From the NCBI GenBank assembly GCA_964199315.1, contig OZ116698.1:15686001-15750000 (forward strand): a DNA stretch of 64,000 nucleotides, in the 5' to 3' direction. The notes under the pieces were generated by a model, which was not told where the DNA came from, did not search any database, and saw nothing but the letters and a program-made list of their open reading frames with translations. The position numbers and the translations under genes were made by a program. The stretch comes from Orbicella franksi. Taxonomy: Eukaryota. Below, in pieces: positions 1-64,000 of the stretch; position 1 is the stretch's first letter, and each line of letters begins with the position of its first letter.

Positions 1-503
1 TAGACGTCACTGCAAACAGCTGTGCAGAGGAATGGAGATTCCTTGTAGATTGGTGTTTAGTTGTTTGAGTAAAGTGAAAATTAATCGCTTGAAAGAACTC
101 TTGGGGAGCAAGATTCACCAATAAAAACTCAAAGACACAAACTGCTCCTTTAGGAGCCACTACTCATGAAAAAGTCAATGAACAACAGCAACACGCTCTC
201 AGTTTCTTTTATGTTTATTTCTTGACATCTTAAGATGTTTTATGAATATTAATTAAGTTTTTGACAACTCCAAACACAGATGTATCTGTAGATAAGCCGC
301 ACGCTCGATTTTTGGCTTCAATTTTGTGAAAAAAAGTGTGGCTTATACATGGATGTTTAAGGTATATTTGAGCCCAGCCATGGCCAGGTTCACAGTGTCA
401 TGTAATTGGACAAGACTCTTACCCTAAAATGATTTACATTTAATAACTCACTGCTTTGACTTTTGTCAACTGAAACTTAATTTATGTCCATTTTTCTTTC
501 CAG

Positions 504-2462
504 GCTTGTGCAAAGTGGTTTAAAAAAAGAGCAGATGAAGAAAAGGAAAAAGAAAGGTAATGCTTGGAAAATATTATATAGTATCGGACAGAAGTAACCT
601 ACCTAGTAAGTTACCGTACCGTAAATTCAAAACTTAGTATTGTTTTTGCAAGTACAGAATCTATTAATGGCATTTCTTAATGCTGACTACCAGTGTCAGT
701 CTTATAAACAGAGAAAAACATCGATCTTGTCTTCCTTGCAAAGTTAAACTTGGTTCAAAAGGTCAATATTTATTATTAATAATGAAGATCATGTGAAAAA
801 TTCATCTAAATTTGGTCCAGTGCCAACAGTCCAATTCTATGTAAGCTAACATGTTAAAGACATCAATGAATCTGGAATATATAATGACTGGTGTTTAAAA
901 TGGTGGAACATTATTAATCAACATTCAGTTTTTTGCTTACTGCTGCCTAATTTCTCTATTCTCAAACAGTGGCAGTGTTGCTCGTGTGTTGCTATTCAAC
1001 TTGACTGGCGATCGGGATCCTAATAGGCTTCTTAAACCAATTATGGTATGTGTTAGCTTCTTATTGACTCCAGTGTGAAGCAGGGAAAGAAATGTTTCAT
1101 TATCACTTTCATCTCAGCTAAAAGTATATATCATCTCAGATATGGCAGGTCTCTGTGCTTCCCCAAATCAGCAAATGTTTTTACAGGCTGAGATGCCACA
1201 CACCCAACCTCCAAATTAAACTAGAGGACCAGGGTCTTCTCAGTCAGGATTAATCTAACCCAGTGTCCTAAAAGAGATGGACTATGGTGATGAAACACCC
1301 AAAAGTATTGTTTCTAAACTGTACTGTGTTATTGAGATGAAGGTAATTAATGCCAGGACAAACTTAAAGTAGTTTTAAACTACAGTGAATTTGGAAAGTT
1401 TACATCTTCTATTCAATGGAGCCACCTATTTAAATACTGTGCCATTAATATAATTATTCAGCAACTCTGGTGTTTCATGTGACTGAAAATACTGCTTCCA
1501 GTGTTGCAATCAATGATAGACATTCTCAAAGTTTCTTTGCAATCTGATCTGTTTTTTTTTTTTTTTGTTCTGAATTTTTGGTGGCTTTTGTCTACCTTCA
1601 TCAGAGTTGCAATGGTTATTGGTCAGGCTATAAACCCATTTGCTCTTGTTTATCGATTTTTTAAATCAATGGCAAGTAAGCGTGAGGGAGACTGTTTATC
1701 TTTTATTTCACTCCAACAAAGCACTGTACACTACATTACTACTACACTTCATTGTAAGTAAACTTGAAAGTAGAGACCTGTTAATCAACTGAAACTAAAG
1801 CAAGTACATATAAGCAGGGTTGTTTTATTTTCCACAATACAATTTTATGCTCACATTATTTACAATATTTCTTATTTCAGAGGTGTAACTTTGACCATGC
1901 AGTTTTCTGTCCCAATGCTATTAACGAGAACCCGAAAAGCATTGATTCAGGTACTTATTATTTTCACAGGTCTCGTGTTCCTTATAACTTAACATGCTTT
2001 TACTCACCTCCTGTTTATCAAGAATGGGAAGATGAAAAATACAGGCTGAAGTACAGCTATGCTGATCGATCATTTTATATCATAGATTTGACCAACTTTA
2101 CTGTCACTCGTGATAGCCAGCTACGATGGTGTGTTGAAAATCAACGTGTTTGGATGGCTCTAAGAGGAGCTGGATTTCAAGCACATGCAAACCCATCACA
2201 GGATTGTACAGACAGTGACCATGTGATAAAAAATGGACATGATGATGGTCCATATTCCACTATATTTCCTTGTGTTTCTCAAGCTGTTCGGTGGTTGTTA
2301 GGAAGTAGGGATCCTCTTGTACCAGCATTTTTTCCTGACGACTTGCCGTTACCAGACTTCATTTCCAAGGCATCAAGGCTTCAGATTCTAATAGGAGGAA
2401 GTTTGCATCTTGTTGGCACGGTTATGAAAGTGCTGGGACCTGAAATTGTTGGAGATGTGTAG
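504..2462 (+). CDS. FPGS: Folylpolyglutamate synthase, last four exons (5' part lies outside the window)
   Basis: Exons 504-556, 970-1045, 1881-1950, 2086-2462 are GT-AG flanked and phase-consistent. Translation ACAKWF...LLFNLTGDRDP..LLKP..CNFDHAVFCPN...NFTVTRD...ILIGGSLHLVGTVMKVL matches the eukaryotic FPGS C-terminus (VFNATGDRDP, QFDYAVFCPN, GSLHLVGGVLKLL). Confidence 0.93.
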
Positions 2463-3563
2463 GGAAGGACATGCTACCTGTACAACACACACAGTACGTC
2501 ATGTCAGAAATTTGTTTCCCATCTCTGCACTGTACTGAAAGGAATTTGCCATCAATCTTCTGTTAAAACTACGTAATTAGCTTCATGGCCGCCTTAAGAT
2601 GCAGTTGTCAAGAGTAACCCTATGACAAAGCTAAAATTAACAAGTGTTATAATTGTTGTCACTTGTTAACTTCATGTAATTGGGACTCAATCAACTATTG
2701 TGAAGAGAGAAAGCGATCATGGTGCATTGTGATCCACAATTTGATGCTGGTTTACCTCATTGGGTGAAAATATTCCGTACTGATATGTATAATAACAATT
2801 TTACAGATATAAATATTCCTAAATTATTTTGTGATCTTATAGTTCAGAAGATCTAGGATCATTCTGGCAGTACTTGATTTTGGCAGCTATTATAATATTT
2901 ATTTGTACCCTTCTTGAACAGTCACACAATTGGGTTTTTGAAGCTATGTACAACTTATAGTTATGTTATATATTGAAATGGGAGCTAAAAGAAACAGCTA
3001 AAAACAAAATATTCAAACCGAAATGGAAATAACTAAAGCAATGTGACAATTATAAGCTATATTTTGAACAAATGAAAATTTATCATTGTTCAGTAAGTTC
3101 ATTCTTCGACTGGGGCTGTGATAAGAGCCACAGTCTCGATAGTGCTAACAATATATAGCAATTAGAATATTGAAACAGAAATGTCAGTATAGGTGAATGT
3201 CTTTAATTAATGCTTGTATTATTAATATAATCAGGTGTACATATTTTTATTGAGCCATATTTTGGAATAAAAAATTAAACATCAAAAATTTATTCTGATG
3301 CAAAAAAGTCATTTATGATTTGAAGAAACTCTCCTTATGGCCTTAAACGTATGTCAGCTTGACTTCATGCATAACCTCAGTCTGTCATAAAAAAAACTCT
3401 GGTTCATATAATTCTCAGACTGGCAAAAATAGGATGTATGTGTGGTCGGGAAAGCTACTTGTTTTCCATAGTCTATAAATAAGCAGACAACATCTTGCTG
3501 ACCAAACAAATTTTCAGAGTTGAACTGACATTTCCTGTGGCTATGTACCCAATTTGCCAAACC

Positions 3564-3825
3564 CAGGGTTGCCACAGGTCAGGAAACAGTCAGGGGAAAA
3601 TTGACATTTTGCAGAAAAGTTGGGGAAAATTTCAATAATTTTACATGGAGGGCTTGAAGGCTGGAAGAAACAGTTGAGGTCACTGTGATCTCAATGGTGT
3701 TTTTCCTTAATGAAGTAGGAAAATATGTTACATGTTTGTTTTTTGTCAGGAAAATTCTATTTTTATCAGGGAAGAGTCAGAGAAAAGTCAGGAAATTTTG
3801 AAAAGTGACATCTGTGGTTACCACG
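3564..3825. mobile_element. Non-autonomous DNA transposon (CAGGGTTGCCAC ends); shorter related copy at about 27337-27445
   Basis: Begins CAGGGTTGCCACAGGTCAGGAAA and ends GAAAAGTGACATCTGTGGTTACCACG. The same termini recur at 27337-27445. Confidence 0.55.
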
Positions 3826-5749
3826 AAACCTTGTAAGGTAGACACTAAATACCCAAGGAGCAAGCACTGTTCTGAAAAAACAACAACAGTAAACTACTCA
3901 AATTATGCTTTTGTTAATTTATTCCAAAATACAACTAGCAATTTTACACCAAAGTTTACCAAGCTAATTTTCTTTTAAGATTTGCCTGAAGTGAATTATA
4001 ATCATTATGAACTTGCCAGCAAGTAAGTCAGAGCTATCAATGTCCTAGCTAGCTACACTTTGAACCTTGCAGCACTTCCTACTGCATTAAAACTACTCTT
4101 ACTTTTATGCTGTAATACATGAGCAAGGAGTTCTTGTTTATAATTTGTTTCTCTGCTAACCTGGTTTTATTATTGGAGCCTGAACATGGTGCTAATGGAC
4201 ACCTGTACTATTTATGTTTTTTTTAATGTGCCAAAATGGCTTCTTTAAACCTCGACTTTTGTTACTAACATGATTAATTAGTAATTGTTAGACCTTGCAT
4301 CATACAAATCAGGATATAAACATTCTTGATACCTCAGTTCAGTTACTAATGAAGCTATTTTAGAGGACCAGCCATCAATATGGTTTGCAAGAATTTTGTA
4401 CTAAAGCATTCTGAGGTATTTCTGTAATAATATACAACACAACTTATTTGGATAATGAATGGATATTGAACAAGTCTAACAGTTATTTTTATGCTGAAAT
4501 GAAATAGTTACAAAACGGTTGCAATACGTTACACAACATTTATAGTAGGGTAAAGGCATTTTTCAAGTGTTACTCGTAGAAAAAAGGCATTGTCAAAATT
4601 AAATGATGAAGTAAATTACAACTACCAGAAACATTTTTAAAAGTCAGTGACACATTTGTTGCGAGCTTCTGGAGTCTAAACCCTATAGGGAGAACTTGAA
4701 AAAAATGTAATGTAATGGTCTTCATCATAAAAGTAGAATTAAAAAAATCCATTTGAACCTAAAATTTAAAAAAGGGCCAAAAAAGGTACAAATACACGCA
4801 ATAAATCCTAAGGAGGAACAAAGAAATAGCTTAAAATGGAGAGGAGAGGATTATGTGTAACTTATGTTTGAGTCACTGATGCCTTTCTTCAGCAATATTT
4901 TTCTTTCTTTTGTTTTTCTTAGTTCTGATATGAATGAATTTTTTTTTAGTGTTATGCCTTTTCTCCAATTCCAAATCAGCTTTTCTTGTTGACTGGATGT
5001 TGACTGGACTCTAGACTCAGTTGACTGGAGAGTGACATAAGTACTTGAGCTGCTGCATTATCATTCCACGGCTGTATCTCAGGAGAAACTGCAATTCCTG
5101 TTCAAAAATTACAACATTGAGTTTTTTTTTTTTTTTTGCAGATCCCTCAATTGTACTGCAATTGTTTGACAACACCTACTATTAGTTTAGTACAAATAGC
5201 TCACAGATGCTCATCCACCAATCAATCTTTCGGTTGGCTGGACATTTAGAAAAGTTAGACACACAGTCAGACACACAGTTAGACAAGTTAGGCACACAAT
5301 CAGGTACACATGTTTTGCTCATTCTTACTGAATTTGACACATTCAGAGAGCTAATTGAGTCAGTCCATCATTGAGTTGGTCTGTCAGTGAGTGAGGGAGT
5401 GAGTTAGTGGATAGGAGAGTGAGTCAGTGATTCAGTCAGACAGAAAGCTAGTCATGTGGACAATGAGAAACTTCATCCACTTGTTTGCAAAACAGTCAAG
5501 TCAGTCAAGGATTCAGCAGGTTAGTCAAGCAGTTGATCATTCAAACAGCCAGTACATAAGTCAGGGAAAAAACTTAACAATGTTCAGCAGTTGTGTCTTA
5601 AGTTTGGTCAAGTGTAAAATCGGCCCCATCAGTAAGTCTTTCATTGTTGTAGCATAAGCTAGGGGCAGGAGATCTGTGCAAGATGAATTATTTTACTTCT
5701 AATTTAAACTGATGATTTGTTGGCCGCACCAAAAGAGGGTTGCAAGACC

Positions 5750-7220
5750 CTATACATAGACAGAAACCTCCAGTAATCTAGAACAATGCATGTCCAAATG
5801 GGAGTCAATAAACAGGGAGTAATTGCCCTTTGTACCTGGATAGAATGGGAAGATGCCTTGATATGGAACAAAGTTTCCCTGTTGTGCCATGTTGACCAAT
5901 GTTTCAAGGGTAGCCAACAGGTCAAAGTCACGTGTCTCCAGCAGAGTGTGCAGAAATATTTGAGAGACATGAGGAAATAGTGTGGAGAGAATCCATGAAC
6001 ATCTTGCAATCCTGCTGGGGTCTGGGGAGCTCATAGGCGACGAAAAAGCGCTCGAGTTAGGTTCATCTGAAAGAGGTGGAGATTACCATTTTAGATAAAC
6101 ATGTTATGAACTGAAAAGGTTTCATTTATGATTATGTTTCTCTTTATCTTTAAAAAGTTGTTGTGTATTTAGAAGGGTCTGAAGGGCCTTCACCACACAA
6201 TGCAGTTTCCTTCCCACAACAAAGATTAAGGATCAAACATTACAATGAGCTTTAATTTGTTTCAAATCACACAAGTGCTTCTGATTCTACTTCGAATTGA
6301 TTCGACCCGTTTCTACGTACAAAGGTTATGCCGTGGGTTTGGAATCGAAGTCCAGTGAAGAAAAATTGGATTCGAAAAGAACTTTGCTATTCGATCTGTA
6401 TGTTTCTGTGGTAGCTACATAGCTCATGTATTACAAAAGAACATTTTTTTTATACTATACCGCAACATTTTAGCGCTCTTATTTCTAACGTGAATCGTTT
6501 AATAAGTTGATTAACTTAGCAAAATGCAAAGAGAGACTGAGTTCCTCCATGTTTGTACATGCCTCGAGGGTCCTAAATATGCTAAACTTGTTTTATATCT
6601 AGAAACAGTTGTTTTTCTGGTACTAAAGACCAGACGAGACGGATACCACTTGGCTTTCCCTGAATTCTAGGAAAATTACTATGAAAATTGCAAAAGTACC
6701 GTACGATTTGAATCCCTGATAGTTTACAAGTCAAGCTTTACCTTTACAAGACTGATGCGAGTGATTCAAAATCTTGTTTCAGCAAAGTATAAATCGAAGG
6801 GAGTCAAAAAACAACCAGAGTTTTTTAAAAAGGTAGAGCCGTTTTGATGAAGAAAAGTTTTCTAAATAGATTAGCTTATAGACGTTAATAACTACACAAA
6901 GCGTAAAGCTTACCTGTCGAAGCAACGCTAATGTCGTTGTAGGCTTTTTCGATATCACGAATCCCAATCTTCCGGCTATCATCTTCGTTACAATTATTCT
7001 CTATCAGTGACCGATCATCCATCTGTCTTCTTAGAGCAACTTGGGCAGCCATGATTTTCCTTCTCTGACTAATCAAAATACACTTGTTACACTCGCAATC
7101 TTTCCACTTACAAAATCTTTTGTGCCCTTTCAAAGTTGTGCGAACGCCGTGATGTTTGCATCGTGCACAGAGCGGTGTCTTCTTGGTTGATTGAAGTGTC
7201 GATCCCTTTTCAACTGACAT
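5750..7220 (-). CDS. DMRT: Doublesex/mab-3-related transcription factor (DM domain plus degenerate DMA domain), about 207 aa
   Basis: Exon 1, 7220-6914, encodes [41 protein letters not shown] and ends at a gtaag donor (phase 1). Exon 2, 6066-5750, follows a ctttcag acceptor in frame and encodes [32 protein letters not shown] (DMA-like). The 3' end and the paralog identity are uncertain. Confidence 0.88.
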
Positions 7221-7431
7221 GAATAAAACGATCTTGTGTTTAAACTTGATTTAACATATAATTTAAGGTTGACTGAAACACGTTAAGCACTTTATATCGT
7301 CGCCGTTAATTTGAAGCGACCGAACTTGCCACAAATGTTGCGTTCAATGAAAGGTGAACGGCAAAAAGTTACAAAAAGGGCGCGAAATTGTGCAACCCTT
7401 TTCCCGCCAAAAATGATCCCTACCCTAGATG

Positions 7432-7965
7432 TAGGCCTTTCCACTAATGTTACGTACGCTCGCCTAAATATCTTTTCGGAAATTCTCAAAAAAATCTCGT
7501 AAATGACACAAAAAAAATAAATTCTGGATATCTTGGAAAACCCTCTAAATATCTTTTATTTTTGTCGTGAAAATACGCTGATTTTGAATCACATAGGCCA
7601 AAATTTTCAACGTTTTGTTGCAGTAGGGGTTGAGGAAGGAGATTCAGGCACTTCGATGTTACCAGTAAATTGCTGCTTCGATTTTGCTTTTTCGATGTTA
7701 CCAGCATACGCCATTATGGTAAATTACTGCTTCAGCGCTCTTAGTGATATGGAATACATTTTTCGAGAGGGAAATTGCTGAACTGAATTGTTTCTGGTAT
7801 AGAACTGAGTATTGTTTCAAGAAAATATTAAACGACCAAAACACAGGGCTAAGCGAAAAAGAGCGACGGATGTTTCTAATTTTATATATCTCTAAATTTT
7901 TTAAATATCTTAATATTTTCTAACTATCCCCCCAAAAAACATTCGGATATTTGTGGAAAGGCCTA
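7432..7965. mobile_element. MITE/non-autonomous DNA transposon about 210 bp upstream of the DMRT ATG
   Basis: Terminal inverted repeats TAGGCCTTTCCAC / GTGGAAAGGCCTA. Direct repeat CCCTAGAT at 7423-7430 and 7967-7974 looks like a target-site duplication. Confidence 0.6.
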
Positions 7966-9968
7966 TCCCTAGATCTCCCTACTGTTACCGTGCTATAAAG
8001 TCTAATAAAAGAAAAATCTTTCTTGGTGCATTTGAAAGTTTGAAAAACAAGGCATAAATCCACGAATTTTTATTAAAAATACCATTCCAGTACTCATAGT
8101 ATTATGACTAGGTTAACTACCGTATGCTACTTCACGTCAATTCTGTTTGTACACCAGCCTCTTGTCGTCTGCGCTTTCGGTATTCGCAACTTTCTATCCA
8201 CGAAGACCACTGAGATTCTCGTCCATACAATTGAGTCCTCCAAACTTGATCATTGTAACTCTTTTTTGTATATAATGTTACAGAAGTATGTTACATGTTC
8301 CCGCAAATACTATTACATCACTCTAATTCCGAATGAACCTGAATGACTTCCAGTTTTGAAACGTACTGAATTCATGATTCTATTGCTCACCTTCAAGGCT
8401 CCAACAGTCGTCTACAAACTACGTAAATTCAAGATTTGATAACGTGCTACTCGCCGTCTAGATCTCTTCTTCAGTCATCTTCTCATGGGCGGATCCAGGA
8501 CTTTTCAGGGGAGAGCTGGTACCTTAGGGTTGAGGGACCCCAAAATGTTGCAATTCAAGGATTGTTCCTAATCGAAAACTGTGACACTAGAAATACAACC
8601 CATGCCACAATTAAAAAAAAAGCAGTATTTGCCTTGATTCGAGTGCTTGGTGTTATTTCTACCATAAAATTCACCATCTTTTTTTTTGTATTTTTTGGTT
8701 CTCCAAGAGATGGAGGCCGAGCCACCCTATTCACCCCCTAAATCCACCCCTCCTTCTACATTATTTCTGAATCCTGCCATATTTTAGTTCAAGGTCCTAT
8801 GTTTCCAACTCTGAACTCTGCTACAGTCCTTGTCATAGCACCCGTTAATCAAATGTGAGTATACGATTAAGGCTGAGTGTGAGTAAAGTAATCAATTAAG
8901 TATCAGACGGGAAAAGTATCAGTGAAGTCTTGGCAGAGTATGGGTCAAGTATCAGTAAGACGTTGCCAAAGTGGCTGGCATACATTTCAGTCCAGCCTTC
9001 AGCATTCAGGACGTTTAAACTGGCTTACGGGTAGAATTTTTAGTAAAGTTTTCCTAACCAAAATATAGTAACGTCATTTCTGACCAGAATTTTACTTCCG
9101 TCTTAATACCCCTGTTTAAAAATCTGTCGAGGTCTGTAGGTGCTGTAACTGAATGTCTTTACTTAGAGATCAATCAGCGGGTACTAGGAAACCATCACCG
9201 AATCAGTGAAAATCTTACTTTAACCTTTGGAGGGGGAAGGGGTGGATGGAACTCCGCTGCAGGTCTTTGATCCAACAAGACATATCACCCCCAACTTGTT
9301 GAACAAGATAGCTCGCTTTTTAGTTAAATATATACATGTCAAAATGTGGTTGCTATGGCAATGTTATATGACATGGTGAAACAGTTGGATCATATCATTC
9401 ACAGGAGATGAATGAACAGCTACTGAAAGTTTTAGCATCACAGAGTAAATTGCCTTTTCAGAAAAACACTAAAATTTCAAGGGGGTGGCATCCACCACCC
9501 CACACTTTTAAGCCCAAGGATTAAGAATCTGGCCAATCAAATCATTTGTCTCTGGAGCTGCCTATGCCTTATGCCCAGGTCTCGTGGAATGAGAAAGTTA
9601 TGCTAAGAATATGTTCAAACATGTTCATGTAGCTTACAATGATAGGCTTTTTTACTAGCCTTGCTTGTGAGGGGGAAACCTAGAAAAAGAAAAAAATATC
9701 TACAGGAGCTCTCTATTTGGGTAAGTTGGTCAATGTTTAACATGTGAGACAGATTCCCTTCTCTTTCTGCTTGGTGAGAGATGAGGGGAACTCATCTCTC
9801 GCTGAGCTGAAAAAGAAGGGAATCTCTGTCTCACACAGCAGATAATGTTTCACAAGACAAGTAAACAGATCTTTTCTGCTTGTTGACCTTTATTAAACAG
9901 TTCCTAAAATGACCTTTTTACAATCCCTTAAATATTTTCTCCATTTGTTTTGATAGATGTCCCAAGAA

Positions 9969-12900
9969 CTAATCGGCTGGTTTGACTTCCATGGCTTGTT
10001 CAATCTGAGTCAAAGTATTATCCCACTGAACAAACTGTTTTGATAAGAGATTTATCTGTAAGAAATAATCAAGGAATGTATACCAGCAGTATTGATCTCT
10101 AGGGGAACAATTGAATTCGGACAGTGATTTACTTTGAAATTGTCTTAAATTTTTTCAACAAATCCTAACAGCCATATAGCCAGAGCTTATCCCAGTTCCT
10201 CAACCATTAAGCAACTAGGAGTATTGCTACCTTTCCCTGGATGGGATGCTATTCCATCGCAGGGTTACCCTCCAGCATTAATTCACCAGTGCCCATTTAT
10301 ACACCTGGGAGGAGAGAGCCGCTGTGAGAGTAAAGTGTCTTGGCCAACACAACACATGACCCTGGCCTGAGGTTGAACCCATTACACTCGATCCAGAATC
10401 CAGAGCACTATCCATAAGGCCACTGTCCTACCACACTCTAAGTCATGACACATATCAAAGGATACAATGTTGTTGTATGCTGTTAGAAGATTATGTAATC
10501 TTTCATCAACTCCAGTGAATTCTTCCTGTAACAGAACAAAACGTGACATCTGCCAGGTAAACTTTTAAGAATTGGTTCATGCTTAGCACGTACCTTTCAA
10601 GTTATAGATGACCTTATCTACATTTATATTTTGTTAAACATAACTGTGACAGATACTACCTTTTGCTGGATATGAAGTTCTACTAGTGGCTGTAGTTTGG
10701 CAGACCAGGTTGGCAAATCTATTTTTAAGTAAAAGTAGAGATGAGAATAAGAAACTGAAACATGTAGAAATGCAGATCAATGAGTGGGACATTGGAATGT
10801 GCAGTAAAATTTCATTTACATCTAAGTTACCACATCTTTAAGATGTTGTATGGATGGATGGATGTTGACTTTGTATCAAAATTATTTTTAGTCAAGTGGT
10901 GAAGCCAATATGGCAAAGTCAAGAATTGTATCAAAAGTTAAGAATAATAATAATTATTGCTTTCATAAATTATTTTGTAATTTGTTTCATTATTTTATGC
11001 ATCGTTTCGGGCATTACAGTGTCTGTAATTTTGATTTATTTTTTTCTGTGGAAAGACACTACTCTGAATATTATTCATTCCACATGAAATGTCTGAAATA
11101 AAATCCATTTTTCAGGCATCAGAGTACCACGAGACTGCAATACAAGATTACAGTTACCAAGATACTGCCAGTAAATTGTCTAATGCTGGAAGTAAAACAC
11201 TGTATAAGTCTTCACAAATTTAAAGGTGTCTAAAATTGTGGTGGGTTTAATGTCATTCAGAAGGTAGATGTGATTATGTTTTACCCCACAGGGAAGTATA
11301 GTTTGCTTTAATTACTTAGTTAGAAATCCTGTAAAAGATTATGCTTATCTAGCATAATGATTATTGCAACAAACCTTTGAGCAGTTCTGTAGTGACAACC
11401 TTTTTCAAGTCTTCAACTTGTCGAAGCTGATCTGCACATGCCATCAGCTGGCTCTCACCTAAGGAAGTCAACTAAATTTTATTGCAGGTATATCAAACTT
11501 GTTACAAAAGGACTGTTCATGTTCTAGGAAAAATTACGTGTCCATTTTTGCTTCCAGTTGTTGGATTCCAAGGAGCCACATGGCTCACGGCACATAACTT
11601 CAATTTCTGTAGAGAAAAGCGACTTGTAGTACTCCTATTCTCCAGATGGGATGCAAGTTTGTAGCATTTTAGTTAGGAGGTCTGTTATGTAACCTGTAAA
11701 TATGCTGGCAGAGATTTCTATGATACGAAAATCAAACAATATCACAAATGTACTTTGTGATACTGTAACCCTAACCTGCTATAATTATGTCAGCTTTAGC
11801 ATCATCTGTAAGTGAGGCATTTTCTAAGAACTCTGGTGAGAGGAATATCTCTAGCTCTTTCACTAAATAAAAATACAAAGAGTTCATAATGAGCTATTTT
11901 TTCTCCAGAATCATGTATTGGTATACATTGTCAGTCACAGTTTCCCGCTTATGGTGAGAAACAGCTTTTGACTCAAGTTATAAGGTAGGTAAGGACAAAC
12001 TTGTTACCAACCAGTCCACACAATAGGCTGATTTAGCAAGGGAATGGGAACGTCACTTGACGACGGCGCATGCAGTACAAATACCCAAATATGGTCAGAT
12101 GACAACTGCAGGGCATGCGGAATAACCTGGATTCTGTTCTAATTAAACCATATTTGGGTGTTTGTACTGTGCGTGCCGTCGTCAAGTGACGTTCCTGTTC
12201 CCTTGCTAAATCAGCCTAATAGGACCACTGGGACTTCCTCCTGCTTGAGATGCTAGTCTAATGTAACATTATCCTTTTGTCAGTAGTAATCATCACTCAT
12301 GGGCAGAGAAGCCATATGAGATTTACAGGAATGCAGCTAATTGCCACCTTGGCTCCCAGCTAATGTCTCCGGTTAAATAAGAGCTTATTGCCAGCTGACA
12401 TCTTGCTAGAAGACTTGAGGTAACTTTTAAGGTTTGCAGCCAGAAAAGCTGGCTAAGATTGTTTTTGAGAGCCTGCTTAGTTTTTTCATGGCTGCATTCC
12501 TGCATACCCAAAACAAAACTGAGATTAATTTTAATGTTTAATGGATGTGATAGCAATCAGTATAAAAAATAAGTCATGTCAGTAACTTTTATAACTCATA
12601 CTAGATAAACTTTGCTGATTAAGCATTGAGCATTTACCTGTAGCTTTTACATGTACTACACATGTCTTTAGACACCTCTGTGAAGTGTAGTAATTATACA
12701 ACACAGTTGAACAAATGTCAGACCTTCCATAGCTGACCAGCCAATTTCTGATCACTTCAAGTAAGACACATGGCCCCTTACAAGTGGTCAACAGGTCAGA
12801 CAGGTTCCTCTGAATAGCTGTTATTACAGTTATCAGTAGTTTGACATACAAACAAGGTGAAAGGGTCAATTCTGCTTTGTATTAACCCTTTCGCCTGGTT

Positions 12901-14619
12901 CCAATGCCTTCTTAAACAAAGAAATATTTGACTGCAGACTCAACTGCAATAGCAGCTATTTATAATAAAGTTTCCATATAACGCGTGCTCTGATTGGCTG
13001 AAACAGCGTGCTTTATCAGAGAACAGAGCACGGGTTGATGACGGTAAGTTGGCTTCCAAAATTTTGCTTCGGAATTTTGACAAATTTGACCCAAATTAAA
13101 CATCCCCTGTGACTCAGACAAACACAGTGGAAACGAGCTATTTTTCTGCAGTAAATATGGCTCACAGAGACCATTGTTAGCAACAGTAGTGTTAAAACTG
13201 TACTAAAATAACAAGTTTTGCTAGATTCCCGCCGACAAAACATGTACAGCTGTAGTGAAATAAACAAATTCTCAACCTAAACAGTGCTTCGATAAAGACA
13301 TTATATTTGTTACAAAGGCAGAAATTATACTAAGAAGTAAAACAACAACAGAGAACAACAATTGAACTGTCTCTGTTTATGATGAGAAGCTTTATTTTTG
13401 TAAATTTACAATGAAAAATGCTCATTTGCTCAAACAACACTTACATGCAGTGTAGTAATGCTCGTTCTCTGGTCATCTCAGCGAAGTAAACCGACGAGTG
13501 GTCAGTGCAAAACTTGCTCTGATATTCTCTTCTGTGCTCGGAGTAGAACCAGTGGGAGCCGTTAAGTCTTTCTAACCTTTACGCTAGTTCGGGCAATCTT
13601 GCTGCATGCGGCTACAAGCCGTAAATAACTGTAGCTCCTTTCAAATTCAACTCGGCATTTCGCATTTTCATCCACAAGCTTTGGGCTCCGCGTTTCGTAA
13701 TTTTCACTGGAAAAGTGCTCGTTTTCATGGGCCACAATATGGCCAGATTCCTCTGGACTATAAACCTTTACCTGCCATTAGATCCGTATTTAAAAATTAA
13801 CTTAAAAGCGAACTTTGAAGGCATCGTTTTTCTCTTGAAGGTCGCTCAAGCTACTCGAAACTGAAAGCTTAGCTGAAGTCCAGTTTGTGATTGACAGCTG
13901 TCGCTTCGTTAGCCAATCAAATTATTTGAACAATTCTAACAAGGATTGTGATTGGCTTATTTTAACGTGCTTTATCAGAGAACAGTGCATGGCTGACGCC
14001 ACTTTTGCTCGTTTGGAAAATAAAGTTTGGTTTGAAAATTCAGCCGAATGCGTGGGGAAATCATCTGATTCTTTATCATAAAACAAATAAAGAAGCCTCG
14101 ACTGTGCTCTGTTCTGTTGTAAAGCACTTGGGAAGCGGTAGAGCACTCAAGAAGTAGGGAAAAACACTCAACTACATCTCGTGTTTTCCCCTACACTTCT
14201 TTCGTGCTCTACCGCTTCCTGCGTGCTTTACAACAGAACAGAGCACAATCGAGGCTTCTTTATTTGTTAATTTTTTTCCAAAACAACTACAGTGTGTACA
14301 GTATATGTATATTCATAACCAATACCTTTTTTCCATACTGCTGCTATTCTGCCATATTTGGAGCCAATTTTATTTAGATTTTTCTGAACATTGCTCAAAG
14401 TTCCCAAACACTGAAAGAAAAATACCAAAGAATCTATTTTTAGTTGAGCTTTTGAGGATTTGATTAAGAGAAGTTCAACGTATTTAGTGTATTTATTATG
14501 AATAGGAAGTAATAGTAATCGGACTGAATGGAGTACAATTCAGCGAGTAATCGGGCAAGTAAGTTCAAAATCGGACAAACTCGTTACGTAGCTTGAGGCC
14601 AATTTGAAATTACGAGCAT

Positions 14620-14662
<43 letters not shown>

Positions 14663-15740
14663 GATTGTGGCTATATCAAATTTTGGAATTAAAAATGTAT
14701 TTTGAGAACTTCTTTTGAGCAAAAATGTCTGTAGCTCTTTTCATAAGTTTTGAAAACTGTAGGAAACATTGCAAAGCAAGCCATTAAAGTGTGCATAATT
14801 GGTGTGCGAATCACGTGGGTACCCAATTACAGGCATCCAAATTCAAAAGGTTCAAATTAGATACCTGTAATTGGACACCCACATGATCGCTTGCTGATTA
14901 TGTAGCAAATAGGCGCGCGGAGAACCAATCACGATGGAAAATTTTGTTATAGATATGATTAAATTGGAAATTATGCCCCTGAATACAATTAAAAGGAGTC
15001 AATATAAAGTAAGTTCCATGCACATATCATTAGCTTCTCTCTTGGTACTCTGGGTACTATAAACTTATGTGTCAACTTTCCCAGATTATACGAGTCTCCT
15101 GGATACAGGCATATCTGACATATATTTGTGGTTAAATCAGCAGAGCTCTTCTTTTAACAGTGTCTTTTAGCAGTGAGAATTGAAGTGATTTTAATTTTTT
15201 TAGGTTGACATCTCTGTATAAATAGCCTATTCTTGAATCTAATACCAGATATGAATACCTCTGGCATTGTTAACTTCTGACAACTGTCAAGAATCATACA
15301 AAACTCACAAAACTGTATGATTAACTGAACTTAAGCTTGCATTTGACGTCCTATTAACAATGTATATTGGGTTACGTATAATTTTTCTTACATAATTGTA
15401 CTGCCAAGTATATATATATATATATATATATTTCTGTATTTGCATGTGCCATATTGTACAAGGTATGCTTAACTATAATGCGTATTCCGTAATCACTCAA
15501 AAATTAATTTACAACCACCCCAATTTGATCCATCTCATCTACGATCGACAAGCTTTTCAATATTTGCAAAGTAGCAATCCACTAATTTGATTACATCCCA
15601 CGACCAGGACAAAGTAATATAGTTACCGATGAACCCTTGAGATTAAGAACGTCTTCTTCACTGGAAAGTACTCGTCTTTCGAGCTCTGATATTCGTTTCT
15701 CAAGAACATCAACTGCCGCTCCTTTTTCTTTGGCAGCCAT
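9969..15740 (-). CDS. DCTN3: Dynactin subunit 3 (p22/p24), 191 aa, 7 exons
   Basis: Exons 15740-15627, 14410-14326, 11862-11776, 11458-11375, 10718-10660, 10525-10466, 10055-9969 total 576 nt with all phases consistent. LEKRISELERRV, LSPEFL, KLQPLVELHIQQK and LLSKQFVQWD...MEVKPAD* align with human DCTN3 (LQARVEELERWV, LDPEYI, RLQRLAQIHIQQQ, LLSKQFVQWD...QVKPAEE). Confidence 0.92.
10170..10430 (-). mobile_element. tRNA-derived SINE with Nin/Deu-like central domain; second copy at about 52010-52316
   Basis: The two copies share CCCTGGATGGGATGCTA..CCATC.CAGGGTTA, ATTTATACAC..GGGTGGAGAGA and AAGTGTCTTG.CCAAGAACACAACAC, followed by a reverse-oriented tRNA-like head. Confidence 0.7.
12026..12216. 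mobile_element. Palindromic MITE with TA target duplication (DCTN3 intron 2)
   Basis: About 70 bp imperfect TIRs GGCTGATTTAGCAAGGGAA...GTCACTTGACGACGGC / GCCGTCGTCAAGTGAC...CCCTTGCTAAATCAGCC, flanked by TA on both sides. Confidence 0.75.
14082..14268. mobile_element. Palindromic MITE within a larger repeat block (about 12960-14270)
   Basis: AACAAATAAAGAAGCCTCGACTGTGCTCTGTTCTGTTGTAAAGCAC is inverted at 14223-14268, and the inner arms (GGAAGCGGTAGAGCAC) are also inverted. Confidence 0.7.
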
Positions 15741-15845
15741 CTTGTTTGTATGATTGAGAGTTGCTAGCGCCCGCAGAGCAAAAGCGGTAGTTGAATATGT
15801 CATGTAAGACTCACCAAGTGAACGTGTTACATAACCCCAAGGAAG
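15741..15845. promoter_or_regulatory. Bidirectional DCTN3 / photolyase promoter-UTR region with D-box and E'-box
   Basis: 105 bp separate the divergent ATGs. GTTACATAAC (15826-15835) is a perfect PAR-bZIP D-box, AACGTG (15821-15826) is the reverse complement of the CACGTT E'-box, and GTCATGTAAG (15799-15808) is a one-mismatch D-box. Confidence 0.6.
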
Positions 15846-16648
15846 ATGGCTGCGAAGACTCAGAGAGTTCATCACACCATTCACTGGTTTCGTAAAGGCC
15901 TCCGATTACATGACAACCAGTCTCTCAGGGAAGCGTGTGAGACGAGTTTAACCCTCAGACCGGTTTATTTTATTGACCCAGACTACGTAAAACATGGAAA
16001 CATGGGGTTCAATCGTTGGCGATTTCTGATTCAGTCACTCAACGATCTGGACAACAATTTGAAGAGTTTGGGATCTAGGTAAGAGAAAACAGTTAGTTTC
16101 TCTTGCACCTTGACCTGGCCACGTCTGAGCTTGTTATTTTTATTGGTGATAATACCTTGTTGGAAAAAGTGGAAAACATTTGTATAGAATGCACTGTAGA
16201 TTAATCCAAGAAAAGTACGGATTTGGAACCCCCGGCTGCATGCCGGAACCCAACAGACAGAGCCCTGTTTTCAGAGCTGTATGTTTACAAATTGACTTTT
16301 TGGTTATTGAATAATGTTTTCTGTCTGAGACGTGCATGCCTGATGAAAGTCTGTGAATATGTTTAGTTTTTAATCTACCACTTTTATGGTTTTGCCAAAA
16401 TCTATTTCCAATTTCAGAACAAAAATATGGCAAATTATATGATCCAATTTCAGAGCAAAACAGCGGTGGTACATATCTTTATTATATGGCCAGCTCCGTG
16501 AGCGGGCAAGATGAATCAAATCCTGCACTGTGATTGGCTACCCAAGCAGGCAAGATGGAGCTATCTTGCCCGCTCGGGACTACCCACTGTGTCCCACAAG
16601 AAAAATTTACCCGAAAGCCATACAATAAATCCTTTATTGACCAAGCTT

Positions 16649-16683
<35 letters not shown>

Positions 16684-19600
16684 TTTTTTTTGCGAGTTAA
16701 TGGACCTCGACTCCGTCTCGGTCCATAAACACGCAAAAAAAGAACTTGGCCAATATCCAGCCATCTTGACCTCACACTTGGTCAATAACCCATATATGAT
16801 ATATACATTTAGGTCAGCCTAAAAGCATAGCTCCTGGGCCGGGTTGTTCATAGCCCGATTAAGCTAACCCAGGAAAAGGTAGAATTTTGATTTGAGTTTT
16901 GTAATTTTGCAGTGAGGTTTTCTGTCTATTGTTTGGCCTTCTGTTTTGAGTTTTAATAATCACCATATACACAAAACAAAGGAGCAAAAAAAATTTGTAT
17001 AGAAGAAATAGTTATAATTCAGTTAACTTTTAATCCTGGGTTAGCGTTAACCCACTTCCAAACAATCCTGCCCTGTTTTCAACAAGTTAACCTGACATGA
17101 ACCTGCAATCCAATCAAAAACCAGCACTTGGTCAGCAGTCAACTTCAAAAAAACACGTGACCTTGATGAGCTGTAAACTTTAGCCCGCGATATGGTCATG
17201 TGATACTAGTCAGCAGATACCTTGTTTTGACAGGTGTCAATTGATCGTAACATGGATGTCCAATATCAAAGAAGTGCATGATAAACCAAGACTGTCAACC
17301 TATTATTTGGAGTGTGGCCGCCATGTTGCACAATTCCGTCGTCGCCGTCGCTGTCGTCGCCGTCATTGTGCGTACGCACCCACAAGCAATACCACTATCC
17401 ATGATAACCATGAGAAAATCAACTCATGGGTTTCCTTTTCTTTCCTATATGAATATGGGGCTCTGCTTGGTGGCCCTTTGGGCCGCCGGAGGTCCACTAT
17501 AATACAGCTTATAGGGAAGTATTCCACCCACCTAACCCTAACCTTGCTCTCCCACCTCCTTGCAGGACAGACCTGGAATAAATCAACAGTGAATGCAAAG
17601 CATAAAGTCCCTCTTTAGCCATTTTTCAAACTACTAGGAACTGCTATCAATTTGTTAAATAATGCAATCTTCTTTATCATAGATTATTTGTTATTCAAGG
17701 GAAGCCCGAGTTAGAGTTGCCGAGACTGTTCAAAGCATGGAGGATCACAAGATTGACATTTGAGTTTGATCATGAGCCAGATGGAAGACAACGGGATTCA
17801 AAGATTTGTGAACTTGCTTCTGAAGCTGGGATTGAAGTTGAGACTAGAGTTTGTCACTCACTTTATGACTTGGATAAGTAAGTGACAGCCTTAGAAATTT
17901 GAAAATCTGATTCTCATTAAGCCAGCTAATAGGTAAGGAGGCGGAGGAAAATGTAGGAGTGAAGTAGGTTACAAGTCTCTGTAAGGCAACAAAAGAGAGG
18001 ACAGGAGTAATTTATCCAAGTTACCTGGAACTGAATGATGTAGAAAAAAGGAAACAAAAGTAGTTGATGTTTTTGACTAGATATGATATCTCCTAAAATG
18101 TGTTTCAGAATTTAGTATAGTTTTGGTAAAATGTCTTGAAAAGCTGTTTTGCCACAAGGGCATGCCACAAACCCCTTCTCTTGATCCACCACCCTCCCCT
18201 AGACCAGCACAGCAATTGACACCCAAGTAATTAAATTTTAGGATTATTGAAAAAAATGGTGGAGCAGCTCCCTTAACATACAAGAAGCTTTGCTCTGTGG
18301 TGTCGTCAATGGGACCACCTTTGAAGCCTGTTCCTGCTGTGGATAAGCAATTGTTTGATGGTTGTTCTACTCCAGTTGATGATGAAAATGAGTATAAGTT
18401 GCCAACACTAGAGGAACTTGGAATTGAAATGCCTGAAGAATCAAGCACTGTCCTTTTTCCTGGTGGTGAAACAGAAGCTCTTCGACGGCTAGATGAACAC
18501 ATGGAGAAAGAGGTGTGCATTTTATGGCCTGAATGTAACTTATATCTCTCTAATCCTAATGGCAGCTAGCTTTCAAAATTTTTCCATCAAAAATTTCTCC
18601 AGCTATCCAAATTGGTTATTTGGTAAATTGAACATTTTAATTGACTAATTCTGGAAATTTCCCTTAAGAAACAGTTTGTCGACAACTGTTTAACTGGGGT
18701 TTTTATAACACTTTTTATTCCAACGATCTTAAGTTATGTGTGGTTAGCAGAATAAAAGCTATTGCTGCTTTTAAATAAAATTTTCTTGCAACACAGATGA
18801 AGGTATCTCCTTAGTGAAACCTGTCTTGGACCAGCATATTTCTGTTAAAGGCATTCGTTAATTAGTTTTTGCTTGCACTTATAGGATTGGGTGTGTAAGT
18901 TTGAGAAGCCTAACACATCACCCAACAGCCTTCAACCTAGTACCACTGTTCTTAGTCCATATGTCATGTTTGGCTGCCTCTCAGCAAGACTGTTTTATCA
19001 CAGATTATCTGAAGTGTACTCACGAGTAAGTTGTGGTCAGGCTTTTAGTAGAAAATAAAAGGAAATGGTAATTTTACAAATGAATGCTTTTAATTGCCCT
19101 TTCATGGTTAACTTGTTTCTCATTTACACTACAATGTTCTCCAATGTAGATGCAGGGCAATTTTGAGCAGAAATTACAACATTGCCCAAAATAGTCTCAC
19201 ATGCATGTTGGATTGCATTGTAATGCAAAGTAAAAAAGTTAACTGCAAAAGAGCCATTGGTCAATGTACTGGGAATTTTTGGGAGTTTACAATGTATCTG
19301 CATTAATCTTCATAGCTAGGTTAACTATATATAGGATTATCAATACTTAAATGAATGCATTTCTTTAGAAATGAAAGGTTCACTTGTAAGCCATTACTAA
19401 GCTATTCTTTAGATAAGTAAGAAAGGAAAAATGCTAATGAAAAGAGACTAAGGCTTAAAGAACTTACAGAAATTATAGACATGGTAACCTCATGTTAGTA
19501 ATAGTAACAATTGTACTATGAAACTAGAACCATGCCCAGTGTATACTTCTGACAAGCCTCTGTTGTTAGGCCAAGAAACACTCCAGTCCTCCTGTTTCCC

Positions 19601-22600
19601 TACATGGACAGCTCTTATGGCGGGAATTCTTCTTCACTGCTGCATATGCAACTCCCAACTTCAATAGAATGGAGGGTAACCCTGTCTGCCTGCAAGTCCC
19701 GTGGGATACCAATCCAGAGTTTGTCAAAGCTTGGTCTGAGGTATGGTGGGAATACTTGACAACTATGGCACCACTAGAATGCAATGAAGTTTCACCAGTT
19801 GCATGAGTTGTATGAGTAGACAAGGTGCCTTGCTTAATGACATGCACTTTCACCACTTGCAATGGAATGACTTAATTTCACTGGAAAGTACCACATCCAC
19901 CACTTGAACCAATCATACCAATTGTAAGCCTTATGTTATGACTTGTGCAGGTCATACCACTTGAATTACTTGAATCATAGTCTTTATGACTTGAACAACT
20001 GGTGAGAATTAGACATACATGGAAGATGTTCATGTGGCAAGTTTCTACAAAGTTGTACTTAGAAATAATTAGGAGCAAATTAAATATGCTTGGAATACTA
20101 TTGGAAAATACATTGACATTTTGAGATGTGGCTAATTTATTGTTTTGATCTGACATGTGTTTGCATTATTGTCTACTGTATCAGTAGAATCCTTAGTGCC
20201 ATAGTTTTTTTTAAGCCGATAGTTTTTTTTAAGCTGATAGTTTTTTTAAGAATGATAGCCAGTAAGGAAAAATGCACAAATAAGCCACTAAAATCTTGAT
20301 ACAACTGCAGTACTGTACATGTAGCCAAACTATGACAGCCTGAAGTAAATAGATTACATCCTTTGTTGGTCCAGACTAGCAAATGATGCATGGTTCTTAT
20401 TCTCTCTTTCTGTGTGTCTTTCTCAAGGATTTGCAACCCTCTGATAAATTCATTGACCTTATTTAGCCAATCACAATCTAAGAATTATGGACAACATGCC
20501 TATGGTGAGAAATCAACCACTGGCTGTGTGAACTTTAGAATCACACGTCTGAGATTGGTCAGTGAGAGTAATTGGCTCCATTGTTGGTCGGGAGAAATTT
20601 TGTCAAAACTGTTGTTAAGTGGCAACAGTATGGAATGGAATGTGACTCAAATGTTTGTTAAATCTGCAATGAGTCAACATCTTGTTTGTTTTCATGTAGG
20701 CTCGCACTGGGTATCCCTTCATCGATGCCATCATGACTCAACTGAGGAGGGAAGGATGGATACATCATTTGGCATGTCATGCTGTAGCATGTTTTTTGAC
20801 CAGAGGAGACTTATGGATCAGCTGGGAGGAAGGACTGAAGGTGAAGAACATTCAGTTCTAACTGCACAAGACCCACCATCTTTTTCACAATGTTTCATGC
20901 AATCTCCACCTCACAAATGAGTTATCTGGCTCCTAGATGCAATCCCAAACTAGGTTACTGTTGTCTGATCAAACATCATGGGAGATGCATCTACAACAGA
21001 AGAATTTTTTTTGGTAAAAACAGTAGAGACATATAAAATTTGGAAAAGTCTGCTTTCAGACTTTCTAAAGATGGTAACGCCATTGGTTTATTGTAGGTGT
21101 TTGAGAAGTATCTTCTTGATCATGACTGGAGTTTGAATGCTGGGAACTGGATGTGGTTATCTGCAAGTGCCTTTTTTCATGCTTACTTCAGGGTATACAG
21201 TCCTGTAGCATTTGGCAAGAAAACTGATCCTAATGGAGATTATATCAAGTAAGTTTAATTTGGAAACTGATGGCTTGAATCATAGCTCTAAAACAAGAAA
21301 TCAAAACAATCTGTGGACACATTCTACTGACTGTGGATCAACATCAAGTCTGTTCCCATGTAAGGATTGTATTGAGGAGCCAGATGGACATGCAGGCATT
21401 TGTCAAGTTACCCCAACAGTTGCCAGTACCAATTTATACACCAGACCTGAGTAAAGTGAGACACTGCTAGATAGAGTGGCATCCTCAAGACTACAGCACA
21501 ACAATCCCATCCAGGCTTGAGCATGGACCAGCCACCAACTGATTGTGTATCTTGGCATATTGAAGCAAACAAAGGGAACTACTGGGTTTTTGACAAAAGG
21601 AATCAGATCTTCCCATCATTTTAACATCCATCTTGTTGTTCTTCAAATCTTATAATAAGTCTTAGAGTGAGCAAGGGCACTACCAATGGTCAAACTATCA
21701 CAATAGTGAAGAAACATATCTGACAGGCAGACAGCCACATTTAGAACAGTCAAATGAATATTAATAGGTACTTTCTAGGCTGTTGGCAGCTGGTCGTTTC
21801 TCTCAAGGTCAGAGAAGTGTTCATCTGTGGACATGAAAAAGGGGACAAAAAGGGGTTAGGGCAAGACATGAGTGAGTCATGAGTCTTGTGTCAATCCCTT
21901 CTTGTCTCAAATGTCTCGCCTCTTACTCTCTGTCTAATTTAAAAAGAAAAACAGACTGCCAGTAGTTGGTCTTAGTCTTGTAATTAAATGTAATTAAATT
22001 GCCTTAGTTTGTTTCTAGTTCAAAGCTAAATTTCAGGCCACAGTCCCATTGTGTTTTCATGTTCCTCATCTTAGTCTTCCTTGATGGATTATTAATAGGA
22101 CTTTTATAAATTATGTATTGATAACTCATATGTTAGTAAACTTTGATTATTTGAAGGTAATTCTGTTAACGATATTTCTTGTGTCATCTTTTGTAGGAAG
22201 TATATACCAGTTTTAAAGAAATATCCTCCAAAATACATCTACGAGCCTTGGACTGCCCCACAAAGTGTACAAAAAGCAGCAGGGTGTGTTATTGGTAAAG
22301 ACTATCCTCGTCCAATTGTAGATCACAAAGTGGTTGTGAAGACCAACATTACACGGATGAAAAAAGCTAGAGCAGACCATTATGGTGAAAGTATAGATGA
22401 AGGTAACTTATTCTTGAAGTATGAAGTGGTTCCTGCTCCTCTCTCTGGTATGCTCTTTAATAAGTATTGTAAATCCCTGACTTAAATTTGTCATAATTTG
22501 TAATAAATGCCCTAAAAAAACCTCAAAGCAAGCAAGAGAAAAATCAACAACAAACCAAACACACCAGGTGGTGTATTGACAGTTTTTTTGTTATTTTTTG

Positions 22601-22793
22601 CCTGTCCTTCAAGAGATATCACTTTCTTATCAATGTCATTAACTAAGACAGTGTCTGATAGATAGTACTTTTCTATTTTTTTTTCCCAGACCTTGACAAC
22701 AAAAGTAAAAGTTCACCAACTAAGAGGAAGAATAACAAACAGTCTCCAACAAGCAGCAAGTTAAGGAAAATAACTGATTTCACAAAGAAGTGA
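15846..22793 (+). CDS. phr6-4: (6-4) DNA photolyase (cryptochrome/photolyase family), 537 aa, 9 exons
   Basis: Exons 15846-16078, 17683-17877, 18242-18512, 18885-19025, 19570-19740, 20700-20840, 21097-21248, 22197-22402, 22690-22793 total 1614 nt with consistent phases. [52 protein letters not shown] and [32 protein letters not shown] are (6-4) photolyase type rather than vertebrate CRY type (FERP..NANSL..SPTGLSPY). Confidence 0.93.
16482..16797. mobile_element. About 300 bp dispersed repeat; second copy at 33690-33987 nested in another element
   Basis: Highly similar sequence ATATGGC.AGCTCCGTGAGCGGGCAAGATGAATCAAAT...CACACTTGGTCAATAACCCATA at both sites. Confidence 0.75.
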
Positions 22794-22934
22794 TGGCTCT
22801 CATTCGATTGTCTATATTTTAAACATGACATTAGCTTAGTTTGAATGATGGCACCTTGTGCTGAGTTCTTTTTATTTCTTAACTGCTCTGAACCCATCAA
22901 ATGGCCTATTTTACTATAAGTCTCTGCATGCATG

Positions 22935-23015
22935 TACTTCAGCGGTTAGAGCACCAGCCTGTATTTGAGAGTTCACAGGTTCAAATCCTGTCATGAACTC
23001 AGAGTTTTTCTTTAG
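22935..23015 (+). mobile_element. Degenerate tRNA-derived SINE head
   Basis: A-box-like CTTCAGCGGTTAGAGC and B-box GGTTCAAATCC, followed by GAACTCAGAGTTTTTTCTTT. No complete cloverleaf. Confidence 0.5.
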
Positions 23016-24710
23016 TTTTGTCTAATATGTCAACATTTACTATAACCAGTTTCTTAGGGGTTGCATTTGTTTTCAATAAATCATTATCAGTATCTATTAC
23101 TGTATTACTAACCCCATATTTATTAAAGAGAATGGAAAAAGTGTTTTCTGTGATTTATTGCTTTTCCATCTCTCTTGTGAAGCACCATACACAAGAAGTG
23201 ATATTTCCTCGTTTCAGTTATACATTAACCAGGAAGTTTTAAAATGAACAGATGAAACACCCAATACCATTTTCTGTGATAAAGCTATTCTTCTATTCCT
23301 GCATTGCCATGCCTCCACCATGTTAATGCAAGAGTTGACTGTGTGCCAGATGGAAAACAAGCAGTGTGGAAGTTGTGAAATAATGAGATGAATTATTATA
23401 AATTATATTTTATTTTTTTTTCTTATTATTTGACTCATGAAAGTTTGGGAGAACTTGAAAAAGCTGTGGAAACACTCGCCTGACAGCTTGTGTTCCCACA
23501 GCATTTCTTACTCTCCCAAACTTTCATTTGTGTTTCTATTTAACAATTAGATGAGCTTGAGATTTCCATTGCGTGATAGTTGACAAGGGCGCAGCCCCAG
23601 CCAACTATCATGCATAGAAATACAGAGGTAATATATCAAACAGAAAGACCATGTTTGACCACATTTTTGAACACTGAGAAGAGATTTGAAAATATGACGC
23701 GCAGTGGAGTATTTTTGATGAACTTCGAGGTAGCCTGCGAACAGGCTCCCGGCAAGGATGGAAAAAACTTTCAGTGAGCGCGAAACAGAAGAATTCAGAG
23801 AGCAAAGTGATCGGGATGTGGAAAGGGGAGCCTGTAGACTTTGTTTTTGATGTGCCTATCCGCCCTTGGTGATAAGCCTGTACCAAATCAGTCAATGAGG
23901 TAATTAGACCTGTCAAGAAGCTACATTTTCGGTACTTGCAAACAGTTCTAATCGAGCTAATCAAATAGCCGGGCCAGGCGTCATAATACAGAGTGCAAGT
24001 AAGCAACATGTTCACGGAATATTTCTCTTTTGTGAACATGTTGCTTACTTGCACTCTATATTATGACGCCAGTACTTTAAGAGCTTAAAACATATTTTGC
24101 AATACTGAAATGAGCCTAAAGAAATTATAGGCACATGATAGAGGTGTCAAACTCTGCGAAGCAACATGCAAATAACAGCGGAAAGTCCGGAAACCATGCC
24201 TTTGACCTCTAAAGAAAATTGCTATAGCACCACCGAACGGCTCCACTCCACTAGCTTCTACTTAAGATTCCTCCTCGTAAAAGAGCATAAAGTACCCTTC
24301 AGAATCACTTGTGAAATAACGAGAGATTGAGAGACCAAAACTTAAAAGAGAACGCCATTGTATACTTGACAGTACAACTAATACACCAAGCCTTCTCATT
24401 GTGGACTGCATGATGTCATGTTGATTTAGCTGGCAGAGTATTTTCAATGGCATGGTATGAAATAGTAATGCAACACTTTCTTGTGGTATACCATGGAACA
24501 TCCCACTTGTCAGTGATTAGTAGTTTCTTGGTATACACACTCACTAAAGGCTTGTGTGTATACGAGGAAAATAAAAGTGACTCGTGGGATATTCATGGTA
24601 TACTACTCAAAAGTGTTGGATAACTAGTATGTATTACTGAGTACCAAAACTAGCACTTAAGACAAGTTCAAAACAGCGTAACATGCCAGTAAATAATTCA
24701 CAAATTCAGG

Positions 24711-25704
24711 TTATCTGTAACTAGATGAATAGTATGATTGTTCAAGTTCAAATAAATTGAGAGCAAGTTCTTGTTTGAGGTTTAAAAGCTGCTGATCCGT
24801 TTGATTGGTCATCTCCTGAAATGTATTGCTTCGTTCGGAGATACTGGCGTTCACCGATGGAAAGTCATTCAAAATGAGAAACTCCTTCATGTCAGACACA
24901 AGCTTCATCAGTGATTCACCTGCCCTTACCTGAAAAAAAAAGGTTTCAATTTTATTTACATAATAAGGGCTCTTGACTGGTACATCAACTTGAGGGTTAA
25001 GTCACATTCGCAGCTATCCAAACTGCACTTGCCAGCCATGGTAGTATAGTAGTCATATGCGCACATGAGTAGTTTCGTTTGCTCTTTGTTCATTGGTGGA
25101 TGCAGACCTTGAGGGTGCTTGCCCTGCCAGTTTTTCTTCCTTCTGCAATTTCTTTTTAACCAAAATAAGGGGAAGCCTGAGTCCCCTGGCCCCTCCCCTA
25201 GATCCGCCACCGTTGTTAATTTGTCTTTTACGTAATTTGTATTCACCTATGCTGTAAATGTGTCACCTGAGCACCCTGCTGACCACCACTGCCGGATTAG
25301 CAAGGTAAAGGTAATTATATTAATTAAGTGAAAGTTGTTGCCCACTGACCGCACTAAACTATGACTAATGACAAGTCTATGTTGACCTATAAATTATGAC
25401 ACTCGGTTGACTTACAATGTTGGCAGCTCTGACGTTGACTTCATACTGATCCTGAGCTAACTGTGTTAGCCGTGATACTTGAGTTTCATTTTCAACCTTT
25501 GAGCAATACACACAGTAACAGACTTGGTTAACTGAGAATCAGAGAATCAGTATAGTAGGCATTCACGTGCAAGCTTACCTTAGAAGATTTCACAATTTCT
25601 GTGAAGTTATCCAGGATTGATTTTACATCATCTTTCAGGCGTTTCGTGTACGACTTCAGAAGAGTTTCTTTACTCTGGGGCAAAATCCTGCTTGGTTGTG
25701 ACAT
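24711..25704 (-). CDS. MED22: Mediator subunit 22 (Surfeit locus protein 5), 141 aa
   Basis: Coding exons 25704-25579, 25496-25416, 24929-24711. [68 protein letters not shown] and YYSSSYR* closely match the short human MED22 isoform. An acceptor 3 nt before the ATG implies a non-coding first exon. Confidence 0.95.
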
Positions 25705-26037
25705 CACCTGTAAAATCGAAAAGCGATAAACGATGCCTAGCAGAGCATTTGTTAAAACTTAAAAATTATACTCGAACAAAGACTGATTTCATCGTTCTTT
25801 CTCCACCATATGTTTGCCAAATTATCCGTCAAAACGATCAATCTCAATACACTTTACCTACAATATTCCGTGATCTCGTGTTCTCCGAAAAAGCACGACA
25901 GCGTCGTAAATTTTATCCGAAAACATTGTCAGCCATGTTGAATTTTTCCCATTTTAACCGCGCGTGGTGTATTGTGGGTAATATTTTGAAATTCCCAGGA
26001 GGCACTGCAAGCTTCCTCTTCGTCCGCCATCGTAAAG
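25705..26037. promoter_or_regulatory. Bidirectional MED22 / RPL7A promoter with putative MED22 5'UTR exon and intron
   Basis: CpG-enriched 333 bp between divergent ATGs. MED22 acceptor at 25708-25709, candidate donor AG|GTAAAG at 25857-25856, and a YY1-like CAGCCATGTT motif around 25930-25939. Confidence 0.65.
26012..26025 (+). promoter_or_regulatory. Polypyrimidine (TCT/5'-TOP-like) initiator of RPL7A
   Basis: CTTCCTCTTCGTCC lies just upstream of the RPL7A ATG, as is typical of ribosomal protein genes. The TSS is not mapped. Confidence 0.7.
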
Positions 26038-29000
26038 ATGGTAAGTCTTGAAATTCAGAAGTAATGCAAGCTTTGCTATATCTCTGCCATCTTATGTTTC
26101 TTTTCTTCTCGCGTAGTAATAAACTAACTTCCAGTATGTGTTATACATTAGTGCAAAGTTATTTTTGTTTTCTCCGGATTAATAGGGCTTGATTTTTGGT
26201 ATTGCTGCCGAGATTTATGTCTCGCGAATCATGTCCCCTCTCTTTGATCTACATTAGATCATTTGTAGGGAAAAATATTTTTTGATGTATGGCTAATAAC
26301 GAAACATATTTCGTCTACCACCTCAAACTTGAACCATCTTTAATTCGGTGCATTTTGCTGCCCTCTTTTTACGTGAATTTTTCGTCCATATATCAGTTTA
26401 AAGCTTCCCAGGTATTAAAATATTGAAGAAAATATTTAGCACGTGAGTCTTTGTATCTGCGATAATATTAAGTGTCAATTCATCAGTTCCGACGCTGTTT
26501 GCTACGTAAGATGGAAGGTTGTGATCCCAATCCCTATTGTTTGGAGATGGAAAAATTATATTATGAATTTGTCTGATTCCGTATATATTTGTATTTGTAA
26601 AACTATTTCTTGAAATTGTTTACAAGTATACCATCTGTGTTATATACATCATTCCTTGTTATTTTTAATTTTATTTAATATATTTCTTAATTTCACTGTT
26701 ATTATTAGTTGCTCAAAAGAGCATGTTCTATTAAATTTGAATGAAGAAGGGTCAGGGAGGAAAATATTTAAAGTATAAACTACACAATCCAGTGTTTTTC
26801 TGGGGAATGTATAAGTTGTGTGCTTATTTTGCAATCTGAAAAACAATGTACATGGACTAAATTGATTAAAGAGCCTGGTGCTGAGCTGTGATCATTAAAA
26901 TGTTTCCTCAAGTTGGAATAGCCTACCTTACATTGTGTTCAGACTTCATCAAATACAGCTTTCAAAGGGCAGGTTATTCTACAGTGTCCGTTTATGCAAG
27001 GGATTGATAATGCTATCTGTTGGACAAATCTCAATCCAGTGGACAGCATAGTTTGTCTTGTCAGCAGCCATTCCTTGGAAATGCATAGTACAATCCACAT
27101 GTCAGTGTTGTTTATCTTAGTTAAAGGAAAGTCTTTATCTATAGAGGTCTTCTTTCAGGGATACAATCTCATAAAGACCTGGTTCTCACTGTTCAAAGAT
27201 TGGATCTCAACACAGTGTTAACTATAAACTGGTTAAGTGTTGACAAAGCAAGGCATACTTATCCACCAGCTAATGATTTATCTTATGGACAGAGTTTCCT
27301 ATCGTTTGAACAGTGAGGCCTCTCTTTAGTTTTATTAGGGTTGCCACAGGTCAGGAAATGGTGAGGTATTTTTTGGTCTGGGAAATTTTATTTGTATGAG
27401 GGAAAAGTCAGTGAATTTTGAAAACTGATGTCTGTGGCAACAATGTTAGTTGTTGAACCTTTACAATGTACCTGTACTGTACTTGTACTTTTATGGCCTG
27501 TTAGAACTGTAAACAAGCAAACACTAATATTGTCTTTGATCTGCAGCCTAAAGTTAAGAAGGTTAAGAAGGTGGCACCTGCCCCATACACTACCTCCAAA
27601 CCAGTACCAAAGAAGGTCGTCAACCCTCTCATTGAGAAAAGACCAAGGAATTTTGGCATTGGTAAGAACAAGAGCTATATTATTGATTTGTTATTCTGGC
27701 TAAGGTCACAAAACTGAAAGTAGCTATTGTCAATTTAAATAGAACTACTTCGATGAATCGCACCTTTTTTTTCCATTAAAAAAAAAAAATGATCATGAGG
27801 AAATACAGAAATTATCAATATGTATTGATGGGAGTGTTGACTTTGATATAGCAAAATGTTTTCTTGCAGTTGTGATAGTTATAGAATGTGACGTTAGGAA
27901 TTGCTTTCATTTGCGTTATTTTGTGTGGTGTACAGTGGATTCCCTCTTACTCATTTTTACAGAGTAAAATTATTATTTTCTTTGGACATTAAGGTGGGGA
28001 TATTCAGCCAAAACGTGACTTGAGCAGATTTGTCAGATGGCCAAAGTACATCAGACTGCAAAGGCAAAGGAGCGTTCTTTACCAGCGATTAAAGGTTCCT
28101 CCTTCCATTAATCAGTTCACACAGACATTGGACAAGCAAACTGGTATGTTGTAAATTTATTTCCCACTATAACCATACTTAAGATTATCCTATCTGTTTA
28201 CACAGTAAGGCATAATATGCTTCAGTGCAGATCAGTCTAGATCATTTCCTAGGCAAGAACAAAAAGGTTTCTTGGAAAGGACATGTTGTGCACATGAAAA
28301 TGTGGGCTGCAAGCAAGATTGGTCACTTGTAGCTCCCAGAAAAACCTTTAATACACAGCAAAGATATAATATCATCGAAAGAAAAGATAACAACGTGCTA
28401 ACAATGATGTTTCCATCTGATTTGTGACAACATGGCCTTTGCCAGGCAGAATGTTGCTATTCCCATTAAGACATCTTTATTGATTATCATATGGCAAAAG
28501 GAGCAAAACAATAAGGGTAATGTGGTTCTGTACTCAGTTGTACTTGGTCCATTTTTAAAAGAAGGTTAATTCAATTTTTTGCCTGTTAAAGCTACCCAGC
28601 TTTTCAAGCTGATGCACAAATACCGTCCTGAAACTAAAGCAGAGAAAAAAGCTCGCCTCACAGCCAAGGCTGAAAAGAAAGCGGAGGGCAAGGAGGAACC
28701 AGCAGGAAAGAAGCCAGTTATTATCAAATATGGCCTTAACCATGTGACTAGTCTTGTGGAGAACAAGAAGGCACAGCTTGTGGTCATTGCTCATGACGTT
28801 GACCCCATTGAGGTAAGGCATAGTTAACAGGTATAGACTAGTAATCTAACTTATTCTAACTTATTCTAACTAGGTTACCACACTAGTGTGACCACAAATT
28901 CAGTTTTCAAAGTGGGGCTAAGATGTACCACTGTAGGCCATTCTGCTTGAGAGTAAAGGATTTACAGACTGCTATACAGGAAGGTACATCAGTTACATAA

Positions 29001-30538
29001 TTAACTGTTATCAATGTGAGGTTCTTTTGTTAAAAAAAAGTACATGAGGTGCAAGGTAGCATTAAAAACTCACAGATAGTGAAAATTGAACAAGAATGTA
29101 ATTGGTGGCTTTTCACAAATTCAATTAAGTACAAACACTCTATGCTGTGATTTAGCCAAGTTTCACTTCATTTGTACTTTGCCCTTCATTCTCTGTGATT
29201 AATTCCTGAATTGTGGTACCTTTTATTGACAAATTCATGGTCATTTCAGCTTGACTAAAAGCCTGACGATCTAATATTTTCTTCAAACCTGTTGCACGGA
29301 AATATTGCATTTCTGTGTGATTAACAGTGATGATTCGAATGTTACCACTTGTGTCGTAAATTGCAGTAACATGCTGCAAATAGAAGGCACAATTTCAACT
29401 TTGTGAAATATGTTCCTGTAACTTGTAACACAAAAAGAAATACAGGCAGCCATACTTTTTAAACACAGGATTGTTTTGTGACAAGTTGATACTAAGGAAA
29501 TGTTGCTTGTATGTCTTGACCTTAAAAGCCAAATCTGTGAGCATGAAGTTAGATGGAGAGATAAAAGATCTTCTTTGAGCAAACCGTTTAACTCAGAGAG
29601 CATATAACCAATTATTTTTGCAGCTTGTTGTGTGGCTGCCAGCTCTGTGCAGGAAAATGGGTGTTCCGTACTGTATTGTGAAGGGAAAAGCCAGGTTAGT
29701 GTGTCTTCATATTATCAATCACTCTTAAATCTTACTCAGGTTTACAGTATCCTCCTTTGCAGTACACGTCTTTACACTAGCTGTATAACCTGCAAGCAAA
29801 GTTATATAAAACCATTAATTTGATGGCGACCCTGTATACTACGTAGTGGAGAAATTGTTTGGGTGGAATCAGAAAAAGGGTGAGGGCTTGAGGGTTTTTT
29901 CTTGTTATACTTATTTTTTCTGGAGGAAACTTGTGGCATAAGAGATCTGGTCTAAAATCAGAGGCAGTAAGTTTGTGTTAAATGTTTCAACTCCGATATG
30001 ACTTTTACAGTAATGTTTAGTTGTGCAACTCTGGAAAATTTCCATACCCACCAGGGGTGAGTTGCTTTCAAAAGCTGAAATTTGAAAAGGAAGATAGTAA
30101 GCTAAACTGGAATTTCAGGAGGGATGGGGGTTAAATGAAAAAAAAAAAAAAAAAAACCCTGAAAAATATTTTCTGCAACTACACATTGGACCTGATTTTT
30201 GTGACAGTCTAGTATAGAACCAGACACAGATTGTCCAGCTTAGTTAGAAGAGTTGTTTTAGTTTCACTACTGATTAGATTGTAAGGAGCTTATTTTATCT
30301 TGGTGCCTTTAGGTTGGGTAAGGTAGTACACAAGAAGACAGCCACAGTACTGTGCTTCACTGCTGTTCGACCAGAAGACAAGAACAACTTTACTAACCTT
30401 TGCGAGGCTGTTAAGACCAACTTCAATGAGAGGTTCGATGAGATCAGAAAGCACTGGGGTGGTGGTGTGATGGGAAACAAGTCCCAGGCGGCTGCACACA
30501 AGCTTGAAAAGGCCAAGATTAAGGAGATGAAAGTCTGA
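26038..30538 (+). CDS. RPL7A: 60S ribosomal protein L7a/eL8 (Surfeit locus protein 3), 261 aa, 6 exons
   Basis: Exons 26038-26040 (ATG only, then gtaag), 27547-27661, 27994-28143, 28592-28812, 29624-29694, 30313-30538 total 786 nt. Motifs [90 protein letters not shown] at 30563-30568. Confidence 0.96.
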
Positions 30539-30816
30539 TGTGTACAAACTCTCTCGGAATGTAATAAAAAATTATTACCATCGAATTTTCCATGTTTCAA
30601 TTTTTGATATTGTATATCATTAAAGCTGAAGTATTCCCATCATTTTTGTTTGGGTCTCTGCACATGCATGTTCATTGTGATCCACACATTTTCATCCTAA
30701 TGCAGGAAGTGTCTAGGCGGGACTAGACTTGAGGGAATTTCTATGATCAAATTTCTATCCCTCGTAATTGTAAGGCTAATGAAAGGGGTATCAGAGAGAA
30801 TTCCTCAACTCATTTA

Positions 30817-31380
30817 TCCATTGACACCCAGAGATATTTGGAAAAAAACGCTTGACCATTTTGGACATTTTTAGCCTGGATATGAGCTATATTAGCTCTA
30901 ACCTACTCAAAAAGGCATTTGCAATAACAGCAAAGAGACGCCATGCCTTTCTTTCCGCAAACATCGCGTTTTATGACACTTGCTCGGGCATGCGCAGAAA
31001 ATAATCAAAATTTCGAGATGACCTACATCTTTAGGCCTTTCGGTTTTCTTGATTTTTTTGTTTGTTTGCTACAGTTGTTGACCCACTATTGGGCTTGCTT
31101 CCAGTACAAGAATTCCCACGAAAACACCATCGAGGCTGCAAATTCTTACAACGGAGTAGCCAAGTGTAGTAGAGGGAAATATTTTGCTCCGAGTTTTGCA
31201 CTCAAATTTCTGAGCACTTTTGTGCATGTTTCCTCAATTGATCCAATCAGTCCGATCTGGGTATCATTGGAAATAACTTTTCCTCTTGGAGAACTTGAGT
31301 ATAAGTGATGACAATTTTAGTCGAAGGTGATGACGTCAGAAGTGGAGCAAAGGCCAACGCCCATCACAGGCGTCAATGGG
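30817..31380. mobile_element. piggyBac-like non-autonomous element
   Basis: Ends CCATTGACACC ... GGCGTCAATGGG followed by TTAA. The left target site is degenerate. Confidence 0.6.
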
Positions 31381-31820
31381 TTAAATATTGCGTCTTCTGT
31401 TTTTAGTCCAGGAGAAGATATCTGGTCTTATCTCTGTCACGCCTGAGATAAAACATTACGAAGTACAATGCATTTATTTTCTCATTAATACAGCATTGTT
31501 ACAGTTTATCAGCTGAATGTCCATACTCCCTCTCTGGCGCTCAGTATAGGACTGTAAACTGAGGAGATGGTTGTAGTCCATTCCGGTGTCATTCCAGAAA
31601 ATTGCAGTACCATTCTGGCTTGCTCCGGTATATTCCGAGTCATTCCAGTAAAATATACGGAGATTTATGGAATATCATAATGAGTCACATAACAATACTC
31701 TTACAAAGGGATGAGTAAAACTGAAACGAAGAAAGTTCGGTTATTTACATAGAACCAAATACCATGAGTCATTTCCTTTAGATAGAGAACGAAAATCTAG
31801 CAGGGATACCGGTACCTCAA

Positions 31821-32587
31821 GGTGGCCGAACACAGTTTTCGCGCGCGCTTTTGCTGATGCAATTGAGCGCGCGCACAAGGATTGCAAAGAGCGATTATTT
31901 CATTTATTCAACATCCGCACTATCTGTGCTATTTTTTCTCTATTATTGAACGCAGTGTATTGATGACTTTAGTCTATTATCACAAAGATATGTTAGAAAA
32001 GGTAACGACGCAAAGAAACCAGCAATTCTCAGCTTTCTCTTTGTTACCGAAAGAACCCAGTTAAATGCAGCGCATGCGCAGTTGCTCAAAAAATTGAGAC
32101 CGATTGCTTTTGCAGAAACTTGCGGATTTCTGACGATCCAGTCGTTAGAATTTCAAGAAATTTGGCAAAAAAATAGTTCAGAAACCACGTTAATGATCTA
32201 TCGCAAAAAATCTGAATTTTGACATAGGGAATTTTTAATAATACAGAACATGCGGTGAAAACGATTTACGGCGAATTACGAAAATCGCCTATGTCAAAAT
32301 TTTATTAGAGCAGTGTAGACAGAAGGGATTTAATGTCAATTCGTAGTGGGCAAAAGATGAAAAAAATCTAACGACTGGATTTTTTTTAAATAAACAAAAA
32401 CCATTTTTTAAGCCTTGTTTCTAACCAGCCCCGTTGCCGTGGCAACAGCACACACCTTAGCCAAAATGCGAGAATAAACTTTTCTGTGGTTAACCTTGAC
32501 TCTTGCAAAAAACGAGCGCCAAAGCATAAATAGCTTATAAGTAATGGTGAATTAAGCATAGGCTCTTGAAAACTGTGTTCGGCCACC
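31821..32587. mobile_element. Kolobok-like non-autonomous DNA transposon
   Basis: Perfect 20 bp TIR GGTGGCCGAACACAGTTTTC / GAAAACTGTGTTCGGCCACC. Flanks TCAA and TTAA fit a TTAA target duplication with RR...YY termini. Confidence 0.7.
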
Positions 32588-33155
32588 TTAAATTTAATTA
32601 ATTAGAAAGGTTTTCAACTGAGTGTCAAAAGTAATCAGACAATTACTTTGGTTTTGGTTTTAGTTTTACTACGGTTTAAGATTGGCTGGGTAGTCTAATT
32701 AGTAAGTAATTGGTTTGGTTTTGGTTTTACGACACTGAGTTAAAAACTGCTCTAATTAATCAATTAATTAATTAATTGATTTAATTAATCACCCTGGCCC
32801 AAATAAACAACAATAACAAGAATCCGTTAGAAAAATGCCGCTGTCGCACAGTCGCAGTGACGTATCTCCGAGTATTGGGTACCCCTGGGTATCGCTAGCC
32901 TGTTCGCTGACCCGCCCGCCCGCTTTTTCGATCGTCACTACAGACCGAGAGCCTGGAACAGGCTAGGGACCCAAAACTCGAGGATACCCAAATCACTGGT
33001 GTGACACTGTAGGACCCTGTAGCCTGCATAGCAGGCGCCGCGTAGAGCGGGGATAGAAGGAGGGGCGCAAGCTACGCTTTTCGTCGAAGCGAAGACCCTG
33101 GGGACGAGAGCCGAGTGGCCAAGCCCCCTCTATAAAAGTTTGTGGGAAATTCAAA

Positions 33156-36100
33156 ATGGCGGCGCGGTAGAAGACCTCGTGTGGCGAACCGTGTGACGCT
33201 GTATATCATGTATTGAGTGATGAAGCCATGTTCTGCAGTAACTGCATAAAGTATGTTGTACTTTTAAACAGTATATACGATTAGAGATTTTTATCCTGGC
33301 TCATAGCACGGTCTTTGAATGTCGTTTACGTCGTTTTTGTTGCAAACTCGACTTACGGACGGTGCCTACTAAGCTTAAATACGAACGTTTTTGCACCAGG
33401 TTAGGACCACGCGGAAAAAGTAGATCTTTGCAAGGGCTATTGGAATCCACAAAGAAAATTTGGGGTAGCCAAGCATTTTTTCGAGATTGTCAGCCTTCAA
33501 TCTCAGCAAAAATGCTGACATCAGCATTTTTTTAAAGAAGGAAAGGATATTTCTTCGTTGCAACAGCGCTTTTGGCGTCTCTGACAGCCTTCCTCTGGTT
33601 CAGCTTAAATACAGTTTAGATACCTTTTGCTCACAACCAGAAACTAATTATGTCTTGAATAGGCTTGCCACTTCCATTTCATAACATAAATTATTATATG
33701 GCTAGCTCCGTGAGCGGGCAAGATGAATCAAATTCTGTGCTGTGATTGGCTACCTGAGCGGGCAAAGTGGGACTAACTGCCATGTCCCGCAAGAAAAATT
33801 TCTCCAAAAGCCATATAATAAATCCTTTATTGACCAAGCTTGTTCGGTCAAGATGGCTGGATATTGGCCTCATTCTTTTTTTGCAGGTTTATGGACCTCG
33901 ACTCCGTCTCAGTTCATAAACACGCAAAAAAAGAACTTAGCCAATATCCAGCCATCTTGACCTCACACTTGGTCAATAACCCATACATGTAGGGGTAACC
34001 AGAGGTCTTTTAAAGTTATTGATCTTTTTTGAAAAGTTTTACGGTGTCTGTTACATTTTTTCCTGTCGCCTCCCCAGTAAGTAAAACATTTGGGTATTGC
34101 GCTTGTTTTGCACGCATACTACACCATCTACAGGTACATGTTTACATTTGGATTTCAGTATAATTTTTGACAGATAACAGCTAGTTTTTCAGCTGGAAGA
34201 TGTTAACAGTTAGTAGTTAGCGATATGCTGCTATTCTGGTGTTCCTGTTTTAAGTACAGGTTAATTAAACTTGATTTGGTCACAGTAGGAAAATTTTGCT
34301 TTCATTTTAGTTGTGTACCTGGTAGCATAGTTGATTGCGTCAATGTCAGCCCAGCGCATGTGTGGCGCTTAAACCATGCCTTGCGTGATGCGCAGAACGT
34401 GTGTGCACCAAAAAAAAAGTAGGCACAGTCCTTAAAAGCTCGTTCATAAGATGACGGTTGATTTGAAGCATTTGGCCTTTCGGCGTTATCACTTAACTGC
34501 AAAAAGACATCAAGTACAATTTAGTGTTGCAGTGATCACAATGGCGAGTGCTCTTTATGCATCCAATAAGATTGAAGAAGGTGGTTTCCTTGCATGGTAC
34601 AGCACCTGTAGGAGAGCTATAATAGAAGCCCATATAAACAACTCCTTTTAGAGGACCAACTTTTCAAAACTTCTAGCATTGGAGCTAACTACTCAAAACA
34701 GAATACCTACCAGAGTCCTGTTATAAGCAAACTCATGAATTTTCCAGTGAATTATGATTAACATGAGCTTACCTTTGCATAATATATATGGAATTACTCT
34801 TTTCATAAAAAAAAAACACACACACACACAAAGGTTTTAAAGAGAAAATTTTCAATAACCAATAACCAGAGCTTCTTTAACTGAAAATAATGATTCTGAC
34901 AAAGTAATATTTTGTTAGGGGCTGTATTGATCTATTATGATGAGGTTGTATATTGATAAAATAAATTAATAGAACTTTTAGTTTACACCTACCATTCTTT
35001 CCACAGATAAATCAAAGAAAATTTTTATGAGGGTCAGCACAACAGACTAACAGATCTCATCTTGGGAAAAGAACCCTTTCAAGTAACATGCTGAACTTTA
35101 CTTCAAGGCATTCTGATTCCCTGAATCAAAGTGATGACTGTAGAACTTGTCACTTGCACATCTAAGCACAGGTACTGTGTGAGTACTTTAAAACTGTATG
35201 GGTAAATAGTAAGGGAAATGAAAATTAATATCACAGAAAAGGTTGTGTTTTTTGTTGATCCACATTATTCATGTGGCTAAATATCATTTAGGCAAGGTTA
35301 AACTCGAGCTAATGCAGCCAGCTAGTGTGCCCATCCAGCTAATATCATTTAGGCAAGTTAAATATGAGCTTATGCAGCCAGCGGTTTCTGCGTTTGGGAG
35401 TACGTGACCTGTGGGGCGGCCTTCAGGGGTTTTGCAGGGGTTTATGGTTCATTGCATAATATTGTTGTAGTGTATTCTGCTGATTGTTGCGGATCAGTTG
35501 CACTGCTTTGCTCGTGAATCATTGCGGATTCTTGCATTAGTCAGTAGCCTGTTTATTTATTAATTACTCTAGTAGGGGTGCACCATGTGTAAGGTAGTAA
35601 TGTGTTGTCCCATTATCTTACCTCACAGTAATAATGGCCATCTACAAGAACAGTTGAGAAACGAAAGGTAGACATGTCTTCTCCAGAAGGAGGGCATAGG
35701 TGCTTATTAGAAACCAGAAAACCACGCAAAAAATCGCCCAAAACCACAATGAATTTCATCCAAAACCGAAAACTGAAATAAAAGCCCTTACTGATAAAGC
35801 TTTGGTAGGCTTCAGAATCTTTCTTTCTGTTATTTAATGTTTATATGTTGTCTGAACTTGTTTTACTTTCAGAAGTTTTTCTGTATACTCCCTCCTTAGT
35901 GCAGAACTCATCGTAGTCCAGAAATTTGCTTATCTTTTTGTAAATCGGCTCCGCAGACCTACAGCAATGCAAAACTAGAAAAAATTGCATGATGAAATGA
36001 TTTTAAGTAATTTTTGTTTAAAAATTTGACCTTTAAATGTTGTGTTGCTTTGTTCAGGCATATTATAAAAACCTGCTCCTGGGTTGCCTCCCTTGCGAGT

Positions 36101-36526
36101 GGTACAAATTAGTAATTGCAGGAGGTTTCACCCCATAGACTTACTGATTATGGAAAATAGTAAAAAAACAAGAGGTAGGATGATCAAATGTAATTGTGGC
36201 CTTGGAAGTAGAGCTGGTGTTACCTGATTGCTTATGGTGGCCTTCCATAGTCTCTTTCATAGCCATTTTCTTGGTTGCCAAGCAACGCTTCTCTAAACTA
36301 GTGAGCTGATTTATTAAATTGTTTTTTAAATGGTACTGATTTGTACTGGACAGGTCTAAAAGTAATATGAGCGTTTCTTTTAAATATATTTAACTTGAGA
36401 CTGAAAGAAGTTAATCTTCCTTTTCCAGATCAGATGCCAACTGAGACAAAGTGGACCAAAGCTTCAAGCAGTCATCTTCCGAAGGGCTGTGTGTTTTATT
36501 TTGCATCCATCTATTGGGGGAACCAG
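33156..36526 (+). pseudogene. Putative decayed multi-exon gene with a RING-like Cys pattern, or a lncRNA
   Basis: TATAAAAG at 33131 and AAAATGGCGGCG at the start. Candidate exons 33156-33250, 34533-34580, 35007-35171, 36429-36526. The join reads MAAR*KTSCGEPCDAVYHVLSDEAMFCSNCI|NDHNGECSLC-frameshift-PIRLKK, with several stops. Confidence 0.3.
33357..34431. mobile_element. Kolobok-like non-autonomous element carrying a nested repeat; inverted partial copy at about 53050-53751
   Basis: TIR GGACGGTGCCTAC / GTAGGCACAGTCC with TTAC/TTAA flanks. The internal sequence is reverse-complement homologous to 53050-53751, which ends GTAGGTATCATCT|TTAA. Confidence 0.65.
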
Positions 36527-36676
36527 GTAAACAAAACTCTTGAATAAGCCAAGTTCTGCCCTGCTTAACTGAATTCAGTTTTTCAATGTACACTGTATTC
36601 TTCTGTGGTTGATTTGCACAATGAATAGAAAAACTCTCATGACACACTTTTTGGCGGTAAAGTTTTAAACCCATCA

Positions 36677-37390
36677 TGACTTACTGACTGACTGACTGAC
36701 TGATGCATGGAATGATTGACTGACTGATTGATGGTCTGATTGACTGACTGACCATCTGACTGACACAGTGAAAGACTGACACTCACTGTCTACTGACTGG
36801 TTGACAGAATGGGAGCTGACTGATTGATTGTCTGACTGACTGACTATTTGACAAACTCACTAACTGACACACCGAAAAACTGATGCGAGGAATGACAGGC
36901 ACACTGACTGACTGAAAGACTGATACATGGAATGATAGACTGATTGATTGTCTCATTGACTGACTGGCAGACAGAATGATGGACTGACTGATTGATTGTC
37001 TCATTGACTTATTGACTGCTGACTGACTGTCTGTCTGTCTGTCTGACAGACTGAAAGACTGAAGCATGGAATGACAGATTGATTGTCTGATTGACTAATT
37101 GACTGATGAACTGACTGACTGACTGACTAAATGACTGAGGGATGGAATGACGAACTGACAGACTGATTGTCTCATTGACTGATTGACTGACTGACTGACA
37201 GACTGACAGACTGTCTGGTTGTCTGACTGAATTACTCACTGAAAGACTGATGCAAGAATGACAGACTGACTAACAGACTGGTTGTCTGGCATAATGCCTG
37301 ACTGACTGATTGAAAGACTGACACGTGGAATGATGCACTTAATCATTGATTGTCTGATTGATGTAATGACTGCCTGATTGACTGATTGAT
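36677..37390. repeat. Degenerate (TGAC/TGAT)n satellite with higher-order units
   Basis: Continuous CTGA/TTGA tetramers interrupted by a recurring GAAAGACTGA...GGAATGA...GATTGTCT block. Confidence 0.9.
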
Positions 37391-37773
37391 TAAAACTAAG
37401 CGGTATGATGGCAAACTGGTTTTAGTAAACGGTTTGTTTCTGTCACAATGTACGCCACAGGTACGTTCAAAATTTAATATGGAAAACAACCAAGCACCAG
37501 GGATTGTCACGCAACTGGACTCGACATCTTGACACCATCGTTCCTTTGCGTGACGACTCTCAGGTTGGGGTTTGCATACTTTGTAATAAAATATATTTCG
37601 TGCGTTTTGAAATGATGTAAAGACATATCTGTGGCCTTCATTGAAACGAGAAACGAACTGTTTATCAAAACTGAGTGTTGATCATATTGCTCTTGAGACT
37701 TCTCCAGAACTTGGCTTAGTTTAGAGAGTTTATCTGGTTCACTCGAATGGTCATAAGCAAAAGTTTGTCAAGC

Positions 37774-39016
37774 ATAAACAAGTGAAAATTAGCGATAAGA
37801 AAGAACGTTTCGGTGACATCGTGACACCATTTTCAAGTTCAAATGCAAAAAGATAAACTGTCAGACAATTCGCTCAAGATTAACATTGTTCGTTATTACA
37901 TATGCAAAGTCACGCAAATAGTTTTGCTTGAATTGAGTTGAGAGAGGGTGTTAATTCTCTAATTAGCAGTATTTCATGCACTAAACAATCGAACGTATTC
38001 ATGCACTTCCTGACAACGGAAAAATGTCTTTACGGGTCTTTCGGAACAATATTGTTCGTTAATGACGTGTTTGCCAATGGAAGATGACTGTTTAGTGTGT
38101 TCAGCCACGCGTTGGTGCAAGTGCCTGAGAGGAAAGCCTACATAGCCTACATAGCTTGCATCGCACAAGTCACATTGAAGTTTATAAATTACACGTTGTT
38201 GGTTAACAATAGGCGGGTTAATCTCATGCACTTTTAGCTCTCGCTGGGTCTTATCACCAACAAAAACCGGTTGAATGACAGTGTGGGTCTTCAAGCTCAG
38301 GTCTTTCAGCTGCTTACGGACAAAGTCTGTCGAATCCTGGGCAGGACTATTCGGTCGGTTGGGTTCTCTTTTTGGGCAGGTGTTGGTTGCGGGTCTTCAA
38401 CTTCAGAGGCGATAAACGACTTGACTGTAGAGTTGATAAAGTGTTGTGGATATTTAAGTCGGGAGAAAACTGCTGTCAAACGGTCCCATTCTTCAGAAAA
38501 ATACGACCAGCACGATGATAAGCGATATGCACGGTATACATACATCACCTTTATTTCACCTCGGAATTACAAGAGTAGTTGTATAGTTAGACCATGCTGG
38601 TCAAGCATGGTTTTCAAAAGTCCTCGTTTATATCGCATGTCGACATGGCTCTGGTAGTGGAGCAAAAGACCCGTGTTAGTAGTAGGTTTTATGTAGACTT
38701 TGGTCTCAATTTGAGGAGCTCTGTTAAGCGGCAGTTGCATTCCTAGAAAAGGAAGCAGACCATTACTCTCTCTCTCCATGGTGAACTTCACTGATGATTG
38801 GCAGTTGTTGAGCGCTTGAAGAAAGGTAGCTGCTGATGCTGTGTCAGGCATTATAATTAAAGTGTCGTCAACATATCTCTTGTAAAATGAAGGCATTTTG
38901 CCTTCATCAACCAGAGTTTCTTCAATGGATCCCATGAAGACATTAGCGAGCAGTGGCCCGAGTGGAGAGCCCATGGCGACGCCATCGGTCTGTTCATAAA
39001 GTTGTCCAATGAACTG
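37774..39016 (-). mobile_element. Penelope-like retroelement, 5'-truncated and frameshifted (left arm of palindrome)
   Basis: GVAMGSPLGPLLANVFM, YKRYVDDTLII, TKVYIKPT.TG..L.Y.S and GIY-YIG remnant VIYKLQCDLCDASYVG...HLHQRVAEH on the minus strand. Confidence 0.9.
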
Positions 39017-39032
39017 GAACAGTTGGTCTGGT

Positions 39033-40269
39033 CAGTTCAATGGACAACTTTATGAACAGACCGATGGCGTCGCCATGGGCTCTCCACTCGGGCCACTGCT
39101 CGCTAATGTCTTCATGGGATCCATTGAAGAAACTCTGGTTGATGAAGGCAAAATGCCTTCATTTTACAAGAGATATGTTGACGACACTTTAATTATAATG
39201 CCTGACACAGCATCAGCAGCTACCTTTCTTCAAGCGCTCAACAACTGCCAATCATCAGTGAAGTTCACCATGGAGAGAGAGAGTAATGGTCTGCTTCCTT
39301 TTCTAGGAATGCAACTGCCGCTTAACAGAGCTCCTCAAATTGAGACCAAAGTCTACATAAAACCTACTACTAACACGGGTCTTTTGCTCCACTACCAGAG
39401 CCATGTCGACATGCGATATAAACGAGGACTTTTGAAAAGCATGCTTGACCAGCATGGTCTAGTTATACAACTACTCTTGTAATTCCGAGGTGAAATAAAG
39501 GTGATGTATGTATACCGTGCATATCGCTTATCATCGTGCTGGTCGAATTTTTCTGAAGAATGGGACCGTTTGACAGCAGTTTTCTCCCGACTGAAATATC
39601 CACAACACCTTATCAACTCTACAGTCAAGTCGTTTATCGCCTCTGAAGTTGAAGACCCGCAACCAACACCTGCCCAAAAAGAGAACCCAACCGACCGAAT
39701 AGTCCTGCCCAGGATTCGACAGACTTTGTCCGTAAGCAGCTGAAAGACCTGAGCTTGAAGACCCACACTGTCATTCAACCGGTTTTTGTTGGTGATAAGA
39801 TCCAGCGAGAGCTAAAAGTGCATGAGATTAACCCGCCTATTGTTAACCAACAACGTGTAATTTATAAACTTCAATGTGACTTGTGCGATGCAAGCTATGT
39901 AGGCTTTCTTCTCAGGCACTTGCACCAACGCGTGGCTGAACACACTAAACAGTCATCTTCCATTGGCAAACACGTCATTAACGAACAATATTGTTCCGAA
40001 AGACCCGTAAAGACATTTTTCCGTTGTCAGGAAGTGCATGACAACGTTCGATTGTTTAGTGCATGAAATACTGCTAATTAGAGAATTAACACCGTCTCTC
40101 AACTCAATTCAAGCAAAACTATTTGCGTGACATTGCATATGTAATAACGAACAATGTTAATCTTGAGCGAATTGTCTGACAGTTTATCTTTTTGCATTTG
40201 AACTTGAAAATGGTGTCACGATGTCACCGAAACGTTGTTCTTTCTTATCGCTAATTTTCACTTGTTTAT
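39033..40269 (+). mobile_element. Penelope-like retroelement, 5'-truncated and frameshifted (right arm of palindrome)
   Basis: FNGQLYEQTDGVAMGSPLGPLLANVFM..RYVDD (Penelope RT) and VIYKLQCDLCDASYVG..QRVAEH (GIY-YIG). Near-exact reverse complement of 37774-39016. Confidence 0.9.
40200..40240 (+). ncRNA. Minimal Penelope-type hammerhead ribozyme variant (U3-A8)
   Basis: GAAC-TTGAAAAT-GGTG[TCACGATGT]CACC-GAAAC-GTT-GTTC gives stem I GAAC/GTTC, core UUGAAAA (C3U with compensating G8A), stem II GGTG/CACC, GAAA, and a palindromic ACGT stem III. It sits at the element's 3' end. Activity is untested. Confidence 0.5.
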
Positions 40270-41981
40270 ACTCGAACGGCTAGATTGCAAAATCAAACAA
40301 CACGGGAGGAATAAAGATAGCAATATTTTATTGAAATAAAAATTGTCTCTGTTGTCCATTACTTCAAGTTAAAAAAAATAATAATAAAAAAATAATCTAG
40401 CCAATCTTGTCCCTGCCTTTTGGGCTGCTTCCACTCTGCTTCTCCAAGTCGGTGTTGTTTCTTTAGTCCTCATTTAATATTCCAACTTTAAAATCCTGGT
40501 CTGTTTTATTCGATCCCTTTACCCAAGCCAGGGACAGATGAACACTTGGAAGAGTTGACCGTTTGCTCTCAAGTGGGGTGGACAGCGTAAAGGAAAGTGA
40601 GAGTTTGCTCCCCATGCCTCCAGGGTCTCACTCTTAATTTGTCACAATGCCACACTCATTTTGGAATTAATAAGGTCATAAAAAAAAATAAAAAGCCAAA
40701 TGCGTAATTTGATTGAAGATGCTAATACGCGAGTCAATGTATCGAAAAATAAATGAACTGCCGATAAGCTCGCCCTCCCGGACTATTTTGGATGAAAACC
40801 CATCGAAGTTGGAAATATCCGCAACTTAGACCAGAAAAACTGAAGCGCTAAAGTGTGGCGCTTAATTCCAGTGCATCACCGTTGAAATCAAAGAAAGAAT
40901 TGATCATAGAATCCGCCAGTCTGGCCTCCCAACCAAACCTCCGACCGACCGTCATTCCACAAACTTCATCAAAGGGCACAAGTCGCTAAAAGTCTCTCAT
41001 CTGTGAAGCTACCATTGTCAGGTATCTCTCTTTAATTTGGATGAAAGAAATTGGCCAATTAATATGGCGAAAAAAGGTTTAGTTTTGTTTTTAAAATATA
41101 AATATTGCCGAACGTTTTAGTTAATTATGCTTATTCAGCTTGTATGCTTGTTGTCCTATTTCATTTCACGTGATGTTACTCTGGAGAGTTGTTTAATTCA
41201 AATGCAAATCAAATTCCCGTGCGAATGAATGAATAATTAGAAGAACAATTCTCCAGAGAACATCCGTGAAGCTGGGCGGGTCTTGTTATTATTTTAAAAC
41301 TAAAATAAGCTAGAGGCTTAAGCCGAATCACTGCTTTCAGTGACAAGAGTCTAGGAGTAAGAATGTGCTAAAGTTTTGTTGTGTTTAAATTAAATAATTG
41401 TGCGCGCGAAGATTTTAGACTAGAAAATTGTTGACTAATAAATTTGGTCGCGATTGTTTTTTTTTAATATGATCGAGTTTTGAGTTTGCTTCTAAAATCT
41501 AACTTAACGCGTTAATTTCTATTTCAGAAGTGTAAAATAGCTTGTTAATCAAAAATCCCCATTGCAAGAGATTGTAGAGTCCTTGTAGTGTCCTTTGCAT
41601 CCGTGACCTCTCTGCTCACGCAATGTGAAAAGGAGCATTGCGTGACAATCCGAGGAAGCCTCATTATTAGTCGATTTTAGTGGAAAAAGATTAAAAAACC
41701 CATGAAAAAAATTGAGCCAACCTTGAAAAGTGCGAGCCCCTAACGAAATGTTTATGACTGAAGTTTTATTGTTATTGCAAACAATATATTTAAAAATAAC
41801 GAAATGCTACATTGATTTAATTTTTACCTAGTATATTAATGATATTTATAACCTGTTGGTGAAAAGTTTTGAATTCCCGTTTGATTAGTTTAGTTGGTAA
41901 GAAAAAAAATAACTAAAGGGCTTAAAATAATGATTAATGTAAGATATTTCAGGATTACCCTTCATCAATACTAATTAATAG

Positions 41982-42014
<33 letters not shown>

Positions 42015-42035
42015 AATCGGTGGGGAGTATAACAA

Positions 42036-42151
42036 GATAATTTGGTTTTATCAACTGGGTTGATAATGTGAATTGGCCCCCGTTAAGAGATTCGAATCTC
42101 TTTACGGTGGCCAATTCACGTTATCAACCCAGTTGATAAAACCAAATTATC
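42036..42151. repeat. 116 bp near-perfect palindrome (foldback repeat)
   Basis: 58 bp arms with 3 mismatches, centred on AGAGATTCGAATCTCT. Confidence 0.85.
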
Positions 42152-45100
42152 AATACTAATTAGCTGTTTAATGGAATGCTGCCAATTTACTTAACAGTTT
42201 ACTAGGCTACCAAACAGAATTATTTCTCGAAGACCTATTAAATATCTAGTTTCTAATTAATTGCCAAGTGACAAATAAGAATTACTCTATTGAACACTCC
42301 AAAAACTTGACTAGACACAAGCTGTCAGCACAAGGATTCCTGGGATTGTTTTGGGTCCTAGCATGAGCTATGATTGGTTTACGGTTAACAAGGCCACTAT
42401 TGACCCAATCACAGCTCATGTTGGTTACCAAGGCAATTCCAGAGACCCTGGTGCCAAAAGCTGGTGCTGGTGAAGTTTGTGGAGTGTTCACTACAAATAA
42501 AAATATTTTTTGGAAAAAATGATGTTTAAAGTTCAATGAAAATGAAACAGAGAATGAAACTAGTTAAGTTGTGAAATTTCTTTAAAGGGAGAATGAAAAT
42601 TTAAGAAAAAGCTTAGTAATAATTTTTTCGTAAAAAAGATGTTTTGTTTATAATTGGGACTGTAGAATTTTATTTTAGTTATTTAAAGTTAAAGCTGTTA
42701 TATTTAATGAAAACCTAGAAGAGAGAGAAATCCTGACCCAGTAGCTACCCAATCAGAGAGACCCCCAGAGACTCAGCTCAATTTGATGTCATTTGTGAAA
42801 ATCCAATCAGGTCAGACCAATGAAATTCAATGATCTCCTCTGTCCATGCTTTCTCTAGAGATGCACCTTCCTCAAGCCCCACAATTCAACACCCCTGTTT
42901 TACGTCCTTGGTTGTGGAACATTTCCTGATACATTGACGGCAAAAAAGCATCTTCCTGGGCCAAAACTGATGGCGTAGTATTGTGACAAATTAAGTGAAA
43001 CCCTAAAGACATGAAAAGCAAACTCTCACCTTCCTTCACACTGTCCACCCCACTTGAGAGCAAACGGCCAACTCTTCCAAGTGCTCAAACTGTCCCTACT
43101 TGAATTACAGGATCAAATAAAGTTTCCCAGGATTTCTCAGTTGGAATATTTCAGAGGACATCAGAAACACACACCTTCTCAGAGGCAGAGCTTCCACAAC
43201 CCAGCAGGGACGTGATTGGCTAGATTTGAGTCTTGGTGTGTGTGCCACCTTCTGTCCTGGAATGAAATAATAACCTAACATTTTTAGTGGATACATGCAA
43301 GCTCATTAGCACTATAACTAAACAAATGAAGAAAAAAAAATGGCTGTTTCTTGGTGATACACATCGAGATGAAATTAAGTTAGCCTGTGAAGGTGTGTGT
43401 TTAGGGTACCAAGCAGAAAAATCCAACTAGCTTAAACAAGAAAACAGTACAAAAAAACCTATAATTTTTTGAGTAACCTAACTACTGAAAAAAACTTAAA
43501 GGAGGCCTAAAAGGAGCGGTCAAAATATGATGACTTGCAACACCAAGAAAAAACCAGGAAATCTAAACAAATCAAATTAAAATAAACTACTGATCAGCAA
43601 CAGTCTGCATTATGAAAGTAATTTATACTGTCACTGATCATTTTGATCAGGTTCAGCAAAAATGATTATTTAATATACTTACATGAAAGAATAAAAGATG
43701 CTGTGTCTAGATTAAAATAAAATAAAATAAAATAACACGACGACAAGCAAAACTAGTGATAAGTTAAAATTAAAATGCAGACTGTTGATTTAACATTTGT
43801 CTAAATTTTACAAATATTATCATAAGACAGTAATAATTGAATCAAAAATTTAGGAATTGAAATTGAAATGAAAATAAGCTTATGAAAAACAAAAATAGCC
43901 CTATTCCAAAAAAGAATAATTCCTAAGTGTTAAACCAAAATTAATTTTGGCTAATTCTTAAAAGACATTACAACTCAAACATTTTTCTGCAATCAGGTAG
44001 TGCCATATTTGAACATTTTGGTAAGTGTTGAAAGTAATTAACAAAGTCTGTTAAGGAGATAAATAAATTATGATGGAGTGGCAACAATAAGACTATCATC
44101 GCACCTACATGTAGCTAGTTGTTCCAACTTTTGCAGTGCTTGAAAATAAGTACTATTTTTTTCTTGTGTATTTCAGTTGGGGCTAATGAGCTTGCAGATC
44201 CACTTAACATACAAAAGTAAACTAATATAAACAAAGGAAGCATTAACAACTATAACTATTAAAAGTGTTATAAAAATAGGAAAATTGGTAACACTGCAAA
44301 AACTAGTAAAGCTGCTTAATTTTGTAGTAGTCCACTTCCAGTGGTGATGACAACTGAACATGGAATGCAAAATGATATCTGCTTTCCAAGGCCAAATTTT
44401 GGAGACGAAACAATTTTTATCCAAACTGATATAAATTTCAATGACAAATATTTGACGAACTATCTTGAGATTATTCAATTTATAACATCGAATGCTTCCC
44501 TTGTTTATGAATTAAACAACCACCATCACGCTGCCAGGCACTTAAAAATTAATACAAAAAACATTTGAAAAAGTAAATAAGTCAGTAATTCAAAAATAAT
44601 CATCATTTTTGAATTACTCGTGACTGTCTGTTTCAAAAACATGAATCAATGGCTAAAACTAAAACCGGTTTTAACAAACTATATTAAAAACAAACATAAT
44701 TATTTTGCAATTTTATGAAAGCAACAGTACGTAATAACATTGAGTGGCAGCATGTTGCTGATTGTTGTTAGAGTTTATTAGTTAAATATTTTACTGATAA
44801 AAAAGAAATACACTAAAATAACAATTAACCATTTAGCAAGCTTCCCTCTGAGCAGTGAGGAATGTGCTAGCCAAATTCTAAGAGTTTTCCCACTTAAAAG
44901 CAATTTATCTTAGCCTGTAATGAAGCAAACCCAAATGCAAAAGCAGAATACTGAAAAACTAGGTGTCCTGTGCTGTGCTGAAGCCCTCTAATCTCGCAAT
45001 TTAGGCTAAGAATGAAACCTTAGTATGTGGCCAATCAAAAAGTCGCCGAACAGTTACCATAACAGGCTTACTGTTTGTTTTCCCTACGTTGTTAAACGTC

Positions 45101-46564
45101 AGTTTCCAAATTTTTTAAATTTGAGACTATTTTTAGTTAAATTTCTTGTGGTTTGCAAATATTATGAATTTTGAATTGATGAAATTAACTCTTGAAATTT
45201 AGTTGAACTTGATTTACTGTCATTAATTTTTATTTTACCTTTACGGCCCAAAAATGATCAGCAACTAGTTTCTCCTCACACAGTGAACCAGACACATCAC
45301 AAGAATTGACCAAATGATCATGAATCACAAGGAAAATTAATTTGTCTCAGTTTGTTTCTCAAAATAATCAATCGGAACCCATTAGAAAGGTATGGAGACA
45401 AGATAAGAGAATGTGCCATTACTATTTGTTTGTCTGTTTACGACTGAAATTGAATCGTTTTTTTCAACTTTTGGTCAACTTTTCTAAACAATAATTATTG
45501 ATAGTTGAGACTTTGCTTAGGAGCAACTGTACGTCACACATCTAAGTAAAGGCTGAAAAGAAATCACTGCTCAAAGGACTCTTATGCTGGGACCTTCAAA
45601 CCTAGCTCAAAAGGAACAAACAAGTGCAAGAGTAATATTTACTGTTCAATGGATTCAAATCAGTCAAGTGGAAGGGGTTTCACGATAAACTGGTTCACCG
45701 ATTGGAGTCATGAATCTTTACTACAGCATGTAGATCTCTCAAGAATATGCATCCAAAACAAGTAAAATTTGCTGTGAAAGAGATGGTGGCTGTTCATTGC
45801 AAAGTGAGGTATTGCCTGTCTCATGATGTAGTCACTATAGGATGCAGATCGTGGTGTTTGACTACTTTCTGCAACACTTCATTGCCAGATGAAGAGCATG
45901 AAGACTTGTAGTAAGCAGTCAAAACATTACAATCTACATCCTAAGGGACCTCATCAGGAAGCAAACAACAACAATGTTTTTAATCAAAATTAATTTATTC
46001 TGCCACTGCAGTGAAAACTACAAACAGTAACAGAGATCCCTGACTCCAATCAAATAATCAAATAATCACACGCAGTGTACAGTTTGGGTGTTTCTTTTAA
46101 AGGCACTTGTTTGAACAATGGTGGCACACACACCTACATGCAACAAAATTATCTGTCTAGTGACTCAGTGCTAATCCTTGCATTGGTATGATGCTTATGC
46201 AGTTTCTGCGGTCTGTAAAGTTTTGATATTCCTCAAAGGGGCACTCAGGATTTCAAGTGACAGGGATGATCAAATTGAGGCTAAAATCAAAACCCACAAG
46301 ATTGTTTTGAATACCCTAAACAAATCCCTACTTAAATCAAGCCACCCATAAAACACTTGTCAAATTTTCCAACCCAGAACACTCCCAGAATTGAAAATTT
46401 CCAATACCCAAAAATCCTTCAACCATCCCCACAACTTGAAATCCAGTGTACCCCTATGTGCCAATCATGGAAGAAGTCAGTAGTATCTGGCAGTGTCAAT
46501 AACAGTCTTGTAATTTATTATTCTACACTGAGGTGCTTCAGGAGTCACATGTAAGTAGTTTTTA

Positions 46565-46980
46565 GGTTTGTTGAGGTCATGAATAAGTCAGTTGTAAGGT
46601 GTAAGCTAGTAAATCTTGGTGTCAGATGATGTCAGTGTCAATCCATCTATTGTTAGTCAAGTTTGTTCTGGCTCTGTTTTAAGCTTGGTTGGTTTGGTGA
46701 GGTCACAAATAAGTCATTAGTAAGGTGTCAGTAGTTTTTGGTGTCAGTTTCAGTCCATCTGTTGCAAGTCAAGTTTGTGTTGGGTCTGTTATTTGAAGTA
46801 AAAGTTTGTTGGCTGGTTTATTGAGATCATGAATAAGCCATATGTTAGTAGTAATTAGTAAGTAGATGTCGTTGTCAGATTCAATCTATTGTTTGTTAGT
46901 CAAGTTTGTGTACAGTAGGTTCTGTTTGAAGTCACAGTTAATTGTGTATTGCTTTGTTGAGGTATTAAAAAGTCACTTGC
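46565..46980. repeat. Degenerate minisatellite, about 125-135 bp unit, just over 3 copies
   Basis: The motifs TTG.TGAG(G/A)TCA..AATAAG(T/C)CA and AGTCAAGTTTGT recur at roughly 125-135 bp spacing. Confidence 0.65.
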
Positions 46981-48991
46981 TGGGTGAAAGAAAAAGTACA
47001 AGCCATGTAGTTGTTAGCATCAGTTGAGAGTGGTTTGTTCTAATAAGTTAGTGACTGTACATGTTTTAGAATTCATCACGTTGACTTTCTCAAAACCAAT
47101 GCAAGCATTTTAGCAAGAGTCTATCAAGCTAAAGAAATAACCAGCTACCTGTAACCTGAATGGGGGTTGTGGAACAACAGCTGGGTGAAAAACCTCCCCG
47201 TACGTCCACTTGCCCCTAGGAGGAAAACCCCGGGCCAGCTGTACCCCACATTCAAAGGCCTCCCGGGCTGGGCCAAAAAAATATATGATTAAATAGACAA
47301 TCTACTTAAACCATATTGTGGTCTTGTCTTGGTTTTCTTCTAGTCTCTGCAAAGTCCATGCTGTGTTGTAATGACCTCAGTTGTCTAGCATCCTGTGATG
47401 AAACAACCAAAACGATAAATTATGGCGGAATCTAATCTGAAGCTCTAGACACCAAGAAAGACAGACATTTTTACAATTTGTTTAGGTTTCGCAGACTAAA
47501 AAACAGTCCTCACATACGTCAAAAGTGACAAGGTGAATTTGAAGTTGAAGTTGAAGTTGAAAGTTTATTGCACAATTTAACACTACAGAATAATATTATA
47601 ATCCAATTAGCTCAACTTAGTTGTTTTCAATTGGTGCTATTAATGCATGTACTGCTTTTAAAATTTACTTGGTTTTACTTTTGTCTCATTAATATAGTCA
47701 TATTATTTTTGATTGTTCAGACTCTTGATTACAATATCATTGTGCTATTTACCTCCCCATGAGTTGGGATAATCAAAGTTTGACTGTACCCCCAAAATTA
47801 GATAAGCCCTTAGTTGGGTTGCTATGCTATAAATAACTAAGGATCATAAATTATTTACATGTAAAGGAACTTTTTAGTACTTTTTAAAATGTAAAATTGG
47901 TACACATCATAAGGAGTAATGACAGGGATTGAATGGAGCCTAACAAACATGCAAAATTAAATTTGCTGTTTTTGCGTTCGACAAAAAGGAGAACCTATTC
48001 CTAATGAATTGAGATTTTATGGGACAACCGGTCTTGGACCCAAACTTGACCTCCCATTACCAAAAACATCATGGCCCATACATGTGCTTATGAGTCTGTC
48101 TTGGTTTCTCCATCGATTCGCTTGTTGTAGCAAAGCTTGCAAAATTTCTCAGGTGCAAGAGAATTCAGGAGAGGTGCAATGTAAGTTGGGAATTTTATGG
48201 AAAATAAAAATAATAAAAAGTTATTATGAGTGCATTTAAAAATTGTAATGTGCTTACAATAATTTGTTTTTAATAAACCTGCCAGACTATTTACTAGGTG
48301 TTTCAAAGAGCTCAACATATGCCATGAGGAGATTCTTCCCAGCTAACATCACTTCGCCCTAAATTTGACAACGTATGTCTGGCAAAGTAGGTTAGAAAAT
48401 AAGTGTGTTTACCTGGTGGGTGAGGGTCTGCACGTTTTTGGCTTTCCACTGTCCTTCATCACTTCTCCGCTGTCTGTCAAGGTTTGTCCACTGTCCATCC
48501 AGATGATCTGAAGTTGATTTAACAAATTTTTAGAAACAAGAACCACTTAATTAACATTGACTGGGCCCATGTTGTTCAAAAGGTGGATAATGCTCTCCAC
48601 TGGACAAATCACTGCCCAGCGGATAGAAAGGTTTGTTTTGTCAAGACTTGTGCATTGGATAGATTGGATACCAAGATCTGAGTTACCAATTAGCAATGTT
48701 ATGATGTCATACTTTGGAAATACATTGTCGGAATCTAAGAGCTGAAATAGTTGTCTAAACAATGGCAAAATTTAAAAAATTGTACTGTAATATATTGCCC
48801 ATTAATTCAGCTCTAAATAAACTACAAGGTCAACATATACAACATGGCCGCTTTAACACAACTTTATTGCTGCAATGCACTCTGAGTGCTGACACAATAT
48901 GTTCTATAGGGCACTTAACATATTATACTGTTTCCCCCTTAGGAATGAGATATTCTTACAACAAGTAACACAGTATTAGCTGATACATTAG

Positions 48992-51390
48992 CTACAGGTT
49001 CAGTCGGACAACAGGTTTCCTGATTCTCTCTAATCCTTTCAAAACAACTGGCGAAGGAGCGTTTACATGCTCTTCATTAACACTAGAATTTGGCTCATTA
49101 TCTTCATCTGAGAAATTGACTGGCGGCTGCGGCATGCTGGTTGAAACTTGGCTATCAACTATACCTAAGTTAGATTGTTGGTCAACACAATTCTGGAACA
49201 GGTATACAAGTCATGTATTTAACTCTCTAGTTGCATTTGGCACCTTATCATGAGCTTTGATCAAATGATCAGCATGAACATGTATATCTCATTTTATGGC
49301 CAGTCTTAATCAAATAAGTTCTAGGTCCACAGACCTTAACTACCCTTCCCAGAATCCATCTCTCAGTATTGCTACTGGCTTGAGTATTTTTCACTTGAAC
49401 TATGTCATTCTCTACAAACAGGTTATCTTGATGACTCTTGAAATCCTTATATTCTTTCTGCTTATTCTGTCCTGTTCTGTTCTATTCTATTCTATTCCTT
49501 CTGCTTACTCTCTATTGTTTGGACTAGATCAGTTTTCACCAGACTTAACATGTAAGCAGGGGACATCTCATCAACAATTCAGCTGGCATAGCAGCTGTGG
49601 TGCTACCCAGCTTTACCTAACTTGAGACTTGAAACAACCAAACACATGATAAACTGTCTACATTTTATAAGATGCCATGAAATCTGCAGAATTTGGGAAG
49701 TTTCCTTGTCACATTACCCTTCCCAGCGCCTGAGAGCATTTTTGGAGAAAGAAAGGTTACAGTAAAAGTTTTGTCACTCTCTTTGAACTGCGCAAGGAAT
49801 CTGTTTCAAAACGAAAGAACCACTGTGTCGCCTCAAAGTCTAATCAAATTGATTCGTGGTTTAACTTGCCACCATGGAGTCTTCATGAATATTTGAAGAG
49901 ATTCCATACCACAAACCTTCAAGAAAATCTCTGCTAAAAACTTCCGTTTTAAGAGTTCTATTAATGCAAGGTATTAAAATGCCACTGAAGACACTAAAAA
50001 AAGAGATGTCCAAACATTTATATCAAGTTTAAAAAGTCTCTGGACATGCTGCTAGATTGGCTTCTTGTTTGTTTATTCTCACTGTGTAAACAAGAGTCAT
50101 TGAAACTAGCAAATAAAAATACCTCTGTTAGATTTACCTGCAACAAAAACAAATCTCAAAACTCAGCAGTGTCCTCATTCATAACTAGCTGGCCGCAACT
50201 TCTTTGGTTTTGACAAGAAAACCACTTCTAATGTTTATCTCAGTATCAAGTCCAAGAAAAGTTTCAAGGAGAAGACAGTAATACTCTGTGAACAATGCTA
50301 CTGAATTGAGACTTGCATTCACAAACTGAAAAATTTTTTTGCAAACATAAATGGTTTGGACTTAGTTCTTTTTTCATGAACTGCATGTAATGCAAATGAT
50401 ATTGATTACTATCAAGGACGAAAACCCCCTCACCATCCCAATAGTGCGACATTTTGCACTATTGTTCCTAAGCCCATGATTCAGATCATAGTGGACTAAC
50501 AACGAATCACTGGTGAGGCCCTCCCTTCATGCCTCGAAAGCTCTCTAACAGTTGTCTGTACATTTCCATCGAACATCTTTCTACAAAGCCTATGCAGAGG
50601 TGGTAAAGTTGTAGCTAGCAAAAAGGAATGATAATATTGGACCATGCCCAGGAAAGACCTTAGTGGCATTCCCTTTTTGTTGGGCTTGGGCTCTGTTCAC
50701 CGCATTGATCTCTTCTTCCACTGGTTGCAAACCTTCAGCGCTTATTCTCAGGCCTAGATAAACCACTTCAGGTTTCAAAGATTCACATTTTGGTGATTTT
50801 AAATGCAAAATGTATTTGTGTACCCTGTCCAACACATCTGCGAATTGAGATTTTCCTGCCAGTTATTTCCCCTATTAAGATGTCATCCTGTTTACAAACA
50901 CATTTCTCAATCCCTTGGAGAATTTGATCCATCTTTGCTTGAAATATTTTGGAGATGACTTGACCCCATGGGACAATTTAAGTAGGAATAAAGGCCTTTG
51001 TGAGTAGTGATTGTCAAGTATTCTTGACTTTTTTTGTCATCATTCAGCTGGGCATAAGCATGTGAACCTGTGTTTTTTGAGTCTGTCTAACTCCCTTTCA
51101 ACTTGCTCTTTTAATGCATATAGAACTCTACGTGCTTTCAAAACCACAGGTTTTGAGTTGCCTCTCATAGTAATATGCTCCTCAAGGCCTTTCATACCTT
51201 CATAACTCAGCAAACGTCTAACTTCAGACTGCAAATCATTCAATTGACTATCAGCACTCACAGGGTCTCTCTTAAGCATACAAAATGTCTCACCCCACTC
51301 TAACTTAATATGCCGTAGCCAGTTTTTACCAAATAAGGTAGGTTTAGCAACATAATTAGCTACAAAAATGGGTAGAGTATTGTTTACCCT
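48992..51390 (-). mobile_element. Decayed Gypsy/Ty3 LTR retrotransposon pol
   Basis: Protease end LPIFVANYVAKPTLFGKNWLRHIKLEW, linker KPVVLKARRVLYALKEQVERELDRL, RT LKSPKC..PEVVYLGLRISAEGLQPVEE, RNase H remnant LTSDSLLVHYD, integrase tail STT..PAELLM and RIRKPVVRLNL*. Many stops, frameshifts and deletions; no LTRs found. Confidence 0.85.
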
Positions 51391-54300
51391 TGATCAGCCT
51401 TCACGTGTGTGCAAGGGGCGATCTTGGAAACTTGAGATTTTAATTTGCACGTAGAAAGCACACCAAAAATTCCTTATCTACAAAGCTAATATCTCAAAAA
51501 CTGACTTGTGGAGTGTAAATTCCTCCAGCTTGGAAAACGATTTTTAAATTTATGAAAAATCTACTCAACAGAATTTTCTATAATTTTTCCTGTTTCATCT
51601 TTTGTGCATAATAGAAAGATTTTTAGAAAAAAACATGGTGTCACCAGCTTACATTTTTAGATACCAGTAAATGCAACAAATGGTAAAAAGTGGGTCGAGT
51701 TTGTTATGCAACAGAACAGTGCAACCTAAATTTGACTTAAACACAATGAAAGGTACAGTGGAGAGTTACCTTAAAAAAAATAGCACATTCATTTAAAACA
51801 GTACAGTTCAGGGCCTAAGAAATTGCACCTAGTTCTATAAATCTTCAAAAAAACAGACAGCTGTTTTGAGCCACCTTCAACAGTATTGTTACTCAAAAAT
51901 ACATGTAGTTAGTTGTGTCTCTGACATCCTACCCCCTTCACTTCATGCACATGTCCAATAGAAGGGCTAACAAATGGCAATGTCAAATGTAAGCATATGG
52001 TAAAGCATGCGTATGAGTCCATCCATCAGGCCACCACCTATACGTACATGTGTACCTTGGGTTTCTGTAACATGAAGAGACTAGGAGCATTTCTTCTCCA
52101 CCCTGGATGGGATGCTAGCCCATCACAGGGTTAACCCCCATCATTAAATTTGCCAGGACTAATTTATACATAATGCACATCTGGGTGGAGAGAAACACTG
52201 TAAAGAGAAAAATGTCTTGCTCAAGAACACAACACCATGTTCACAGTCAGGGCTATAACCTGGACCACTCAATCCGGGGTCTTAAGTGCACTAAACATAT
52301 GGCAACTGTGCCTTCCTAAAGCATATGGAAAACAATATTATTTATTTACCTGATCAGTCAAGGTGACTCTGCTTTGGTATCTGGTAGTTAAAAATGCTGC
52401 ATTTAGATGTTCAATCCATCAACAATTCTCAAGCTCCCTTCTTTCTTCTTTAATTTTTTTGTTTGATCTTGTCTTTTTCATCCACTCTGTCCTTAGTCTG
52501 ACAAAAAAAAATATATGAGAAAAATTGTGCATCCCTACTACACACACAACATAACATAAGAATGCAACAGTCATTGCAACATACTTTGCCATCTGTTACA
52601 AACTTTCCAAGATGGCAGTGGTGCCCAATAAGACAGGTGTTTATAGGAAAGACAAGTGCCATCAATTGTCCAATTTCTGGAAGCAAGTCATCCCAGTACT
52701 TACTGATGCAAAGAAATGAGACCCCTGGTTGAACTGGATGTGTTTTGAAAATTTAAGGTTGCTCTGAATCCCATGTACAAAATCTTTTTAAACCCATTGC
52801 TTTTAAGTTCTGGATGTTTACACTATTTTTTGGCTGCCATGTTGGTGGAGCACAGAGTTCCACCAACATGGCTCTGTAAATTTGCACAAAACATTTCAAT
52901 GAATATCTGAAGTTTGGGAAAACGCAGAGACCTCAAACTTGGAGAAGTGTCTTCTTTACCTATCTGCTATAACATTACAATTTCTTGACTTTATCCACTG
53001 AATAGTTTTCGATATAATTTTTCGTTGCATGACGGTGAAAACCATCTATAGCAGCGTATCACTAACTACTAACTGTTAACGGCTTCTAGCTGAAAAACTA
53101 GCTGTTATCTGTTGAAAATTATACTGAAATCCAAAGGTAAACATGTATCTGCATATAGTGTAGTGTGCGTGCAAAACAACTGCGAGAGACGAAAATGTTT
53201 TACTTACTGGGGAGGTGACAGGAAAGAACTTAACAGGCACCCTAAAAGTTTTCAAAAAAGATGAATACTTTAAAAAATGCGTGTTTACCCCTGCATTTTA
53301 TGTTATGAAATGGAACTGGCAAGCCTATTCAACATGTGATTAGTTTCTGGTTGTGAGGAAAAGCTATTTAGACTGTATTTTAGCTGAACCAGAGGAAGGC
53401 TGTCAGGGATGCTAAAAATGCTGTTGCATTGACTTTGTTATTAAAAACATACCAAAATAGTTGTTATGTTATCATTTACCATGCAGTCTTAGGATTTTTA
53501 TATCATTGTTTTTGCTTTTAGACTGTAAAGGCATTTCTTTCCTGTAAAGGTGAATTCTATGGAAATCTGTAAAGAAACATCTTTTCCTTCTTACATCAGC
53601 ATTTTTGTTTGGATTCAAGGCTAATTATCTCGAAAAAATGTGTGGCGACCTCCATTTTTCTTTGTGGATTCCAATAGCCCTTGCAAAGATCTACTTTTTC
53701 CATACATTCTTAATCTGGCACAAAAACCTTTGAATTTAGTAGGTATCATCTTTAACACAAAAAGTAACACTTTTAAGAGAAGCAACAGATCAAAATGTAT
53801 CTTTGCATTGCATTAGAATGATTGTCATGTTAATTTAATAACACATAAAGTTCTATTAACAGTCCTGACCTCAGTTACAATGTAAGTTTGCTACTGTTTT
53901 CAGTGCTTATAAAATGATCAAAAATTGAGATGCCCTAGATTTCATCAATATCCATAGTTATCTACATTTTGAAAAATAGTGTTTCCATTGAGAACTATTG
54001 GCTGATACATGTAGTTGCCTCACTGAAATTTGATTTTCTTGAAACAAATATCTGCCTGAGAAACAAAGTTTCAAGGGCTAATATGCTACAATGTTTGGAG
54101 GCATCAATGTACCCCAAATGACCGTCATTCATTGGTGCCCTTTAAGGTTGGACATTTGACTAAAACCCCAGTAAAGCATATTTTCTGAAAGCTCGAGAAT
54201 TGTAGGTTACGAAGGTATATTTATTAAAATAAAAAAGTTGAGGTTTTCCAAATATAATGCCCTATTTCCCAAAGTACAGAGGTTCACTTATCAAGTTCAT

Positions 54301-54445
54301 TTCCAGCCAGATTTGAGCAGGAGGACACAATCAACATCATTATGTCTGGTTTGTTTTGACCCGCAGTTACACTTTGACAGTTGATAAAACCTGCATTCCC
54401 TTCACTAAAATAGTTATAACTTTTGAAAGAAGCAAAAACTAAAAA

Positions 54446-54893
54446 TATGCTTCTGGTAGTACTCAATTGTGAAAATTTCTCTGTAAACAAACAAATGTTT
54501 TTAAAATTTTAATTATGTCTTATCCTGGTTGTTCAATTCCCCAACACCATTGTTTTGCCTGATTATTGCGCAGCATTCTCTCCAAATTATAGCGAAAGAT
54601 GCTAAAAACTCGTCAAAAGTGAACTCAAAAGGTGTAATTCACTCACTGAAATTTTGTTTCAAGACACAAGGGAAAATATACTTTGGGGCGTTCTTCCAGT
54701 GTAATGAGATAATTATAAAAAACATGTGAAAATAATGATGTGTCGTTGATCGATAAAGTGAAGGCTCATTTTACTTTAACAACAGAGCTTGTTTAAAAAT
54801 GGATGAACAACCAGGATAAGATATAATTAAAATTTTAAAAACGTTTGTTTGTTTACAGAGAAATTTTCACAATTGAGTACTACCAGAAGCATA
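54446..54893. mobile_element. MITE with about 90 bp TIRs and TA ends
   Basis: TATGCTTCTGGTAGTACTCAATTGTGAAAATTTCTCTGTAAACAAACAAA...ATCCTGGTTGTTCA is inverted at about 54803-54893. Confidence 0.75.
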
Positions 54894-56730
54894 TATATGG
54901 TACTACCCATGCAGGTATTTTCCTTGGACAGACAATATGAGCAGATAGTGTCTCTCTCCTCATGAACACTATTGGGTCATGCGATCAATTTCAACCAATA
55001 ACAATTGGAGAAAATTTGGTGGTGATAGACAACGATCGCTCACATGCTGCTCTTGAAATTGAACATTATTTTCAATTTCAAGCTTAACTGAAATCATAGG
55101 TTTTGTGATGTAATCCTTTAGAATTTCTACTAAACAAAATTATTAGACCACTGGCCCTTGCTTTCTATGAGCAAGAATCAACCTGGCTACACCTTGTTGA
55201 CTATTCGCTCATAAAAAATGTTGCCTGTAGTCTAATTGTTAGATCCAAATATAGAGTAAATATTCTAATAACTGTGTTAACTCGCAGAATTCTTACTCAA
55301 CATCTGTCAAATGATGATTTCCAATTCTTATACAAATTAAATAATATTTTACAGATTTTACAGCTGACGTTCTAGCAAAATCAGACTCCAACGAGTTTAC
55401 AGAAGTTTAGTTTCCACGAGCATTATACATGAGGATATATGCATATTAGATGGAGCTCCTTTGTGTTTTTTAAATCAATAATTTTAGCACCTTTTATTCT
55501 TTTAGCATTTGTTAGCACCTTAACTATTGTCTGAGGGAATTTCTGAGGCGTTGGAACTTCGTTTTATAAGTTATAATTTCTGACAAACGTCGGTCTCGGA
55601 ACCTTGTTGCACAAAACAACGGCGGGCACGTGCCAGAAGTAAGAATTTGAATTTCCCGCTGTATAAATTAATAAAAGCCCAACACAAACTACTCCACGGA
55701 ATTAAAAGCTTAATTAACCAATAACAAGTGCAAAACACTAGAAGAAACACCATTTTTCGAAAATAGCAGCTTTTGGGCCTAAGCTTACCTTTAGAGTTTT
55801 TGCTTTTGTTAGTGAGCGGTACCGCGCGAGGGGTCGAACAAGCAGTCTTCGTTTCACTGTTCAAACTTCTACAGCCACCAAAACCACTTTCCTTGCACTC
55901 AAATCCCAACCAGACGAGCAAAGATATTTTTAAAAAGGCAAATCATGCCACAGATGGCGTATTCATTGTACCTTTGGTACTGAAATAAGTTTATCATCCT
56001 CCGCAAGACTGCGAAAACCCGCCGCCATGTTGGATTCTCCTTCGTTACCAGTTTTTTTTTGCGTCACGAAAAGTTCTCACGGGGAAGACGGTTTTACGCG
56101 GGAACGTTACGCGAGATCACGTTATTTATGTCCCGCGTTCATAGCTTTATGTTACGCACCGCCACAACTCTGAAATTAAAAATGTGCTTGTTTTCAGACG
56201 AAGCAAGCTATTGAGGTTAAAATATTACCCTCTCTTATGCCTGATGAGGATAAAAACTTTGGTGGCTCTTTAGTTAGAAAAATGATGATGTCACGTGCAT
56301 AGCAAGAATAAAAACAGAAACCTCACCGCAAAGTTACAAACTCAATTCAAAATTCTCGCTTATCATAGGTTAGTTTAATCAGACTTCTAGGAACTCCTCT
56401 TTTAGGGTTGGCTAAATAAACGTATTTAAGCCTGCAAAGAGAAGTAAAACACCCAGCCTGACGTGATATGCTGGTACGCGTTTGTCGAAAAATATATACC
56501 TATGTCGTGATTTGTAGCCTTTTTAGAAGTTAAAGTATTAGGAAAAGTGCTTATTTAAATGTTTACTTGATCAGTTCCGATAATCAGTCGCCTAGATAGC
56601 CAAAGTAAGTTTCAGATGTTTACACTATTTTCCCGCGCCGTGTTGGTGTACCACGGGCGGCGGCTCCATACTGGACTCTGTAAAATTTAGCCTGCGTAGC
56701 AGACGTTTCCAAAAAAGTACGCTAAGGGAA

Positions 56731-59700
56731 CAGATTCAGATTTCAGATTTTTATTAATTGACACTATTTACAGACATATTTCACTATCGCACACTATTAC
56801 AAAAAATTCATTAATTAAAATAAGGAAAATATAATAATAATAAAACCAAAACAAAATGTGCTCAGTGACCAAAGAAGCATATGCTATCGTGTTGGTCACT
56901 GACACGTTCAAAAATAAAAGACAAGACACATCAATTAATAGAAACAATGCAATAAAGGAAGTAAAATGTGAATAACAAAAGTATTCGAAATAAACAAGTT
57001 AAATGAATAAATCATAATGCTGAAGAGTAATATTGAGTATTTAAAAGGTATAGTTTATATTGCTTATAAAAGGAAGTGTAAGGCAGTTTTTTAAATTCTG
57101 TTGGAATAATTTCCCAAAGTTTTGATGTAACAAAAGAGAAAGTAGAGGACCCATAGTTATTATTTACTTTTGGCCTATGAAAATTCAAATTCGCAGCAAA
57201 TCTTGTATTGTAGGTATGGACTTCAGATGCCTGAGTAAGGGTTCTATGGAATATAGTTGGAATGTTTGTTGAGTCATTTAAAATTTTATGAGTAAATAGA
57301 GCCACTTTTAATTTGTACACATTCTCAAATTTGAGAATTCCTAAAAGATTGTAATATGGTGAAGCATTTTCCCTGCTATAAGCAAAGAATATGCTTCGGA
57401 CACATTTATTCTGCTTAGTTATGATTTTACGTAAATTAGTTTTACATGCACTACCCCAACTTATGATAGCATAGGATAAGTATGGATATATGAAAGAATA
57501 ATACAATTGTTTCAATGTATGAAGATCAACAAAATATCTTAATTTATTAATAATTGCTATATTTTTTGCTAATTTATTATTAATGTGCTGGATCTGCGGT
57601 CCCCATTGTAAATTTTGATCCATATAAATACCTAAATACTTAATTTGACTTTTATGTGCAATGTTAGGAATATGTATATACGGTCTTAGTCTTGTAGATG
57701 AAATTATCATGTAATTAGTCTTGGTAAGATTTATAGATAGTTTGTTGATGATACAATATTTAAAAACTAATTTCAATTCCTCATTCATGACATACTCAAG
57801 CTGATGCAGATTATCACTTGTATAAAACATATTTGTATCATCAGCAAATATACGGAAGGATAGTTTTTTTGAGCAGTTAGGTAAGTCATTAATATAAAGC
57901 AGGAATAGAAGAGGACCCAAAGTTGATCCCTGTGGTATTCCACAACTAATGGTTTCAGGACTAGATTGGATGCTACCAATCTTAACAAACTGAGTGCGAT
58001 TATGTAGATAGTTTTCAAACCAGTTAAGGGTTATTCCTCGTATGCCATAGTGGTTGAGTTTAGATAAAAGAATATTATGATTCACAGTATCAAATGCTTT
58101 AGAAAAATCTAAAAAAACACCACAGGTAACCAGCTTTTTATCCATTGCCTGTTTGAGGGTGTCAGTGATCTCAAAAATGGCTTGCTCTGTTGAGTGCCCT
58201 TTCCTAAAACCAAACTGATATCTATACAGAATGTTGTGTTTTTCCAGAAAATCATATAGTTGATTATAAATTAATTTTTCAAGTACCTTACTGAAAGGTG
58301 AAAGAGTTGAAATGGGCCTATAGTTTCCTGGGTCAGTTACATCACCACTTTTGTAAACCGGAGTAACTTGAGAGACTTTCAAAATATTTGGTACAACACC
58401 AGTTTGTATTGATTGATTATAGATTTGAGTGAAAGGTACTGATAAGGGTTCAGCTGCTATTTTTATTAAATTATTAGGTATATCAATTGATGATTTGTTC
58501 TTATCTAATGTCTTAAACAAGTTTGAAACCTGGGTTTCTGTAACAGTGGACATAACAAAACTATTAGCTGGAGATGACAGGATATATTGTGTAGGGTTTT
58601 CAAAGCTATCTTCAATTCTGCTGGCCAAGCTTGGGCCAACATTGACAAAATGTTTATTAAACTGATCAGCAATATCTTCATTACTAGTGAAAGTCTTGTT
58701 GTTCCTTACTATCCTTTGAGGTGAGGTCTGTCCCTTTGTCTTCCTTTTAATTAAATTACCAATTATTTTCCATGTAGCCTTTAAGTTATTTTTACACAAG
58801 TCAAATTTTTTACAAAAATAGGCTTTCTTATTAATGTTTTTGAGATGGTTTAATCCATTTGAGTATTTTTTAAATTCACAAATTTTGACTGGGTCATTGG
58901 ATAGATAATGGGTTTTGTACATAGCATGTTTAGTTTTAATGGATTTGAGCATTCCCTTTGAGATCCAAGGTTTTCTTAATTGCTTTTGTCTATTTCTAGA
59001 CACTTGTTTTAGGGGTGCATGCTTATTGACAATTAATTTGAGTGTATTAATAGTTCTAGCTGTTGTTTCATGCAAATTATTACATTTACCAGAGATAAAA
59101 TTCCAATCCACAGCACTGATGTCTTGAAGATATGATTCAGGGTTGAACTTACTGTAGTCTCTGAAGTAAAGTTGCCCACTTTGTTTTCTAAGTGATGTTT
59201 CGACTGTGCAGAAAATTGGTAAATGATCTGAGATATCAACGGCTATAACCCCTGAGATCAACCTGTTAACTGTATTTGTATAAATATGATCAATTAAGGT
59301 CGCAGTATGACTGGTGATTCTAGTGGGTTTTGTTATCACTGGTAATAGATTGTGGGAATAAATCATGTCAAGGTATCTACCTGTTTGCAGGTGTGTGTGA
59401 TGTTTTAAAAGGTCAATATTCATATCCCCTAATATATATACTTCATATCTGTTCATATTTAATTCTTGCAGGAATTCATTGAGTATCGATGTGAATTCAT
59501 CCACATTTGCAGATGGGTGCTTATAAATGCAGCCAATCATAATATGCTTCTTATTGTTACCAGGGTCAATTTCAACCCAACAGGATTCTACTGATGAAAG
59601 ATCTATTATCAAGTCAGGCCTGGGGATAGTTTTAAGAGTATCATTGACATAAATAGCTGTGCCTCCTGCAAGTTTTGGTGAATCACTATGAAAAAAATTG

Positions 59701-60110
59701 TAATTTGATAGGTCTACATTTGAGATCGAATTAGGATTTAATCTGGTTTCTGTGACAGCAATTATGTCTGGCCTTGAATCAATAGAGTACAGCATGTCAT
59801 TCAGTAAGGTCAAGTTTTTTGGCAAACTTCTAATATTACAATGGAAAAGAGAAATACCTTTACCTTGAGCATTACATAGGATATTATCAAGCTTAGGGAT
59901 ATCATAGTATTCAGACTGAGTATTTATAAACATTAGATCAGGGTCAGCTTCATCATTTTTATCTGGATTTGGTAGAAGGTTGTAAAGATCAAGCTCGATT
60001 AATTGATTTATATTCCTAGACCAATTACTAATAGCAAAGCTAAATTCCCTGTCGTCTAAATTATAGAAGGGAAGAAATTGCAGAGTGTTTACGACGTAGA
60101 ATTTGACAAT
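56731..60110 (-). mobile_element. 5'-truncated L2/Crack-like LINE with ATCTGA-type 3' tail
   Basis: ORF2 is followed by an AT-rich 3'UTR ending AATAAAAATCTGAAATCTGAATCTG on the minus strand. No ORF1 and no obvious TSD. Confidence 0.85.
57012..59933 (-). CDS. Non-LTR retrotransposon ORF2 (APE endonuclease + reverse transcriptase), L2/Crack-like, intact 973 aa
   Basis: APE motifs HCNIRSL, IAVTETRL, IGCIYKHP, LGDMNIDL, TLIDHIY, ISDHLPIF. RT motifs NYRPISTLSPFSKVLEK, QFGFRKGHSTEQA, FLDFSKAFDTVNH, GIPQGSTLGPLLFLLYINDL, FADDT. The frame stays open upstream to 60110 (LPFYNLDDREF). Confidence 0.95.
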   Translation of the reverse strand: MFINTQSEYYDIPKLDNILCNAQGKGISLFHCNIRSLPKNLTLLNDMLYSIDSRPDIIAVTETRLNPNSISNVDLSNYNFFHSDSPKLAGGTAIYVNDTLKTIPRPDLIIDLSSVESCWVEIDPGNNKKHIMIGCIYKHPSANVDEFTSILNEFLQELNMNRYEVYILGDMNIDLLKHHTHLQTGRYLDMIYSHNLLPVITKPTRITSHTATLIDHIYTNTVNRLISGVIAVDISDHLPIFCTVETSLRKQSGQLYFRDYSKFNPESYLQDISAVDWNFISGKCNNLHETTARTINTLKLIVNKHAPLKQVSRNRQKQLRKPWISKGMLKSIKTKHAMYKTHYLSNDPVKICEFKKYSNGLNHLKNINKKAYFCKKFDLCKNNLKATWKIIGNLIKRKTKGQTSPQRIVRNNKTFTSNEDIADQFNKHFVNVGPSLASRIEDSFENPTQYILSSPANSFVMSTVTETQVSNLFKTLDKNKSSIDIPNNLIKIAAEPLSVPFTQIYNQSIQTGVVPNILKVSQVTPVYKSGDVTDPGNYRPISTLSPFSKVLEKLIYNQLYDFLEKHNILYRYQFGFRKGHSTEQAIFEITDTLKQAMDKKLVTCGVFLDFSKAFDTVNHNILLSKLNHYGIRGITLNWFENYLHNRTQFVKIGSIQSSPETISCGIPQGSTLGPLLFLLYINDLPNCSKKLSFRIFADDTNMFYTSDNLHQLEYVMNEELKLVFKYCIINKLSINLTKTNYMIISSTRLRPYIHIPNIAHKSQIKYLGIYMDQNLQWGPQIQHINNKLAKNIAIINKLRYFVDLHTLKQLYYSFIYPYLSYAIISWGSACKTNLRKIITKQNKCVRSIFFAYSRENASPYYNLLGILKFENVYKLKVALFTHKILNDSTNIPTIFHRTLTQASEVHTYNTRFAANLNFHRPKVNNNYGSSTFSFVTSKLWEIIPTEFKKLPYTSFYKQYKLYLLNTQYYSSAL

Positions 60111-60744
60111 TTAGAGCGGTAACAAACCTGCTAGCGAGTGCAAAAAAATAAAGAGCAGAGAGAGAGGGTTAGACGAGCGAAGGAAACGCCTGCAATCAAT
60201 CCAAGGCGTTTTATCGAACGTCCCCAAACATGCCGTGCTCCCTTTGAGTGCCAACTGGCACATGAGAATCGATCATGATAATTAACTTGCGGTAATTCCT
60301 TCCGCTAAGGCAATAAGCACTAAGAATGTAAGGTACTAAGACAATAAGGAAATAGGGTATAAAATTTAATGTTTGTTTAATTAATTAATATCAATTATTT
60401 TATTAGTCTTGAGGCAAGGAAGTGGTTGGGGTGGGGTAGAAAGCTCTGCGCACCAGCTGCAAACGCGTCATGCATACCTTACTTTGAGGAAAAAAAATAG
60501 CAAAGCTATATATTTATTTTAAAAAACTCTTGCTCTCCTTGTGGTACTACTCACTTTAAAACGAAATCAATTCGCTCTAAACGCATGCGTAGATTAGTTA
60601 GCGTTCGTGTAGACTATACATTAGGCGGAAGATACATTTTATACGAGATCACACAAACGCTGAGTGCTTTTCCGTGTGGTAGAACCTAACATGTAAGACA
60701 CATGCGTTCTGGCATCGTTAGCCTTCGGGCCTCTTCTTTAGAAT

Positions 60745-61800
60745 GTTTTCCAAAACGATCTACACCTCTCCACTGATGGAAACAGGTTATTTATGTATGC
60801 GGATGACCACCAGCTGTTTTCAGTGGCGAAGACAACTAACGAAGCGGAAAGCATTTTAACTGAGGAAGGAAACAACATCTCTGAGTGGTACAACAACTTT
60901 TTACAAAGTATCAGGTGATGAGTCTGGGCCCGAGGAACTGTCATAAGGATTTACACATTGTTATTAATGACACTGTAATTGATCAGAAACCAGAGATAAT
61001 GCTCTTAGGGGTTACCTTAGACGATCAATTATCATTTTCGAGTTATGTGAGCAATGTTTGTAGAAAAGCCTCCTGTCAAACTGGTGTTCTTCTGAGATTA
61101 CGTAACCTCATCCCGATATCAGCTAAATTACACATTGTCAAATTTGCGATACTACCTCATCTCACATATTGTCAGGCTGTCTGACGTTTTTGTCGTTCTT
61201 CTGATGCCAGAAAACTAGAACGAATTCAAGAACGAGCACTACGAGCTGTTTATTGTGACAATAAATCGACATATGAGGAACTATTGCAAAGAGCGAAACT
61301 ACCAACACTTCTTACGCGACGACTGCAAGCGGCCATTGCAATCATAATGTATAAAGTCAAAAATGGTCTGGCGCCTCCTTACATTGCGGAATTATTTGTT
61401 GTTACCAATTCTCAGTGTCACCTTAGAAATTCTGATTTCACCATACCCAGATTTCGGGCTGTTGCTCATGGCAAACATAGCCTGACTTATTCAGGCTCTG
61501 TCATTTAGTCCAAACTCGACAAATCTATTCGATCTTCTGAATCATTGCACACTTTTAAAAAGCGCATCAAATTGGTTGATTTCACTGGTCTGCTGGACAG
61601 TACTTGTAAAGACTGTTCTTTATGTAACAACCAACACTTGATCTCACTGCATGACTCATTGTTTGTTATATATATATTTTAAAACTCTTACATACGTACA
61701 TGTATTTCATATTTTATTAATTATTAGATGAGTAATAGTAGTTAGGTGTCCCCAATTAGTATACATTGTATGCTGGGGACTTCGACACGTTAATAAAGTT
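60745..61800 (+). mobile_element. Decayed 5'-truncated L2/CR1-group LINE (3' end)
   Basis: NDLHLSTDGNRLFMYADDHQL, LLGVTLDDQLSF..YVSNVCRKAS, ILPHLTYC, KLERIQERALRAV, LPTL..RRLQ, LRNSDFTIPRF, with stops and frameshifts. AATAAA precedes a tandem-repeat tail. Confidence 0.85.
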
Positions 61801-62135
61801 CTTATCTTATCTCATCTCATCTCATCTCATCTCATCTCATCTCATCTCATCTCAGCTCAGCTCAGCTCAGCTCAGCTCAGCTCAGCGCAGCGCAGCGCNN
61901 NNNNNNNNNNNNNNNNNNNNNNNNNNNNNNNNNNNNNNNNNNNNNNNNNNNNNNNNNNNNNNNNNNNNNNNNNNNNNNNNNNNNNNNNNNNNNNNNNNNN
62001 NNNNNNNNNNNNNNNNNNNNNNNNNNNNNNNNNNNNNNNNNNNNNNNNNNNNNNNNNNNNNNNNNNNNNNNNNNNNNNNNNNNNNNNNNNNNNNNNNNNN
62101 NNNNNNNNNNNTCATGTCATCTCATCTCGTCTTAT
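61801..62135 (+). repeat. Pentamer microsatellite (CTTAT, CTCAT, CTCAG, CGCAG) spanning an assembly gap
   Basis: Ordered blocks of pentamer variants, Ns at 61899-62111, and related pentamers resuming after the gap. Confidence 0.9.
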
Positions 62136-64000
62136 TAGCGTGATACACTCAGTTTTTATCCCCGGAGCCAAGTGGTTTTTTATTTGCCTTGTGATATGAC
62201 CGAGGATAGCAGTTAATTTTCGGGTACGGTCACTTCTCTCTTTTTGGTGCGAAGAACGCTACTGTGAGTGCGTATCTCTTAGAATTACCCCTAGCTCGGT
62301 TCAGCAAATATCATCTGCTGTTATCAAACGGCAAGTTCTCTATCAGTACGTTCAGGCACAGAAAATGAAATAACAATGTAGGGGGAAAAAAAAGAAAGAT
62401 AACAAATCACGACCAAACCATAAGGTTTGTTGAGCGTTGCCAAGGCAACGCATTGATTCCAAGGATAATCAGCTTAGTAGGGCTAACTTAAAGTCACTTT
62501 GTTTAATGTCTTTTTTTATCGTGAAAGTTTGAAAATGCTATGTTGTATTATGGGGAAAAAAACCTGGTAAATGGTACTATTATAAAGTGTGTACAGTATG
62601 TTTTTTAAGGAAAGAATTGTCTTGCTATACAGCTGTAGAGTCCAGGAGTCAAGGAAACAAGGTGTCGCTGAAGTCCTGAGGCCAGTCAGGCGTTCCATGT
62701 ATTGTTCATCTTTGCAAGATTGCAATTTTTTGTCATTTTACCATTGCTACGGTATCAGCAAAAGACCTCAGTAAATTGGAGACAATATAAGGCAATGAAG
62801 TAATTTATTCTGTTATGGGATAAATCAATAAAATGGGATTGATTACTTAATCAATAAAACAGTTTCATCGTTCACATCCTCAAGAACAATAAACAACACA
62901 GTGATCGTTATGGAATTAAGGCAGTCCGTTTGTCTTCGACATAACAAAGCCTTACTCCGAAACTGATGACCTTGTGGAAAGAAGTCGATCGTCATCAGAG
63001 AGTCAAATATCACAAACGTAACGCTTTATTGTGAAGATGAAGCGATTAAACTTAACGTCTAGTTTACAAAACTTTAGGATAGTTTAACTTTGACCTACAA
63101 AAATAATTAAACACGAATCGACTCTCTTCAAAAATTACACAAGGAATTCTTTTACCCGTATCGAGACCTAAATACATCCCTGGAACCTCTCTGCACAATA
63201 AAATTTCTGCCCAAATGTCCGTGAATAAAAAATCAAATACAAAATGAAAAGTTGACAACGTTTACTTATTGACTTTTCCCTAAGCGACAATGTTCATGCA
63301 CTTATGAACTTTCAAAGTGTTGCCATACGAAGTGCAATATCAACATTTATAAAATTTTTTTATTACTTTTGAGTTAAAAAAGTTGGATTCAAACACTAAG
63401 AGTGATATATTGGTAACGTTTATCAGTTTAAATATATTAACGAAATATCTAGTTTTCCAAAAAATACGAAATTCAACAAGAAGCCTAAAGGCTTTCGCGC
63501 GGAATGCTTTGGTCGATGTACTATTAAATGCCATCAACTTTAGATGGCTATCCGCGTAGGAATAAATCCAAACAGAAAAGCTGACATCCATTTTTGCAGT
63601 TGTATTTTCTTTAACAAAAAAGGTAACAGAATGTGGTTCGCGTTCAAATTTGCATACATTTGATAGTGAGAGTATAAGCATTGTCAACATTGTACTGTCA
63701 TTCCTATGTAAAAGAGACACAAAAATGCCTCATTCATTGCAGTACGAGAACGAGATTAAGTACGAGTGCAATGTCCGAATTCAAACCACTGATGTTTCCA
63801 GATCAGAGCTCGCGCTCTTCTTGTTAGTTTTAGCTAGCGATAGTAGCTCGTGGGAGGAGATAGGAATGTGACGTTATAAGGTGAAAGCTGCAAACTAGAA
63901 TTGAAAAGTCGTACCCGTATTCGATCTCGTACTCAAAATTTAAATCAAATATATTTTTTCCTTTCTTTTCTTCTTCCATAACAAAGTTTAAATTTAATTT

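Follow-up and report, generated by a model that had tools for sequence, protein, structure and literature searches.

MED22 and RPL7A lie head to head in the genome of a stony coral, both are expressed, and the two genes very probably share one compact bidirectional promoter that goes back to the ancestor shared by cnidarians and bilaterians, a reading to which we assign a probability of roughly 85%. The pair sits in the 64-kb window of coral DNA analyzed here (coordinates refer to this window unless a contig is named), with MED22 on the minus and RPL7A on the plus strand and, in gene models built from the sequence, exactly 333 bp between the two ATGs. That the genes are neighbors is already known, as public annotations of coral and sea anemone genomes place them next to each other; the advance is a wider range for a known type of unit, the bidirectional pair of ancient conservation, and involves no new mechanism.

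The MED22 model encodes a product of 141 aa in three coding exons (25704–25579, 25496–25416, and 24929–24711, minus strand), with introns that are all GT-AG. Its second exon (25579–25707) begins at the acceptor cag/GTG ATG, i.e., with 3 nt of 5′ UTR followed by the ATG (25704) and 42 codons; the middle coding exon (25416–25496, 27 codons) is bounded by RNA-seq joints on both sides, and the last (24711–24929, 72 codons and a TAA stop) is placed by reading frame, splice sites, Pfam, and the RNA-seq joint 24929/25416. Exon 3 matches Pfam Med22 (PF06179) with 57.4 bits against a curated cut-off of 26 (E = 2e-15), and the product is identical to Orbicella faveolata MED22 at 140 of 141 positions and to Nematostella MED22 at 109 of 141. 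The sequencing runs that contain the stretch are from coral samples as well, and the earlier suspicion that the DNA came from a cnidarian is borne out; the source is a stony coral of the genus Orbicella or closely related to it. The coral protein lacks the C-terminal extension of vertebrate MED22 (141 versus ∼200 aa).

RPL7A encodes 261 aa on the plus strand, with coding exons at 26038–26040, 27547–27661, 27994–28143, 28592–28812, 29624–29694, and 30313–30538. Exon 1 (26016–26040) consists of ∼22 nt of 5′ UTR and the ATG, which forms its last three bases, as placed by sequence and RNA-seq; exons 2 (27547–27661) and 3 (27994–28143, more than 2000 spliced reads) rest on the gene model and RNA-seq, and exons 4 (28592–28812, where the L7Ae domain begins) and 5 (29624–29694) also on a Pfam match to Ribosomal_L7Ae (PF01248). 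The last exon (30313–30591) carries the stop codon (30536–30538), an AATAAA signal (30563–30568), and a poly(A) site near 30591, the position at which the RNA molecules terminate in RNA-seq. Exon-level identity to RPL7A of four other phyla is 58%–94% by tblastn, and both RPL7A and MED22 are present in one copy each in the coral genome.

RNA-seq from coral runs, taken as raw reads and as assembled contigs, contains all of the splice junctions predicted for the two genes. Junction 26040>27547 confirms that the first coding exon of RPL7A consists of the ATG alone; spliced contigs at this joint carry 23–25 nt of exon 1, and 710 reads there bear the loose end CGTAAAGAT. An additional MED22 intron (25708–25857), whose joint 25707/25858 is supported by raw reads as well as by two sets of contigs, reveals the non-coding first exon that had been anticipated from an acceptor lying 3 nt before the ATG. 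This exon extends on the minus strand from 25858 to at least 25955, with the donor AG/GTAAAG; it is defined by an RNA contig that spans 25856–25955 and is spliced to 25705, its 5′ end being the end of the contig. The structural details of the original prediction (divergent strands, 333-bp spacing, ATG-only RPL7A exon, MED22 acceptor) thus agree with both the gene models and the RNA.

The RNA-supported 5′ ends of the two genes are at most ∼60 bp apart (MED22 exon 1 reaching to at least 25955 and RPL7A starting at ∼26016), so the start sites of these divergent, opposite-strand genes fall well within the 1 kb by which head-to-head bidirectional pairs are defined. The interval between them (25956–26015, ≤∼60 bp), delimited by the extent of MED22 exon 1 and the length of RPL7A exon 1, is the putative shared core promoter. 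It lies at the center of a CpG-undepleted patch (25500–26700) with an observed/expected ratio of 1.0–1.2, compared with 0.07–0.53 in the flanking gene bodies and a window mean of 0.50. A pyrimidine-rich, TOP/TCT-like CTCTTC tract, in which RPL7A transcription probably starts, precedes the end of the ATG by 25 nt, where contigs reach 23–25 nt into exon 1, and a YY1-like ATGGCTG motif is located inside the MED22 non-coding first exon.

Within the putative promoter, an 18-nt candidate Staf/ZNF143-like element (25992–26009, plus strand) has CCCA at positions 3–6 and C at position 12. According to Anno et al. (2011; PMC3082894), from which we took the defining positions, the Staf/ZNF143 element of human bidirectional promoters is likewise 18 nt long and has CCCR at positions 3–6 and C at position 12. 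The candidate matches 14 of 18 positions of the consensus, a score equalled in 4 of 2000 shuffles, and it is the sole site of its kind within the window. The MED22-RPL7A intergenic region of Nematostella likewise contains a 14/18 site, and no significant match is obtained in the three spiralian intergenic regions. The coral pair thus resembles the Staf/ZNF143-dependent human promoters in its very short inter-TSS distance and, judging from the sequence, the candidate may share with them the CCCR/C layout and the nearness to the start sites; the lack of a significant motif in the spiralian MED22-RPL7A regions is a difference from those promoters (PMC3082894).

We propose that both genes are transcribed from a single, very compact bidirectional promoter. 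The two core promoters would then lie in a common nucleosome-free region and use some of the same factor sites at least, the Staf/ZNF143-like element and the YY1-like ATGGC motifs being candidates for the latter. In such an arrangement, a breakpoint anywhere between MED22 and RPL7A would be expected to damage one of the genes, and this harm could account for survival of the pair for over 600 million years where genomes rearrange slowly.

The age of the pair follows from its distribution. Our comparison was built on MED22 orthologues and their genomic context in eight invertebrate or early-vertebrate genomes, the neighboring gene being checked by tblastn as a true RPL7A orthologue and absence being judged within 10 kb of MED22. 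In two assemblies of Nematostella vectensis, the gene immediately upstream of MED22, and opposite to it in strand, is RPL7A, with 258 bp between the ATGs, and the same divergent arrangement is seen in the brachiopod Lingula anatina (416 bp), the nemertean Lineus longissimus (418 bp), and the scallop Argopecten irradians (∼2.6 kb); in all four species the neighbor was confirmed as the RPL7A orthologue. The head-to-head pair is therefore present in five of the eight genomes, representing four phyla (Cnidaria, with two orders, Mollusca, Brachiopoda, and Nemertea), and in all five the ATG/GT exon and the putative pyrimidine start of RPL7A recur. The supplement of PMC2871058 records the pair in five vertebrates (zebrafish, chicken, human, mouse, and frog). 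The same orthologues thus keep one relative orientation in four invertebrate phyla and in vertebrates, where three distant phyla suffice to define an ancient metazoan microsyntenic pair. In a bee, a bryozoan, and the elephant shark, no RPL7A lies within 10 kb of MED22, which implies that the pair is dispensable. Five further MED22 representatives (P0002, P0003, P0008, P0061, and P0264), which are on transcript contigs or on contigs with too little upstream DNA or no RPL7A, were left out of the count.

Taken with the pair in tetrapods and zebrafish, the invertebrate occurrences place the arrangement in the cnidarian-bilaterian ancestor: comparison of gene order indicates that the pair is older than the split between the two groups and was then lost repeatedly. 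The suggestion of a pre-bilaterian module is accordingly supported by microsynteny in Nematostella, Argopecten, Lingula, and Lineus, and unlinked genes in other cnidarians, the outcome that would have spoken for coincidence, are not what the two Nematostella assemblies contain. Ribosomal protein genes often occur in head-to-head pairs, and the adjacency might in principle have arisen independently in corals and vertebrates; however, for unlinked genes the odds are ∼1 in 10,000 or less per genome, and the same single-copy orthologues in the same orientation in five of eight genomes and four phyla make convergence extremely improbable. The multi-phylum occurrences effectively refute it.

What has kept the genes together is a separate question, on which expression bears directly. 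Read depth is 300–900 over RPL7A and 5–15 over MED22, i.e., RPL7A RNA is ∼50 times more abundant, and this difference argues against tight co-regulation of the two genes. It suggests that the constraint on the pair lies in the shared promoter architecture rather than in a need for equal co-expression. The same ∼50-fold difference also fits an ancestral pair that was retained passively, through a tiny breakpoint target and slow rearrangement, with neither shared regulation nor selective value. Loss without obvious consequence in the bee, the bryozoan, and the elephant shark, and the 2.6 kb between the scallop ATGs, point in this direction, and conserved synteny is a known trait of the lineages in which the pair persists. 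However, passive retention does not readily explain 5′ ends at most ∼60 bp apart in the coral, an ATG spacing that stays within 258–418 bp in coral, Nematostella, Lingula, and Lineus, or a Staf/ZNF143-like site common to coral and sea anemone, and we consider it unlikely, if by no means far-fetched. It should be noted that the promoters physically overlap at such spacing, so that an absence of shared function is hard to tell from a shared promoter.

In vertebrates, the two genes belong to the Surfeit locus, which textbooks use to illustrate how tightly unrelated housekeeping genes can be clustered, and early comparative work reportedly concluded that Surfeit genes are dispersed in invertebrates. 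One vertebrate-type feature, MED22 and RPL7A adjacent and divergent, is present in the coral. As had been noted, the window contains no SURF1, SURF2, SURF4, or SURF6; SURF2 is found on the same contig (C1:15.63 Mb), ∼81 kb from MED22 and 57 kb before the window start. SURF1 (C1:9.62 Mb) is ∼6 Mb and SURF4 (C1:19.79 Mb) ∼4 Mb from MED22, TSC1 is also on this 44.7-Mb chromosome (a single contig comprising 9% of the genome), and SURF6 is located on a different chromosome (contig C3). The coral SURF2 exons are short (45–54 aa).

The coral differs from the Surfeit locus in that all of the other junctions are missing. The SURF1-SURF2 head-to-head junction (C1:9.62 Mb versus C1:15.63 Mb) and the overlapping 3′ ends of SURF2 and SURF4 (C1:15.63 Mb versus C1:19.79 Mb) are absent, as is the RPL7A-SURF1 tail-to-tail junction (∼100 bp), with no SURF-like gene downstream of RPL7A within the window, and the six genes are not gathered within a few tens of kilobases with SURF6 beside MED22, SURF6 being on C3. 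Given these distances and the separate location of SURF6, there is no vertebrate-type Surfeit cluster in the coral, and no further Surfeit gene lies in the 10-kb flanks of the pair in Nematostella, Lingula, Lineus, or Argopecten.

The original prediction also suggested that the pair may be the ancestral core of the Surfeit cluster. This part stands to the extent that SURF2 lies 81 kb from MED22, with SURF1 and SURF4 on the same chromosome, and it is weakened by the missing tight junctions and by SURF6 on another chromosome. We tentatively propose, at somewhat below even odds, a history in which the vertebrate cluster condensed around the old MED22-RPL7A pair from genes already on one ancestral chromosome, SURF2, SURF1, SURF4, and TSC1 being syntenic from the outset and SURF2 loosely linked (∼100 kb). 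Alternatively, a full cluster may have existed in the eumetazoan ancestor, the coral retaining a decayed remnant of it, instead of being assembled later in vertebrates. SURF2 at 81 kb is not readily expected by chance (∼1.3e-3 for any of the four genes genome-wide, ∼1% given the same chromosome), nor are at least three of the four genes on this chromosome (∼0.003). SURF1 at 6 Mb and SURF4 at 4 Mb are, however, as expected from ordinary chromosome-scale linkage, and with SURF6 on a separate chromosome and the 10-kb flanks in the four other species devoid of Surfeit genes, such a remnant is improbable. The age of the junction separates an ancient MED22-RPL7A core from later vertebrate additions. 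Condensation on the pre-existing pair, if true, would make the Staf/ZNF143-like candidate one of the oldest elements conserved in the bidirectional promoters of animals.

The closest known counterpart is the Surf-5 (MED22)/Surf-3 (RPL7A) junction of mammals and birds (Garson et al., 1995, Genomics 30:163, cited in PMC9929512), where the same two orthologues are divergent with close 5′ ends, these ends lie in a CpG-rich patch (CpG-undepleted in the coral), and RPL7A, whose first exon is again very short, starts in a pyrimidine tract, as it probably does in the coral. More generally, the ancient bidirectional or microsyntenic pairs described in PMC3514665 and PMC2871058 are likewise unrelated housekeeping genes, head to head, conserved among phyla, and presumably constrained by a shared promoter, as for MED22-RPL7A. 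The survey of 64 species including Nematostella, Trichoplax, and Ciona (Davila Lopez et al., 2010; PMC2871058) lists the pair for five vertebrates only; relative to that listing its range beyond vertebrates may be new, and an earlier entry in Irimia et al. (2012; PMC3514665) is possible. Common to corals, sea anemones, molluscs, brachiopods, nemerteans, and tetrapods, the junction would be among the oldest known bidirectional promoters, and lineages that keep the pair can be set against those in which it is broken (insects, bryozoan, elephant shark, pufferfish) as a natural experiment on the constraints that a shared promoter imposes.

In vertebrates, RPL7A is the host gene of the snoRNAs SNORD24 and SNORD36. 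The coral gene differs in that no snoRNA was detected in its introns: the whole window has no Rfam match at gathering thresholds, 24500–30800 has none for a snoRNA at E values up to 1, and a simple C-box/D-box/terminal-stem scan, which divergent box C/D snoRNAs may escape, found none in the five RPL7A introns. A mir-124-like hairpin in the 24500–30800 interval (Rfam E = 0.16) is weak and was taken as chance. Among the open reading frames flanking the pair (21–50 kb), the only Pfam matches are to reverse-transcriptase fragments, at 38.5–39.5 kb.

When exons were assembled by reading frame and GT-AG rules on both strands of positions 24400-30800, MED22 was modeled on the minus strand (coding exons 25704-25579, 25496-25416, and 24929-24711; 141 aa) and RPL7A on the plus strand (coding exons 26038-26040, 27547-27661, 27994-28143, 28592-28812, 29624-29694, and 30313-30538; 261 aa). 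The MED22 exons match the Pfam family Med22 (PF06179; E = 2e-15 for exon 3), RPL7A exons 4 and 5 match Ribosomal_L7Ae (PF01248), and each gene is present in one copy in the 497-Mb coral genome. In these models the two ATGs lie on opposite strands exactly 333 bases apart, as stated in the original prediction, which had also proposed that the first coding exon of RPL7A is the ATG alone (here followed by gtaagt) and that MED22 has a non-coding first exon, an acceptor being found 3 nt before its ATG (ttttacag/GTG ATG).

Coral RNA-seq over 24650-30600 (two raw poly(A) runs and two contig sets) bears out both proposals. All five RPL7A introns are seen in RNA, with hundreds to thousands of spliced reads, as are both MED22 coding introns, with spliced reads in the tens, and an extra MED22 intron at 25708-25857, present in the raw reads and in two independent contig sets, joins a non-coding exon 1 to that acceptor 3 nt upstream of the ATG. 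This exon extends in an RNA contig from 25858 to 25955, where the contig ends. For RPL7A, 23-25 nt of exon 1 are present in spliced contigs, and CGTAAAGAT, located before exon 2, forms the end of 710 reads; together, these observations point to an RPL7A start at ∼26016, within the pyrimidine tract CTCTTC, so that the RNA-supported 5' ends of the two transcripts are at most ∼60 bp apart. The RPL7A transcript ends near 30591, 23 nt past AATAAA. Read depth in one run is 300-900 over RPL7A versus 5-15 over MED22, a roughly 50-fold asymmetry. At two positions the RNA departs from the assembly (T rather than A at 28641 in all reads, a synonymous GCA>GCT change in RPL7A, and A rather than G at 30490 in about half of the reads); these reflect differences of strain or species between the colonies sequenced and the assembly.

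The proposed shared promoter is at the center of a 1.2-kb patch (25500-26700) with a CpG observed/expected ratio of 1.0-1.2, against 0.07-0.36 over the RPL7A body and a window value of 0.50, a pattern suggesting that an unmethylated promoter is flanked by methylated gene bodies. This CpG-undepleted patch resembles, as an invertebrate counterpart, the CpG island at the 5' ends of vertebrate Surf-3 (RPL7A) and Surf-5 (MED22). Between the two start sites, on the plus strand at 25992-26009, we find a candidate 18-nt Staf/ZNF143-like element that carries the positions defining such sites, CCCR at 3-6 and C at 12 (PMC3082894). At 14 of its 18 positions the element agrees with the consensus, a score equalled by only 4 of 2,000 shuffles, and it is the only site of this kind in the 64-kb window. 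The intergenic region of Nematostella vectensis (locus L013, between 9742 and 10001) has a site of the same quality, oriented the other way (1 of 2,000 shuffles), and the corresponding match is not significant in the three spiralian promoters (scallop, Lingula, and Lineus). ATGGC motifs resembling YY1 sites are found just inside both transcripts. The Staf/ZNF143-like element and the YY1-like motifs are candidate regulatory sites only.

The MED22 protein identifies the source organism as a stony coral of the robust clade, confirming the earlier assignment to a probable cnidarian: it is identical at 140 of 141 residues to a protein named Orbicella faveolata MED22, at 127-133 to those of Acropora, Porites, and Pocillopora, at 109 to that of Nematostella, and at 84-92 to those of spiralians, a bee, and a shark. 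To follow the gene pair through other animals, MED22 orthologues from two protein searches were compared in their genomic surroundings. RPL7A is the immediate upstream neighbor of MED22, on the other strand, in the sea anemone Nematostella vectensis (258 bp between ATGs, in the 2007 and chromosome-scale assemblies alike), the brachiopod Lingula anatina (416 bp), the nemertean Lineus longissimus (418 bp), and the scallop Argopecten irradians (∼2.6 kb). These neighbors are true RPL7A orthologues, 58%-94% identical exon by exon in tblastn searches with the coral proteins, and in all five species, the coral included, a GT donor directly follows the RPL7A ATG and a pyrimidine tract lies 20-25 nt upstream of it. 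In Argopecten (locus L014, 7416-7487), the annotated RPL7A (289 aa) begins at an upstream ATG; its N-terminal extension is probably an annotation artefact, because an ATG/gttagt exon at 7416-7418, preceded by a TOP-like tract, is the better match to the conserved ATG-only exon.

The pair is not universal: neither the bryozoan Watersipora nor a bee has RPL7A within 10 kb of MED22, and no RPL7A exon lies within that distance in the elephant shark (GCA_018977255.1, MU249839.1:19509403-19534603), where SURF1 and a zf-DNL gene are located upstream of MED22 on the same strand instead, so that at least one assembly of a cartilaginous fish shows the pair disrupted. In the supplement of an earlier survey (Davila Lopez et al., 2010; PMC2871058), the pair is listed only for zebrafish, chicken, human, mouse, and Xenopus; the data set also included four other fishes, Nematostella, Trichoplax, and Ciona. 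The microsynteny comparison thus upholds the proposal of a pre-bilaterian pair, which is found in cnidarians, in three phyla of spiralians, and in vertebrates. Given this distribution, the simplest history is that the pair arose once, before cnidarians and bilaterians diverged, and was then lost several times; it is not credible that every lineage assembled the same oriented pair independently.

The interpretation of the MED22-RPL7A unit with the best support is that of a compact promoter acting bidirectionally, which in one direction would drive a TOP-type ribosomal protein gene at very high levels and, in the other, a weakly expressed gene of the Mediator head module, the overlap of the two promoters making the genes hard to separate. 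Equal co-expression is not required, given the 50-fold asymmetry and the repeated losses of the pair. The pair may have been retained by selection or merely passively, given how small a target it offers to breakpoints where genomes rearrange slowly. Units of this type are already familiar, this gene pair being the classic Surf-5/Surf-3 junction; its reach into cnidarians and spiralians appears to be unstated in the literature searched, and the tables of Irimia et al. (2012) might list it. Its presence in these groups is a phylogenetic extension of a known junction.

Of the remaining Surfeit genes, SURF2 is located 57 kb before the window start, at 15,629,088-15,629,937 on contig C1, which holds the window, ∼81 kb from the MED22 3' end; SURF1 (C1:9620671, 9.62 Mb) and SURF4 (C1:19785900-19789633, 19.79 Mb) are found ∼6 Mb and ∼4 Mb from MED22 on the same contig, as is TSC1 (C1:9082322-9093929, 9.08 Mb), 6.6 Mb away, and SURF6 is on a different chromosome (contig C3, 17174986). 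With C1 spanning 44.7 Mb, 9.0% of the genome, the chance of finding three of the four other Surfeit genes on one chromosome with MED22 is ∼0.003, and that of any of the four within 82 kb is ∼0.001; the closeness of SURF2 to MED22 is unusual and possibly meaningful. In Nematostella, TSC1 (Hamartin; loci L012/L013, 2732-4702) is the next gene past RPL7A. TSC1 and the Surfeit genes are both on human 9q34, and the coral gene positions look like conserved chromosome-scale linkage with that region. Invertebrate Surfeit homologues were reportedly described as dispersed by Armes and Fried in 1996. In the coral, SURF1/SURF2 are not head to head, SURF2/SURF4 do not overlap at their 3' ends, and RPL7A/SURF1 are not tail to tail; with these other tight junctions all missing, the coral therefore has no Surfeit cluster of the vertebrate kind.

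In the coral RPL7A introns (26041-30312), neither Rfam nor a simple scan detected a box C/D snoRNA; in vertebrates the gene hosts SNORD24 and SNORD36. A weak mir-124-like Rfam match to a hairpin just 3' of the MED22 stop (24523-24571, minus strand) is probably due to chance (22.7 bits, below the gathering score of 49; E = 0.16). Finally, reverse-transcriptase (RVT_1) fragments on both strands at 38567-39479, ∼8 kb downstream of RPL7A, look like a decayed retroelement.
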